Source: an uncultured Pelagibacteraceae bacterium (lineage in GTDB: Bacteria; Pseudomonadota; Alphaproteobacteria; Pelagibacterales; Pelagibacteraceae). From it: a stretch of DNA of 64,000 nt. The DNA lies in assembly GCA_902579605.1 (NCBI GenBank), contig CACHHD010000002.1, positions 22,442 to 86,441 on the forward strand, read 5' to 3'. Both the position numbers and the translations under genes were made by a program. Below the pieces are notes generated by a model. It was given only the letters and a program-made list of their open reading frames with translations. It ran no database searches and had not been told where the DNA came from. Shown here one piece after another: positions 1 through 64,000 of this stretch. Positions within the stretch are counted from its first letter, which is position 1, and each line of letters starts with the position of its first letter.

Positions 1-1467
1 AAGCTCATCTAAATATTTATTTAAACCTGCTTTTTTTAAATAATCAGTAACAACTTGCGAGCCAGGAGCTAAAGAGGTTTTTACCCATGGTTTTACTTTT
101 AGTCCTTTTTCATGAGCTTTCTTCGCTAAAAGACCTGCACCAATCATTACACTTGGGTTAGAAGTATTTGTACAAGATGTTATCGCAGCAATTACAATAT
201 CACCATCTTTTATATTAAAGTCAGAGCCTTTAACTTTAGCTTCGATAGCCTTATCTCTTTTCGTGTTTTCTTTATAAACTTGTGCAAAAGCAGTTGAAGC
301 CTCTGTAAGTAAAACTTTATCCTGTGGTCGTTTAGGTCCAGAAATGCTTGTTACTACATTGCTAACATCTAATGAAAGAGTATCGGTAAACACAACATCA
401 TTGCTTGCCCAAAGCCCTTGCTCTTTTGAATATTTTTCGACTAAAGCTATTGTTTCTTGATCTCTTCCAGATAATTTTAAATACTTAATAGTTTCATCAT
501 CAACTGGGAAGAAACCACATGTAGCTCCATATTCAGGAGCCATGTTTGCAATTGTTGCTCTATCAGCTAAAGTTAAATTTTTCAAACCTTCACCATAAAA
601 TTCTACAAATTTTCCAACCACACCTTTTTTTCTTAGCATTTCAACAATGACTAAAACTAAGTCTGTTGCAGTTGTTCCCTCTTTTAATTTTCCTTTGAGC
701 TCTACACCAATAACTTCTGGAATTAACATTGAAATAGGCTGACCTAACATTGCAGCCTCAGCTTCTATTCCCCCAACACCCCAGCCTAAGACTGATAAGC
801 CATTTACCATTGTTGTATGACTGTCGGTTCCAACTAAAGTATCTGGATAAGCGTATAAATCATTTCCACTTTTTGATGACCAGACAACTTTGGATAAATA
901 TTCTAAATTTACTTGGTGACAAATTCCTGTACCAGGAGGTACAACTCTAAAATTATCAAAAGCTTTTTGCCCCCATTTTAAAAATGAATATCGCTCACCA
1001 TTTCTTGAAAATTCTCTTTCAACATTTTGATTAAAAGATTTTCCTGATGCATATTCATCGACCATTACTGAATGGTCTATAACTAAATCAACAGTAGATA
1101 ATGGATTAATTTTTTCTGGATCTTTATTTTTATCTTTAACAGCATCTCTCATTGCTGCTAAATCGGCAATAGCTGGTATTCCTGTATAATCTTGCAATAA
1201 AGTACGTGCAGGCCTGTATGCAATTTCTGTGTTTGATATTTTATTTTTAAGCCAATCTTTTAAAGCTAATATTTGTTTTTTATCTACTGTTACATTGTCC
1301 TCATATCTCAAAAGGTTTTCTAATAAAACTTTAAGTGACTTTGGTAATTTAGATATACCCTTTAAACCATTTTTTTCTGCAATTTTTAAATTGAAATATT
1401 TATAATTTTTACTAGATGAATTAAGAGTGTCTAATGATTTAAAGGAATTTTTACTATTAAATTTCAT
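1..1467 (-). CDS. acnA: Aconitate hydratase AcnA, N-terminal part (runs off the window start)
   Basis: Not in the ORF track. Manual translation from ATG at 1467 gives MKFNSKNSFKSLDTL...KLPKSLKVLLENLLRYED, and the minus strand encodes the AcnA motifs RVLLQDYTGIPA, GICHQVNLE, GTDSHTTM and AAITSCTNTSNP. Confidence 0.95.
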   Translation of the reverse strand, partial: MKFNSKNSFKSLDTLNSSSKNYKYFNLKIAEKNGLKGISKLPKSLKVLLENLLRYEDNVTVDKKQILALKDWLKNKISNTEIAYRPARTLLQDYTGIPAIADLAAMRDAVKDKNKDPEKINPLSTVDLVIDHSVMVDEYASGKSFNQNVEREFSRNGERYSFLKWGQKAFDNFRVVPPGTGICHQVNLEYLSKVVWSSKSGNDLYAYPDTLVGTDSHTTMVNGLSVLGWGVGGIEAEAAMLGQPISMLIPEVIGVELKGKLKEGTTATDLVLVIVEMLRKKGVVGKFVEFYGEGLKNLTLADRATIANMAPEYGATCGFFPVDDETIKYLKLSGRDQETIALVEKYSKEQGLWASNDVVFTDTLSLDVSNVVTSISGPKRPQDKVLLTEASTAFAQVYKENTKRDKAIEAKVKGSDFNIKDGDIVIAAITSCTNTSNPSVMIGAGLLAKKAHEKGLKVKPWVKTSLAPGSQVVTDYLKKAGLNKYLDEL

Positions 1468-1470
1468 GCG

Positions 1471-2058
1471 CTATACATAGAACATAATAACACAAACGAT
1501 AAGCAAAAAAGACATCGAGTAATTAAAATTCTTAATAAATTTATCACTTGTGGCGAATTTTCTCATGTATTTTCCCATTAAACACCAAGCTGTCTGGCTT
1601 CCAACAGCCATACAAAACCAAACTGATGTCAAAATTATTGAATCTCTTAAATAATTATTTTGAGTATCTATAAATAAAGAAATTGAAGTAAGTCCCACTA
1701 TAATGCTTTTAGGATTTATGAATTGAAACCAGAAAGTATTCAAAAAAGTTACTGGTTTTGGATCAATTTTTTTATCCTTTGTTTGCCCCCCAAAAGATAG
1801 TTTATATGCCATATATAGGAGATAAATTGATCCAAGAATTTTTATTATTGTTTGAATAAATTGATATTTTTCGAAAACTGCAGCAGATGTTAATTGCAAG
1901 AGGATTATTAAAAGTGTCCATCCAATTATTACACCAAGCATTGTAGGTATAGCTTTTCTAAAACCAAAATTAAAAGCTGTATAAGATGTCATTATATTAT
2001 TTGGTCCAGGTGAAAAAGCAGTAGCAATACCAAATAAGATTAATGGAAAAATTTGCAT
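1471..2058 (-). CDS. LysE/RhtB family amino acid exporter
   Basis: N-terminal SPGPNN motif, second NPK motif, hydrophobic helices, 195 aa. Confidence 0.85.
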   Translation of the reverse strand: MQIFPLILFGIATAFSPGPNNIMTSYTAFNFGFRKAIPTMLGVIIGWTLLIILLQLTSAAVFEKYQFIQTIIKILGSIYLLYMAYKLSFGGQTKDKKIDPKPVTFLNTFWFQFINPKSIIVGLTSISLFIDTQNNYLRDSIILTSVWFCMAVGSQTAWCLMGKYMRKFATSDKFIKNFNYSMSFLLIVCVIMFYV

Positions 2059-2129
2059 TTTGTGTTGTGTAAAGTTCTTAGTCTATCATTAAATGATAAA
2101 CAATAATTAAATATAATTTTTTTTATATT

Positions 2130-2624
2130 CTATATTGTCATGAATATAGAGAATTTCCCATCAATTAGTTGATATACAACAAAAGGTTCTTCTTTTTTTC
2201 CAGGCATTCCTGGTGTCCCTATTGGCATTCCAGGTAAAGCTATACCATCAATATCAGGTTGCTCTTTTAATAACTTATTTACTGCCTCGAGAGGAACATG
2301 TCCCTCTATAAAATATTTGCCAATAATAGTAGTATGGCATGACTGCATTTCTAGTGGAATATTATATTTTTGTTTTATCGAATGTAGATTTCTCATATCT
2401 GTCTCCTTAACATTAAATTGTTCTTTTTCTAAAAATAAAATATATCCGTAACAACATCCGCAAGAAGGGGTTTTAAACACTTCAACATTTTGTTTATTAT
2501 TTTTTACATTAGCTAAAACATTTTTTTTATCTGAGATGAGTCCAAAAGAATAAAAAAGTAACACCGATAAGGTTAATGTTATTATCGACTTAAAAAATTT
2601 ATTCAGATACACACGATTTTTCAT
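2130..2624 (-). CDS. DUF411/CopG-like periplasmic metal-binding protein
   Basis: Signal/TM N-terminus; CGCC, SCHT, IEGHVP and GIALPGMPIGTPGM motifs. Confidence 0.85.
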   Translation of the reverse strand: MKNRVYLNKFFKSIITLTLSVLLFYSFGLISDKKNVLANVKNNKQNVEVFKTPSCGCCYGYILFLEKEQFNVKETDMRNLHSIKQKYNIPLEMQSCHTTIIGKYFIEGHVPLEAVNKLLKEQPDIDGIALPGMPIGTPGMPGKKEEPFVVYQLIDGKFSIFMTI

Positions 2625-2630
2625 AATCCG

Positions 2631-2966
2631 TTAAGCTATATCTAAACCATTATCAGTTTTCTGAGAAGGGTGCACTAGGACAACTTTTCCATCTTTTTCT
2701 ATCGCACCAAGTACTAATACTTCTGATACAACACCAGCTATATTCTTGTTTGGAAAATTGCATACTCCAATAACTTGTTTTCCTACGAGATTTTCAGCGT
2801 TATAGTAATGTGTGATTTGAGCTGAAGATTGTTTGATACCAATTTCTTTTCCAAAATCAACTTTTATTATTAAAGATGGTTTTCTTGCTTTTTCATTTTT
2901 TTTTACTTCTAAAACTGTGCCGACTTTGATTGAGACCTTTTTAAAATCTTTATAGTTTATTTCCAT
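2631..2966 (-). CDS. csaA: CsaA/Trbp111-like tRNA-binding export chaperone
   Basis: 111 aa with SSAQIT, NFP.K.IAG..SEVLVLG motifs; AAGGAG RBS upstream. Confidence 0.85.
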   Translation of the reverse strand: MEINYKDFKKVSIKVGTVLEVKKNEKARKPSLIIKVDFGKEIGIKQSSAQITHYYNAENLVGKQVIGVCNFPNKNIAGVVSEVLVLGAIEKDGKVVLVHPSQKTDNGLDIA

Positions 2967-2979
2967 TTTATCTCCTTAT

Positions 2980-3007
2980 AAAAAAAAGGGGGCTTTCGCC
3001 CCCTTTT
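2980..3007 (-). terminator. Rho-independent terminator after the LIV binding-protein gene
   Basis: Minus strand reads GGGGGC-GAAA-GCCCCC followed by 8 T; a short T run on the plus side suggests it could be bidirectional. Confidence 0.9.
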
Positions 3008-3026
3008 AAATTTTTAAGTTTGATAA

Positions 3027-4130
3027 TTATAATTGTTTATAATTACCTTTGCTCCACTCATAAAAAACGTAACCTGGTAAACTTACGTCACCTTTTTTAT
3101 CGAAACTTAAAGTTCCAAGAACAGTATTAAATTTACCTTTTTTCATAGCTTTGAGAATTTTTTTTCTGTCAAGAGACCCAGCTTGAGTTGCAGCTTGCTC
3201 GAATACTTGTAAAGCAGCATACGAGTAAAGCACATAACCTTCTGGTTCAATCCCTGCTGCTTTGAACTTCTTAACTAATGGTGCAGCTTCTGGATTGTTT
3301 CTTGGATCTGGACTGAAAGTCATTAAAGTACCTTCGCCAGCATCACCAGTAATTTGCCAATACTCTGCAGTTACCAATGCGTCTCCACTAATCAATTTAG
3401 TTTTCATACCTTGGTCTCTCATTTGTCTTACGATTAGACCGCCTTCAGTATGGTAACCTCCAAGATAAACAGCTTCGATACCATTTGATTTTAGTTTTGA
3501 AACTAAAGCAGAATAATCTTTTTCGCCTGCTGTGAATGCTTCGTACATAGTTTCTTTTAATCCACCTTTATTCATGTTTTTCTTAGTAGCATCTGCTAAA
3601 CCTTTTCCATAAGCAGTTTTATCATGAATAATTGCAACTTTTTTTCCTTTGTATTCTTTTGCTAGGAAAGCGCCTGCAACTTCACCTTGCTGGTCATCTC
3701 TGCCGCAAACTCTGAATACATTCGGTCCACCTTTATCTGTAAAAGCTGGATTAGTTGATGCCGGAGATACTTGGATTATACCTTCTTCAGTGTAAACTTT
3801 AGAAGCTGGTATAGAAGATCCTGAGCAGAAGTGTCCTGCTACATAAGTTACTCCTTGACCTGCAAACTTGTTTGCTACAGCCACAGCTTGTTTTGGATCA
3901 CAAGCATCATCACCTATTACTAATTTAACTTTTTCTCCCAAAATACCACCTTTTGCATTAGTATCTTTTAACCACATTTCAGCACCAGCTTTTAACTGAG
4001 CACCAAAAGATGCATATTGACCACTCATTGGTCCAGCAGAAGCTACAACAACGTCAGCTTTTGCAGTTATTGATCCTAATAAAAAGATTGAAGCAATTAT
4101 TGAAAGAATATTTTTCATAATCTTAAACAT
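3027..4130 (-). CDS. livJ: Branched-chain amino acid ABC transporter substrate-binding protein (LivJ/LivK family)
   Basis: Signal peptide; DDACDPKQAVAVAN, GHFCSGSSIPAS and FRVCGRDDQQG motifs; GAGGA RBS. Confidence 0.92.
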   Translation of the reverse strand: MFKIMKNILSIIASIFLLGSITAKADVVVASAGPMSGQYASFGAQLKAGAEMWLKDTNAKGGILGEKVKLVIGDDACDPKQAVAVANKFAGQGVTYVAGHFCSGSSIPASKVYTEEGIIQVSPASTNPAFTDKGGPNVFRVCGRDDQQGEVAGAFLAKEYKGKKVAIIHDKTAYGKGLADATKKNMNKGGLKETMYEAFTAGEKDYSALVSKLKSNGIEAVYLGGYHTEGGLIVRQMRDQGMKTKLISGDALVTAEYWQITGDAGEGTLMTFSPDPRNNPEAAPLVKKFKAAGIEPEGYVLYSYAALQVFEQAATQAGSLDRKKILKAMKKGKFNTVLGTLSFDKKGDVSLPGYVFYEWSKGNYKQL

Positions 4131-4213
4131 ATGTTCCTCTTTTTGTTGTTAATTAATTAATTAATTTGGATTATTGAACACTACCTTAGGTTTTTTGTAA
4201 ATATGGAAAAATA

Positions 4214-4933
4214 TTATTTTTTTCCACCACCCTCTAAATAAGCCGCTTGAATATCCTTATTTTTCAATAGGTCTTGACCAGTTCCCTCTAATGTTACATT
4301 TCCATTAACTAGGACATAACCTCGATCCGCTAACTCTAGAGCCTTTTTTGCATTTTGTTCCACTAAGAAAATAGTCACTTTTTTTTCTTTATTTATATTT
4401 TTAATCGCTATGAAAATTTGATTTACAAGTTTAGGGGCTATACCTAAAGATGGCTCATCTAAAAGAAGCATTTTTGGCTTAGCCATCAATGCTCTTCCTA
4501 TGGCTAACATTTGTTGTTCACCTCCTGATAATGTTCCCCCTCTTTGAGTCAATCTATCTTTTAAAACTGGAAATAAATCGTAAACACCTTTTACATCGCT
4601 ATCAAAATTTTTTCCTTTCTCATTTGAAGATGCTCCTAACCTTAAATTGTCTTCTACAGATAGTCTTGAAAATATTCTTCTTCCTTCAGGAACTTGTGAT
4701 ATACCTAGATTTACGATGTCATGTGGAGGTAGGCTTTCAATATTTTTTTCATCAAATTTTATTTCACCAGTAGTAGCTTTATTAACTCCACTAATTGTCA
4801 TTAGCAAAGTGGATTTACCTGCACCATTAGATCCAATTAGTGAAACAATTTCTCCACTATTCACCTTTACATTCACTCTTCTTAAGGCCTGTATGTTTCC
4901 ATAAAAAGTTTCAACATTTGAGATTGATAACAT
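4214..4933 (-). CDS. livF: BCAA ABC transporter ATP-binding protein
   Basis: GSNGAGKST Walker A, VPEGRRIF, LSGGEQQML, LLDEPSLG and LVEQN motifs. Confidence 0.93.
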   Translation of the reverse strand: MLSISNVETFYGNIQALRRVNVKVNSGEIVSLIGSNGAGKSTLLMTISGVNKATTGEIKFDEKNIESLPPHDIVNLGISQVPEGRRIFSRLSVEDNLRLGASSNEKGKNFDSDVKGVYDLFPVLKDRLTQRGGTLSGGEQQMLAIGRALMAKPKMLLLDEPSLGIAPKLVNQIFIAIKNINKEKKVTIFLVEQNAKKALELADRGYVLVNGNVTLEGTGQDLLKNKDIQAAYLEGGGKK

Positions 4934-5728
4934 TTATTCCTCCGTCCCTAAATAAGCCTCAATTACTTCAGGGCTATTTTTTGTTTCTTTCGAAGATCCT
5001 TGAAAAATCTTTTTTCCATAGTTTAGAACTACGACGTGATCCGATATTTCCATTACAACGCTCATATCGTGCTCAATAAGAAGAATACCTGTTTTTTTTT
5101 CATTCTTTATAAACAAAAGCAATTTATTTAACTCAGCCGACTCTTTTGCGTTTAATCCTGCTGCTGGCTCATCTAAACATAGTAAATGTGGATTAATACA
5201 CATAGCTCTTACAATCTCTAATTTTCTTTGATCTCCATAAGGTAGATCTCCAGCATCATCATCTGCTCTGTGAGTTAACCCAATAATATCTAGCCAGTAT
5301 TTTGAAATTTCAATTGCCTCTTTTTCTTTTTTTACAAAAGAGGGTGAGTTAAACAATCCAAGAATAGTAAAACCAGATGCATCCATTAGTTTGTTATGCT
5401 GAGCAACCAAAAGGTTTTCCAAAACTGACATTTGTGGAAATAGCCTAATGTTTTGAAAAGTCCTAGCAACTCCAGCTTTTTGCGCCACTTTAAAATCAGA
5501 AAATTTTTTTAAGTTTAATCTTTCATTCTCTTTATTTAAAAACATTGAGCCCGCAGTAGCTTTATAAAATCCTGTTAAGCAATTAAATACGGTAGTTTTG
5601 CCCGCACCATTTGGACCTATTATTGAAGTAATTTTATCTTTATCAGCAGAAAAAGATAAATTATCAATAGCCACTAGACCTCCAAACTTCATTGTTAAAT
5701 TTTCTACATCTAATAATTTTTGACTCAT
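4934..5728 (-). CDS. livG: BCAA ABC transporter ATP-binding protein
   Basis: GPNGAGKTT, ARTFQNIRLF, LPYGDQRKLE, LDEPAAG and IEHDM motifs. Confidence 0.93.
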   Translation of the reverse strand: MSQKLLDVENLTMKFGGLVAIDNLSFSADKDKITSIIGPNGAGKTTVFNCLTGFYKATAGSMFLNKENERLNLKKFSDFKVAQKAGVARTFQNIRLFPQMSVLENLLVAQHNKLMDASGFTILGLFNSPSFVKKEKEAIEISKYWLDIIGLTHRADDDAGDLPYGDQRKLEIVRAMCINPHLLCLDEPAAGLNAKESAELNKLLLFIKNEKKTGILLIEHDMSVVMEISDHVVVLNYGKKIFQGSSKETKNSPEVIEAYLGTEE

Positions 5729-6999
5729 TTTGATGAACTCTTTTCTAATGTTATTGTTGGTTTTCTTGTGGCTAAAATTCCTCTTGGTCTAAAAATCATA
5801 ATTAGAACCATCGCACCGCCAAATGCGATCATCCTATAAGACTCGAAGTCCCTAAAAACTTCAATTAGTCCTATTAAGAAAACAGTAGCAAGTACAACAC
5901 CAGTCTGAGAACCCATTCCACCAAGTACTACAATTGCTACTATTATAGCTGACTCGATAAAAGTAAAACTCTCTGGACTTATAAAAGCCTGTCTAGTTGC
6001 AAAGAATGAACCTGCAAACCCCCCAAACATTGCTCCAATAGCGAAGGCAGTAAGTTTTGTATTTCTTGGATTCACGCCTAATGACTTACATGCAATTTCA
6101 TCCTCTCTTAAAGCCTCCCAAGCTCTTCCGATTGGAAGTCTTCTTATCTTAATTGTAAAAAGATTAGTAATTAAAGCTAAAACTAAAATTAAATAATACA
6201 AAAAAATAATTCTTTGCATTGGATCGTACTCAATACCAAAAAAAGTATGAAATGTTTGCTCTCCCTCATCTGGAAAACTTTTAAAGGGTAAGCCAAAAAA
6301 AGAGGGTCTTGGTATTCCTGTTAGCCCATCAGGACCTTTTGTAAGTTGATACCAATTTAAAAGTAAAATTCTAATCATTTCTCCAAAGGCAAGAGTTACA
6401 ATTGCTAAATAATCTCCTCTTAATCTTAAAACTGGGAAACCTAAAAGAACTCCAAACATAGCTGCGAATATTCCGGCTATAGGCAAACAAATCCAGAATG
6501 ACCAACCAAAATGAATTGCAAATAATGCGTATGAATATGCGCCTACTGCATAAAATGCTACATAACCTAAATCTAATAAACCTGCTAAACCAATTACAAT
6601 ATTTAAACCCCATCCAAGCATTATGTAAGTTAACATCATGATAGCGATATCCATTAAGTATCTATCTGTAAAAGGAAGGAAGGGAAAAATTACTGAAAAT
6701 ATAATTGCTGTTAAAGCTATTTGATAACCTTTTGTATCTAAAAAATTACTAATTGATTTGCCTATGCTTGATTGAATTCCAGTTTTTTGATCTCGATTAT
6801 AAATATAAAGATTTGTAAGGAATCTTCCTACAGCGCAAACTATAACTATGATTAAAACAATGAACCATTTAGGATGAACTTCAAGAACTTCATTTTTTGC
6901 AACAGTCCTCAAACCAACAATCGGACCGAAAAGTGCGAGAGCTATTAAACCTGTGAATAAACTGTCTTTGATTGACGTTTGAAAAAATTTTTTTTCCAT
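5725..6999 (-). CDS. livM: BCAA ABC transporter permease
   Basis: GLAGLLDLGYVAFYAVGAY and LRLRGDYLAIVTL motifs. Start moved to ATG 6999 (MEKKFF) to avoid overlap with livH. Confidence 0.92.
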   Translation of the reverse strand: MEKKFFQTSIKDSLFTGLIALALFGPIVGLRTVAKNEVLEVHPKWFIVLIIVIVCAVGRFLTNLYIYNRDQKTGIQSSIGKSISNFLDTKGYQIALTAIIFSVIFPFLPFTDRYLMDIAIMMLTYIMLGWGLNIVIGLAGLLDLGYVAFYAVGAYSYALFAIHFGWSFWICLPIAGIFAAMFGVLLGFPVLRLRGDYLAIVTLAFGEMIRILLLNWYQLTKGPDGLTGIPRPSFFGLPFKSFPDEGEQTFHTFFGIEYDPMQRIIFLYYLILVLALITNLFTIKIRRLPIGRAWEALREDEIACKSLGVNPRNTKLTAFAIGAMFGGFAGSFFATRQAFISPESFTFIESAIIVAIVVLGGMGSQTGVVLATVFLIGLIEVFRDFESYRMIAFGGAMVLIMIFRPRGILATRKPTITLEKSSSK

Positions 7000-7000
7000 A

Positions 7001-7918
7001 CTAAACCTTTTCAATATCTGGTTTTCCTAAAAAACCAGTCGGGAAAAAAATTAATACAACAACTAAAACTGTAAACGCCGCAATATCTTTATATTCAATC
7101 GAAATATATCCTGACCAAAATACTTCGATTAAACCTATTAATAGTCCACCAAGCATAGCGCCAGGAACAGATCCAATTCCACCTAATACTGCAGCTGTAA
7201 ATGCTTTGATACCTGCTAAAAATCCTATATAAAAATCTATTACACCATAATACATTACGAACATCATTCCAGCTACCGATGCAAGAGAGGAACCAATGAT
7301 AAAAGTAATTGAAATAGTTCTATCTACGTTAATTCCCATTAACGCTGTCATTGTTCTGTCTTGTTCACAAGCTCTTTGTGCTCTTCCCAACGCAGTTTTA
7401 GTTATTAATAAAGTGAAAATTGCCATTAAAATTATTGTTACTAACACTATGAATATCTGAAGATAACTTAAAGAAACTGTAAAACCTGTATCTTCCATAA
7501 AAGTAAATCCACCTTGAATAACAGGTTGTAAAGTTTTTATTCTCGCTCCCTGAGCTGCTTGAACATAATTTTGTAATACAATAGACATTCCAAGCGCTGA
7601 AATTAGCGGAGCTAATCTAAAAGATTTTCTTAGAGGTTTATAAGCTAATTTTTCAACTGTCCAACCATAACAAGCAGTGAAAACCATTGCTATCAGAAGC
7701 GTAAGTAAAAGCACTATTGGTAAAGCAATACTCGTTAATGCAAATAAAATAAAAGAAATTAAAGCAATAAAAGCGCCCACCATAAAAATGTCTCCGTGAG
7801 CAAAGTTTATCATGCCAATGATTCCATAAACCATTGTGTAACCAATTGCTATTAATCCATAAACTGAACCTAAGGTTAATCCGTTGATTAATTGTTGTAA
7901 GAAATATGCTGTATCCAT
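7001..7918 (-). CDS. livH: BCAA ABC transporter permease
   Basis: QQLINGLTLGSVYGLIAIGYTMVYGIIGMINFAHG and KAFTAAVLGGIGS motifs. Confidence 0.93.
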   Translation of the reverse strand: MDTAYFLQQLINGLTLGSVYGLIAIGYTMVYGIIGMINFAHGDIFMVGAFIALISFILFALTSIALPIVLLLTLLIAMVFTACYGWTVEKLAYKPLRKSFRLAPLISALGMSIVLQNYVQAAQGARIKTLQPVIQGGFTFMEDTGFTVSLSYLQIFIVLVTIILMAIFTLLITKTALGRAQRACEQDRTMTALMGINVDRTISITFIIGSSLASVAGMMFVMYYGVIDFYIGFLAGIKAFTAAVLGGIGSVPGAMLGGLLIGLIEVFWSGYISIEYKDIAAFTVLVVVLIFFPTGFLGKPDIEKV

Positions 7919-7928
7919 TTATTAAAAT

Positions 7929-8687
7929 TTAAAATTTTTTAAATATGCCATTTAAAGCTTTTTGTTGGAGTTTGTAAAATTTCTTTTTTTTAAGTTCATT
8001 AAGTACGTAGGCATTAGTCCCGCCAGGAGTCTGAGATTCTAGCACGAGTTGTTTTAGAGTAGTTTTATTTTTATTCATTGCGTCTTCGGATAAAGCTAGG
8101 AAAAGTTCTTTTGTATATTTCTCCGCTTGAAGTTTTTGGATGCCTTTTGAGTTGAGCCAATTACAAATGATATTTAATAAATTGTAATATGAGGCCATGA
8201 ATGATGATGTAGACCAAAAAGCTTTGGAAAGATTTTCTTTCCTCACTTCTATTACAGTTCCTAAGTGTTTAAAAAAATTTTTTATTTCTTTATTGCTTGG
8301 ACAAATAATTATAGGTCCTTTTCTCATATTTATAAATGGTAATGGAATGACTCTAGTTACATTTTTACTTTTGGTGTATTGCTTAATTTTTTTTAAATTG
8401 ATTGTAGAAATTAAACTTATAATTCTTTTATTTGAATGAAATTTCAGATTTGGTAAAATTTTATCACCAACTTTAGGTGTAACTGCCAAAAAGATTAAAT
8501 TAGATTTATCTATTATTTCTTGGTTGTTTTTTAAAATTTTGATTTTATTAAATTTTTTTGAAAGTTTATTTGATATATTTTTATTTCTTTGAGAAATATA
8601 AATTTTTCTCACTTTGAGTTTTGACTTAAAAATACCATAAATAATAGATAATGTAATTTTTCCAGTGCCTATAAATCCTAAATACAT
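7929..8687 (-). CDS. proC: Pyrroline-5-carboxylate reductase family protein
   Basis: GFIGTGKI Rossmann motif, LAVTP, and C-terminal TPGG motif. Confidence 0.75.
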   Translation of the reverse strand: MYLGFIGTGKITLSIIYGIFKSKLKVRKIYISQRNKNISNKLSKKFNKIKILKNNQEIIDKSNLIFLAVTPKVGDKILPNLKFHSNKRIISLISTINLKKIKQYTKSKNVTRVIPLPFINMRKGPIIICPSNKEIKNFFKHLGTVIEVRKENLSKAFWSTSSFMASYYNLLNIICNWLNSKGIQKLQAEKYTKELFLALSEDAMNKNKTTLKQLVLESQTPGGTNAYVLNELKKKKFYKLQQKALNGIFKKF

Positions 8688-8755
8688 ATAAAATAATATA
8701 TTATAAATAATATATAATATCTAATATTGAGTAATCATTTGTTTATCATAAAAAC

Positions 8756-8795
8756 AAAAAAAACCGCCATCATAAGTTATTATAATGGCGGTTTT
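8756..8795 (-). terminator. Rho-independent terminator of the OMP gene
   Basis: Minus strand reads CCGCCATTATAA-TAAC-TTATGATGGCGG followed by a T run. Confidence 0.85.
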
Positions 8796-8815
8796 AATTT
8801 TTTTAAATTTTAAAT

Positions 8816-9520
8816 TTAAAATTTCATACCAACTCTTAGAGAAGCACCTACTACATCTAAATCTGCAGTAACAGTTTTTGTAGAAGTTTTTCCTGAGTTG
8901 TTTGTCGCGCTGTAAGAATCATAATCAGTCATGAAACCTTCAAGTTTGAATATACCTCTGTCTCCAAAAGTACCTTTATAACCTATACCGTAAGTCCATG
9001 CGTCCAAAGTTTTGTCTGGATATAGACCACTTGTACCAGCGTGAGTTTCTGTATCATTTGTTTTAATATCAACTTGAGCAAAACCAAGTTTACCGTACCA
9101 CGTTGAACCAGCTTCTACATAATATGTAATGTGGTTATCAATCTCTGCGTTAGCGGTTCTTTTTCCGTCTTGTTGTTGAGCTTCGTTTGCATCAGCTGTT
9201 GTATCAGTTCTCGATAAAGTCTCTCTGTTTACGTCTGCAGAGAAAGGTATATAGTCAACACCAACAGTGAAATTTTCTGCATCACCCATTGAATATTCAA
9301 GATATACTGAACCAACTACAAAATCATTTCCGGCAGTTGCGTCTCGAACTGAGTTTTCAGCTGAGCCACTCATACCTGTTGTATTTGCTGATTCTGTCTC
9401 AGAACCAGATGCACTTACACCAGCTAGTGTACCTGCTACACCCATACCCCATGATCCTGCTAATACATTTGTAGTCAACAAGCAAAATGTTGCTAAAGTT
9501 GCTAATATATATTTATGCAT
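8816..9520 (-). CDS. Outer-membrane beta-barrel (porin-like) protein
   Basis: Signal peptide, amphipathic beta-strands, C-terminal Phe (LRVGMKF). Start set at ATG 9520 because of the GAGGA RBS. Confidence 0.75.
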   Translation of the reverse strand: MHKYILATLATFCLLTTNVLAGSWGMGVAGTLAGVSASGSETESANTTGMSGSAENSVRDATAGNDFVVGSVYLEYSMGDAENFTVGVDYIPFSADVNRETLSRTDTTADANEAQQQDGKRTANAEIDNHITYYVEAGSTWYGKLGFAQVDIKTNDTETHAGTSGLYPDKTLDAWTYGIGYKGTFGDRGIFKLEGFMTDYDSYSATNNSGKTSTKTVTADLDVVGASLRVGMKF

Positions 9521-9728
9521 AATTGTCCTCATAATTTTAACTTAGTTAAATTGAGTCTTTTCTATATATTTAGACAAAAAGGATCAATTTAAATATGCCT
9601 CCCAAATCAGTATAATGTTTGTAGTGGTATATTTGCAACAGTAAAAGCCTTGATATTTGAGGCTTATTTTACCTGTTTATCCTATTGTTAGTGAAAGAAA
9701 ATATTAACTGGTTTAATAGCTTATTTTG

Positions 9729-10778
9729 ATGGAATTGAAAGAAATTATATCAAAAAAATTTGTTTTGGTAATTCTAATATCTATTCCAGGAGCATTGATA
9801 GCAGAATTTTTGAAAATTCCGCTAGCGTGGTTTCTGGGGCCCATGCTTTTTACATCATTAGCTTCTTTAATGGGATTAAATTTAAAGATGCCAAGAATAA
9901 TTTTATCATTAATTCTAATTTTGTTGGGTCTTTATATTGGAAACTACATCGATAAGAATTTATTTTCTCAAATGCATCAGTGGGTTTGGACATCATTAAT
10001 AATGCTGATTTACATTATTATTAGTGTTTTATTTGTTTCAAAGTATTTGCAAAAATTTTCAAAATATGAAAAAAAAACCTCAATTTTTTCAGCCGCTCCA
10101 GGCGCTTTAGGACCTCTATTAATTATTGCTGAAGATGAAAAATCTGATTTAAGTCATGTAGCAACATCTCATCTTATTAGATTAATAATAATAATCACTG
10201 TTTTCCCATTAATCGTAAATAGCTTTTATGACGTGAAATCTATTGAATTACCAGAAAATGTTTTTGAGGAACAAAATATAATTGATTTATTCATTTTAGT
10301 CACAACTTCTATTATTTTAATTTATTTATTTAACAAATGTAAAATTCCTGCGGCATTATTATCTGGGACTTTGGTAGCAAGTGGATTTTTACAAATTACT
10401 GAATTGGCGTCTTACAGAATATCTCCAGACATAATTGATTATTGCCTTTTAATTTTAGGGGCATCAGTAGGTTGTAGGTTTGTAAATAAAACTTTTATAG
10501 AGATAGGGAAAAATGCATTTCACAGTTTTGTAGCAACTTTTTTTCTGGTAATCTTTGGATTAATCGCTGCATATGTAGCAAGTCTCATAATAGATAAAAA
10601 TTTTTTCACTTTACTTCTTTCGTATTGCCCGGGAGGAATTTATGAGGTGGCTGTTATAGCCATTTTTTTTGATCTAGATCCGGAATTTGTATCTTTTCAT
10701 CATATTATAAGATTATTAATGATTTTATTTATTGTCCCTTTAATTTTAAAATTTATTGAAAAAAAGCATAAATTTTAA
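9729..10778 (+). CDS. AbrB family duplicated membrane protein (putative ammonia monooxygenase family)
   Basis: Two repeated halves with P.AW.LG, APG and CPGG..E motifs, each ending in H..RL. Confidence 0.85.
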   Translation: MELKEIISKKFVLVILISIPGALIAEFLKIPLAWFLGPMLFTSLASLMGLNLKMPRIILSLILILLGLYIGNYIDKNLFSQMHQWVWTSLIMLIYIIISVLFVSKYLQKFSKYEKKTSIFSAAPGALGPLLIIAEDEKSDLSHVATSHLIRLIIIITVFPLIVNSFYDVKSIELPENVFEEQNIIDLFILVTTSIILIYLFNKCKIPAALLSGTLVASGFLQITELASYRISPDIIDYCLLILGASVGCRFVNKTFIEIGKNAFHSFVATFFLVIFGLIAAYVASLIIDKNFFTLLLSYCPGGIYEVAVIAIFFDLDPEFVSFHHIIRLLMILFIVPLILKFIEKKHKF

Positions 10779-10821
10779 AATAGGTTTTTGACTTTAGTTC
10801 AAATTTAGGGTTAAATTAAAT

Positions 10822-11208
10822 ATGGCAAATTTACTAGATCTCATAGGAAGAATTATGATCTCCGCTATATTTTTATTTAGTGGAATAAATAAGATTTTAA
10901 ATTACGACGGAACAGTTGGATGGATGGAGGGATTCGGCGTTCCTGGTTTACTACTTATTCCTGCCATTATTATAGAGATTTTATTTCCTGTACTGATAAT
11001 AATAGGTTATCAAGTAAAAATCGCAGCCAGCGGGCTTTTGTTATTTTCTATGTTAACTGCTTTTATTTTTCATTTTGATTTCTCTAACCAAATGCAAGTT
11101 ATAGCATTTTTAAAAAATATTGGACTTGCGGGAGGAATGCTATTTTTAGTTATTAATGGCGCAAAAGAGTTTTCAATAGAAAAGAAAAAAAAGTACGTTC
11201 GTCTATAA
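10822..11208 (+). CDS. DoxX family membrane protein
   Basis: GRIMISAIFLFSG.NKI, FH and FLKNIGLAGG motifs. Confidence 0.85.
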   Translation: MANLLDLIGRIMISAIFLFSGINKILNYDGTVGWMEGFGVPGLLLIPAIIIEILFPVLIIIGYQVKIAASGLLLFSMLTAFIFHFDFSNQMQVIAFLKNIGLAGGMLFLVINGAKEFSIEKKKKYVRL

Positions 11209-11213
11209 TTAAT

Positions 11214-12713
11214 TTATTTCTTTTTAAAATAACTATTATAAATTTGCCAAACGACTATAAGAACTATTGTAACCATTATACAAAGAGTTAGTGGCCTATC
11301 CCAGAGAAAAGCCCAAGATCCATCACTAATGAGTAGCGACCGTCTTAAATTTTCTTCCATTAATCCTCCAAGTACAAATGCTAATATTAAAGGTGGCATG
11401 GGAAATTCATACAAACGTAAAATAGTTGCTACTACAGCAATACCTATCATCAGGTAGATATCAAAATTATTAAATGACATTAAATAAATACCAGTGACAG
11501 AAAAAAATAAAATTAAAGGAATTAAAAATGCACGTGGTACTGCAAGTATTCTAGCTATGTACGGTATTAAAGGTAGGTTTAATATTAATAATATCACCAT
11601 TCCGATATACATGGACATAATTACTGACCAGAAAATTTCAGGATTTGTTTGGTAAAGTCTTGGTCCAGGTTGAATTCCAAAACCTAATAAAGCTCCTAAC
11701 ATTACAGCTGTGGTACCACTTCCTGGAATTCCTAATGTTAATAAAGGAACAAAAGATCCAGAGCAAGCAGCGTTATTCGCTGTTTCGGGTGCGGCTAAAC
11801 CATTAACACTTCCTTTTCCAAATTTTTGTTTTTCTTCATCTTTTACAAAGTTTCTTTCCATCCCATAAGCTAAGAAAGAAGCTATGGTTGAACCTGCGCC
11901 AGGCAAAACTCCTATAATAAATCCTATGATTGAAGATCTAGGTATTGTCGTTACCATTTTTTTTGTTTCATCTTTATCTAATCTAATTGATCCAAGTTTA
12001 GATAATGATATTTGTTTTGCGGCTTGAGTTGGGTCACTACCTTTAAAAATAATAGTCAAAGCTTCACTCATCGCAAAAGTTGCCATCACAACAAGTACAA
12101 AGCTTATTCCGTCAGCAAGATTCATATTATTAAAAACAAATCTAGGAATATCAGACAAAGTATCTTGTCCAACAGATGCTAACATTAGCCCAAGAACTAC
12201 CATCATCATAGCTTTTAAAAAATGTCCTTTAGCAGAAAATGCAGATACTGCGGTTAAACCTAAAATCATTAGGCCAAAGTAATCCGGTGATCTAAAAGCC
12301 AAACTTACCTTTGATAAACTTGGAGCGGCAAATAATAAAAATATTGCTGCAATTGTTCCTCCTGCAAAAGAACTATAGGCTGCAATTGCAAGAGCTTTAC
12401 CAGCTTTTCCTTGTTGAGCCATGGGATATCCATCAAAAGATGTTGCAACTGTTCCAGGAACACCTGGAGCATTAATTAAAATTGAAGAGGTTGATCCGCC
12501 AAAGACAGCGCCGTAATAAACTCCAGCCATTAAAATTAAACCAGTGGATGGTTCAAAACCATATGTAATTGGTATCATAAGAGCAATCGCCGTCATCGGT
12601 CCCAACCCCGGCAACATTCCTATTATAGTTCCTGCAAAACATCCTATCATTACCATTAAGATATTTTTTAATGATAAGGCTGTATTTAAACCGATTAATA
12701 TTCCTTCAATCAT
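11214..12713 (-). CDS. tctA: Tripartite tricarboxylate transporter permease TctA
   Basis: GMLPGLG, SILINAPG, DGYPMA, APETANNA and LTLGIPGS motifs; 499 aa. Confidence 0.93.
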   Translation of the reverse strand: MIEGILIGLNTALSLKNILMVMIGCFAGTIIGMLPGLGPMTAIALMIPITYGFEPSTGLILMAGVYYGAVFGGSTSSILINAPGVPGTVATSFDGYPMAQQGKAGKALAIAAYSSFAGGTIAAIFLLFAAPSLSKVSLAFRSPDYFGLMILGLTAVSAFSAKGHFLKAMMMVVLGLMLASVGQDTLSDIPRFVFNNMNLADGISFVLVVMATFAMSEALTIIFKGSDPTQAAKQISLSKLGSIRLDKDETKKMVTTIPRSSIIGFIIGVLPGAGSTIASFLAYGMERNFVKDEEKQKFGKGSVNGLAAPETANNAACSGSFVPLLTLGIPGSGTTAVMLGALLGFGIQPGPRLYQTNPEIFWSVIMSMYIGMVILLILNLPLIPYIARILAVPRAFLIPLILFFSVTGIYLMSFNNFDIYLMIGIAVVATILRLYEFPMPPLILAFVLGGLMEENLRRSLLISDGSWAFLWDRPLTLCIMVTIVLIVVWQIYNSYFKKK

Positions 12714-13180
12714 CCTATTATTCCTAAATATTTTAAAAATGGATCACGTAAATAAATGTCTAATAAACCGTGTAATAAAAACATAAAAATTGCAACGAAC
12801 GGGAAAGAAAGTGTAAAAACCCAGAACCATCTTTTTTCACCAAGAGTAATATAGGATAAAACTAAAAAAAGTGAGGTGGATAAGAAGTAACCAGCTTTCA
12901 AAATAGTTACACCATAAATAATCATTAAAATTACTAAAGTAATTGTTCTCCTGTAATCTAAAACTGAAAGATTAACATTTGAAGGTTTTCTCTCCGGTAA
13001 TACCATATAAAGACCAGAAAAAAATAAGCCTGCGTATCCTAAATAAATGGGAAATGTTTTAGCGTTAAAGGGTGCGTCTTCATCGAAAGAAAAAACTCTT
13101 ATTTGATGAGCGTAATATAAATAGAGTCCTGAAAAAATAAAGAAGAGCAGTGAAATTATCTTTACTGGGCTAATTCTCAC
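12710..13180 (-). CDS. tctB: Tripartite tricarboxylate transporter TctB
   Basis: Four-TM small subunit located between tctC and tctA. Confidence 0.85.
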   Translation of the reverse strand: MRISPVKIISLLFFIFSGLYLYYAHQIRVFSFDEDAPFNAKTFPIYLGYAGLFFSGLYMVLPERKPSNVNLSVLDYRRTITLVILMIIYGVTILKAGYFLSTSLFLVLSYITLGEKRWFWVFTLSFPFVAIFMFLLHGLLDIYLRDPFLKYLGIIG

Positions 13181-13204
13181 TGCTCCTCCAATTTATTTGG
13201 GTAA

Positions 13205-14185
13205 CTAAATTACTCCAAGCTTTTTCATTAAAGCTGTCATTTCTTTAGTTTGTGTTTTTAAAAACTTCACAAACTTTTTGTCTGGGTTGTAAATATTTAC
13301 CCAAGCATTTCTTTTTCTTACAGCTTCCCACTCTGGAGTTTTTTGTACTTCACCTAACATTTTAGCAATTTTCTTTTTATCTGTGCTACTCATGTTTGGT
13401 GGTCCAAAGAATCCTCTCCAATTTACGAACTGAACGTCAAAGCCTTGTTCTTTAAGCGTTGGTACTTCTGGAGCATCTGCAACTCTGCTAGGTGCAGTGA
13501 TACCAATTATTCTTACTTGGTCTCTCGCTCCCATTACTTCTCCCAAACCAGTTGAAAGAATTTGAGTTTCACCAGAAAGTAAACCTGCTAATGCTTTTCC
13601 CCCAGCATCGTAAGGTACGTATACAACTTTATTTGGATCAGCTCCCGCTTCTTGGAATGCTAAAGCACCAATTAGATGGTCCATGCTTCCTCTTACAGAT
13701 CCACCCGCCATTTTAACAGATTTTGGATTAGACTTATAAGCAGCAACTACATCTTTAAAGTTTTTATACGGTGAATTTTTTGCAACAGCGATTGCACCAT
13801 AGTCACCTATTACTCCAGCTATCGGCACAACATCTTTGTATGAAAGAACGCCACTTCCACTCACGTAACCTTTATGTCTTGTGATTGATCTTAATACTAA
13901 AGGTGTAGATTGAACTAATACTGTTCCTGATGGTTTAGTATTAATCATGAATGATAAAGCTTTACCTCCACCTCCACCTGACATATTTTCGAATGACGCA
14001 CTTTTTAAGAAACCAGCTTTTGTAAGCGCTTCTCCAGTTCCTCTAGCAGTTCCATCCCAACCACCACCAGCTCCACCGCCAATTACAAAGTGTAATTTGT
14101 CGATAGCAAAACTAGTTGATGAGATTGAAGTTAAAAGAACGGTAGCAAATACAATACTGATAAGTTTTTTAAATTTACTTAACAT
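13205..14185 (-). CDS. tctC: Tripartite tricarboxylate transporter substrate-binding protein TctC (Bug family)
   Basis: Signal peptide; GAGGGWDGTAR, N.SGGGGG, YVPYDAGG, VPTLKEQG and NWRGFFGPP motifs. Confidence 0.92.
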   Translation of the reverse strand: MLSKFKKLISIVFATVLLTSISSTSFAIDKLHFVIGGGAGGGWDGTARGTGEALTKAGFLKSASFENMSGGGGGKALSFMINTKPSGTVLVQSTPLVLRSITRHKGYVSGSGVLSYKDVVPIAGVIGDYGAIAVAKNSPYKNFKDVVAAYKSNPKSVKMAGGSVRGSMDHLIGALAFQEAGADPNKVVYVPYDAGGKALAGLLSGETQILSTGLGEVMGARDQVRIIGITAPSRVADAPEVPTLKEQGFDVQFVNWRGFFGPPNMSSTDKKKIAKMLGEVQKTPEWEAVRKRNAWVNIYNPDKKFVKFLKTQTKEMTALMKKLGVI

Positions 14186-14251
14186 TTGTTTCCCCCATTG
14201 TTTATTAATTAGTATTATTAAAAATAATTAATGAGTAAGAGTCAATATGAT

Positions 14252-15148
14252 TTAATGGAAAAAAGTTCCTCTGATTCTTAATAGCTCTCTAGATAACCCA
14301 GAATGCTCTTTAAAAGCCTTTCTGCCATGAAGCCAGAAATAATTATTTGAAAAAATAGTTGAGCCTACTGGTAAAGGAAATACTACTTTATTTTTACTCT
14401 CCTCTAATGCATCTGATAATTTTTGTAAAAATAAACCTTGTTGCTTATTTTTTGGCTCTGGAAATTGATCGATATAAGAAATAATTGGCTTACCTTTATC
14501 ATCATTTGAGAATACAGGATGTTCAACTTTGTATTCTACATTCTTGCTTTTAGGTGATCCCCAAACAAAATTTTGTCTTCCTACCGGATCTTTACTTAGA
14601 TCATCTAAATATTCCCAATCATCAAGATGGAGTATCACACTTTCTCCTCCTGAAACATTTTGTTCCTCCATTTTCGTCATTATTAGCCAGTCTGTTTTTT
14701 CTTTTACATAAGTGCCGTCAGTATGGAGATCTAAATTTGTGTATGCTTTTCTTAAATAAGAGTCGCTTTGATCTACATGTTTTACCTCAAATCGTGCGTA
14801 GTATTTGCCTGACATAGAGTCAAAATTTGGATTGCCGACAAGATAAGCTAAAGCCGTCGACAGTTTAACTAAAAAATCTTTGTCAAACTTATTATTTTTT
14901 ATTTCGGGTTCGATAATTATTGTTCCTGAGTTTCTATCGTTTAAAACTTTGTTAAGATGTTTGCTCAACTCATTTTTAAATAATTCATCTAAGCTTTTTG
15001 CAATAGTAAACCTAGTAAAAGGTTTATATTCTAATGATGTAATTGAATGTTTTTTAAAAGGGAATATTAATCTATCTAGATCTTCTTCAGGTATTTTTAT
15101 AACCTTTACTCTCTTAGAATTTTTGTGATCTTCAATTTTTAAACTCAT
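14252..15148 (-). CDS. glaH: Glutarate 2-hydroxylase GlaH/CsiD (Fe(II)/2OG dioxygenase)
   Basis: NFDSMSGKYYARF, SDSYLRKAY, LHTDGTYV (HxD), FWLHGR and RELLR.RG motifs characteristic of CsiD. Confidence 0.9.
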   Translation of the reverse strand: MSLKIEDHKNSKRVKVIKIPEEDLDRLIFPFKKHSITSLEYKPFTRFTIAKSLDELFKNELSKHLNKVLNDRNSGTIIIEPEIKNNKFDKDFLVKLSTALAYLVGNPNFDSMSGKYYARFEVKHVDQSDSYLRKAYTNLDLHTDGTYVKEKTDWLIMTKMEEQNVSGGESVILHLDDWEYLDDLSKDPVGRQNFVWGSPKSKNVEYKVEHPVFSNDDKGKPIISYIDQFPEPKNKQQGLFLQKLSDALEESKNKVVFPLPVGSTIFSNNYFWLHGRKAFKEHSGLSRELLRIRGTFFH

Positions 15149-15471
15149 ATACTTGTTAAAACAGATAGAAGTATAGCAGAAAATATTGTCGGTATAACTA
15201 AATTTTTCTTCATTATTATAAAAATGAATATACAGCAGACAAGTACTAATAAACGTACAATTAATTCAGCATCAGCTAATACTCCAGCAGGAAAAATAAT
15301 TATTCTACTGAGCAAGGCTGCTAAAGTTGAATAAGCAACTAAATTAAACCAGTCAAAAAGTTTGGAATTAGCATCTACTCTTTCAGATGTTACTGCTCCT
15401 AAGAACCGGGATATAAAAGTTGCAACTGATGTTGCTATTATAGCTAATACAATAATATTATTAAGATCCAT
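15145..15471 (-). CDS. azlD: AzlD family branched-chain amino acid exporter small subunit
   Basis: 108 aa hydrophobic protein with T...RFL motif, coupled to azlC. Confidence 0.75.
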   Translation of the reverse strand: MDLNNIIVLAIIATSVATFISRFLGAVTSERVDANSKLFDWFNLVAYSTLAALLSRIIIFPAGVLADAELIVRLLVLVCCIFIFIIMKKNLVIPTIFSAILLSVLTSI

Positions 15472-16165
15472 CTCTCACTCCAAATAAATATGATACTGAA
15501 CCTGCTGTTAATCCGGCAAAAAGAATAGCCCACTCACTTGAAAATAAATAAAATAAAGGACCTAAAGTTGTTCCCAAGATTACAGCCAAGGTAATTTTTA
15601 AATTGTTCATTGCACCAATCATCATACAAAAGAAATAAACAGGATTAACAATTGCTAAACCTATAATAATATCTTTATTAAGATAGTCTGATAAAGTGAA
15701 ACCAATTAAAGTTGCTACAATTGCAGTGGACCATGTTCCAAACCCTATACCCATCCAAAAGTCAATTCTATATTTCTGATCAATTTTTTTATAGGTGTCT
15801 TTAGCTATGAGCCAAGAGGAAATTGCAAGAAAATGACATGACAAATAATATTTCCATTTCGGTTGAGACTTATGTTTAAGTAAAGGAAAAAGAGAGACGG
15901 TCATTGGATATAATCTAAAGTTAACTAACCATACTGCTATAAAAATATTTATAATTGACGCCCCTATTAATAAAGACTCGGCCATAACAAGTTGCCCGGG
16001 TAAAGCATAAGTAAAAAAACTTGATGCAGCACTTTGTTGAATATTTAATCCTGCATCCTTAAGTAAAGCGCCAAGTGCAATAAAGCATGCAGCTAATGGT
16101 ATTGCTGGACTTCTAACACCTATTAATGATTTTAACCCTTTAAAAAAGATTTTTGAATTTATCAT
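15461..16165 (-). CDS. azlC: AzlC family exporter permease
   Basis: YALPGQL and VNFRLYP motifs; multiple TM segments. Confidence 0.8.
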   Translation of the reverse strand: MINSKIFFKGLKSLIGVRSPAIPLAACFIALGALLKDAGLNIQQSAASSFFTYALPGQLVMAESLLIGASIINIFIAVWLVNFRLYPMTVSLFPLLKHKSQPKWKYYLSCHFLAISSWLIAKDTYKKIDQKYRIDFWMGIGFGTWSTAIVATLIGFTLSDYLNKDIIIGLAIVNPVYFFCMMIGAMNNLKITLAVILGTTLGPLFYLFSSEWAILFAGLTAGSVSYLFGVRDGS

Positions 16166-16947
16166 CCTCCGAGGAATAAACGACCTACATCAGGATTTTT
16201 TAGAAGATCATCGCCTTTACCAGCAATTGCTGTTTGGCCAGAAACTAGAACGTATCCAATATCAGCAAACTCTAAACCTTTTTTAGCATTTTGCTCTACA
16301 AGTATAATAGTTTTCTTTTCTGCCTTTTGAAGGTCTTCTAAAATTTCAAAAACCATACTTATGTATTTAGGTTCTAAACCGATTGACGGTTCGTCTACTA
16401 ATAATACTGAAGGTTTCATCACTAAAGCTCTGGAGATCTCTAACAATCTTCTCTCACCACCTGATAAAACTTTTGCTGGTTGATTTCTTCTATTTCTTAA
16501 TCTTTCATATTTTTGAAAAATTCTTTCAGCTTCTTCATAAGCTTCATCCTGTTTGTCTTTGATATAACCGCCCATTAAAAGATTTTCTTCAACCGTCATA
16601 TCAGGAAATACTGAATTGTCTTGTAAGATGTAAGCTATACCAACTTTACTTAGTTTTTGTGCAGGAGTTAATTTTGTAATTTCATCACCTTCTAATTCAA
16701 TTTTTCCATCAAAAATATTTGTGAAGCCATAAATAGAATGGAGTATTGTTGATTTTCCTGCTCCGTTAGGTCCAATTAAACATAATGATTGAGCTTTACT
16801 GACGTTTAAATCAAAGTTGTGAAGGATTTCCATTTTTCCATATCCAGCATTTAAACCTCTAATCGTTAGATGAACGTCTTTAGGAGATAGTTTATTAAGG
16901 TCTTCTAATCCAGGTGCTTTACCTAAAACATCATATTGATTTGCCAT
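16162..16947 (-). CDS. LivF-like ABC ATP-binding protein (second LIV-type system)
   Basis: GPNGAGKST, LSGGERR, DEPSIG and LVEQN motifs. Confidence 0.9.
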   Translation of the reverse strand: MANQYDVLGKAPGLEDLNKLSPKDVHLTIRGLNAGYGKMEILHNFDLNVSKAQSLCLIGPNGAGKSTILHSIYGFTNIFDGKIELEGDEITKLTPAQKLSKVGIAYILQDNSVFPDMTVEENLLMGGYIKDKQDEAYEEAERIFQKYERLRNRRNQPAKVLSGGERRLLEISRALVMKPSVLLVDEPSIGLEPKYISMVFEILEDLQKAEKKTIILVEQNAKKGLEFADIGYVLVSGQTAIAGKGDDLLKNPDVGRLFLGG

Positions 16948-17681
16948 TATTGCGCTCCTAGATAAGCATCAACAACTCGCTTATCATTTTTAATTTGATC
17001 AGGTGAACCCTCTGCTAACATTTTACCGTGCGCTAAACAGAAAATTTTTTGAGCTAGGCTCATAATCACTTTCATATTGTGTTCAATAACTAGCAAAGTT
17101 ATTCCATAATCTTTGTTTATTTTAATCAATCTGTCTATAATTCCATTAATTAAAGTTGGGTTAATTCCAGCAGTCGGCTCATCTAATAAAAGCATTTTAG
17201 GTTCATTCATTAAAGCCATTGCTAATTCTAATAATTTTTGCTGTCCGAATGATAGATCCCCTGCTCTCAAATTTCTTTTTTGGTAAAGGCCTACAAAGTT
17301 TAAAAGGTTTTCTGCTTTCTCAGTAAGTTCAGTGGGTACTTTTGCGAAAATAAATCCAGAGTCACTGGCTTTGTGACTTATAAGCATATTCTCTACGCAA
17401 TTTAGTTTTGAATAAATTCTCGTTTGTTGAAAAGTCCTTAGTAAACCAAGTTTAGCTACTGCAGGCACAGGCATTTCTGATACTTCTGTATTATTAAAAA
17501 CAATAGATCCTTTGTCTATTGGATGAGTTCCTACAATAGAATTAAATAAAGTAGTTTTGCCAGAGCCATTAGGTCCAATTAAACCAACAATTGATCCTTG
17601 TTCTACTGAAACAGAAATATCTACGTTGGCTTGCACACCACCAAAAGATTTACTTACACTTTTAACTTCTAAAATGCTCAT
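16947..17681 (-). CDS. LivG-like ABC ATP-binding protein
   Basis: GPNGSGKTT, RTFQ, LSFGQQKLLE and DEPTAG motifs. Confidence 0.9.
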   Translation of the reverse strand: MSILEVKSVSKSFGGVQANVDISVSVEQGSIVGLIGPNGSGKTTLFNSIVGTHPIDKGSIVFNNTEVSEMPVPAVAKLGLLRTFQQTRIYSKLNCVENMLISHKASDSGFIFAKVPTELTEKAENLLNFVGLYQKRNLRAGDLSFGQQKLLELAMALMNEPKMLLLDEPTAGINPTLINGIIDRLIKINKDYGITLLVIEHNMKVIMSLAQKIFCLAHGKMLAEGSPDQIKNDKRVVDAYLGAQ

Positions 17682-18742
17682 TTTAATTCCACCTGTGCTT
17701 TACGATCTTTTTCATCAATTACTTCACCAAATCTTTCTGGATACTTTTCTCTTAACCAACCCATCAATCCCTCTGGGAAATAAACTACGATCACAACAAT
17801 TAAAACTCCTAGCGCAACATATTGCCAACCTAATATAAAGGTCCAAAGTCCTTCTTTGAAGAAATGGAATAAAGTTGCACCAATAATTGGTCCCCATAAA
17901 GTTCCTTTGCCACCAAGTATTGCCATAAGAACCATAAATACTCCCATTTCTCTACCATCAAATGCAACATCTGTGGAGTCTATATATCCTATTAGTCCAC
18001 CCATAATTCCACCGGCTAGACCACAGAAAAATGCAGAACACATCCAACCAACAATTTTATATTTCATTGTTTGAATGCCCATTGCTTCTGCTTTATCTTC
18101 GTTATCTCTTATCGCATTTAAAATTAATCTAAATCTAGAGCCGTAAATATATTTAACAAAAACAAATGCTAGAACTAATACTAGAAAACTTAAGAAGTAA
18201 AAAAATTGTCCTCTTGCTTCAGGATCAACTATTTCTGCTGGAAAAGGTGGTGTAGTAAAGCCTTGACCTGCCCCAATAATTTCTATTCCTCCAGCGATTT
18301 CACCTGCTGCAATTCCTAAACCTAAAGTACAAATCGCAAAGTAGTGACCTCTTAAACCTAATATAGCATAGCCAATCGCACCGGCAACAATAGTAGGAAC
18401 AATAGCTGCAACTAATAATCCAACACCCATTCCTTGAAAATATTGTGCTGTAGTATGCACGAATGTTTTTTCACCTCCACTTTCAGTCCACTCTGCTAAT
18501 GAAAAAAACATACCAACTTGAACTGAAGCGGTTAGATACATTCCAAGGCCATAGAAAAGAATATTCCCAAAAGAATTGTAACCCATCTCTCCGCCTTGTA
18601 AATTCCAAGTCATCGCAAGAACGATTAAGACACAAAGATATGTAAGCTGAACTTTAAAAGCAGAGAATAAATAAGGAGCAGCTAAACCTAAGATAATTAA
18701 ACCAGAGTATAAAATTAGGTCTTTTTGTTTTACTTTATTCAT
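17678..18742 (-). CDS. LivM-like ABC permease
   Basis: LRGHYFAICTL, AIRDNE and ILGGKGTLWGP motifs. Confidence 0.9.
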   Translation of the reverse strand: MNKVKQKDLILYSGLIILGLAAPYLFSAFKVQLTYLCVLIVLAMTWNLQGGEMGYNSFGNILFYGLGMYLTASVQVGMFFSLAEWTESGGEKTFVHTTAQYFQGMGVGLLVAAIVPTIVAGAIGYAILGLRGHYFAICTLGLGIAAGEIAGGIEIIGAGQGFTTPPFPAEIVDPEARGQFFYFLSFLVLVLAFVFVKYIYGSRFRLILNAIRDNEDKAEAMGIQTMKYKIVGWMCSAFFCGLAGGIMGGLIGYIDSTDVAFDGREMGVFMVLMAILGGKGTLWGPIIGATLFHFFKEGLWTFILGWQYVALGVLIVVIVVYFPEGLMGWLREKYPERFGEVIDEKDRKAQVELK

Positions 18743-19636
18743 TTATTTTAAATACTCCCTTTTCTTTGAAAGCTTAAATCTTCTGTAAACTAATATGAAA
18801 ACTAGCAGCATAAATACTGCACCAATTCTAAATTCTGTTCCTAATATATAATCTGCAAACTCTTCGAATAATCCTAATCCCATTCCTGAAACAGCTACTG
18901 CTGGTAAATTACCAAGGCCAGCTACAATTACTATCATGAAAGATCTAACAGTATAAGGAAGTCCTACATAAGGATGAAGAGTAAGAGTGATTGAAATCAG
19001 AGCTCCTGCAATTCCACACAATGCAGCGTTAATTCCAAAAGTTGCTGCATAAACTTTTTCTGTATCTACGCCAAGAATTTTTGCAGCTCTTGCATTTTGA
19101 GCTGTAGCTCTAATAGCTCGTCCAAGTCTAGATTTTTTCATGTAGATAACCAAAGCTACCGCATATAAAACACTTATTACGGCAGAGAATATCTTAGAAT
19201 TTGGTAGGGTTACTGAATTGTCAAATAACATCGTTGTTCCATATCCTGATTGAGCAACGACTACATCTGCACCAAAAATAAAATTCATTAATTGTTGAAA
19301 CACAATGGCAATACCGAAAGTTGCTAAAATTGAAATAAATAGATCGCGGTCTACTACTTTATTAATTACTAATTTATAAAGTGCCCAACCAACAAAAAAC
19401 ATTATAATTGGAGAAACAATAACTCCCCAAGCTGGATGAATTCCAGCAAGATACATTGTGTATGCAATATATCCTCCAAGTATTACTAGATCACCTTGCG
19501 CAATATTAATTATATTCATTACTCCCCATTGAAGAGCCATACCGTATGCAATTAAAGCAAATAAGATTCCTAAAAGAATTCCGTCCAAAGATGCTTGGAC
19601 CATTAGCATTGGGGCTTTAAAAATTAAAAAATCCAT
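18743..19636 (-). CDS. LivH-like ABC permease
   Basis: GVMNIINIAQG, GRAIRATAQN and VAGLGN motifs. Confidence 0.9.
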   Translation of the reverse strand: MDFLIFKAPMLMVQASLDGILLGILFALIAYGMALQWGVMNIINIAQGDLVILGGYIAYTMYLAGIHPAWGVIVSPIIMFFVGWALYKLVINKVVDRDLFISILATFGIAIVFQQLMNFIFGADVVVAQSGYGTTMLFDNSVTLPNSKIFSAVISVLYAVALVIYMKKSRLGRAIRATAQNARAAKILGVDTEKVYAATFGINAALCGIAGALISITLTLHPYVGLPYTVRSFMIVIVAGLGNLPAVAVSGMGLGLFEEFADYILGTEFRIGAVFMLLVFILVYRRFKLSKKREYLK

Positions 19637-19650
19637 AAAAGATTATAACC

Positions 19651-19685
19651 TTTTAAAAGAAAAGCCCCTGGAAAACCAGGGGCTT
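19651..19685 (-). terminator. Intra-operon terminator or stabilising hairpin after the SBP gene
   Basis: Minus strand reads AAGCCCCTGG-TTTT-CCAGGGGCTT followed by TTCTTTT. Confidence 0.8.
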
Positions 19686-19705
19686 GTCAATGCATTAATT
19701 AGTTA

Positions 19706-20947
19706 TTAGCCTCGCTCTGACCACTTAGGTATTGGGTGGTAGAATTTGTCTGAAGCCCATTTTGTTGGAGCAACAACTTTATTCTCACACGTATCACCTT
19801 TACATCTTACTTGGAACAAGATCATTGGCTTGGCAACGTTTTGGCCGCCAGGTCCAAATTTAATGTTTCCATAGAAAGTTTGCATTTCAGTGTCAACTAG
19901 CGCATCTCTAACTTTATCTCTATCAAATGAATTTGCTCTTTCGAACGCATCTTTGAATACTAATAAAGCAGCAGATGATTCAGCTGATTGGTAAGGCGGT
20001 GCGTAACCAAATTCTTTTTTAAAGTCTTTGTCATACTTTTTGCCTGAACCAAAAAACTTATCTTTGTAGCTTAAGTTTTTATGCCACTGAGAAGCACATA
20101 GTGCGTATTCTGAATTCTTTCCATGTTGTTTAGAAAGTTTTGCAGCATCGCAATGTGTCATCGCTAACATTGGAACATCAACTTTCATCTCAGAAATTTG
20201 TCTGATTGCAGTTAATGCACCTTTAGTGTGGCCAGATACAACAAGTACATCAGGTTTAGTTGCTTTAACTTTAGCTAATGTAGCAGCCATATCATTTAAC
20301 TCTTTTGGTAATTTATCATCGATTATAATCTCTGATCCAGTTCTTTTAGCTGCATCTAAGATTCCAAGTCTCACGTCTTGTGAGAATGCATCTTGTTCAA
20401 ATGCTTGTGCTATTCTAACTGGTTTACCACCATTTTTTTCAACAGCAAGATCGATTGCTACTTCGAGGTATTGGTTAGCAGGTGATAACACTGCGAACAA
20501 ATATTTATATCCTTTTGTAAATAAAGATCTTGATGCACCGTTTGCTTCAACCATAGGAATTTTATATTTCTCGGTTACTGGTGCAATGGCTTTCGTTAAA
20601 CCTGAACTGTATGGTCCAAGCATGTAATGAACGCCGTCCTGTTTGATTAGTCTTTCAGCTAACTGAGCAGCTCTTTTAGGGTTTGACTCATCATCGTAAT
20701 AAATGATTTCAAACTTGTAACTTTTTCCACCAACTTTTACGCCACCCATTTTGTTAATTCTGTCAACGGCCATGTTATAACCGTTTTGAGTGTGTACCCC
20801 GTTAGAAGAATATTTTCCTGTAAGAGATATTGCAGAACCTAACACAATGTATTCACCGTCGACTTTTGCGAAAGAAGATGTAAAAGATACAAGTGTTAAA
20901 GTTATAGCTGAAATAGATGTAATAAATAGTTTTACTAATTTATTCAT
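19706..20947 (-). CDS. LIV-type (Peripla_BP_6) ABC substrate-binding protein; ligand uncertain
   Basis: Signal peptide; SLTGKYS, YYDDESNP and GPYSSGLT motifs; AAGGAG RBS. Confidence 0.9.
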   Translation of the reverse strand: MNKLVKLFITSISAITLTLVSFTSSFAKVDGEYIVLGSAISLTGKYSSNGVHTQNGYNMAVDRINKMGGVKVGGKSYKFEIIYYDDESNPKRAAQLAERLIKQDGVHYMLGPYSSGLTKAIAPVTEKYKIPMVEANGASRSLFTKGYKYLFAVLSPANQYLEVAIDLAVEKNGGKPVRIAQAFEQDAFSQDVRLGILDAAKRTGSEIIIDDKLPKELNDMAATLAKVKATKPDVLVVSGHTKGALTAIRQISEMKVDVPMLAMTHCDAAKLSKQHGKNSEYALCASQWHKNLSYKDKFFGSGKKYDKDFKKEFGYAPPYQSAESSAALLVFKDAFERANSFDRDKVRDALVDTEMQTFYGNIKFGPGGQNVAKPMILFQVRCKGDTCENKVVAPTKWASDKFYHPIPKWSERG

Positions 20948-21024
20948 TATTTCTCCTTCGTTAATTAATTAATTAATTACAAATTAAAACAAGAATTATT
21001 AAAAATGGCAACAGTAAGAATTAA

Positions 21025-21639
21025 TTAATAGTTTTCTGTAAGCGCGACATAAACTGCAATTATCAGAAGTACACACGCAGAGATTGTATTTAATATTCTT
21101 GGATTGTTTTTTAACCAAGCAGCGATTTTTCTTGCTGCAAGCCCATACATCATTAAACTTAAAAAATCTAAAGACATCCAAGTACATATTAAAATTAAAA
21201 ATTGAGAAATTACATTCTCATTAAAATTAATAAATGTTACAAATATCGTTCCAAAAAAAACTAGTGCTTTAGGACTTAATCCTGCAACTATAAATCCATC
21301 CCTGTACATTGCTAAATTACTTTTAATTACTTTATTTTCAGTATCAACCTTTTTAATTTTTTGCACATAGGTCTCATAGGATAGATAAATAAGATATATA
21401 ATTCCTGCCCATTTCAAATATGTAAATATTTTTGGATTATCAATTAGCATACTTCCAATTACAAAAGTCACTAAAGAGGCTTGAACAAAATTAGCTGATA
21501 TGTCTCCGAAAGCAGTCCAAACTGATTTTCTTAAACCATGGTTAATAGTATTTGAAACTATTACAACTCTAGGAGGTCCGGGTGTGATAAAATAAAACAG
21601 TATTAATTGGATGTAAATAAAGTAATTTTCAGGAAACAT
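21025..21639 (-). CDS. LysE/RhtB family exporter
   Basis: ITPGPP and SPKAL motifs; hydrophobic. Confidence 0.85.
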   Translation of the reverse strand: MFPENYFIYIQLILFYFITPGPPRVVIVSNTINHGLRKSVWTAFGDISANFVQASLVTFVIGSMLIDNPKIFTYLKWAGIIYLIYLSYETYVQKIKKVDTENKVIKSNLAMYRDGFIVAGLSPKALVFFGTIFVTFINFNENVISQFLILICTWMSLDFLSLMMYGLAARKIAAWLKNNPRILNTISACVLLIIAVYVALTENY

Positions 21640-21663
21640 TATAATGTTATATATATTTTTTTT

Positions 21664-21960
21664 ATGAAGAAGAGAAGTCTAATTCCTGAGACAAGAGTTA
21701 AAAATGCAGAGCCTAAGAAATATGATGAAGATTGGATAATTTGGGCTGCATGGGCTGACAGAATTACATTTGAAGAAATACAAAAAAAAACAGGAAAGAG
21801 AGAGTCTGAAGTCATCAAAATTATGCGAAAGAATTTAAAAAAAAATTCTTTTAAACTTTGGAGAAAAAGAGTTCATAATACAAGCATTAAGCATAGAAAA
21901 AAATTTAAAGAGGGTAGAAAAAAAATTAGAGAAAAGATAAAGATAAGTGATATAAATTAA
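21664..21960 (+). CDS. TIGR03643 (DUF2805) family protein
   Basis: AW.DR..FE.I, E.EVIKIMR and SFKLWRKRV motifs. Start moved to ATG 21664 to avoid overlap with the LysE gene. Confidence 0.8.
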   Translation: MKKRSLIPETRVKNAEPKKYDEDWIIWAAWADRITFEEIQKKTGKRESEVIKIMRKNLKKNSFKLWRKRVHNTSIKHRKKFKEGRKKIREKIKISDIN

Positions 21961-21962
21961 TT

Positions 21963-22217
21963 ATGAAAAAAGTTACTATGTATACTGGAAATCCATGCTC
22001 ATTTTGTGAGGCAGCAAAAGCTCTTTTGAAAACAAAAAATGTTGAAATAGAAGAATTAGATATTTGGAAAGATCCTGCAAAAGCAAAAGAAATGATACAA
22101 AGAACGAACGGCGCTAAAACCATACCTCAAATTTTTATTGGTGACCATTATATTGGTGGTAATGATAAACTTCAGGCTGCAAATAGAAGCGGCGAGTTAG
22201 ATAAATTACTCACTTAA
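21963..22217 (+). CDS. grxC: Glutaredoxin 3
   Basis: CSFC active site and TIPQIFIG..IGG motif. Confidence 0.9.
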   Translation: MKKVTMYTGNPCSFCEAAKALLKTKNVEIEELDIWKDPAKAKEMIQRTNGAKTIPQIFIGDHYIGGNDKLQAANRSGELDKLLT

Positions 22218-22218
22218 C

Positions 22219-23118
22219 TTATTTTAAATCTGTTAATAAAGGCATCGAATTACCTGCACCAAGTTTTAATGTTGATAAACCTGCCACTTGATTAGCAATA
22301 TTTAAACACTCCTTAATGCTTTTATTCTTTGACAAAGCGTAGGCCAATCCACCGTTAAAAGCATCACCTGCACCAGTTGTATCTTCAACTTTTTTAAATG
22401 GAAGAGCTTTAATATAGATTTCCTCATTGCCATCGGAATAAAAAAGTCCCTTTTCTCCCAAAGTAATTATTACCTTTTTAAGTCCTAACGCTAAAAGTTT
22501 TTTTGCGCTTTCTTTTGCATCACTTTCATTCTTTATTTTTACTCCGGTATAAAATTCTGCCTCTGCTTCATTCGGAGTAAAATAGTCAGCTAAAGTAAAA
22601 AATTCCTTATCTAATTTACATGCTGGTGCAGGGTTCAAAATATTTATCAAACCATTTTCTTTAGCTGCTTTCAAACAATGTAACGTCACTTCTATTGGTA
22701 TTTCTAATTGAGTTAAGAATATTTTTGATTTTTTTATTATATTTATATCTATTTCATCTTTAGTAAAACTCGCTGGAGCACCTCTAACAACAGTAATTGC
22801 ATTCTGTCCAGTATTACTATCAACGTGGATGCCTGCAACTCCTGTTTGATGCTCTTTTGAAATTATGATGTTAGATGTATCTATTTTATTTTGTTTAAGA
22901 GAGTCTAAAGCAAGTTTACCGTAATCATCATTTCCAATTTTAGAAATAAAGTTCACATTGCATCCCAATCTTGCTAGAGCTATTGCTTGATTGCAACCTT
23001 TCCCACCCGGGCCAATATTATATTTATCACCAAGGATAGTTTCACCAGTTATTGGAATTTTATTTGCTGAAAAACTTAGGTCTGCTACAAATATACCTAG
23101 AACAGTAACTTCACTCAT
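22219..23118 (-). CDS. rbsK: Ribokinase (PfkB family)
   Basis: GGKGCNQA, NPAPA, TPNE.EA and DTTGAGDAF motifs. Confidence 0.88.
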   Translation of the reverse strand: MSEVTVLGIFVADLSFSANKIPITGETILGDKYNIGPGGKGCNQAIALARLGCNVNFISKIGNDDYGKLALDSLKQNKIDTSNIIISKEHQTGVAGIHVDSNTGQNAITVVRGAPASFTKDEIDINIIKKSKIFLTQLEIPIEVTLHCLKAAKENGLINILNPAPACKLDKEFFTLADYFTPNEAEAEFYTGVKIKNESDAKESAKKLLALGLKKVIITLGEKGLFYSDGNEEIYIKALPFKKVEDTTGAGDAFNGGLAYALSKNKSIKECLNIANQVAGLSTLKLGAGNSMPLLTDLK

Positions 23119-23831
23119 TAACCAAGCTTAGTTAGAAAAGGAAAAGTTGTCAAAATATAATAGCTTATAACCTGTATTGAATTTGTAAGTATCAAAATAC
23201 CAGTGATCAACAAAATTACTCCACCGCCTGTTTTAACTTTTGAGTAGTGTTTGCCAAACCCTTTTTTAGAGTTTAAAAAAATCGTCATATAATAACCAGA
23301 AAGTATAAAAGGTATTGCAAGCCCAAGAGAGTAAAAAGATAGTAATATTACTCCACTTACTATAGTTGTTTCAGTAGCTGACAAAGCTAAAATTGAACCT
23401 AATACAGGACCTATACATGGCGTCCATCCAAAAGCAAACGCAGCGCCTACAACAAAAGGAAAAACAAAATTATCTTTATAATTTCCGGTGTCTATTTTCT
23501 TATCTTGATTAAGAAAATTAAAATTTAAAATACCTATAAAATTAAGAGAAAATAAAATAATTATAATACCAGCGGCTATCCTAAGTTCTTTACCAAAAAA
23601 GATTAATACATTCCCTAGAAATGATGCGGCCATTCCTAGACTAATGAAAACAAAAGAGAATCCTAAAGCAAAAATAATTGTTTTAATCAGAACAACTTTT
23701 TTATCCTTATCTATTTCATCTAGTTTTTTTCCTGTAATGTAAGATATGTAACCAGGTATTATAGGTAAAACACAAGGAGTTAAGAAGCTTATAAATCCAG
23801 CGCCAAAGGCTAAGAATGATTTAATTAACAT
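23118..23831 (-). CDS. ccdA: Cytochrome c biogenesis protein CcdA
   Basis: SFLTPCVLP and FGWTPCIGP motifs. Confidence 0.92.
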   Translation of the reverse strand: MLIKSFLAFGAGFISFLTPCVLPIIPGYISYITGKKLDEIDKDKKVVLIKTIIFALGFSFVFISLGMAASFLGNVLIFFGKELRIAAGIIIILFSLNFIGILNFNFLNQDKKIDTGNYKDNFVFPFVVGAAFAFGWTPCIGPVLGSILALSATETTIVSGVILLSFYSLGLAIPFILSGYYMTIFLNSKKGFGKHYSKVKTGGGVILLITGILILTNSIQVISYYILTTFPFLTKLG

Positions 23832-23854
23832 AAATTAATGATACAATTATCATA

Positions 23855-24196
23855 ATGATTATTAAATACATAAGTTTTTTACTAGGGTTAATATGGTCCT
23901 ACTCATTTATTAAAACTCAATCAATTTTTAGTAATAAAACTGCGTTATTATTCAAAATATTTATTTCAAAAGTATCGTGGTTTACTTTCATTGCAGCCTG
24001 TTATTTTGGTTACAAAAACTTTTCATTTAAGGCAACATTAATTGGTATTGCTATAGCTGTAATCATTGTACATTTGAATTTTTTCTTTTTATCTAATTAT
24101 TTTAGCAAAAGAATAGGACAAGATAATCTTATAAAAATTAAAACAGTATTTGAGTATGTGTTAATTGCCTTTATTGTGTATTTTGTTTTTTTTTAG
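23855..24196 (+). CDS. Hypothetical membrane protein
   Basis: 113 aa with about four hydrophobic segments; fills the gap between ccdA and the phosphatase gene. Confidence 0.65.
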   Translation: MIIKYISFLLGLIWSYSFIKTQSIFSNKTALLFKIFISKVSWFTFIAACYFGYKNFSFKATLIGIAIAVIIVHLNFFFLSNYFSKRIGQDNLIKIKTVFEYVLIAFIVYFVFF

Positions 24197-24744
24197 TCTG
24201 TTGGAATTGTGCTTAGCACATTAAATTTTTTGTCTGTAATTACTATTTCTCCTGAACTAGGAACTGCATCAGTAATAGCAGTAATTATACTGTAATGAGT
24301 TATTAAAACTAAGTTACCTCCATCGCCGTCCCAGTTATTAATAAATGTTCGAAGCTGCTTAAGTTGTTTGGGTTCATTTTCCGCGAATGATGACTGGAAG
24401 GTTGAATTTAAAGCAGAAAACTCGAAATAATTTTTAAATGCGTATTTTGCAGTATCTTTACATCTACACCATTGACTACTTAAAACTTTATCTACAGGAA
24501 TTTTATTTTTTTTAAATAGTTTACCTATAGCTTTCGATTGTTCAATCCCAACCTTATTTAAGTTTCTTTGTGTCTTACAATCATTTATTTTAAATCCCGG
24601 AGGATCTCCACCTCCTGGAGCTAGTGCGTGCCTAATTAATATTATTTTATCCCCTTCTTTTGCTTCGGCCCATAAATCCTTAGCAACTAGACTTTGAAAA
24701 TTTAATAGTTGAGAGAATATTAATAAGTAAAAAATCTTTTTCAT
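24193..24744 (-). CDS. Histidine phosphatase family protein (exported)
   Basis: LIRHA, QRNL, SSQWCRC..TA and LITH motifs; N-terminal signal. Confidence 0.85.
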   Translation of the reverse strand: MKKIFYLLIFSQLLNFQSLVAKDLWAEAKEGDKIILIRHALAPGGGDPPGFKINDCKTQRNLNKVGIEQSKAIGKLFKKNKIPVDKVLSSQWCRCKDTAKYAFKNYFEFSALNSTFQSSFAENEPKQLKQLRTFINNWDGDGGNLVLITHYSIITAITDAVPSSGEIVITDKKFNVLSTIPTD

Positions 24745-25118
24745 TCTTTAGGTTTGAAAACTAAACATGTTCCATTATTACAATATCTTTTACCAGTAGG
24801 TTTTGGTCCATCATCAAATAAATGTCCATGGTGTCCTTTACAGTTTTTGCAGTGATATTCAGTTCTTGGATAACCAATTAGATTGTCAGTTTTTGTTTCA
24901 AATACATCAGGAAGAGATTTAAAAAATGATGGCCATCCAGTTCCACTGTCAAATTTCATGCCAGAGTCAAATAGTTTTATACCACAACCAGCGCAATGAT
25001 AAGCGCCTTCTCTTTTTTCATTATTTAATGGACTTGATCCTGGAGGTTCCGTGCCTTCTTGTTTTAAAATATAATTTTGTTCTGGAGTTAAGTTGGCGTC
25101 CCAATCTTTATTTTTCAT
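24741..25118 (-). CDS. msrB: Peptide methionine-R-sulfoxide reductase
   Basis: [25 protein letters not shown] and RYCNN motifs, two CxxC. Start set at MKNKDW (25118). Confidence 0.93.
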
Positions 25119-25686
25119 CTTTAACTTTATCATCGACACCATAAGGTTTAAACGTGCCTTTGTTTCCAACTTTTATTTCTTTAGCAGGTATACCGATCAC
25201 AGTTGCATTTTCTTTTACATCATTAACCACAACAGCATTAGCAGCAATTCTAGAATTATTTCCAATTTTTACTGGGCCTAAAATTTGAGCGCCTGAACCG
25301 ATTACAACATCATTACCAATTGAGGGATGTCTTTTTTCATGTCTTTGTCTTTCACTGTCAATGCTAGGAGATATACCTCCTAAAGTAACCGCATGATAAA
25401 TTGTTACGTTATCTCCTATCTCGGAAGTTTCTCCTATTACAACTCCCATTCCATGGTCTATAAATAAATTTTTTCCTATTTTTGCTCCTGGATGAATTTC
25501 TATTCCTGTAAAAAATCTCGCTGTTTGAGAAATAATTCTGGCAATTAAATCAAATCCAGCTACAAAAAAAAAGTTTGCAATCTTATGAAGAAAAACTGCC
25601 TTAACTCCTGGGTAAGTGAGAATAATACTCAGTATAGATTTTGCCGCAGGATCTCTCGATTTTATAGATTCTAAATAATCATTCAT
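25108..25686 (-). CDS. cysE: Serine O-acetyltransferase
   Basis: [28 protein letters not shown] and KRHP motifs. Start set at ATG 25686. Confidence 0.93.
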
Positions 25687-25743
25687 ACTATGTATATAAT
25701 GACTACTTGAAAAATTTAAAGAATTATTTATAACGCTTAAATC

Positions 25744-26142
25744 ATGAGCAAACCTTTTCATCTAGCTATACCAGCAGGAAACTTAGATACTGCTATAGAT
25801 TTTTATAAAAATATTCTTGGATGCAAATTAGGTAATGGGGAAAAGGGTAAATGGATAGATGTGGATTTTTGGGGTAATGAATTAACTCTTCATAAGACTG
25901 AAACAAAACTTCCTAGAGAAAGACATGATGTGGATATGGGTAAAGTGCCTGTACCTCATTTTGGTGTCCATTTAAATCCTGATGTATTTGCAAAAATTAA
26001 AAGCAATATAGAAGCTCATGATAAAGTTAATTATTTAGATAACCCTTACACAAGATTCAAAGGTCAAAAAGAAGAGCAAGAAACATTCTTTATTGAAGAT
26101 CCACATGGTAACGTTTTAGAGCTAAAAACAATGAAGAATTAG
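25744..26142 (+). CDS. VOC/glyoxalase family protein
   Basis: PFHLAIP, VPVPHFG and DP.GN.LELK motifs. Confidence 0.85.
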
Positions 26143-26145
26143 TCA

Positions 26146-26175
26146 TTGACTAATAAACATATAAATTGATATATT
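26146..26175 (+). promoter_or_regulatory. Putative sigma70 promoter of the metY leader
   Basis: TTGACT, 18-nt spacer, extended TGn-TATATT, directly upstream of the SAM-II aptamer. Confidence 0.55.
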
Positions 26176-26180
26176 TATTT

Positions 26181-26230
26181 AGCGCCGAGTTAATACAAAT
26201 TGCGGGCGCTTAACAAATCCAGCTAAAGCG
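26181..26230 (+). ncRNA. SAM-II (SAM_alpha) riboswitch aptamer, variant
   Basis: P1 AGCGCC/GGCGCT; loop GAGTT...TTGC; A-rich linker; 3' GCTAAA pseudoknot strand; located upstream of metY. Confidence 0.8.
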
Positions 26231-26241
26231 TCAAGTCTCAG

Positions 26242-26270
26242 ACCACCGCTTTAGTCGGTGGTTTTTTTTT
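26242..26270 (+). terminator. Riboswitch-controlled intrinsic terminator between the SAM-II and SAM-V aptamers
   Basis: ACCACCG-CTTTAGT-CGGTGGT followed by a T run. Confidence 0.88.
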
Positions 26271-26282
26271 AGAAAAATAAAA

Positions 26283-26340
26283 CCAGGTATTTGAACTGTA
26301 TTGTACACCTGGCATTTTGCCGAAGTACTAAAAAAGGAGA
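26283..26340 (+). ncRNA. SAM-V riboswitch overlapping the metY RBS
   Basis: CCAGGT-ATTTGAACTGTATTGTAC-ACCTGG...GTACTAAAA-AAGGAG matches the Pelagibacter metY SAM-V core (AUUUGAACUGUAUUGUAC...GUACUAAA). Confidence 0.92.
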
Positions 26341-26345
26341 AAAAA

Positions 26346-27641
26346 ATGACAAAAAAAATTAAACATCCAGAAACAATAGGTTTACATGGAGGTGACTATC
26401 GAAGCGACCCAGCAACTACGTCGGTAGCCGTACCTATTTATCAAACAACTTCTTATCAATTTAAAGATGCAAAAACTGCCGCAAATTTATTTGGTTTAAA
26501 AGAATTTGGAAATATTTATACAAGAATAAATAATCCTACTTGTGACGTCCTAGAAAAAAGAGTTGCAGCGCTTGAAGGCGGAATGGCTGCGGTGGCAGTT
26601 GGTTCTGGTCAAGCTGCTTCTGCTTTTTGTGTTCAGAATGTTGCTCAAGCAGGAGATAATATAGTTTCATCTACGGATTTATATGGAGGAACAGTTAATT
26701 TATTTAAAAATACTTTAAGAATGCAAGGTATAGAAGTAAGATTTGCAGATCCATCTGATCCAAAAAACTTTGAAAAACTTACTGATGAAAAAACTAGAGC
26801 TTACTATGGTGAGTCTTGTCCAAATCCTTATTTAAGAGTATTTCCAATTAAAGAAGTTGCTGATATTGGAAAAAAACATGGTGTTCCACTTATAATTGAT
26901 AACACTGCAGCGCCAGTAATTTGTAAACCATTAGAACATGGTGCAGCTGTTGTTATGCATTCATTAACAAAATATATTGCAGGTCATGGTACTTCTATTG
27001 GAGGAATAATTGTTGATGGAGGAACTTTTGATTGGGTTAAAGATCCAAAGAGACAACCTTTGTACAATACTCCTGATCCAAGTTATAATGGTGCGATTTG
27101 GGGGAGAGATGTTCCAAAGATGACTGGAGCAAATGTTGCTTTTGCTGTAAGAGCTCGTGTTGTGCTTTTACGTGACCTAGGTGCTCCTTTGTCACCTTTC
27201 AATGCATTCCAAATTATTCAAGGTTTGGAAACTGTAGCTTTGAGAATGAAACAACATTGCGCTAACGCGGAGAAAGTTGTTAAATTTTTAGAATCACAAA
27301 AAAAAGTTAAAAATGTAATCTATCCAACTAATCACCAGGGTGAGATAAGAGAAAGAGCAAAAAGATATATGAACGGTGGTTATGGTTCTTTAGTAGGTAT
27401 GGATTTAGGTTCTAAAGAAGCTGGAGCAAAATTTATTGATAATTTAAAGTTACTTTATCATGTGGCTAATATCGGAGATGCTAGAAGTTTGGCGATCCAT
27501 CCAGCATCTACAACTCATAGTCAGCTTAATGAAAAACAACTTCAAGAAGCTGGGGTAACACCGGGGTACGTCAGATTGTCCATAGGTATAGAGCATCCTG
27601 ACGATATTATTGCTGATATTGAACAAGCTTTAGCTGCATAA
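26346..27641 (+). CDS. metY: O-acetylhomoserine aminocarboxypropyltransferase (sulfhydrylase)
   Basis: PIYQTTSY, GNIYTRI.NPT, HSLTKY (PLP lysine) and ANIGDARSLAIHPASTTH motifs. True start is ATG 26346 after AAGGAG. Confidence 0.93.
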   Translation: MTKKIKHPETIGLHGGDYRSDPATTSVAVPIYQTTSYQFKDAKTAANLFGLKEFGNIYTRINNPTCDVLEKRVAALEGGMAAVAVGSGQAASAFCVQNVAQAGDNIVSSTDLYGGTVNLFKNTLRMQGIEVRFADPSDPKNFEKLTDEKTRAYYGESCPNPYLRVFPIKEVADIGKKHGVPLIIDNTAAPVICKPLEHGAAVVMHSLTKYIAGHGTSIGGIIVDGGTFDWVKDPKRQPLYNTPDPSYNGAIWGRDVPKMTGANVAFAVRARVVLLRDLGAPLSPFNAFQIIQGLETVALRMKQHCANAEKVVKFLESQKKVKNVIYPTNHQGEIRERAKRYMNGGYGSLVGMDLGSKEAGAKFIDNLKLLYHVANIGDARSLAIHPASTTHSQLNEKQLQEAGVTPGYVRLSIGIEHPDDIIADIEQALAA

Positions 27642-27663
27642 CTTTTTAGTTAGCTAGATTTAC

Positions 27664-27692
27664 TTGACGTCTAAATGACTTCAAAATAATAT
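27664..27692 (+). promoter_or_regulatory. Putative sigma70 promoter of the dehydrogenase-etf operon
   Basis: TTGACG-N17-TAATAT, ending 13 nt before the ATG. Confidence 0.55.
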
Positions 27693-27705
27693 TTGTTTTT
27701 ATTCT

Positions 27706-30138
27706 ATGAAATCAAAAGCTAAAGTAGTTGTTGTTGGAGGTGGTGTTGTAGGTGTCAGCACGCTTTACCATTTAGCAAAAAAAGGATGGTCTGACGTGGT
27801 TCTTATTGAACGAAAAGAACTTACATCTGGATCTACTTGGCATGCCGCTGGTTTGTTGCCTTTGTTTAATATGAGTTATTCGGTAGGACAACTTCACAGG
27901 TACGCAGTTCAACTTTATAAATCTTTAGAAAAAGAAACTGGAAAGAATGTTGGATTCAGTGTTGTTTCTAATATACGTTTAGCTCAAACTCAAGATAGGA
28001 TGGATGAGTATCACCAATATGCTGGGGTGGCTAAAACAATTGGTGTTGACGTAAAATTTTTAAAACCTGAGCAAGTAAAAGAGATTTGGCCATTGTGTAA
28101 TATTGAAGGCTTAGTTGGTGCAATTCAACACCCAGAAGATGGATATATTCAACCAGCAGACTTAACTCAAGCTATGGCAACAGGTGCAAGAAATCATGGC
28201 GCAGAAATTTACAGAAACACAACGGTATCAGGAATTAAGCAAACAAAAGAGGGTTGGGTAGTTCAGACAGATAAAGGAGATATAACTTGCGAACATGTTG
28301 TTTCCTGCAGTGGTAACTTTGCAAGGCAAACTGGGCGTATGGTAGGATTAGAAGTTCCGGTTATGCCGGTCGAACATCAATATATTGTTACTGAGCCACA
28401 TCCAGAAATTCAAAAAAGAAAAAAAGAGGGTAAACCAGAGATGGGAGTTTTAAGAGATAGTGATAACTCTTGGTACATGAGAGAGGAAGCTGGAGGTTTA
28501 TTACTTGGTCCTTATGAAAAAGGCGCTCCATGTTGTTATGTCGATGGACCTTCAAAAGATAGCGAGTACGAATTATTTCAAGAAGATTTAGACAGATTAG
28601 CTCCACATATAGAGGGAGCAATTAAAAGAGTGCCAGCATTCGGTGAAGTCGGCGTAAAAAAAGTTTACAATGGAGCAATAGCTTATACACCTGACGGAAA
28701 TCCTATTGTTGGACCTGCTTGGGGTTTAAAAAACTTTTGGATTAATGAAGGACATAGTTTTGGTATTACAGCAGCAGGTGGCGCTGGATGGCAATTAGCT
28801 GAGTGGATAATAGACGGAGAACCAACAATAGATATGTTAGGCGTTGAACCAAGAAGATATGGTGCATATGTTACAAAATCATATTTAAAAGCTAAAAATG
28901 AAGAAGCTTACGCTAATGTATTCACTGTACACTATCCTGATGAAGAACGTGAAGCTGGTCGACCTCTAAGGCAAGCACCTTGTTATGATAGATTAAAAAA
29001 GCTAGGAGCAGTTTTTGGATCTAAATTTGGTTGGGAACGAGCTAACTTTTTTACAGAAAAAGGAGAGAAACAAGAAGATGATTGGTCTTTTAGAAGATCT
29101 AAATGGTTTAAAAATGTCGAGCGTGAATGTAAAAATGTCAAAGAGAATGTTGGTTTACTGGACATGACTGCATTTGGGAAATGTAGAATTAAAGGTCCTG
29201 GTGCAGAAGAATTTTTAGACAAATTAGTTGCTAATAAATTACCCAAAAAAATTGGAAGAATTAATCTTTGTCATGCTTTAAATACTAAAGGTGGGGTTCA
29301 TTCAGAGTTTACCATAATGAGAGAAGCTGAAGATAGTTTTTATTTAGTGTCTGCAGGTGCCTATCAAAGACTTGATCACGATTGGATACAAAAATGGATG
29401 CCAGAAGACGGCACTGTTCAATATGAAAATTTAACTAATAGTATGGGAGTTTTAGTTGTTACCGGACCAAAAGCTAGACAACTAATGCAGAAAGTTTCAC
29501 GATCAGATTTTTCTAACGAGCGATTTAAATGGTTAAGTGCTCAAAACATTAACATTGGTTTAGCGCCTTGTAACGCGATGAGGGTTAACTTTGTTGGTGA
29601 ATTAGGTTGGGAGTTACATCACCCAATTGAATACCAAAATCATATATTTGATCAGCTCATGGAGGCTGGTAAAGAATTTGGTATAAAACCTTACGGTATT
29701 AGAGCGATGAATAGTTTAAGATTAGAGAAATCTTACAAACTTGTAGGAACAGAATTGTCAATTGAATACTCTCCATACGAATCTGGTTTAGATAGGTTTA
29801 TTCATCCTAACAAAGGAGATTTTATTGGTCGTGCGGCATTAGACAAATGGAGAGCAAAAGGCTTTTCAAATAAATTAGTAACTATGGAGATTCATGGTGT
29901 TACAGATGCCGATGTTTTAGGAAATAATCCCATTTATGATAATGGGTCAGTAGTTGGAAGAGCTACAGGTGGTGATTTTGGATTTAGATTAAATAAATCT
30001 ATAGCTTTAGGAATGGTAAAGCCTGAATTAGCTAAAGTTGGTAAAAAATTAAAAATTGATATTCTTGGTAAAATGCATGAAGCTTCAATAGTTGAAGACT
30101 CTCCGTATGATGCTGAAAATAAATTACTTAGAGCCTAA
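27706..30138 (+). CDS. Dimethylglycine/sarcosine dehydrogenase-like FAD oxidoreductase with GcvT folate-binding domain
   Basis: GGGVVG, LTSGSTWHAAG (covalent-FAD His), YTPDG.P and GcvT domain (FVGELGWELH, LRLEK); 810 aa. Confidence 0.88.
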   Translation: MKSKAKVVVVGGGVVGVSTLYHLAKKGWSDVVLIERKELTSGSTWHAAGLLPLFNMSYSVGQLHRYAVQLYKSLEKETGKNVGFSVVSNIRLAQTQDRMDEYHQYAGVAKTIGVDVKFLKPEQVKEIWPLCNIEGLVGAIQHPEDGYIQPADLTQAMATGARNHGAEIYRNTTVSGIKQTKEGWVVQTDKGDITCEHVVSCSGNFARQTGRMVGLEVPVMPVEHQYIVTEPHPEIQKRKKEGKPEMGVLRDSDNSWYMREEAGGLLLGPYEKGAPCCYVDGPSKDSEYELFQEDLDRLAPHIEGAIKRVPAFGEVGVKKVYNGAIAYTPDGNPIVGPAWGLKNFWINEGHSFGITAAGGAGWQLAEWIIDGEPTIDMLGVEPRRYGAYVTKSYLKAKNEEAYANVFTVHYPDEEREAGRPLRQAPCYDRLKKLGAVFGSKFGWERANFFTEKGEKQEDDWSFRRSKWFKNVERECKNVKENVGLLDMTAFGKCRIKGPGAEEFLDKLVANKLPKKIGRINLCHALNTKGGVHSEFTIMREAEDSFYLVSAGAYQRLDHDWIQKWMPEDGTVQYENLTNSMGVLVVTGPKARQLMQKVSRSDFSNERFKWLSAQNINIGLAPCNAMRVNFVGELGWELHHPIEYQNHIFDQLMEAGKEFGIKPYGIRAMNSLRLEKSYKLVGTELSIEYSPYESGLDRFIHPNKGDFIGRAALDKWRAKGFSNKLVTMEIHGVTDADVLGNNPIYDNGSVVGRATGGDFGFRLNKSIALGMVKPELAKVGKKLKIDILGKMHEASIVEDSPYDAENKLLRA

Positions 30139-30888
30139 ATGAAAATTCTTGTAGCAGTAAAAAGGGTGATTGATTATAACGTTCAAATTAGAGTTAAGGA
30201 GGACGGATCAGGTGTGCACACCGATAATGTTAAGATGTCAACTAATCCACCGGATGATAATGCAGTTGAAGAGTCTGTTAAATTAAAAGAGTCTGGAAAA
30301 GTAAAAGAGGTGATCGCTATTTCAATTGGTGAGGATAAAGCACAAGAAACTATTAGAAAAGCATTAGCAATAGGGGCAGACAAAGGTATCCATGTTAAAG
30401 CAGACAGTTATATAGAGCCGTTAGGTATAGCAAAAATATTAAAAAGTATTGTAGAAAAAGAAAAACCAGATATGGTTTTCTTAGGCAAACAGGCAATCGA
30501 TGATGATTGTAATCAAACAGGTCAAATGTTAGCTGCGATGCTTAATTGGCCTCAAGCTACTTTTACTTCTAAAGTAAATTTAAAAGAGAAGTCTGTTGAG
30601 ATAGTTAGAGAAATTGATGAAGGGTTAGAAACGATTGAGGTGAACTTACCATCTGTTGTATCTTGTGATTTAAGACTAAACGAACCAAGATTTGCGTCTT
30701 TACCGAATATCATGAAGGCAAAAAAGAAACCAATGGAGCAAATAAATGCAAAGGATTTAGGCTTAGATCTAACAAATAGAATTCAACAGATTAAAGTGGA
30801 TGAACCACCAAAAAGGAAAGCTGGAATTAAAGTTGCAAACGTTGCTGAATTAGTAAGTAAACTTAAAAATGAAGCTAAGGTATTATAA
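30139..30888 (+). CDS. etfB: Electron transfer flavoprotein beta subunit
   Basis: KRVIDY, GKQAIDDD.NQTGQM and LNEPR.ASLPNIMKAKKK motifs. Confidence 0.95.
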   Translation: MKILVAVKRVIDYNVQIRVKEDGSGVHTDNVKMSTNPPDDNAVEESVKLKESGKVKEVIAISIGEDKAQETIRKALAIGADKGIHVKADSYIEPLGIAKILKSIVEKEKPDMVFLGKQAIDDDCNQTGQMLAAMLNWPQATFTSKVNLKEKSVEIVREIDEGLETIEVNLPSVVSCDLRLNEPRFASLPNIMKAKKKPMEQINAKDLGLDLTNRIQQIKVDEPPKRKAGIKVANVAELVSKLKNEAKVL

Positions 30889-31841
30889 TGTCAGTATTAT
30901 TAATAGCAGAACATGACAATTCAAAATTAAAACCATTTACATTAAATGCTATCACTGCAGCATCTAAGATTAACATCGATGTTCATGTTTTAGTAGCTGG
31001 TTCAAATTGTGAGAATGTATCAAAAGAAATAGCAAGTGTGCCTTTAGTTAAGAAAGTGTTATGGTGTGACTCACCTAATTATCAAAATTATCTGCCTGAA
31101 AACCTAGCTCCTTTAGTAACAAAAGCTGCAGAGCATTATGATCATATTGTAGCGTCTGCAAATACTTTTGGAAAAAATTTTATGCCGAGAGTAGCAGCTG
31201 CATTAGATATTTCTCAAGTAAGTGATATTATTAAAGTTTCTAGTCCTGATACTTTTATAAGACCTATTTATGCTGGTAATGCTTTTGCAACTGTAAAAAG
31301 TAATGATAAAAAGAAATGTGTAACTATTAGACCTACTTCATTTGAACCAGCTGAAAAAACTGGTGGCTCTGCTAAAATTGAAAAAATTGAAGCGGTTGAT
31401 ATACCAAATATTTCAAAATTTATTAAGAGAGAAGAAACAAAATCAGAAAGACCAGAGCTTGGAACGGCAAGAGTTGTTGTATCAGGAGGCAGAGGTTTAG
31501 AAAGTGGAGAAAATTTTAAATTAATAACAGATATAGCAGATAAACTTAATGCTGCAGTGGGTGCATCTCGAGCTGCTGTTGATGCTGGTTATATAAGCAA
31601 CGATCATCAGGTTGGTCAAACAGGAAAAGTAGTAGTGCCTGATTTGTATATTGCTGTTGGAATTTCAGGAGCGATTCAGCATCTTGCTGGTATGAAAGAG
31701 AGCAAAATAATTGTCGCAATTAATAAAGATGGTGAAGCACCTATTTTTAGTGTTGCAGACTACGGTTTAGAAGCAGATTTATTTAAGGCTCTTCCAGAAT
31801 TTTTGGCTGAGTTGAACAAACTGAATACTATCCAAAAATAA
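30888..31841 (+). CDS. etfA: Electron transfer flavoprotein alpha subunit
   Basis: RPIYAGN, SGGRG, GASRAAVDAG, QVGQTGK and GISGAIQH motifs. Confidence 0.95.
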   Translation: MSVLLIAEHDNSKLKPFTLNAITAASKINIDVHVLVAGSNCENVSKEIASVPLVKKVLWCDSPNYQNYLPENLAPLVTKAAEHYDHIVASANTFGKNFMPRVAAALDISQVSDIIKVSSPDTFIRPIYAGNAFATVKSNDKKKCVTIRPTSFEPAEKTGGSAKIEKIEAVDIPNISKFIKREETKSERPELGTARVVVSGGRGLESGENFKLITDIADKLNAAVGASRAAVDAGYISNDHQVGQTGKVVVPDLYIAVGISGAIQHLAGMKESKIIVAINKDGEAPIFSVADYGLEADLFKALPEFLAELNKLNTIQK

Positions 31842-31862
31842 CTAGTTTGATATAGTAATTTC

Positions 31863-33470
31863 ATGGCTAGAGAAGCAATGGAATATGATGTGGTTATTGT
31901 TGGTGCAGGACCAGCAGGCTTAACTACTGCAATAAAACTTAAACAACTTGATTCAAATTTAAGCATTTGTATTCTTGAAAAAGGATCTGAAGTTGGCGCT
32001 CATATTTTAAGCGGTAACGTATTTGAAACACAGGCGCTAGATGAATTATTGCCAAATTGGAAAAATGAAAATGCACCAATTAAAACAAAAGTAAGTAAGG
32101 AAAAATTTTTATTTCTTGGGAAAAATTCCTCTTTAAGTTGGCCGACGTGGCTTTTACCAGCTGTTCAAAAAAATCATAAAAATTACATTATTAGTTTAGC
32201 TAATCTTTGCCGTTGGCTTGCAGAACAGGCTGAAAAACTTGGTGTAGAGATATTTCCAGGATTTCCAGCAAGTGAAGTTTTATATAATGAAGATGGGTCT
32301 GTTAAAGGTGTAGCAACACAGGATATGGGCTTAGATAAAGAAAGTAATAAAAAGGATACTTTTCAAGAAGGTATGGATTTACATGCTAAAGTCACAGTTT
32401 TTTCAGAAGGATGTAGAGGCCACTTAGGCAAACAATTAATTAAAAAATTTAATTTAGATAAGGGAAAAAATCCACAGCAGTACGGTATTGGTTTAAAAGA
32501 AATATGGGAAGTTAGTGAACAGCAGCACCAAGAAGGTTTGGTAATGCATACTGCAGGATGGCCATTAGATAAAAATACTTATGGTGGAAGCTTTATATAC
32601 CATGCAGAAAATAGACAAATTTATTTGGGATACGTTATTGGTTTAGATTACCAAAATCCACATCTTTCGCCGTTTGATGAGTTTCAAAGATTTAAAACTC
32701 ATCCGTCAATTAGAAAAATGTTTGAAGGAGGAAAAAGAATTTCTTTTGGAGCAAGAGCTTTAATAGAAGGTGGTATTCAAAGTCTACCCAAAATGTATAT
32801 GCCGGGAGCGTTGCTAATCGGTTGTGATGCTGGAACTTTAAATATGCCAAAGATTAAAGGCTCTCATACAGCAATGAAAAGTGGAATAATTGCAGCTGAA
32901 ACAATTATAGAGCATATCAAAGATAAAGTAGATCTATCTATATATGAAAAAAAATTCAAAGAAAGTTGGGCTTACAAAGAGTTATACGCAGCAAGAAATG
33001 TTAAACCAAGTTTTAGCTGGGGTTTAATAATGGGTATTATTTTTACAGGTATTGACCAGATTCTTTTTAGAGGAAAGCTACCATTTACTTTAAAACATAA
33101 ACATGCTGACCATGAAGCCTTAAAACCTGCAGATCAAATGCCTAAAATTGATTATCCAAAACCTGATGGTAAGTTAACTTTTGACAAAACGAGTTCAGTT
33201 TATCTTACTGGAACTAACCATACCGAAAATCAACCTGTGCATTTAAAGCTTAAAGATCCAGAATTACCAATTAAATACACTCTTCAAAAGTACGATGAAC
33301 CGGCGAAAAGATATTGTCCTGTCGGTGTTTACGAAATTCAGCAGGAAAAATTTGTGATAAACTCACAAAACTGCATCCATTGTAAAACTTGTGATATTAA
33401 AGAGCCTTCCCAAAATATTATTTGGGTTACCCCTGAAGGTGGTGGTGGTCCCAAGTACGGAAATATGTAA
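31863..33470 (+). CDS. ETF-ubiquinone oxidoreductase
   Basis: GAGPAG, EKGSEVGAHILSG and IKGSHTAMKSG motifs; C-terminal CP...CIHCKTC 4Fe-4S site. Confidence 0.95.
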   Translation: MAREAMEYDVVIVGAGPAGLTTAIKLKQLDSNLSICILEKGSEVGAHILSGNVFETQALDELLPNWKNENAPIKTKVSKEKFLFLGKNSSLSWPTWLLPAVQKNHKNYIISLANLCRWLAEQAEKLGVEIFPGFPASEVLYNEDGSVKGVATQDMGLDKESNKKDTFQEGMDLHAKVTVFSEGCRGHLGKQLIKKFNLDKGKNPQQYGIGLKEIWEVSEQQHQEGLVMHTAGWPLDKNTYGGSFIYHAENRQIYLGYVIGLDYQNPHLSPFDEFQRFKTHPSIRKMFEGGKRISFGARALIEGGIQSLPKMYMPGALLIGCDAGTLNMPKIKGSHTAMKSGIIAAETIIEHIKDKVDLSIYEKKFKESWAYKELYAARNVKPSFSWGLIMGIIFTGIDQILFRGKLPFTLKHKHADHEALKPADQMPKIDYPKPDGKLTFDKTSSVYLTGTNHTENQPVHLKLKDPELPIKYTLQKYDEPAKRYCPVGVYEIQQEKFVINSQNCIHCKTCDIKEPSQNIIWVTPEGGGGPKYGNM

Positions 33471-33516
33471 AATAACTATTGCATTTATCTTAAAGAAAGC
33501 ATAATTGCTTTCCAAA

Positions 33517-34428
33517 ATGTTGAAAATCTTAGAAAATAGTCCCGCTGCTATCGTAGTTTTAATAGCTGGTATCTTTTGGTCTTTTGGGCCACTTGTTGTC
33601 AGAAAAATTGATGGAGCAGAACTAATAGCTTGGCAGTATTTATTTTTTAGAGGTTCAGTTATTTTTTTAGTTTTAAATATTTATTTGTTTTTAATTGAAG
33701 GTAAAAAATTTACAAAAAATTATAATAAGATAGGATTGTCTGGATTTATAGGTGGTATATGTTTAGGTATCGCCAAAGTCACATTTATCCTATCAATAAT
33801 AGCAACTGAAGCGGCAATAACTTTATTAATGCTAGCTGCAATGCCATTTTTAGCATCAATTTTAGCTTACATTTTTCTAAAAGAAAAAATATCTAAACCA
33901 ACATTAATTTCAATTTTAATAGCAGCTGTAGGAATAATTTTCATGTCATTTGATAGTAAGAATGGTGGTACATTATTTGGTTTAATAAATGGACTATTAT
34001 CTTCACTTGGATTTGCGGGATACACAGTTACTCTCAGATGGCGAAAAAATACACCAAAATTAACAACCGTTGCAATGGGTGGTCTTTTCTGCACCCTCGT
34101 TGCAATAATAGTTCTGATTTTTAAAGGTGATAATATATTTATTTCATTCAAAAATTCATCTCTATCTTCTTTACATGGGTTTTTAGTTTGCTCAGGATTA
34201 ATATTATATTCTTTGAAATCAAAATTTTTACCTGCTGCTGAGTTAACTTTATTATCTCTTACTGAGGTTTTGGCTGGAATATTTTGGGTTTGGTTACCCT
34301 TGTTTGGAATTAATGAGGTACCAAGTGTAAACACATTTATAGGTGGTGGTTTTATGACTTTTTCTATTATTTACTATGGTTTAAATACTAGGCGTAAAAT
34401 GTTTAGGTACTCAAGAGGCGTTACTTAA
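33517..34428 (+). CDS. EamA/DMT family transporter
   Basis: Ten-TM pattern with FLKE and GINE.P repeats. ATG at 33517 preferred over TTG at 33505. Confidence 0.85.
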   Translation: MLKILENSPAAIVVLIAGIFWSFGPLVVRKIDGAELIAWQYLFFRGSVIFLVLNIYLFLIEGKKFTKNYNKIGLSGFIGGICLGIAKVTFILSIIATEAAITLLMLAAMPFLASILAYIFLKEKISKPTLISILIAAVGIIFMSFDSKNGGTLFGLINGLLSSLGFAGYTVTLRWRKNTPKLTTVAMGGLFCTLVAIIVLIFKGDNIFISFKNSSLSSLHGFLVCSGLILYSLKSKFLPAAELTLLSLTEVLAGIFWVWLPLFGINEVPSVNTFIGGGFMTFSIIYYGLNTRRKMFRYSRGVT

Positions 34429-34944
34429 TAAAGCCGTATCTTTTAATCTTTTTTGAAAATAATCCTCATAGGACTTATTACAAGTTATAACGAACTTATT
34501 TCCTAAATTATAAATTGAGCAGTCTATTCTTGCAATAATAGTCTGAGCCATAGTTAATTTTGGAAATTTTTCTTCTCTCAAATCAAAATGAGTTAATTGA
34601 TTCAAAAAATAGTCTTTTTTCTCTCCTTCAATTTCAAAGTATACTTGACCATAAGAATAATCAGAGGCAAGCATATTTTCATTAGTGTTAATCGAAGATA
34701 CCAAATTTAAAATTTGATGATGTTCCTTTTTATCCATTAAAATTAAACTCCACTGATCAAAAGAATTTTTTGCAAATAGATAATTTAAATCGTACTTGAT
34801 CTCCAAGTTTTTTGATGGAGGTTTAATTGAGGTTTTTTCTTCAATTGTATTATTAAATTTTTCAAGTCCATCTCCTCTAATTATTATTTGATGATAATCT
34901 TTTTGGGAAAATTTTACACCAGGAATTGACAATATGTTTGTCAT
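34411..34944 (-). CDS. soxG: Sarcosine oxidase gamma subunit
   Basis: Position after soxA; D.S.G, DLR...F, AQT and SY.DY motifs. Confidence 0.8.
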   Translation of the reverse strand: MTNILSIPGVKFSQKDYHQIIIRGDGLEKFNNTIEEKTSIKPPSKNLEIKYDLNYLFAKNSFDQWSLILMDKKEHHQILNLVSSINTNENMLASDYSYGQVYFEIEGEKKDYFLNQLTHFDLREEKFPKLTMAQTIIARIDCSIYNLGNKFVITCNKSYEDYFQKRLKDTALLSNAS

Positions 34945-37922
34945 GAGGTTAACCTCTTATTTTCTGGATCTATAAATACTGGATTTACTATTTCCACAGG
35001 AATATTTTTGGTCTTTCCCGTGGCAGTTACAAAAAATTTCTGCCCAAGTAAATTTTTACCCCCTCTTATCATAGCTAGACCAATTGAATGATTTAAATTT
35101 GGACTGTGATAACCTGAGGAAACATGTCCAAGATATTTTATTGGATTTGTAATTTTTTTTGGTAACTCGTTTAATTCGACTATATGTTGTCCTTCTTCTA
35201 TAATATCTTTTTTATTGATAGGTGAAATACCAACAAGTTGTTTTCTGTCTTCTCTAGAGGTGTCCGGACGAGATAGAGATCTTTTACCAATAAAGTCTTT
35301 TTTATTTTTACCTATCATCCAATTATAGTTAAGATCTATAGGAGTGACTGTGCCATCGGTTTCTTGACCAATAACGATATAGCCTTTTTCTGCTCTAAGT
35401 AAATGCATTGTTTCAGTTCCGTATGGAATTAAATTATACTCTTTACCGCAAGAAAATATTTCTTCCCAGAGCTCTAAGCCAATTTTGGGAGGGATATAAA
35501 TTTCATAACCTAATTCACCTGTAAAGCTAGCTCTCATAATTCTGATTTTAGTTTCTTTATAATCAAAGTTTTTAAAAGTCATAAACGGGAAAGCATCGTT
35601 ACTAAAATCAATATCAGGAAATACTTTCATCATAATTTCCCTCGTTTTAGGTCCGCTAATGTTAAATGTAGAAAACTGCTCAGTAATAGAGTTTAAATAG
35701 ACTTGTAAATGAGGCCATTCTGTTTGTAAATATTCTTCCATGTCAGCAAGTACTTTTGGTGCTCCACTTGATGTAGTAGTAGCTATAAAATGCTGATCAC
35801 TTATTTTGCAGATTATACCATCATCTTTTATCATGCCATCTTCACCGAGCATCATAGCGTATCTTGATGTCATTGGTTTCATTTTTGTAAATGCATTGGT
35901 GTACATTAAATTCATAAATTCCAAAGCATCTCTTCCTTTAATTTCAATTTTCCCTAAGGTACTACCATCTAAAATTCCAGCATTCTCTCTTAACATTTTT
36001 GACTCTCTTTGCACTGCTTGATGCATAGTTTCGTTTTCACTTGCTTTAAAATACCAAGGTCTTTTCCACTGTCCTACATCTTCGAAAACAGCATTATTTT
36101 TTAAATGCCATGAGTGAATTGAAGTTTTTCTTTCTGGATCATAAAATTCGTAAGTACTTCTTCCTGCGATAGCTGCAAAGCTTAATGGTGCATAAGGTGG
36201 TCTATAAGTAGTAGTTCCAACCTCAGATATTTCTTTTTTTAACATCTTTGAGACTATCGCAAGTGAATTAATACTACTAATTTTACCTTGGTCAGTTCCC
36301 ATACTATTTGTTGTATATCTTTTTAAGTGTTCAATGCGATCAAATCCCTCTGTTATAGCCTGTTTCAAATCTTTAGTTGTTACATCGTTATGTAGGTCAA
36401 TAAAAGATTTTGCCCAATTAGAATTGTTCTTCTTTTTTGTTTCCCACAATTCCTTAATTGAAAATTTATTTGGTACGTTTAAGTTAATATCTAATGATAC
36501 TTTTTTTGTTTTAAAAATTGAAAGTTTTTCATTAATTTCATCACATAACTTTTTAAAACTATAATTTCCGCTTGTTGATCCTAAAGTGATGGTTTTTTGA
36601 AAAGGTGTATCAGGTTTGAATGAAAGAATATTTTTATCCCATTTTACCAAACCTTTTGATTGTGTAAATAAATGTATATCAGGATTGTATCCACCTGAAA
36701 CACATAACATAGAAGACTTAAGTTTAGTAAATGATTTACCTTGTCTTATAGTAATGGTCTCTACTTTTTTATTGCCGTCACATCCTTCTATTTCCGCGTC
36801 AGTAAAAAAAGAAATATCGCTATCTCTTAAAATTTTTTTAATTTCAGTTTCAATATTGTCTTTTTTTCTAGAGTCAACGTAAGCTTTTGGTTTACACCCT
36901 AAGCTAATTAATTTTTTTAGTAAGCTTAATGAAGATGAATTGTTTGTAAATATAATTGGTTCTTTTTCAGGAACAACGCCGTATCTGTGAATATATTTTT
37001 CAAATGAAGACGCTAACATTACTCCTGGCAAATCATTATTTCTAAAAGAAATAAATCTTTCTATATGGCCATTAGCTATTATGGTGTTTGAAGTTCTAAT
37101 TTTGTGAAGTGTGAGCTCTGATTTATTTAAATCAATTTTTTTCCCGGCAAACTTATCTTCTAAAGCTATAAGATGATTTGTAAAGTTATATGTTGTCACT
37201 AAGGTATTTTTTAAAACAGTAATATTTTTTGAATTTAAAATTAATTCCTCAGTTTCACTTATCCACTCTTGAGGAGTCAAACCGTTTATAGTTTTGACTT
37301 TATTTGAATTTTTAAGCACACCTCCCAAATAACTATCTTGTTCGATAAGTAAAACTTTATATTTCGTATTTATAAATTTTTTTGCTGCAGCTAACCCGCT
37401 CAACCCTGCCCCTATGATAACTACATCATTATTGTGATATTGATGAGTGCTTTTAGACCTGAAATTTTTTGGTGGTTTACCTAATCCAGCTGAATGTCTT
37501 ATTAAAGGTTCATAAAGATTTTTCCAAAAACCTTTCGGACCCATGAAAGTTTTGTAATAAAAACCAGCTGAGAATATCGGTGAAAGAATATTATTAATTG
37601 CTCCAAAATCATATTTTAAGGACGGCCATCGATTTTGGCTTGCAATCTCCATTCCATCATAAACTCGTTTAATTGTTGCTCGAGTATTAGGCTCATTATG
37701 CTCACTTATTATCTGAACCAATGCGTTAGGCTCCTCAATTCCACAAGTATATATTCCTCTTGGTCTATGATATTTAAAACTTCTACCAACTAATCTGATG
37801 TTATTTCTTAAAAGTGCAGAGGCAATAGTATCACCCTCATAAGCTTGATAAGTTTTTCCATCGAAGGTAATTTTAACTTGTTTTTTTGAGATATATTGGC
37901 AATTATTATTTATAGCTGACAT
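34941..37922 (-). CDS. soxA: Sarcosine oxidase alpha subunit
   Basis: GDTIASALL, GRSFKYHRPRG, EHLKRYTT, GTDQGK, TYRPPY and LRAEKG motifs. Confidence 0.93.
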   Translation of the reverse strand: MSAINNNCQYISKKQVKITFDGKTYQAYEGDTIASALLRNNIRLVGRSFKYHRPRGIYTCGIEEPNALVQIISEHNEPNTRATIKRVYDGMEIASQNRWPSLKYDFGAINNILSPIFSAGFYYKTFMGPKGFWKNLYEPLIRHSAGLGKPPKNFRSKSTHQYHNNDVVIIGAGLSGLAAAKKFINTKYKVLLIEQDSYLGGVLKNSNKVKTINGLTPQEWISETEELILNSKNITVLKNTLVTTYNFTNHLIALEDKFAGKKIDLNKSELTLHKIRTSNTIIANGHIERFISFRNNDLPGVMLASSFEKYIHRYGVVPEKEPIIFTNNSSSLSLLKKLISLGCKPKAYVDSRKKDNIETEIKKILRDSDISFFTDAEIEGCDGNKKVETITIRQGKSFTKLKSSMLCVSGGYNPDIHLFTQSKGLVKWDKNILSFKPDTPFQKTITLGSTSGNYSFKKLCDEINEKLSIFKTKKVSLDINLNVPNKFSIKELWETKKKNNSNWAKSFIDLHNDVTTKDLKQAITEGFDRIEHLKRYTTNSMGTDQGKISSINSLAIVSKMLKKEISEVGTTTYRPPYAPLSFAAIAGRSTYEFYDPERKTSIHSWHLKNNAVFEDVGQWKRPWYFKASENETMHQAVQRESKMLRENAGILDGSTLGKIEIKGRDALEFMNLMYTNAFTKMKPMTSRYAMMLGEDGMIKDDGIICKISDQHFIATTTSSGAPKVLADMEEYLQTEWPHLQVYLNSITEQFSTFNISGPKTREIMMKVFPDIDFSNDAFPFMTFKNFDYKETKIRIMRASFTGELGYEIYIPPKIGLELWEEIFSCGKEYNLIPYGTETMHLLRAEKGYIVIGQETDGTVTPIDLNYNWMIGKNKKDFIGKRSLSRPDTSREDRKQLVGISPINKKDIIEEGQHIVELNELPKKITNPIKYLGHVSSGYHSPNLNHSIGLAMIRGGKNLLGQKFFVTATGKTKNIPVEIVNPVFIDPENKRLTS

Positions 37923-37925
37923 ACT

Positions 37926-38276
37926 TTACTTCTTAACTGCAAAATTTCCTGATCCTACTGATGGCTCGCCAGATGGTGATTTGAGAGTGTTTTGAAATTC
38001 GCTTAAATCTGGCCTTTTTTCATTCACTTTATAAACCTTTAATATTTGGTCAGTGGATGTATTTCTAACTGCATTAAACCATTTTTTACATCCGTGAGAA
38101 TGAACCCATCTCTCATAAAAAATTCCTTTAGGATTGTTTCTATAAAAAACATATTCTCCCCAATCTTTATCGGATAAACTTTCTGGATTTTTAGGACGAA
38201 TTACGTGAGCTTCCCCACCATTTTCAAATTCTGATTGATCTCTTTCACCGCAATATGGACATTTTATTAAAATCAT
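37926..38276 (-). CDS. soxD: Sarcosine oxidase delta subunit
   Basis: CPYCGER...EF and ERW.H..GC..WFN Zn-binding motifs. Confidence 0.93.
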   Translation of the reverse strand: MILIKCPYCGERDQSEFENGGEAHVIRPKNPESLSDKDWGEYVFYRNNPKGIFYERWVHSHGCKKWFNAVRNTSTDQILKVYKVNEKRPDLSEFQNTLKSPSGEPSVGSGNFAVKK

Positions 38277-38278
38277 GA

Positions 38279-39544
38279 CTAGTGTGCAACAGCTGCAGCG
38301 CCATGCTCATCTATTAATCTGCCGTCAGAAAATCTACTTAGAGCAAATGGAGCATTTATTTTATGCGGTTCATCTTTTGCAATTGTGTGTGCAAATACGT
38401 TTGCGCTTCCAGGGGTAGCTTTAAAGCCACCAGTTCCCCATCCACAATTAAAATATAAACCTTCAACATCACACTTGCTTATAATTGGACTTGCGTCTGG
38501 ACAAATGTCTACTATACCTCCCCATTGTCTTAACATTTTCATTTTTCCAAAGATCGGATAAAGCTCAACAATTGCTCTAACTGTTTCTTCAATTACATCA
38601 TAACCACCTCTTTGAGTGAAAGAATTGTAACCATCTGTGCCAGCTCCGATTACTAATTCTCCTTTGTCGGACTGACTCACATAAGCATGTACAGCATTAG
38701 ACATAACTACTGTGTTAATAACTGGCTTTATAGGTTCAGATACCAAAGCTTGCAATGGCCTGCTTTGTAAAGGTAATCGTACTCCTGCTGTTGCAGCAAG
38801 CACACTTGTGTGACCTGAAGCTACGACACCAATTTTGCTTGACTTAATAAAACCTTTTGTTGTTTCAACTCCTTCTACTTTATAGTTATCAGTCTTAATT
38901 CCTTTTACTTCACAGTTTTGAATTATATCTACTCCTAATTCATCAGCTCTCATAGCATATCCCCAGGCAACGGCATCGTGTCTAGCCACTCCTCCTCGTG
39001 GTTGATATGCCGCTCCAAGAACTGGATATCTTAAATTATCTGTATTCATTATTGGGACTAAATCTTTTATTTCTTTCTTATCCAACCACATAGTATCTAA
39101 ACCATTTAGTCTATTAGCAGATACCCTTCTTTTAATCTCTTTAATATCATGTTCGTTATGCGCTAAATTTAAAACTCCCCTCTGGCTAAACATCATATTG
39201 TAGTTTAAATCTTCGGATAAATTTTCCCATAATTTAACTGCATGGTCATACAGATGTGCACTTTCATCCCATAGATAATTAGATCTAATGATCGTAGTAT
39301 TTCTTCCTGTGTTCCCGCTACCCAACCAGCCTTTTTCAATCACTGCAATATTTTTTACTCCATGATGTTTAGCAAGATAGTAAGCGGTTCCTAATCCATG
39401 TCCACCGCCTCCAACTATAACAACATCATAATGTTTTTTAGGATTGGGGCTTCTCCACATTTTTCCCCAATTTTCATTATCTGAAAGTGAATTTTGAATT
39501 AAGCTTGTAATTGAATATTTTTTTTTCACAACTAAAGGTACCAA
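38279..39544 (-). CDS. soxB: Sarcosine oxidase beta subunit (start uncertain; GTG at 39529 possible)
   Basis: [35 protein letters not shown] and [11 protein letters not shown] motifs. Confidence 0.93.
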
Positions 39545-39568
39545 AAAAATTTAATGTCAGCCAGTAAA

Positions 39569-39910
39569 TTAATCTAAGATTTTGATTTTTGAACTTTTAT
39601 TTATTTGTATTTTTAATTCGGTTACTCTTTTTTTAAGCATAGCACAAACTTCTGACTCAGTAGCCTCAAGAAAATTGACACATTTGACTTTTTTTCTATC
39701 CGGGTTGTGTTTTTCTGCAAAACCTAAAGCGTGTTCAACACTTGATTTTCCAGTCGACTTTTTAATTCCATAATCAATAGCTGAAGTTACAGTTGATCTG
39801 GCAACGTTACCTCCGCTTGCGCCAGTTGATAAAGGTCCTAGAAAAGCGACTGTTTCAGCACACCCAGTTAGATAAACAAATAATAATAATCCTAGTATTA
39901 ACTTTTTCAA
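39569..39910 (-). CDS. Hypothetical lipoprotein
   Basis: Lipobox LTGC; GAGGG RBS before the TTG start. Confidence 0.7.
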   Translation of the reverse strand: MKKLILGLLLFVYLTGCAETVAFLGPLSTGASGGNVARSTVTSAIDYGIKKSTGKSSVEHALGFAEKHNPDRKKVKCVNFLEATESEVCAMLKKRVTELKIQINKSSKIKILD

Positions 39911-40016
39911 TTTTCCCTCTCTTTAAAAAACACTTATACGCTATTTAAGAATGTTAAAAACAACAATCCGCCCACAATGAGCTTATCAAAAACAACCTTA
40001 AATTGTAATCTTTATT

Positions 40017-40967
40017 TTATTTTATTTCTCGAATCGGCTTATTATTAATACATGAGTTGAGATTTTCGATCATCTGAAAATAAAACTTGGAATAATTTTC
40101 CACAGTTACAAATCCTATATGCGGCAATAAGAAAGCGTTAGGTAAAAATCTCAGTTTGTGGTCTTGCGGTAGAGGCTCTTGGTTATATACATCTAATCCA
40201 GCGCCCGCAATTTCATCATTTTCTAAAGCTTCTACTAAATCTCTTTCATTTATAATCTCTCCTCTTGAAGTATTGATTAAAAAGGTAGATTTTTTCATTT
40301 GTTTAAACTCTTTTTTTGTAATTAAATTTTTATATTTATCACCTAAAACAACATGAATAGATAAAATATCCGAAGTTTTAAACAAATCCTCTTTACTCAT
40401 CGGTAAAACATTTAATTTATTAGCTTCAGATAAATTTAAATTTTCACTCCACGCAGATACTTCCATGCCAAAAGCTTGACCAATTTTAGCAACCTGGCTT
40501 CCAATTTTTCCAAGTCCTATTAATCCTAACCTTTTACCTTTAAGTTCATAACCAATTGTTGTTTGCCAATACCCTTGAAACATATTGTCGATTTCTTGTT
40601 TTACGTTTCTAACTAACCCAAGAATTAAAGTCCAAGTAATTTCAGCAGCAGGATTTGAATTAATTTCAGTACCGCAAACTAATATTTTTTTTTCTTTTGT
40701 AGCTTTTAAGTCTATAGCTTTGTTTCTAGTGCCAGAGGTCATTATAAACTTCAAATTAGGTAAATTTGTAATTAATGATTTTGTAATTTTAGTCCTTTCT
40801 CTCATAATAAAAAGAACTTCAAATTTTTTTAAAGCCTCTGTTGTTTCTAGTTCGTTTTGAAATGGTTCATTAAAAATTGTGAACTCATATTTTGATTTAT
40901 ATTCATCTAAATTAATAATCTGACTGAAAACATTTTGATAATCATCTAAAACTGCAACTTTAAGCAT
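40017..40967 (-). CDS. D-2-hydroxyacid dehydrogenase family protein
   Basis: MRERT, GLGKIG, INTSRG, LDVY..EP and PHIG motifs. Confidence 0.9.
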   Translation of the reverse strand: MLKVAVLDDYQNVFSQIINLDEYKSKYEFTIFNEPFQNELETTEALKKFEVLFIMRERTKITKSLITNLPNLKFIMTSGTRNKAIDLKATKEKKILVCGTEINSNPAAEITWTLILGLVRNVKQEIDNMFQGYWQTTIGYELKGKRLGLIGLGKIGSQVAKIGQAFGMEVSAWSENLNLSEANKLNVLPMSKEDLFKTSDILSIHVVLGDKYKNLITKKEFKQMKKSTFLINTSRGEIINERDLVEALENDEIAGAGLDVYNQEPLPQDHKLRFLPNAFLLPHIGFVTVENYSKFYFQMIENLNSCINNKPIREIK

Positions 40968-41853
40968 TTAATTTCCTGTTTGATAAATAAATACCTGACA
41001 AAATAAATGAGGCACCTATAAAGTGGTATAATTCAAGTTTTTCTCTAAATATTATAATTGCTAATATGGCGCTCAGTAATGGCATTAATTGAACAAACAT
41101 TGTTGCTCGATTTGGTCCGACTATCTCTACACCTTTCTGCCAGCAGTAATAAGCTGCTAACGCAGGGAAAATTACAACATAAAAAAGAATTACGAAAAAC
41201 GCTTTATTGAAATTTACTTCTAGACCAATTGATCTTTCATAAAAAAATTGTGGAATTAAAAATATTATTCCGACCGTGACCATTAATTGTATCAAAGTGA
41301 ATTGAGAAAATTTAAAACTATGTTTCTTAAGTAATGTTGAATAAATTGACCAAGAGAGAACACAAACCAACATCCATATATCCCCTTTATTAAATCTTAA
41401 AGATAGGATCCTATTTAGGTCAGCATTTGAAATAATTGCACTAATTCCTATAATTGATAATAATAATCCTATTACTTGAAAAATATTTGTTTTATCTACT
41501 TTCATCAAAGATGAAATAATTATCGTTATAGCCGGAATTGCAGCAAGAACTAGTACTGCGTTTATTACTTGAGTATAGTTTAATGCAAAATATACTACAG
41601 AGTTAAATGTGCTTATTGTTATAACTCCCATAAAACTTATCACCAACCAGTTTTTTTTTATATAATTTAAATTGTTGTAAATTTCTTTATAAGTAAATGG
41701 AATTAAGATCAGCCAAACTGATACCCATCTAAAAAAGTTTAAAGTTAATGGAGGTACTTCAAATAGATAAGCAAATTTACCAACTATAAAATTTCCTGAC
41801 CAACAGAATGTAGCGAACACGAGTAAAGTATAGGCTAAGTAATTTTTTGACAA
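40960..41853 (-). CDS. EamA/DMT family transporter
   Basis: WSGNFIVGK and GD.W motifs; ten TM segments. Confidence 0.88.
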   Translation of the reverse strand: MSKNYLAYTLLVFATFCWSGNFIVGKFAYLFEVPPLTLNFFRWVSVWLILIPFTYKEIYNNLNYIKKNWLVISFMGVITISTFNSVVYFALNYTQVINAVLVLAAIPAITIIISSLMKVDKTNIFQVIGLLLSIIGISAIISNADLNRILSLRFNKGDIWMLVCVLSWSIYSTLLKKHSFKFSQFTLIQLMVTVGIIFLIPQFFYERSIGLEVNFNKAFFVILFYVVIFPALAAYYCWQKGVEIVGPNRATMFVQLMPLLSAILAIIIFREKLELYHFIGASFILSGIYLSNRKLNA

Positions 41854-41861
41854 ATAAATCC

Positions 41862-43109
41862 TTAATTAAATCTTGAAGAACTGTAAGGGGATAAATCTAA
41901 ATTAGTTTTTTCCTCATTTACTATTCCAGAAACAATCTTTCCAGTTATAGCTCCAAGTGTCCAGCCTAAATGATGATGTCCAAAAGCATAGATAATATTG
42001 CTATTTTTTAACGAAGGTCCAATAACAGGTAAAAAATCTGGAAGTGTTGGTCTGAAACCTAACCACTCGTCTTGAAAATCACCAAGTTGCGGTAATAATT
42101 CTTTTGCGCATTTATCTAAATAATCAATTCTTTTTTTTGATATAGGATTATCAAATCCGCCCAGTTCTACAGTTCCCACTGCTCTTAAACCTTGATTCAT
42201 CGGAGTCATTCCAAAACCTCTATCGAGAAAAATGACTGGTCTTTTAAGTAGATGATCCATACTTTTGTAATGTACATGATATCCTCTTTCAGTATCTAAA
42301 GGAATTTTTTCACCTAGTTGATCAGTTAATTTTTTTGAGAACGCACCACTAGCTAAAACAATTTTTTCAAAATTAAATTTCTCTGATCCAGTTTTGACTT
42401 GTGTTTGATTATATCTAGTTTGTTCTACACTTACTACCTCCTTTTTTTTAAATTCACCTCCTGATTTTAAAAAAAGATCAAAAAGTTTTTTTGTTATCTC
42501 CATAGGGTCTCTGGCGTGGTAAGCATAGTCATAAATGACACCAGCATCAAAGACTGGACTCAGATTGGGTTCTAGTTCTAAGACCTCATCTCTAGTTAAT
42601 AGTCTTTGCTTAATTCCGAGATCGTTTCTAATTTTAATTTCCATTTTCCTACTTTTTAAATTTTTATTTGTCCAAATATAAATAATACCTTTTCTATCAA
42701 CTAAATTAGACGTATCTATCTCACTTAGAATTTCATCATACGCATCAAGAGATAAATCTAAAATTTGATGCATATATTTAGTTGTATGCATCATTGATTT
42801 TTTTGTTGAAGATTTTAGATATTTTAAAATCCATGGAATCATTTTAGGAATATAATTCCACTTTAAAGCTAAAGGTCCGTAAGAACTTAATAGCATTTTT
42901 GGTATATCGTAAATAACATCAGGTCTATTTAATTGAACAACCGCGTAGGGAGAAAAATGACCTGCGTTACCGTATGAGCTCATACTACCCGGATCATTTT
43001 TATCGAAAATTGTAACTGGAATTCCTTTTTTTATGAGCTGCAATCCGATACAAACACCTTGTATTCCTGCGCCTACAATTCCTACAGAGTTACATTTATA
43101 ATTACTCAC
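41862..43109 (-). CDS. D-amino acid dehydrogenase-like FAD oxidoreductase (DadA family)
   Basis: GAGIQG, SYGNAG, ERGYH, W.GFRP..PD.LP and FGHHHLGWT motifs. Confidence 0.85.
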   Translation of the reverse strand: MSNYKCNSVGIVGAGIQGVCIGLQLIKKGIPVTIFDKNDPGSMSSYGNAGHFSPYAVVQLNRPDVIYDIPKMLLSSYGPLALKWNYIPKMIPWILKYLKSSTKKSMMHTTKYMHQILDLSLDAYDEILSEIDTSNLVDRKGIIYIWTNKNLKSRKMEIKIRNDLGIKQRLLTRDEVLELEPNLSPVFDAGVIYDYAYHARDPMEITKKLFDLFLKSGGEFKKKEVVSVEQTRYNQTQVKTGSEKFNFEKIVLASGAFSKKLTDQLGEKIPLDTERGYHVHYKSMDHLLKRPVIFLDRGFGMTPMNQGLRAVGTVELGGFDNPISKKRIDYLDKCAKELLPQLGDFQDEWLGFRPTLPDFLPVIGPSLKNSNIIYAFGHHHLGWTLGAITGKIVSGIVNEEKTNLDLSPYSSSRFN

Positions 43110-43154
43110 GCATTAAATATAATAGAAAATTTGAGATATTTACAGTGCGATAGA

Positions 43155-43610
43155 TTAGATCAGAGCTTCGCTCTCTTTATTCACATTTGCTTCTGGTTTA
43201 CCGTTCTTTTTTGGTTTCTTCTCTTCTTTTGATTTCGAGAATAAAAAGTCTCCCGTAATTTTACTTTTTGAAGCTGTTTTTTTAATGAAGCCTTCTATAT
43301 CAGCTCCGTTTTCTGTCCTTAAATTGTTGGAAAATTCTATGTCGCCTTTTACTACACCAGAAGAACCTATTACTACGTTGTCAGCTGAAACTTTTCCATC
43401 AAGATGACCGTGGATTTCTACTGTTTCAGCTTCCACGCCTCCTGAGATTGAACCTGTTTCTTTAATAACAATCTCTTTAGAATAAACTGGACCTTTTACA
43501 AGGCCAGCCACGTCAATAGCTCCTGAGCTATTTACAGTGCCATCTATGCTTACTGTTTCACTTATTAAAGATCTTTCAGTGTCTTTTATCGATTTTTTAT
43601 CACCAAACAT
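43155..43610 (-). CDS. Bactofilin (polymer-forming cytoskeletal protein, DUF583)
   Basis: Beta-helix repeats (IDGTV, VAGLVKG, ISGGV, IHGHLDG, VKGDI) and a charged tail. Confidence 0.88.
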   Translation of the reverse strand: MFGDKKSIKDTERSLISETVSIDGTVNSSGAIDVAGLVKGPVYSKEIVIKETGSISGGVEAETVEIHGHLDGKVSADNVVIGSSGVVKGDIEFSNNLRTENGADIEGFIKKTASKSKITGDFLFSKSKEEKKPKKNGKPEANVNKESEALI

Positions 43611-43710
43611 AATTTAAATATTTAAAATTAGACCATCTTAATTAAATTAAAGCAAGTGTTAATTTTTTTAAATTAGGTTCATTTTGGTCCGACAAATGTG
43701 ATTTTTTAAA

Positions 43711-44835
43711 TTAATTGACCGGCGTATCTTTGTATATTCTACAAGACATAGCTATACCCAGACCTAACATAATTGCCATCATAGAAGATCCTCCATATGA
43801 CATTATTGGAAGAGGGGCGCCCACAATAGGTAGTAGACCAAGCACCATACCCATGTTAACTGCAACATATATAAAAAAAGCAGTAGCAAAACTGTAACAA
43901 TACAACTTGCCGAAGCTACTTCTTGTTATATTTCCAATATTTACAAGCCTATATATGATAATGCTATAAAGTATTAAAATAAACAATGAGCCCACAAAGC
44001 CAAATTCCTCAGAAAATAAAGTAAATATAAAGTCAGTATGTTTTTCTGGGAGATAATCTAGATAACTTTGAGATCCATTTAAAAATCCCTTACCAAATAA
44101 ACCGCCAGATCCAATGGCTATTTTAGATTGTATTATTTGATATCCGGCTCCTAATGGGTCTCTATCTGGATTCAAAAAAGTTAATATTCTTGCCTTTTGA
44201 TAAGGTTTTAAAAATGCAATTGCTATGGGGGTTAAAGAAATAAATAGTATAGATGCATAAGCAAAAAATTTTACTCGGACACCGGCAAGCCACGATACTG
44301 TTACCCCTCCTAAAGCAATTAGTATCGAGGTACCTAAGTCTGGTTGAGCAACAACTAATAAAACTGGTGCAACTAAAGCTACTACAGGTAAAAACAAAAA
44401 CTTCAACTTGTTAACATCCTGAGTTGAAATACGATGATAATATTTCGCTAAAAATAAAATTAGACCAATTTTCATTAGTTCAGATGGTTGAAGATTCATA
44501 AAATAGAAATTTAGCCATCTTTGAGACCCGGACGAAGTAAGACCAAAATATTTAACTCCTAAAAGTAAAATAAAAAACGAAAGATATAAAAGGGTGCTAG
44601 TTTGATACCAAAATCTTATTTGAAAAAAAGATATAATTAAAAACATTAAGAAAAAAATTCCAAATCTTAAAATGTGACTTCTGGTATGATAGTCAAATTT
44701 TCCTCCATCTGTAGAATACATTGCAAACATGCTAATGATCCCTAATAATAATATTGAAAAAATTAGAACATAATCCATCATCATTACTTTGTCTTTAAAA
44801 TTCGTTGATGATTGTATAGATCTAGGCTGAAACAT
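43711..44835 (-). CDS. rodA: Rod shape-determining SEDS glycosyltransferase RodA
   Basis: QPSELMK, QPDLGT, SKIAIGSGG, PEKHTDFIF and SYGGSS motifs. Confidence 0.95.
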   Translation of the reverse strand: MFQPRSIQSSTNFKDKVMMMDYVLIFSILLLGIISMFAMYSTDGGKFDYHTRSHILRFGIFFLMFLIISFFQIRFWYQTSTLLYLSFFILLLGVKYFGLTSSGSQRWLNFYFMNLQPSELMKIGLILFLAKYYHRISTQDVNKLKFLFLPVVALVAPVLLVVAQPDLGTSILIALGGVTVSWLAGVRVKFFAYASILFISLTPIAIAFLKPYQKARILTFLNPDRDPLGAGYQIIQSKIAIGSGGLFGKGFLNGSQSYLDYLPEKHTDFIFTLFSEEFGFVGSLFILILYSIIIYRLVNIGNITRSSFGKLYCYSFATAFFIYVAVNMGMVLGLLPIVGAPLPIMSYGGSSMMAIMLGLGIAMSCRIYKDTPVN

Positions 44836-46766
44836 TATATTTCTTCTCCAGTTAAATTTTTTAAACTTTCTCTAAATTTATCTCTTTCTAAAACTTTTTT
44901 AATTATTTTTTTTGCAACTGGGGCGGCTGAACCACTTCCTGTTCCTCCATGTTCTACAACAACGCTAATAGCATATTTTGGATCTGAGTATGGTGCAAAA
45001 GCAACAAAGAGAGCATGGTCTCGATCTTTATATACAATATCTTTTTGTTTTATTTCCAATTCTCTTTGTAATTCCGTGAATCTTTTTACTTGAGAAGATC
45101 CAGTTTTTCCAGCAAACATAAATTTTTGATCATCGAATCTTGATCTAAATGATGTTCCCCCCGCTTCATTAGTAGCAGCAAACATAGCATCCTTTACAAA
45201 ATTTATATTTTCTTGATTTCTAAATAAAGGGTTAAGATCAAAATTTGATACTAACATATCAATTGGAAGAGGCTCATTAGGGTTTTCATTTTTGTATTTT
45301 ATATATTCACGTAAATTATTTTTATTATCATTTGCAAGAACTCTAGGCTTAATTTCAAATCCACCGTTAGCAATTTGAGCTGTCATTAAACATAATTGCA
45401 AAGGCGTGCTTTGAAAATATCCTTGTCCTATTCCTGAGTGTAAAGTTTCTCCTAAATACCAATTTTTTCCAATAAATTTTCTTTTCCATGCTGTGCTTGG
45501 CACGACACCAGTTCTCTCTTCGATAAAACCATCTAAAACTTTTTTTCCTAAGCCAAATTTTTTTGCCGTTTCTGATAACCTATCGACCCCAAGTAACCTG
45601 GCTACTTCATAAAAATAGACGTCGCAAGATCTTTGAATTGCAGATCTCATATTCATAGGACCGTGACCCTTTTTTTTCCAACAGTGAAATTTTTCTCCGT
45701 AAAGTTCTGTTAAACCACCACAATTTACATATTTTTTTGGATTCCATACATCGTTTTCTAGCGCACTAAGTGCAACAATTATTTTGATAGTAGATCCTGG
45801 AGGATACAATCCTGCTATGGCTTTGTTATTAAGAGGTTTTTTTTCATTTGAAATTAGTTCATTCCAATATTTTTTGTCAATTCCATGTACAAAAGCATTC
45901 GGATCATAACTAGGAGAAGAAGCCATTGTGATAATATCTCCGTTATAGATATCCATAACACATACGGATGCAGCTTTGTCTTCCAAAACCTGAGTAGCAT
46001 ATTTTTGTACTTCTAGGTCAATTGTAGTTCTATAGTTTTTTCCAGACTCCCCAGAATCAACCTGTATTTGTTTTATTCTCTTTCCATAAGCATTAACTTC
46101 GTAACGTTGAAAGCCAACTTTACCAATAATATCCTTATCTAATTTATTTTCCAAACCAGTTTTTCCAACTGCAATTCCAACGGACATTTCTTTTAAATAT
46201 TGTTTTTTTTGAAGATCTTTTTGACTAACTTGAGAAACATAACCGACCAAATGAGCCGTAGACAGATCAGGATATTGTCGGGCAACTGATACAATAGGCT
46301 CTACACCAGGTAGCTCATGTAAAAATAAATTTATTCGAGAAAACTCTGACCAGGTAAGATTATCTGAGACAATTATGGGCTCCCAGGGTTTCTGCTTAGC
46401 AATTTTCCTTTTCAAAAAAAATATTCTTTTATCTGAAAGATTTAAAATTGTTTTAAGTCTAAAAAATAATGTTTCTAAATTTGGTGAATTTTCTGGGGTT
46501 ATATGTAATTGATAGACTTTTTCATTAGAAGCGATTTCTTTGTCAAAATAATCTCTTATTATCCCTCTTTGTGGAGCTAATTTCCACTCTCTAAAACGGT
46601 TTTTATCTGATAATGTTTTATACTTAGTTGCTTCATTAATTTGTAATGAAACTAGTCTTCCAAAAATTCCAAAAAAAACAACTGCCTTCGCAGCATTTAA
46701 AACAAACATCCTCCTACTTATTAATTTTGATTTTATTACTGTATTTCCAGAACCAAAATTAATCAT
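44835..46766 (-). CDS. mrdA: Penicillin-binding protein 2
   Basis: YPPGSTIK (SxxK), SCDVYFY and GKTGS motifs. Confidence 0.95.
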   Translation of the reverse strand: MINFGSGNTVIKSKLISRRMFVLNAAKAVVFFGIFGRLVSLQINEATKYKTLSDKNRFREWKLAPQRGIIRDYFDKEIASNEKVYQLHITPENSPNLETLFFRLKTILNLSDKRIFFLKRKIAKQKPWEPIIVSDNLTWSEFSRINLFLHELPGVEPIVSVARQYPDLSTAHLVGYVSQVSQKDLQKKQYLKEMSVGIAVGKTGLENKLDKDIIGKVGFQRYEVNAYGKRIKQIQVDSGESGKNYRTTIDLEVQKYATQVLEDKAASVCVMDIYNGDIITMASSPSYDPNAFVHGIDKKYWNELISNEKKPLNNKAIAGLYPPGSTIKIIVALSALENDVWNPKKYVNCGGLTELYGEKFHCWKKKGHGPMNMRSAIQRSCDVYFYEVARLLGVDRLSETAKKFGLGKKVLDGFIEERTGVVPSTAWKRKFIGKNWYLGETLHSGIGQGYFQSTPLQLCLMTAQIANGGFEIKPRVLANDNKNNLREYIKYKNENPNEPLPIDMLVSNFDLNPLFRNQENINFVKDAMFAATNEAGGTSFRSRFDDQKFMFAGKTGSSQVKRFTELQRELEIKQKDIVYKDRDHALFVAFAPYSDPKYAISVVVEHGGTGSGSAAPVAKKIIKKVLERDKFRESLKNLTGEEI

Positions 46767-47277
46767 CTGCCCTCAAAAACATTATTTTTTTATAGAAATT
46801 AAATATTACCCAAATAAAAGGGTAAAATAGAAATGTAAAAAAGGCATTATAAGACATGTCTACATAAGATATTTGAAGATCAGAAAAGTTTAAAATCAAT
46901 ATTAAATAAACTAAATTTGAAAAAAATAAAGCTATTAAGAAAGTAAACCAATCCGTAAACAACGATATATTAACAGTTACTTGACGAATATATGATGCTA
47001 CGAATGAAACTGTTAAATATGATATTGCGCTTATACCTAAAGGCAAACCCATCACAACATCATTAATTATACCTACAAAAAAAATATGCCCGTTACCCAA
47101 AACACTAGAATTTTTAAGCATCCAATAATAAATAATTATAATTTGTAGATTAAATGATAAGATTTCAAACATGTTGCTAAAATGTGTATCGATCTCACTA
47201 ATAGATAAGTAATATAAAATTATTAAAGGTAAAGAATTAACGACACTAGCTTTTAAATTTTTGTATAAAATTGCCAT
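46759..47277 (-). CDS. mreD: Rod shape-determining protein MreD
   Basis: Hydrophobic with G...D...G.PLG motif; lies between mreC and mrdA. Confidence 0.85.
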   Translation of the reverse strand: MAILYKNLKASVVNSLPLIILYYLSISEIDTHFSNMFEILSFNLQIIIIYYWMLKNSSVLGNGHIFFVGIINDVVMGLPLGISAISYLTVSFVASYIRQVTVNISLFTDWFTFLIALFFSNLVYLILILNFSDLQISYVDMSYNAFFTFLFYPFIWVIFNFYKKIMFLRADD

Positions 47278-48128
47278 TATAAACTGCCCTTACTAATATT
47301 TATTAATTGAATTGTTACGAAAGAAAGTTGATTAGGATCAGAGAATAATTTAACTTTAACATTTAGCTCATCCATCTCTGTTTTGCCAACTGGAATTCCA
47401 GGAATAAAAACACCATCTTTTCCTGATGTAAAAACTGTTTGATTTCCGTAAGGTTCATAAAGATCTGGTAAATATTCTAAAACCGGCTTACTCTCGCCTT
47501 TGCCTGAAAGAATAGCTTGAATGGAATTTTCTCCAAAAGTGATCGGTATTCTGCTGTTAAGATCATTTAAAAGTAGGACTCTAGATGATAAATAATTCAC
47601 TTCAACTATTTTGCCAACTAAGTAATTTCCATCAACAACTGGCATTCCTTTTCTAATTCCAGATTTAGATCCTCTATTTATAACAATAGATTTAAGATAA
47701 GGGCTGTCTTTATCTATAAGAACTTTTGCCAATATACTTTTTCCTTTAATCTTAACATCTGACTCTAATATTCTCTTAAGACTATCATTTTGATTTTTAA
47801 GGAATTCAACTTGAAATTCTTTATTTTTTAGGTTTTGAAGTTCAACCTTTAACTTTTTATTTTCTTTAATTGCAAATGCGGTTTCTTTTATTTTGTCATT
47901 AATAACTGGTAAAAATTTAAGAGGAGCTGTTGATATATTCGTGAGACGATAAATTCCGTCGTTTATTAATTTTTTAGTAAGATTAATTAATTTAAACTGA
48001 TTAGCATCTAGAAAAAAGATTATCGTTGCTACAATTAAAAGAAAAACCAAAGAAAATTTTTGTCTAGCCCCTTTTTTTAATAGAGCTGAACGTACTGCTA
48101 TTCCAAAATCATCTCTGCTTGAGGACAT
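47277..48128 (-). CDS. mreC: Rod shape-determining protein MreC
   Basis: TM plus coiled coil; INRGS..G and TSG.DG.F..GIPVG motifs. Confidence 0.92.
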   Translation of the reverse strand: MSSSRDDFGIAVRSALLKKGARQKFSLVFLLIVATIIFFLDANQFKLINLTKKLINDGIYRLTNISTAPLKFLPVINDKIKETAFAIKENKKLKVELQNLKNKEFQVEFLKNQNDSLKRILESDVKIKGKSILAKVLIDKDSPYLKSIVINRGSKSGIRKGMPVVDGNYLVGKIVEVNYLSSRVLLLNDLNSRIPITFGENSIQAILSGKGESKPVLEYLPDLYEPYGNQTVFTSGKDGVFIPGIPVGKTEMDELNVKVKLFSDPNQLSFVTIQLINISKGSL

Positions 48129-48143
48129 TTTTTTCTTTGTCCA

Positions 48144-50760
<2,617 letters not shown>

Positions 50761-50841
50761 AAACTGAAAAGTATATTACAAGCAAAACGAGAATATGCAA
50801 ATACTTATAGTTAAATACTAGAAAATTTAGTTCAGATTGGG

Positions 50842-52414
<1,573 letters not shown>

Positions 52415-52415
<1 letters not shown>

Positions 52416-54181
52416 TATACTAAAATCTTTCCTTCATCTGAAATTTCTTCCTCTTCCTCCGGCCCTAAAATCATTTGATTATGTGGTTTACCAGAAGGTA
52501 TCATCGGAAAACAATTTTCAGCTTTATCAACTAAACAATCAAAAATTACAGGTCTATCTATATTAACCATTTCTTTTATCTTTTCATCAAGTTCATCAGG
52601 AGTTTTTGCTCTCATACCAACACATCCATATGACTCAGCAAGCTTTACAAAGTCAGGAAGTGCAGCGGTATAACTTTCAGAATAGTTTTTTTCATGTAAC
52701 AATTCTTGCCATTGTCTAACCATTCCCATGTATTCATTGTTTAAAATGAATATTTTAATTGGTAACTTATATTGCACTGCTGTAGACATTTCTTGCATCG
52801 TCATCAAAACTGAAGCTTCTCCAGCTATATCAACTACTAATTTGCCAGGATTGGCTATTTGAACACCAATTGCTGCTGGCAAACCATATCCCATAGTGCC
52901 TAATCCTCCAGATGTCATCCATCTATTAGGTTGATTAAATTTATAATGTTGTGCGGCCCACATCTGATGTTGACCAACCTCAGTTGTAACAAATGTGTCC
53001 TTATCTTTCGTTAATTCATATAGCCTTTGGACCGCGTGTTGAGGTTTTATTATTTTGTCACTATTAATGAAATTCAGAGATTTTTTTTCTCTCCACTTTT
53101 CAATTGTACTCCACCACTTCGAGGTTTTCTGTTTGTTAGAATTCAAAAAATTTTTATTTTTTTCTTTAAACCTTTTTATTAAAGATTTTAAAAATTCTGA
53201 AACATCGCTCACTATAGCTAAATCAACTTTAATATTTTTGCCAATAGATGAAGGATCGATATCTACATGAATTTTTTTTGATCGAGGAGAAAATTCATCT
53301 ACCTTTCCTGTTATTCTGTCATCAAATCTTGCTCCAATGTTGATCATTAAATCACAGTCATGCATTGCATTATTAGCTTCGAATGTTCCGTGCATTCCTA
53401 ACATTCCTAAAAATTGCGGATCATCCCCAGGGTATGCTCCAAGTCCTTGCAAAGTTGAAGTTATTGGAAAACCTGTTAGAGAAATAAGCTCTCTTAAATA
53501 TTTGCTTGCGTCAGGGCCCGAGTTGATAACTCCTCCCCCTGTATAAAAAATTGGTTTCGATGATTTTTTCAATAAATTGATAAATTTATCCAATTCATTA
53601 TTAGAAATTTTATGTGTAGCTCTACCATTAATTTTTTTCATAAGAGTGCTTTTGTTAAAACTATATTTTCCTTTTTTAAATTGTATATCTTTAGGAATAT
53701 CAACTAAGACAGGACCAGGTCTACCTGTTGTAGCTACTTCAAAAGCTAGATGTAAAACTCTTGCGAGATCATTTACATCTTTTACTAACCAATTATGTTT
53801 TGTACAAGGCCGAGTGATACCAGTAGTATCACACTCCTGAAAAGCATCTGTCCCTATGAGATGTGTTGGAACTTGACCAGAAATACAAACTAAAGGAACT
53901 GAGTCCATATATGCGTCTGTCAAAGCTGTAACTGCATTTGTTGCACCTGGTCCGGATGTGACAAGCAAGATACCTGGTTTGCCACTTGATCTAGCATAAC
54001 CTTCTGCAGCATGACCTGCTCCTTGCTCATGTCTTGCTAAAATATGTTTAATCGTTTTATGATTTTTGAGTTCATCGTAAATTGGAAGGACTGCACCCCC
54101 AGGATAGCCAAAAATGTATTCAACATTTTGGTCCTCTAAAGATTTAAAAACTATTTCTGCACCAGTAAATAATTTTGGCAT
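52415..54181 (-). CDS. ilvB: Acetolactate synthase large subunit
   Basis: FGYPGGAVLP, RHEQGAGH, TSGPGATN, GMHG and SGGLGTMG motifs. Confidence 0.95.
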
Positions 54182-54187
54182 TTATAC

Positions 54188-54215
54188 AATCTACCGGAGA
54201 ATCCACTTTGGTCAA
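54188..54215 (-). promoter_or_regulatory. Putative sigma70 promoter giving a leaderless ilvB mRNA
   Basis: Minus strand reads TTGACC-N16-TAGATT-GTATAA-ATG with no Shine-Dalgarno. Confidence 0.5.
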
Positions 54216-54218
54216 GTT

Positions 54219-55136
54219 TTAGCTAACAAGATTTAAAATTTTTTTTATGAGAATGGAAGATTTACTAGAATATATCATATGCCAATCACTCATATGCGCT
54301 CTGGACCAAGTTTTTTGTCTCTTAGCATACTGTCTCGTTTTAATATTCATTAATTCTAGGAGATTTTTTTGGTCCAAATCTCCACTCAAAAATCTTTGAA
54401 TTTCTTGGACTCCAATTATCTTATTGGGTGATAATGATTTTTTTAGCCTTTTTTTCTTAAACCTTATGACTTCATTAATACATTTTTTTTCAATCATAGA
54501 ATTAGTTCTCAACTCAATATTTTTAAGTAGTTGTTTTTTTGGCGTATTAATAAAAAATTTTTTAAATGCATAATTTTTAAATAAGGGTCTTGTTTTTTTT
54601 GCCCATTGATAAATTGATTTTTTTGTAAATATTTTAACCTCATATGCTCTAAGTGATCTTTGAGTGTCAGATGGGGAAATTTTATTTTTTGAAATAGGAT
54701 CTAATTTTATTAATTTTTCAAAAAATTTTTTTTGACCTAATTTTTTATGTAAATTTCTTATTCTATTTCTATCGGAAAATTTTATGTTTGGAATTTTACT
54801 TATACCATCAGTTATTGCCTTAAAATAAAGACCAGTTCCCCCTACTAGTATTGGCACTTTACCCTTTTTAACTATTTGATTAATTTTATCTGCAGCAAGT
54901 TCAAGCCATTTACCTGTAGAAAAAATAACGCTAGCAGATTGAAATCCATATAAATGATGTTTTGCTAATTTTGTTTCATCTTTACTTGGTCTAGACGATA
55001 AAATTTCAAAATCTTTATATACCTGCATGCTGTCTGCATTTATAATCTCACCATTAACTCTTTTAGCTAGTTTAATTGCTATTTTTGTTTTACCTGATGC
55101 AGTTGGACCAGCTAATAAAATAATTTTTTTTTTCAA
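54219..55136 (-). CDS. miaA: tRNA dimethylallyltransferase
   Basis: GPTASGKT, INADSMQVY, VGGTGLY and TRQYAKRQ.TW motifs. Confidence 0.95.
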   Translation of the reverse strand: MKKKIILLAGPTASGKTKIAIKLAKRVNGEIINADSMQVYKDFEILSSRPSKDETKLAKHHLYGFQSASVIFSTGKWLELAADKINQIVKKGKVPILVGGTGLYFKAITDGISKIPNIKFSDRNRIRNLHKKLGQKKFFEKLIKLDPISKNKISPSDTQRSLRAYEVKIFTKKSIYQWAKKTRPLFKNYAFKKFFINTPKKQLLKNIELRTNSMIEKKCINEVIRFKKKRLKKSLSPNKIIGVQEIQRFLSGDLDQKNLLELMNIKTRQYAKRQKTWSRAHMSDWHMIYSSKSSILIKKILNLVS

Positions 55137-55138
55137 AA

Positions 55139-56554
55139 CTATTTAAGTTTTACACCAAGGTATCTACGTTGATTATTATTGTTGATAATTGTTAGATATA
55201 AAGGTTGTCCTTTATCTTTAACTTTTTTAATTAAATTATCTAAGTTATCAATTTTTTGTATCGGTTTTTTTTGAATTTCAATTATCACATCATTTACATT
55301 TAATAAACCTGCTACAGGACTTCTCTTCGATATCTCTACGATGACTGCTCCCTTTAAACTTTTATTTAAATTTCTTGTTTTAATATCATCTGAGTTTAAA
55401 TCTCTTACAGTTATTTTTAATGTGTTTACATCTAATTCTTTGGTTTTTTTCGGCAACTCAGCCTTCTTTTCTTTAAATTCACTTGAAGACTCAAGTCTGC
55501 CTAGAGTAAGTCTCTTATCGATCATCTTTTTATTTCTCCAAATTTTTAGCGTAACACTTTTTCCAACCTCAGTACTTGCAACCACCTTCGGAAGTTTTCT
55601 CATTGTATCAATTTTTTTTCCATCAAACTCAAGAATTATATCTCCAGCTTTTATGCCAGCTTTATCTGCTGGACTTTTCTCTCCAACACTTGCAACTAGT
55701 GCTCCAGATGGTTTTTTTAAATTTTCTACTTCTGCTATTTCTTTGGTTACTTCCTGAATTCTAACTCCAAGCCAACCTCTTCTTGTTTCACCATATTTTA
55801 TTAATTGATCAATAATGTTTGAAGCAGCATTTGCTGGAATTGCAAAACCAATTCCTATTGATCCAGCTTGACCAGGAGCAATTATAGCTGTGTTAATTCC
55901 AATTACTTCACCCTTTAAATTAAAAAGAGGACCTCCTGAGTTTCCCTGATTTATAGATGCATCAGTTTGAATAAAATCATCATAACGTGTTAAATTAATA
56001 TCTCTATTTCTTGCTGAAATAATTCCTGAAGTTACAGTTCCACCTAATCCAAAAGGATTTCCTATTGCCACAACCCAGTCTCCAACTCTTGCTTTATCAG
56101 AGTCTCCAAACTCCACAACTTCAAAATCATTTTTGTTATCTTTAATTTTTAAAACAGCAACATCTGCGTAAGGATCTGAGCCTAAAACTTCTGCTTTATA
56201 TTCCTTATCGCCAATCCGCACGATAATATCCTCAGCATTAGCAATAACATGATTATTAGTTACTACTATACCTTCTTTTTTAATAATGAAACCTGATCCT
56301 AAAGAGGAAGCTTTTCGCTCTGTTGGTCTTTGAAATTCTTTAAACATATCTTCAAAAGGTGATCCCGGAGGAAATTGGAAAGGAAATTGATTATTATTTG
56401 TTGTACGAATTGTTTGTGTAGTTGAAATGTTGACGACAGATGGCATAAGTTTTTCAGCTAAATCGGCAAAAGAGTCTGGTCTAGTATTAGCATTTAAATT
56501 GCTAGAATAAGATGTAATTATAAAAAATATTATTAACTTTTTAAGTATTTTCAT
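55139..56554 (-). CDS. degP: Do/DegP family periplasmic serine protease
   Basis: TNNHV, IQTDASIN.GNSGG motifs and two PDZ domains. Confidence 0.92.
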   Translation of the reverse strand: MKILKKLIIFFIITSYSSNLNANTRPDSFADLAEKLMPSVVNISTTQTIRTTNNNQFPFQFPPGSPFEDMFKEFQRPTERKASSLGSGFIIKKEGIVVTNNHVIANAEDIIVRIGDKEYKAEVLGSDPYADVAVLKIKDNKNDFEVVEFGDSDKARVGDWVVAIGNPFGLGGTVTSGIISARNRDINLTRYDDFIQTDASINQGNSGGPLFNLKGEVIGINTAIIAPGQAGSIGIGFAIPANAASNIIDQLIKYGETRRGWLGVRIQEVTKEIAEVENLKKPSGALVASVGEKSPADKAGIKAGDIILEFDGKKIDTMRKLPKVVASTEVGKSVTLKIWRNKKMIDKRLTLGRLESSSEFKEKKAELPKKTKELDVNTLKITVRDLNSDDIKTRNLNKSLKGAVIVEISKRSPVAGLLNVNDVIIEIQKKPIQKIDNLDNLIKKVKDKGQPLYLTIINNNNQRRYLGVKLK

Positions 56555-56740
56555 TTAGTTTTTCATATACCAAATTATAACAAATCCAAAAAATAAGAAA
56601 AAAATACCTGAATATCTTAACTTATTTGCAGGCATAGTCTCTATTATTTTTAACATATTTTTTATTCTTGACGGAAACATGGCAAGTAAAAGTCCCTCTA
56701 TAAAAAAAAGTAATCCTATAGCCGTAATAAGATCACTCAT
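56555..56740 (-). CDS. DUF2065 (YjeT-like) small membrane protein
   Basis: IEGL...FP...LR..G motif; usual position after hflC. Confidence 0.85.
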   Translation of the reverse strand: MSDLITAIGLLFFIEGLLLAMFPSRIKNMLKIIETMPANKLRYSGIFFLFFGFVIIWYMKN

Positions 56741-56748
56741 ATTTTAGA

Positions 56749-57621
56749 TTAGTTTTTTTTGATCAGACCAGATTTTCCAAAAAATTTAAAGAAATCACTG
56801 TCTGGTGAAAGTATTAGAGATGTATCCCCGCCTATAAGAGACTTTTCATAAGATTGCATTGCTCTGTAAAAACTGAAAAATTGTGGGTCCTTACCAAAAG
56901 CATCTGCAAATATTTTGTTTCTTTGGCCATCTCCTTCACCTTTCATGATTTCAGATTTTTTCTTAGCATTTGCTAGAATTACTGTTACTTCTTTATCGGC
57001 TGTAGATTTAATTCTTGTAGCTATCTCAGCTCCTTGTGCTCTAAATTCCTTCGCTTCTCTCTGTCTTTCAGTTTGCATTCTTGCATAAATAGCTTCACTA
57101 TTTGCCTGTGGTAAATCTGCTCTTTTAATTCGAACATCCACTATTTCTATTCCAAAATTTTTAGCTTCAATGTTAACATCGTTTTGGATTATAGACATTT
57201 GTTTTGCTCTATCTTTTGACAATAGAGTAGCAAGTTCTTGTTTACCTAAAACCCCTCTTATTCTTGAATTGATAATAGTTGCAAGTCTTTGTCTAGCAAC
57301 TCTTTCATTACCAACAGAAATATAAAACTTTAGTGGATCAACTATTTTAAATCTAGCAATTGCATCAACTATTAATCTTTTTTGATCTGCGGCTATAACT
57401 TCTTCCGGCGGGTTATCTAAATTTAAAACTCTCTTGTCTAAGTATGCAACATTTTGGATAAACGGCAATTTAAAGTTTAAACCTGATTTATTTACAATTT
57501 TTTTTGGGTCACCAAATTGTAGAACAATAGCCTGGTTGATCTCTTGTACGATAAAAATTGATTGAAAGGCAGTTATTCCTAAAACAACAATAAATGGTAT
57601 AAAAAATTTAGATATTTTCAT
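56749..57621 (-). CDS. hflC: FtsH modulator HflC
   Basis: SPFH domain; VDVRIKRADLP, RM.TER.REA motifs. Confidence 0.95.
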   Translation of the reverse strand: MKISKFFIPFIVVLGITAFQSIFIVQEINQAIVLQFGDPKKIVNKSGLNFKLPFIQNVAYLDKRVLNLDNPPEEVIAADQKRLIVDAIARFKIVDPLKFYISVGNERVARQRLATIINSRIRGVLGKQELATLLSKDRAKQMSIIQNDVNIEAKNFGIEIVDVRIKRADLPQANSEAIYARMQTERQREAKEFRAQGAEIATRIKSTADKEVTVILANAKKKSEIMKGEGDGQRNKIFADAFGKDPQFFSFYRAMQSYEKSLIGGDTSLILSPDSDFFKFFGKSGLIKKN

Positions 57622-58724
57622 TAACTACCGCTCTTCTTTTTAATTTCTGGTAAAGGTAAGTAAGGCACAACTCCAGATCCAGACTCTTTATCAATAATAA
57701 CTTTATCTATATCAGCCAAAACTTTTTCCATGGTCTCGAGAAACATTCTTTCTTGAGTTACTTGTTTGGCATTTTTGTACTCACCATAAATAGCTAAAAA
57801 TCTAGAAGCTTCACCCTCAGCAGTTGCTACAACTTCTTTTTTATATGCTTCAGCTTCTTGTAGTATTTTTTCTGCATCTCCCCGCGCTCTCGGTATTACG
57901 TCATTAGCATAAGCCTCAGCTTCATTTTTTGATCTTTCTTTGTCTGCTCTAGCTGCTTGTACATCTCTAAATGCATCGATTACCTGACTTGGTGGATCGG
58001 CTTTTTGTGTTTGTACTTGAGTGATTTGGATACCAGATCCATACTCATCTAAAATATTTTGAGTAATCTCTTGCACTTCAATTTCAATGTTAGACCGTCC
58101 TTCAGTTAAAATTGATTGGATTTCACTTTTTGCAATTACTTCTCTCATAGCTGTTTCGGAAGTAGCTTTTACAGTTTCAACAGGACTTTGAATATTGAAT
58201 AAAAATTTACCAGCATCTTTAATTACCCAGAAAACTGAATAATTAATATCTACAATATTTTCATCTCCAGTTAACATCAAGCTTTCTTCTGGAACCTCTC
58301 CAACGCCCGAGGATCTTCCACTATCGCTAGCTCCTCGAAAGCCAACATCTATTCTGTTAACTTTTGTTACTTTTGGCTTAAGAACTCTCTCAACTGGGAA
58401 AGGTAAATGATAGTTCAATCCAGGCTGTGTTGTGTTTACATACTTTCCAAATCTTAATACTACTCCTTGCTCGTCTGGTAGCACTCTGTAAAGACCGCTT
58501 AAAACCCAGATCACTAATAATATTATTAAACCCAAAATTATTGGTTTACCACCACCTGATTTTCCACCAGGCATAAATCTATTAATCTTGTTCTGAATAT
58601 TTCTTATAAGTTCATCAATATTTGGTGGTTCTCTTCTTGATCCTGAACCGTTTCCGTTTCCACCCGTAGGACCTGAAGACCCCCAAGGTGATTGATTTTT
58701 GAATATACTTCCTATTAAACTCAT
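57621..58724 (-). CDS. hflK: FtsH modulator HflK
   Basis: PWG N-terminus; MLTGDENIV and AFRDVQAA motifs. Confidence 0.95.
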   Translation of the reverse strand: MSLIGSIFKNQSPWGSSGPTGGNGNGSGSRREPPNIDELIRNIQNKINRFMPGGKSGGGKPIILGLIILLVIWVLSGLYRVLPDEQGVVLRFGKYVNTTQPGLNYHLPFPVERVLKPKVTKVNRIDVGFRGASDSGRSSGVGEVPEESLMLTGDENIVDINYSVFWVIKDAGKFLFNIQSPVETVKATSETAMREVIAKSEIQSILTEGRSNIEIEVQEITQNILDEYGSGIQITQVQTQKADPPSQVIDAFRDVQAARADKERSKNEAEAYANDVIPRARGDAEKILQEAEAYKKEVVATAEGEASRFLAIYGEYKNAKQVTQERMFLETMEKVLADIDKVIIDKESGSGVVPYLPLPEIKKKSGS

Positions 58725-58800
58725 GACACTTTATATAGTTACTTTTATTGTAAAAACAAGTTAAGTAATAGCGATATTATGACCGAAATACAGGAACATT

Positions 58801-59595
58801 ATGAGTAAAAAACCGCCACCTAAGCAATTCGTAAAGACACCAATTAATGGAACTAAGTTTACTTTACTTATTTCAAGTGCAAAGGGTGGAGTAGGTAAAT
58901 CTACAGTAGCGGTGAACCTTGCTTTTGCATTCAAAAATTTAGGATTAAAAATTGGTATTCTAGATGCAGATGTTTATGGTCCCTCACTTCCAAAATTGAT
59001 GAATATTATTGAAAAACCAGAAACTGAGGGCGGCAAAGCCATAGTACCAGTAGAAAAATATAATTCTCAATGTATGTCAATGGGATTTTTAGTAGATGAA
59101 CAAACACCAATGATATGGCGTGGCCCGATGGTAATAAGTGCAATTAAGACGATGACACAAAAAGTTTTGTGGAAAGAGAGAGACATTATTATAATAGATA
59201 TGCCGCCTGGAACTGGGGATACACAATTAACATTTGCTCAGGAAGTAAAAGTTGATGGAGCTATAATTGTTTCAACACCACAAGATTTAGCTTTATTAGA
59301 CGTAAAAAGAGGTATTCAAATGTTTGAAAAAACCGGAGTAAAAATTTTAGGCTTAATTGACAATATGAGCTTCTTTAAGGGAGATGACGGTAAAGAATAT
59401 AAAATATTTGGAGAAGGTGGTGTAGAGAAAACTGCTAAAGAATTTAACAAAGTGTTCTTAGGACACCTTCCTTTACATCAAGACTTGAGAAATTCGGCTG
59501 ATATTGGTAACCCACTTACTAATTCTCAGCCAGATCATGAAGTTTCAAAGTTATTTATAGATATTGCTAAAAAAATTAAACAATCTTTTCTTTAA
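58801..59595 (+). CDS. mrp: Mrp/ApbC/NBP35 Fe-S cluster carrier ATPase
   Basis: [30 protein letters not shown] and STPQ motifs. Confidence 0.92.
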
Positions 59596-60523
59596 AATCA
59601 AAAGAACTCATAAGTTCATTCCATTCTCTTTTTGAAAGATTAGAACCTTCAAATGTAACTTTTTCACCTTTAGCCATTTTTTGAATAACTTTTTTACCTT
59701 TAGAGGAAACATGAACAGCACCAACCCTATAGTCTAAAAATGCTGAGTGAGTTATGGGCACCCATTTTTTTAGTGTCTCAAGCATAACATCTGCATAAAC
59801 CCTAATTTCATATTGAGCATGACTATCTGCTCTAAGAAATAAAAAATTTAACAAATTTAGTAGATCAGTTTTCCAATACCATTGAGTATATGAATTTAAA
59901 GTCAAATTCATTCTTGCTAACTCTCTCGCTAAGCCCGCTTTACTTTCATCAATGGTGGTTCCATCAAATCTTTCATTAAGCATTTTTTCATAGTTGTCAT
60001 AAGTTCTTGTGGCATCGTCTTTTAATATCTTTAAAACTTCATCAGCTTGGTCTCCAGTGATTAAGTCGCCTCTCCCCTGTCGATTAGAAATGGATTGAGC
60101 TGACAATTGTTCTTTGGCAGGAATATAAAATTCTTTATCTAATATTGAATATCTTGCAGAATATTCATTAACGTTTGCTGTTCTATGTCTTATCCATTGT
60201 CTTGCAATAAATATTGGAAGTTTAACATGATATTTAATTTCACACATCTCAAAAGGTGTTGAATGCCAGTGTCTCATTAAATATTTAATTAAACCTTCAT
60301 CTGTTGAAACTTTTTTTGTTCCTTTTCCATAAGAAACTCTAGCTGATTGCACTATTGATGTATCATCACCCATATAATCAACTACTCTTACAAAGCCATG
60401 GTCTAAAACAGGTAATGCTTCGTAAAGAATTTTTTCTAATTCTGGCGAAGTAACTCTTTTAGTCTGATTTTTTTGAGACTGTTGATCAGCTATTTCTTGC
60501 TTTTGTTCTTTTGTTAGTTTCAT
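59576..60523 (-). CDS. thyX: Flavin-dependent thymidylate synthase
   Basis: ARVSY, HSTPFE and [14 protein letters not shown] signature. Start set at ATG 60523 (MKLTKE) because the longer ORF overlaps the tmRNA. Confidence 0.95.
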
Positions 60524-60570
60524 TTTGAATAAAGTTATTGAATCTCTAAAAAAGAGTTTTATATTATAAA

Positions 60571-60829
60571 TGTTGGTTTTCCAACTATGACGATAAACGA
60601 ATCTCGTAATAAACATTGCGGACGTGGGGGCAGTACCCACCACCTCCACCATTTACAACTTGAGGGGGTGAATTAGGCTCGACGGGTGTCTAAAAGTTTT
60701 TCTTTCGTCCGAGATAGTTCCGACGTAACGGGCTAATTATAAATGCAAATAATAAATTTGCACTTGCTGCTTAATTAACTTGTTAATTAAGTGAACGGGG
60801 TTTGGGGCACCTGGCAACAGAACGCCCCT
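60571..60829 (+). ncRNA. ssrA: tmRNA, two-piece circularly permuted alphaproteobacterial type; tag (A)ANNKFALAA*
   Basis: Acceptor piece ends GTGGG-GGCAGTA-CCCAC-CACCTCC-ACCA (60651). After a 12-nt intervening segment the coding piece starts GGGGGTG (60664), pairing with CACCTCC and giving the G3:U70 Ala identity pair. Tag ORF 60745-60774. 3' GGGGC..CTG-GCAA-CAG..GCCCC stem. Upstream TTGAAT...TATATT promoter-like element. 5' end approximate. Confidence 0.93.
60805..60829 (+). repeat. 25-bp direct repeat copy 1 (attL-like; ssrA 3' end)
   Basis: GGGCACCTGGCAACAGAACGCCCCT, identical to 61311-61335. Confidence 0.95.
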
Positions 60830-60872
60830 GCGTATCGGCGTTAACACTTATTAATTCATAACTTTTTTAGCT

Positions 60873-60892
60873 TTGGGCACACATAGGACACA
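60873..60892 (+). repeat. Two arm-type-like repeats, 11-bp period
   Basis: TTGGGCACA (60873) and TAGGACACA (60884). Confidence 0.7.
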
Positions 60893-60907
60893 GTGAGAGA
60901 AGAAAAT

Positions 60908-61198
60908 TTATTTTTTTTTAAAGTTTAACTCAGCTCCTTCAAGATAATAACATCTCCAGCCGAAATTCAATGCTTTCAGATTATCATTTTTTGATAACCA
61001 TATTCTAGGGTATTCGCCTTTATAGTCTTTAATAACTTTATCTACTTTCCAGCCATCATAAACATATCGATATAAATCTTTTTCATCCGAACAATCTATC
61101 CAAGCTTGATCTTCTGGAATAAAGATTAACGCTAACGTGATTGCTATAAAGATTGGTAAGAAAATTGAATAGAAAAAATACTTAAAGATTTTAATCAC
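60908..61198 (-). CDS. Orphan membrane-anchored protein (cassette cargo)
   Basis: 96 aa, GTG start, N-terminal TM helix and a small soluble domain with two Cys; fills the cassette between the repeat clusters. Confidence 0.7.
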   Translation of the reverse strand: MIKIFKYFFYSIFLPIFIAITLALIFIPEDQAWIDCSDEKDLYRYVYDGWKVDKVIKDYKGEYPRIWLSKNDNLKALNFGWRCYYLEGAELNFKKK

Positions 61199-61219
61199 TA
61201 AACTTTTTTAATATTTAAC

Positions 61220-61250
61220 TTGGGCACAATTAGGGTCCAATTTGGACACA
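61220..61250 (+). repeat. Three arm-type-like repeats, 11-bp period
   Basis: TTGGGCACA (61220), TAGGGTCCA (61231) and TTGGACACA (61242); same motif and orientation as 60873-60892. Confidence 0.7.
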
Positions 61251-61310
61251 GCTGCCAAAGAAATTTGAGTATTTTAAACTCTAGAATTGTTGTATTACGT
61301 TAAAGGTTAA

Positions 61311-61335
61311 GGGCACCTGGCAACAGAACGCCCCT
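61311..61335 (+). repeat. 25-bp direct repeat copy 2 (attR-like displaced ssrA 3' fragment)
   Basis: GGGCACCTGGCAACAGAACGCCCCT followed by TTT. Confidence 0.95.
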
Positions 61336-61450
61336 TTTCAATTTAAATATTTATCAAGATTTTTTTCCTTAGCCGCAACTAAAATATTTTTGAAATAACC
61401 ACTCATATTCTCCATCAATATATTTGCCTCTATTTACGGTGCTAGTGGTA

Positions 61451-61490
61451 CACACTACCTCGCACTAGCTCACACTACTTCACACTATTT
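61451..61490 (+). repeat. Four tandem 10-bp repeats (consensus CACACTAnyT)
   Basis: CACACTACCT CGCACTAGCT CACACTACTT CACACTATTT. Confidence 0.85.
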
Positions 61491-61586
61491 ATGCGGATAA
61501 TTAAAATGTAATTTAATTAAATTTCCGTAAAGACTCATTAATTTAAGCACCAAACTAGGTACAAAACTAGAGGATATTTAGATAAA

Positions 61587-64000
61587 TCACATACCATCGT
61601 AAATACTTTTTCCATTTCCAAAATAACTTGAATAAATATGTTGGTAAACTTTCATAGTATTAGATTCTATCTCGCGGTCAGCATAAACTGTTTGTGGAAG
61701 ATGAAGTAAACAATCTCTAATAATTGTTTTAATTTGTGCTGTAATTTGCTGGCTTTCTCTCCATCTATCGATTTTAAGTTTTTCCTCTTTTAATATTTTA
61801 AGTGTTTTAATTGCAACTTCTTTAACAGTTTTAATATCTTTTTTATTTAAATTTTCTTTTTTTAACAAATCAAAAATTGCTAAGGTTTCTTCATCCAGAT
61901 TTTCTCTTATACTTCTATTTTCTTCTTCATCGAGTTCATTTACAAATTTAATTAAATCTTCAAAAGCTTTACGAACAGCTTCAGCGTCTTTTCCTTCGTT
62001 ATATTCTTGTATTATTTTTAAATATTTTTTATAAAAATCTGCTCTTTCTGGATTTTTTTGAATCATTCTTTTTAATTTTTTATCAATTGCATCTTTAAGA
62101 TCAAATACAGATTTATTTAAAGTTTTTTTCTTAAACAGTTCTTTTAATTTTTCAAAATCGAGCTTACTAAGGTCTATTTCAATATTTTCTCTATTATTAT
62201 CTTTTTTTATTTCAATAAATTCTCCTACATAATCTTGTAATTTTTTCATCACTTCTGTGATGTCTGTTTTTTTTATCTCTCGATTTAGGCTTCTGTAAAT
62301 AGCTTCTATTGCATCAAATTCTTTGCTAAATTGTTTAATTTCTTTTTCAGGATAAAGTGAATTAAATTTATTAATTACTATCTTTGCTTTAATTTCAAAT
62401 TCTGCTTTTGTATTATCATTTTGACAGACTGAATTAATAGCGTCTTGTATTAGTTTTAATTTTTCAACAGGAGAAGCCTCTATAAGTGAATCTAAATTAA
62501 ATGATAAATCTAAGAGTAATTTTTTAAGGTCTTTAATGGAGTTTTTTATTTCAAAAACTAATTGCTCGATATTTCTAGTCGGTTTTTCAATATCATCTTT
62601 ACCATCAGATTGGCTGTTGCTGCCTTCACCATAAATACTATAAGCTTGTTCTAGTTGTTTATAAACATTTCCATAATCTACTATCAAACCAAGTGTTTTC
62701 TCATCATCATAAACTCTGTTAGCCCTAGCAATAGTTTGCATTAATGTATGACCTTTAATTGGTTTATCTAAATAAATCGTTGATACACCTGGAGCATCAA
62801 AACCTGTAATCCACATGGCACAAACTATAACAAGTCTAAAAGGATTTTCATTATCTTTAAATTCCTCATCAAGTTGCCTACTAACCATTTTTCTTCTGTG
62901 TGTTTCAATATCAAGTTCAAGTTTTTTAAATTTATCTATTTCATTTTGCTCAGGGCTAACAACTACACAAATTTCAGTTTCAGATATTTTTTTTAATTTA
63001 TGTTTTAATTCTAATTTTAATGTTTCATCAATTGTAGAGTTAATTTTTTCTTTTAACTCGATCAAATAATCTTTCCAATATTTCGAAATGTATTCATACA
63101 TCTTAACTGCTGTTGGCTTATCAAGAGCTACGAACATTGCTTTACCTTGATATTTACGATCATTAAAATGCCATACAACATCTTTTGCAATTGATCTTAA
63201 TCTTTTTTCTGAAGTCATTATTGGATAATTGCCTTTAAGAGCCTGCTCTACTTTTTGTCTTTGGTCTTGATCTAAATCCTCTTTATTAATTATTTCGGTT
63301 AACTGATCGTCAATTTCTGGATTTTCGATATTTAACTTGTCCCCTCTATTTAGATATGTCAGAGGTAAGGTCGAACCATCATCTATTGAAGATTTAAAAT
63401 CATATATAGAAATATATTCTCCAAAAATATTTTTAGTAATTTCTTCTTCGCCACTAATTATTGGTGTACCAGTAAATCCAATATATGATGCATTAGGCAA
63501 AGCTTGAAATCTCATATTTCTTGCATAAACTCCACCTTGTGTTCTATGAGCCTCGTCTGATATGACTATGATATCTTTTCTCTCACTTAATAATGGATAT
63601 TCCTTTTCTTCTTTATTTGTCGAAAATTTATGAATTAATGTAAATACATATTTATGATTTTCTCTGAGAAGCTCTCTTAAATGATCTCTAGATTTAGCTA
63701 ACAAACTTTTATCTTTAACTGCACCTACTGCCGTAAAATTTTTATAAATTTGTGTTTGTAGCTCTTCTCTATCAAGAACAATAACAATAGTGTAACTTCC
63801 ATAAAATTTTCTATGAATTTTCTCAGCTAAAAAATACATAGAATAACTTTTTCCACTTCCCTGTGTGTGCCAAAAAACTCCTAATTTACCTTTCAGATCA
63901 TCTACTGATTTAATGTTTCCTATTACATTATTAACACCATGAAATTGATGATTTTTGGCTAAAATTTTAATTATCTTTCCACCTGAGTCTTCATAGGCAA
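61587..64000 (-). CDS. hsdR: Type I restriction endonuclease subunit R (5' part lies beyond the window end)
   Basis: Frame stays open to the window end and includes WHTQGSGKS (Walker A) upstream of the track's Met; DEAHR, GFTGTP, TGFDAP and LMQTIARANR helicase motifs; DUF3387-like C-terminus. Confidence 0.93.
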   Translation of the reverse strand, partial: AYEDSGGKIIKILAKNHQFHGVNNVIGNIKSVDDLKGKLGVFWHTQGSGKSYSMYFLAEKIHRKFYGSYTIVIVLDREELQTQIYKNFTAVGAVKDKSLLAKSRDHLRELLRENHKYVFTLIHKFSTNKEEKEYPLLSERKDIIVISDEAHRTQGGVYARNMRFQALPNASYIGFTGTPIISGEEEITKNIFGEYISIYDFKSSIDDGSTLPLTYLNRGDKLNIENPEIDDQLTEIINKEDLDQDQRQKVEQALKGNYPIMTSEKRLRSIAKDVVWHFNDRKYQGKAMFVALDKPTAVKMYEYISKYWKDYLIELKEKINSTIDETLKLELKHKLKKISETEICVVVSPEQNEIDKFKKLELDIETHRRKMVSRQLDEEFKDNENPFRLVIVCAMWITGFDAPGVSTIYLDKPIKGHTLMQTIARANRVYDDEKTLGLIVDYGNVYKQLEQAYSIYGEGSNSQSDGKDDIEKPTRNIEQLVFEIKNSIKDLKKLLLDLSFNLDSLIEASPVEKLKLIQDAINSVCQNDNTKAEFEIKAKIVINKFNSLYPEKEIKQFSKEFDAIEAIYRSLNREIKKTDITEVMKKLQDYVGEFIEIKKDNNRENIEIDLSKLDFEKLKELFKKKTLNKSVFDLKDAIDKKLKRMIQKNPERADFYKKYLKIIQEYNEGKDAEAVRKAFEDLIKFVNELDEEENRSIRENLDEETLAIFDLLKKENLNKKDIKTVKEVAIKTLKILKEEKLKIDRWRESQQITAQIKTIIRDCLLHLPQTVYADREIESNTMKVYQHIYSSYFGNGKSIYDGM

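Follow-up and report, generated by a model that had tools for sequence, protein, structure and literature searches.

The window analysed here (the whole stretch of 64,000 nucleotides) contains an ssrA gene for a permuted tmRNA with the tag peptide ANNKFALAA, the 3' end of which is an integration target (Table 1). The earlier note on this DNA had described a unit of 506 bp at this site, enclosed by an exact direct repeat of 25 bp, with an intact frame for 96 amino acids and clusters of motifs at both inner ends, and all of these features were borne out. The repeat, hereafter the core, corresponds to the tmRNA gene's 3' end; its two copies are identical, spaced 506 nt apart and cannot be extended in either direction. 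Since exact same-strand repeats of at least 25 nt form only six groups in the 974-kb assembly, two of which represent the core, the duplication is not a chance event.

In the left end, a spacer of about 45 nt is followed by two arm-like direct repeats (60873-60881 and 60885-60893) and a purine run, located where related satellites have the RBS of their integrase gene. The right end contains arm-like repeats at 61220-61228, 61232-61240 (degenerate) and 61242-61251, and then a conserved A+T-rich spacer. The two clusters, 60873-60893 and 61220-61251, display the motif GG(A/G)CACA, and only two such pairs were identified in the assembly. This is a layout of the lambda type, with a core and arm-type direct repeats on both sides, spaced 11-12 bp apart, about one helical turn, at offsets of 48 and 58, and judging from the sequence these repeats are putative integrase-binding arm sites. 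A terminator-like tail had also been noted at the second core copy. A CCCCTTTT tail does occur, but the position was not called as a terminator and the predicted fold was no better than those of shuffled sequences (z -0.5), for which reasons a terminator here was rejected. The tail was instead taken as part of the following cassette's left end, where the logic of att sites places it.

Table 1. Features at the ssrA end of the window, with window coordinates.
Feature	Position	Strand	Evidence or comment
thyX	59576..60523	-	Pfam Thy1, E 3.9e-54; core gene, lies upstream of ssrA and served as marker of the host
ssrA, permuted (two-piece) tmRNA	60534..60832	+	Rfam RF01849, 212.6 bits; ARAGORN
Core copy 1, attL-like	60805..60829	+	Native 3' end of permuted alphaproteobacterial ssrA
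Left end, type A1, conserved	60830..60906	+	Alignment of 36 A1 ends; comparison with G417
Cargo ORF, 96 aa	60908..61198	-	No family or fold match; predicted membrane anchor and small domain
Right end, type A variant tied to cargo gene family	61220..61310	+	Alignment of ends
Core copy 2	61311..61335	+	attR-like of cassette 1, attL-like of cassette 2
Arm-like repeats, left end of cassette 2	61451..61487	+	10-bp-spaced; motif differs from cassette 1
hsdR of cassette 2	61587..64000	-	Type I R-M hsdM-S-R, 6,398 bp; ends at core copy 3 beyond the window

The single ORF in the unit had no family match, and no integrase HMM matched anywhere within the 506 bp. Its frame is open and evolves under purifying selection, with dN/dS values of 0.065-0.19 against 7 homologues. 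The protein yielded no Pfam, PHROG or Atlas match and no PDB fold match at an E-value of 0.001; it has a predicted N-terminal membrane anchor and a small alpha/beta domain, and its structure model has a pLDDT of 68.8. We identified 31 homologues, mostly small unknown proteins. Nearly identical DNA of the cassette was recovered from marine sequencing runs of several studies, for example as a 515-nt contig with 7 differences in X7, and in one RNA run a contig covers part of the ORF, which is not proof of transcription.

The unit is the first in a tandem array on contig C2, which holds four core copies and a degenerate fifth. Beyond the window, the core recurs at C2:90150 (one mismatch) and C2:90754, with the degenerate copy near C2:91071, and the sizes of the units thus delimited are 506 bp, 6,398 bp (a type I R-M cassette), 604 bp (with DUF3764) and roughly 320 bp. 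In each of the first three, arm-like repeats were present at either end, and none of the units contains an integrase gene. The earlier note had proposed a helper integrase from a neighbouring island, phage or satellite, of which the neighbouring island is not supported: the neighbour is the type I R-M cassette, and the only tyrosine recombinase found in the source assembly is one Xer-like gene on another contig, although at 80.5% completeness the assembly may lack a helper located elsewhere. The host is most likely a member of SAR11, judging from the order of thyX and ssrA, a G+C content of 29-30% and the Pelagibacteraceae names borne by relatives of an integrase from the same genus.

Two further observations were made on this array. 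The second cassette (window 61336-64000; C2:83777-90149) carries a complete type I R-M system and its left and right arm motifs differ, which on sequence grounds suggests a chimera or a hidden internal boundary. The segment C2:90150-90778, along with 26 other segments, has ends of a second family, type B, with arm motifs of their own and a TATGCT -10-like site shortly before the cargo start; here too, the arm variants appear to match between the ends.

Recurrent ends around unrelated cargo genes

The core was identified in 143 of the 178 genomes of the genus, in 1-8 copies, with at least two copies in 86 of the 178. For the analysis of the intervening segments, we used 81 arrays, of which 80 were fetched, chosen mostly for having several cores, and one was the source array. 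Cutting at cores with up to 3 mismatches yielded 196 segments with a median size of 838 bp, counts that are approximate since at least 4 more degenerate cores were missed. A match to an integrase HMM was obtained for one of the 196 segments, and Pfam searches with 141 representatives of the larger cargo families revealed no phage integrase. Annotated cargo genes include those for restriction and HNH nucleases and for hydrolases; many others have no family.

Both ends of type A were present in 43 of the 196 segments (the 506-bp unit and 42 others), from 36 genomes, with sizes of 394-2,118 bp and cargo that could be divided into 40 sets and 54 families. The earlier note had seen no integrase in the unit and had proposed to look for further core copies with different cargo genes between conserved ends, and the arrays of the genus contained such copies and integrase-less units; the ends were not limited to large integrase-bearing islands, and the cargo varied. 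Only the left end was found in 5 segments, only the right end in 19 and neither in 129, whereas 105 of the 196 lacked all of the defined end motifs. The left and right ends were thus paired within segments (43/5/19/129, p 9e-23) and not across the core (7/35/10/64, p 0.79), although the p-values for end pairing are overstated since the genomes are kin and most arrays were selected for several cores. The arm variants also matched from left to right (14.9 versus 9.1 +/- 1.5 in shuffles, 0 of 5,000 shuffles, n 36). The arms of the left end were located at an offset of 48 nt in 47 of 53 matches and at 58 nt in 2. Sequence identities were modest, with medians of 90% for the left and 87% for the right end as compared to 84% for a rough host marker.

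The gene for the 96-aa protein has different neighbours in six arrays and was also found at further sites. Its homologues in L067, L068, L070, L073 and L081 are not at ssrA but next to tRNA ends or to other arm-like repeats, and similar cassettes seem to use sites other than ssrA. We also observed a recurrent 409-bp segment with no recognisable arms that was 93-96% identical across hosts (L109, L113, L118, L120, L125, L126 and L130).

A promoter-like site built from the arm repeats, with a TTG-type -35 box, a gap of 17 nt and a TATGAT-type -10 box, was present in 51 of 62 type-A right ends, as scored with a pattern that was written after the alignment had been seen. In 44 of these 51 ends, an ORF of at least 60 codons started 5-8 nt after the -10 box, as compared to 2.2% in random windows, and the first genes behind such ends fall in 34 families. 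All cargo ORFs of at least 80 aa in the type-A cassettes (82 of 82) are on the minus strand, pointing away from the right end, versus 155 of 216 cargo ORFs in the other segments. The pattern suggests that the type-A right end is a predicted promoter for leaderless cargo transcripts. The right-end variant of the 506-bp cassette, which also occurs in four homologous cassettes, has no canonical promoter, and no promoter role was found for the left end.

Integrase-bearing elements and the probable movement of the units

The search for a cognate integrase, which the earlier note had proposed to look for beyond the window, yielded candidates. A family of tyrosine integrases of about 330 aa (Pfam PF00589, PHROG 1) was present in 32 of 401 genomes of the family, and three elements with this integrase, all in a sister genus, are located at the ssrA core. 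One is 14.0 kb in size and contains the integrase, a primase-like gene and then minus-strand cargo like that of the cassettes (G325), another is 6.2 kb (G596), and the third is split over two contigs for which the linkage is inferred (G417). In all three, an arm pair and a purine-rich RBS immediately precede the integrase gene. None of them has arms that match those of the cassette exactly, the family has just two members in 137 genomes of the cassette's own genus, neither of them at ssrA, and no element was found in which exact type-A ends occur together with an integrase and the ssrA core.

The left end of G417 has the same first 10 nt and the same arm offset as the integrase-less ends L107 and L197-L199. 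Its offset of 58 exceeds that of type A1, 48, by one helical turn, and its likely right end holds an arm of the A2 type. Compared by eye, 6 of 9 letters are common to its arms and those of the 506-bp cassette, and among four helper left ends it was the only one that resembled the left end of the cassette more than shuffled sequences did (p 0.004, versus 0.27-0.75 for the others). The protein collections contain 310 close homologues of its integrase. GGACACA arms like those of the 506-bp cassette are also present in an element at tRNA-Glu in the cassette's own genus.

A fourth element at ssrA, of about 7.5 kb and likewise in the genus of the cassette (G042), has an integrase of another family, its own arm repeats and a serine resolvase; as the arms differ, this integrase was rejected as the helper. 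A 409-aa tyrosine-recombinase-like protein of this element (L042:3480-4709) has 45 homologues and catalytic-type motifs that are missed by Pfam and PHROGs. Satellite-like elements of 4-16 kb with the same integrase family as in the sister genus were observed at tRNA-Glu, -Met, -Ser, -Arg and -Leu, and those in L153, L154, L206-L216, L312, L313 and L317 have a repeat pair just before the integrase RBS.

Taken together, we consider it probable, if far from certain, that the 506-bp unit is a non-autonomous cassette, to which a rare satellite-like element lends the tyrosine integrase that cuts it out and inserts it at ssrA. Mobilisation in trans is something we infer, since neither an excision circle nor an exactly matching integrase was found. 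The ends would descend from the attL and attR of a satellite that lost its integrase-primase module, with the left end stopping where the integrase gene of the satellite would begin; the layout of the ends matches that of the ssrA satellites, and no parent with identical ends was found. With a helper or its integrase at hand, a complex of the lambda type would assemble on the arms and the core, and the unit would exit either in circular form or joined in tandem to the helper. It would then enter at the intact end of ssrA and so move older units farther out. In most members of the family, the right arms would double as a sigma-70-type promoter for a leaderless mRNA, giving expression at any rank. 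The vehicle between cells could be a phage capsid shared with the helper, or a vesicle.

The enzyme might alternatively be the XerC/D recombinase of the host, the Xer-like protein being the only tyrosine recombinase found in the source genome. We regard this as highly improbable, since the arm-type direct repeats and the satellite-att layout are unlike a dif-like site, which is 28 bp long, and dedicated integrases are located at the ssrA core in four relatives (G325, G596, G417 and G042).

Movement solely in cis, whereby a helper integrates at ssrA in front of the cassettes, later excises with them as a composite and then decays, is a more serious alternative that we nevertheless judge to be improbable. 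This route is documented by tandems of CIMEs and ICEs (PMC5704250, in the part consulted) and has been proposed for Dehalococcoides in the cited part of PMC3146451; it would provide the packaging route that a bare 506-bp circle lacks, and the cargo behind the integrase-primase module of G325 is of the same kind. However, an integrase was present in only one of the 196 segments, and none adjoins the 506-bp unit in the source genome. Movement in cis alone would exert no selection to keep the left arm pair of every unit intact, and does not easily explain the same single unit at different ranks.

Such units were indeed observed. A 374-bp unit is 100% identical in two arrays, at rank 1 in one (L052_1) and at rank 3 in the other (L098_3), with unrelated flanks; in L098 a gene other than thyX lies upstream, so that no host identity can be given for this pair. 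Another pair (L039_4 and L129_1) is 99.2% identical over 1,332 bp, as compared to 85% for thyX of the hosts. The type-A units are mostly found at rank 1 (31 of 43), and exact cores make up 60 of 76 at rank 1 but only 5 of 27 from rank 4 onwards. A block of 888 bp with 99% identity recurs in five different cassettes, and one array (L048) has, about 130 bp before its second core, a cargo-free type-A frame, in which the left end is fused to the right end through an arm repeat. Because of this shared block and the empty frame, recombination other than att-type exchange must also act here. No go-back junction of a circle was found in the Logan contigs of 8 runs, where contigs break at the core so that the absence proves nothing, and the skip joints listed there have sides of 21-27 nt, indistinguishable from repeat artefacts.

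These data also bear on a third alternative, according to which the cassettes are dead satellite remnants that spread only by RecA-type recombination via the core and the ends of 70-110 bp, the ends being kept because the right one supplies a promoter. SAR11 recombines freely, internal modules have been swapped between cassettes, the empty frame in L048 was formed through arm repeats, and neither a circle nor an exact helper was found, all of which are in line with this explanation. On the other hand, whole units are identical from core to core while both flanks change, the left end keeps its arms at a fixed offset with no promoter role found for it, the arm variants co-vary between the ends, and fresh units are located at rank 1. 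We therefore consider remnants spread by homologous recombination to be unlikely, although less so than movement in cis, and prefer the borrowed integrase.

A bolder version of the borrowed-integrase model is that SAR11 runs an active, MITE-like cassette system, in which a left end of 70 bp and a right end of 100 bp serve as a reusable frame for both mobility and expression and are mobilised in trans across species by rare satellites. Unrelated genes would then be fitted exactly at the start codon, and ssrA would be a port for the exchange of single genes in the most abundant of ocean bacteria. We put this forward tentatively, as a possibility to which we give less weight than to the borrowed integrase as such.

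If the right end combines a recombination site with a promoter, cargo would be expressed wherever it lands, and this would account for the circulation of defence genes (R-M systems and other nucleases) and small exported proteins with no resident integrase. Mobilisation of the cassettes, if true, would let streamlined cells swap single genes. The substrate (core and arms), the candidate enzymes (the integrases of G325, G417 and G596) and the 506-bp unit are all specified, making site-specific exchange directly testable in E. coli, and SAR11 genetics might thereby obtain a natural vector for integration. All this refers to one locus and not to the flexible genome as a whole.

Relation to known systems and occurrence of the core in phages

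Integron cassettes are small units of one or a few genes that are stacked with the newest first, and depend on intI and attC hairpins. The units at ssrA are similar in size, gene content and stacking order, which is as far as the likeness to integron cassettes suggested in the earlier note goes: there is no resident intI or other integrase near the array, and the repeat is the ssrA end, which folds no better than shuffled sequences, rather than an attC hairpin. The units also have their own arm sites, usually a predicted promoter of their own, and ssrA as the target.

CIMEs are decayed ICEs or IMEs that are moved in cis by conjugation and stacked in tandem, as described in the part of PMC5704250 that we draw on. 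Like these, the units have no integrase or transfer genes, are stacked one behind another at an RNA gene's 3' end and keep attL and attR, here represented by the core duplication and the paired arm-like ends as putative att sites. They differ in that a single standard pair of ends encloses no fewer than 40 cargo sets, 0.4-2.1 kb in size, in that the ends usually include a predicted promoter flush with the start codon and in that the likely helpers are satellites.

The cited part of PMC3146451 describes tandem ssrA islands in Dehalococcoides that are bounded by ssrA 3' repeats of about 20 bp, 15 of 31 having no integration module; these islands are several kb in size and about half have the serine recombinase module DsiA/DsiB. 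The tandem units bounded by ssrA 3' repeats, many of them with no integration module, are thus common to both systems, whereas the system studied here has a permuted ssrA, helpers with tyrosine integrases, an integrase in 1 of 196 segments and conserved arms. A DsiA/DsiB-type module is absent from the 506-bp cassette, and the only resolvase among the 141 cargo representatives is the one in the G042 element.

Additive islands in streamlined bacteria resemble the arrays in having variable tandem cassettes between partial RNA-gene repeats at one site. In Methylopumilus fGI-2, short repeats of RNA-gene ends separate cassettes from 330 bp upward (PMC10872708, relevant part), and among the gMED islands of SAR11 one is located at the tmRNA gene and four have partial tRNA repeats (PMC11796062, relevant part). 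The descriptions cited from these two papers include no arm sites, reusable end pairs, built-in promoter or helper.

Tycheposons and VEIMEs have a tyrosine integrase and a primase at tRNA or tmRNA genes in oligotrophs, with the newest element beside the RNA gene, and what defines them is an integrase of their own or packaging in the form of concatemers; about 20% of VEIMEs have no detected integrase (parts of 10.1101/2020.12.28.424599, PMC9618062 and PMC11876622). This is the layout of our helper candidates, with an integrase and usually a primase. The 506-bp cassette differs by having no integrase or replication genes. The part of supplement 3 of PMC9618062 that we draw on has no 'Pelagibacter' entry. 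Our comparison of known systems also makes use of parts of 10.1101/2024.08.29.610337, PMC11915505 and 10.1101/410191.

The suggestion in the earlier note that the system is undescribed is hence true in part. Tandem units with no integrase at the ends of ssrA or tRNA genes have been published for other taxa, as CIMEs, as additive islands and as the ssrA islands of Dehalococcoides, and satellites are already known in SAR11. For SAR11, we found no description of paired reusable ends or of a built-in promoter in the open-licence literature, although subscription papers and supplements may hold one. A 2026 preprint on 15 Arctic genomes reports, in the part cited, no link between variable regions and tRNA or tmRNA genes, and calls the mechanism by which SAR11 gains flexible genes unresolved (10.64898/2026.10.07.757358); the cited part of PMC11796062 likewise reports no canonical mobile elements in SAR11 islands.

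Searches of phage collections, and the loci listed from a metagenome scan, gave no element with the cassette ends and an integrase. In IMG/VR there were no matches to the type-A ends, and of the integrase alignments there, A1 and A3 gave none and A2 only distant ones (at most 35%), none adjoining a core. Phage records had no DNA match; none of the 344 integrase matches reached 60% identity, and the 15 listed were at about 32%. A metagenome scan for the right end together with the core yielded 30 loci, and the loci listed were chromosomal arrays with no adjacent integrase seen. The core itself was found at 8 loci in IMG/VR and rejected as an attP at all of them, each being the tmRNA gene of a large phage-like contig. 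These contigs (L003-L010) have a tmRNA gene of their own, with the tag ADENLALAA and a 3' end that is the same core, and carry ribonucleotide reductase or neighbouring phage genes. The permuted tmRNA gene of these phages could be a second att target.
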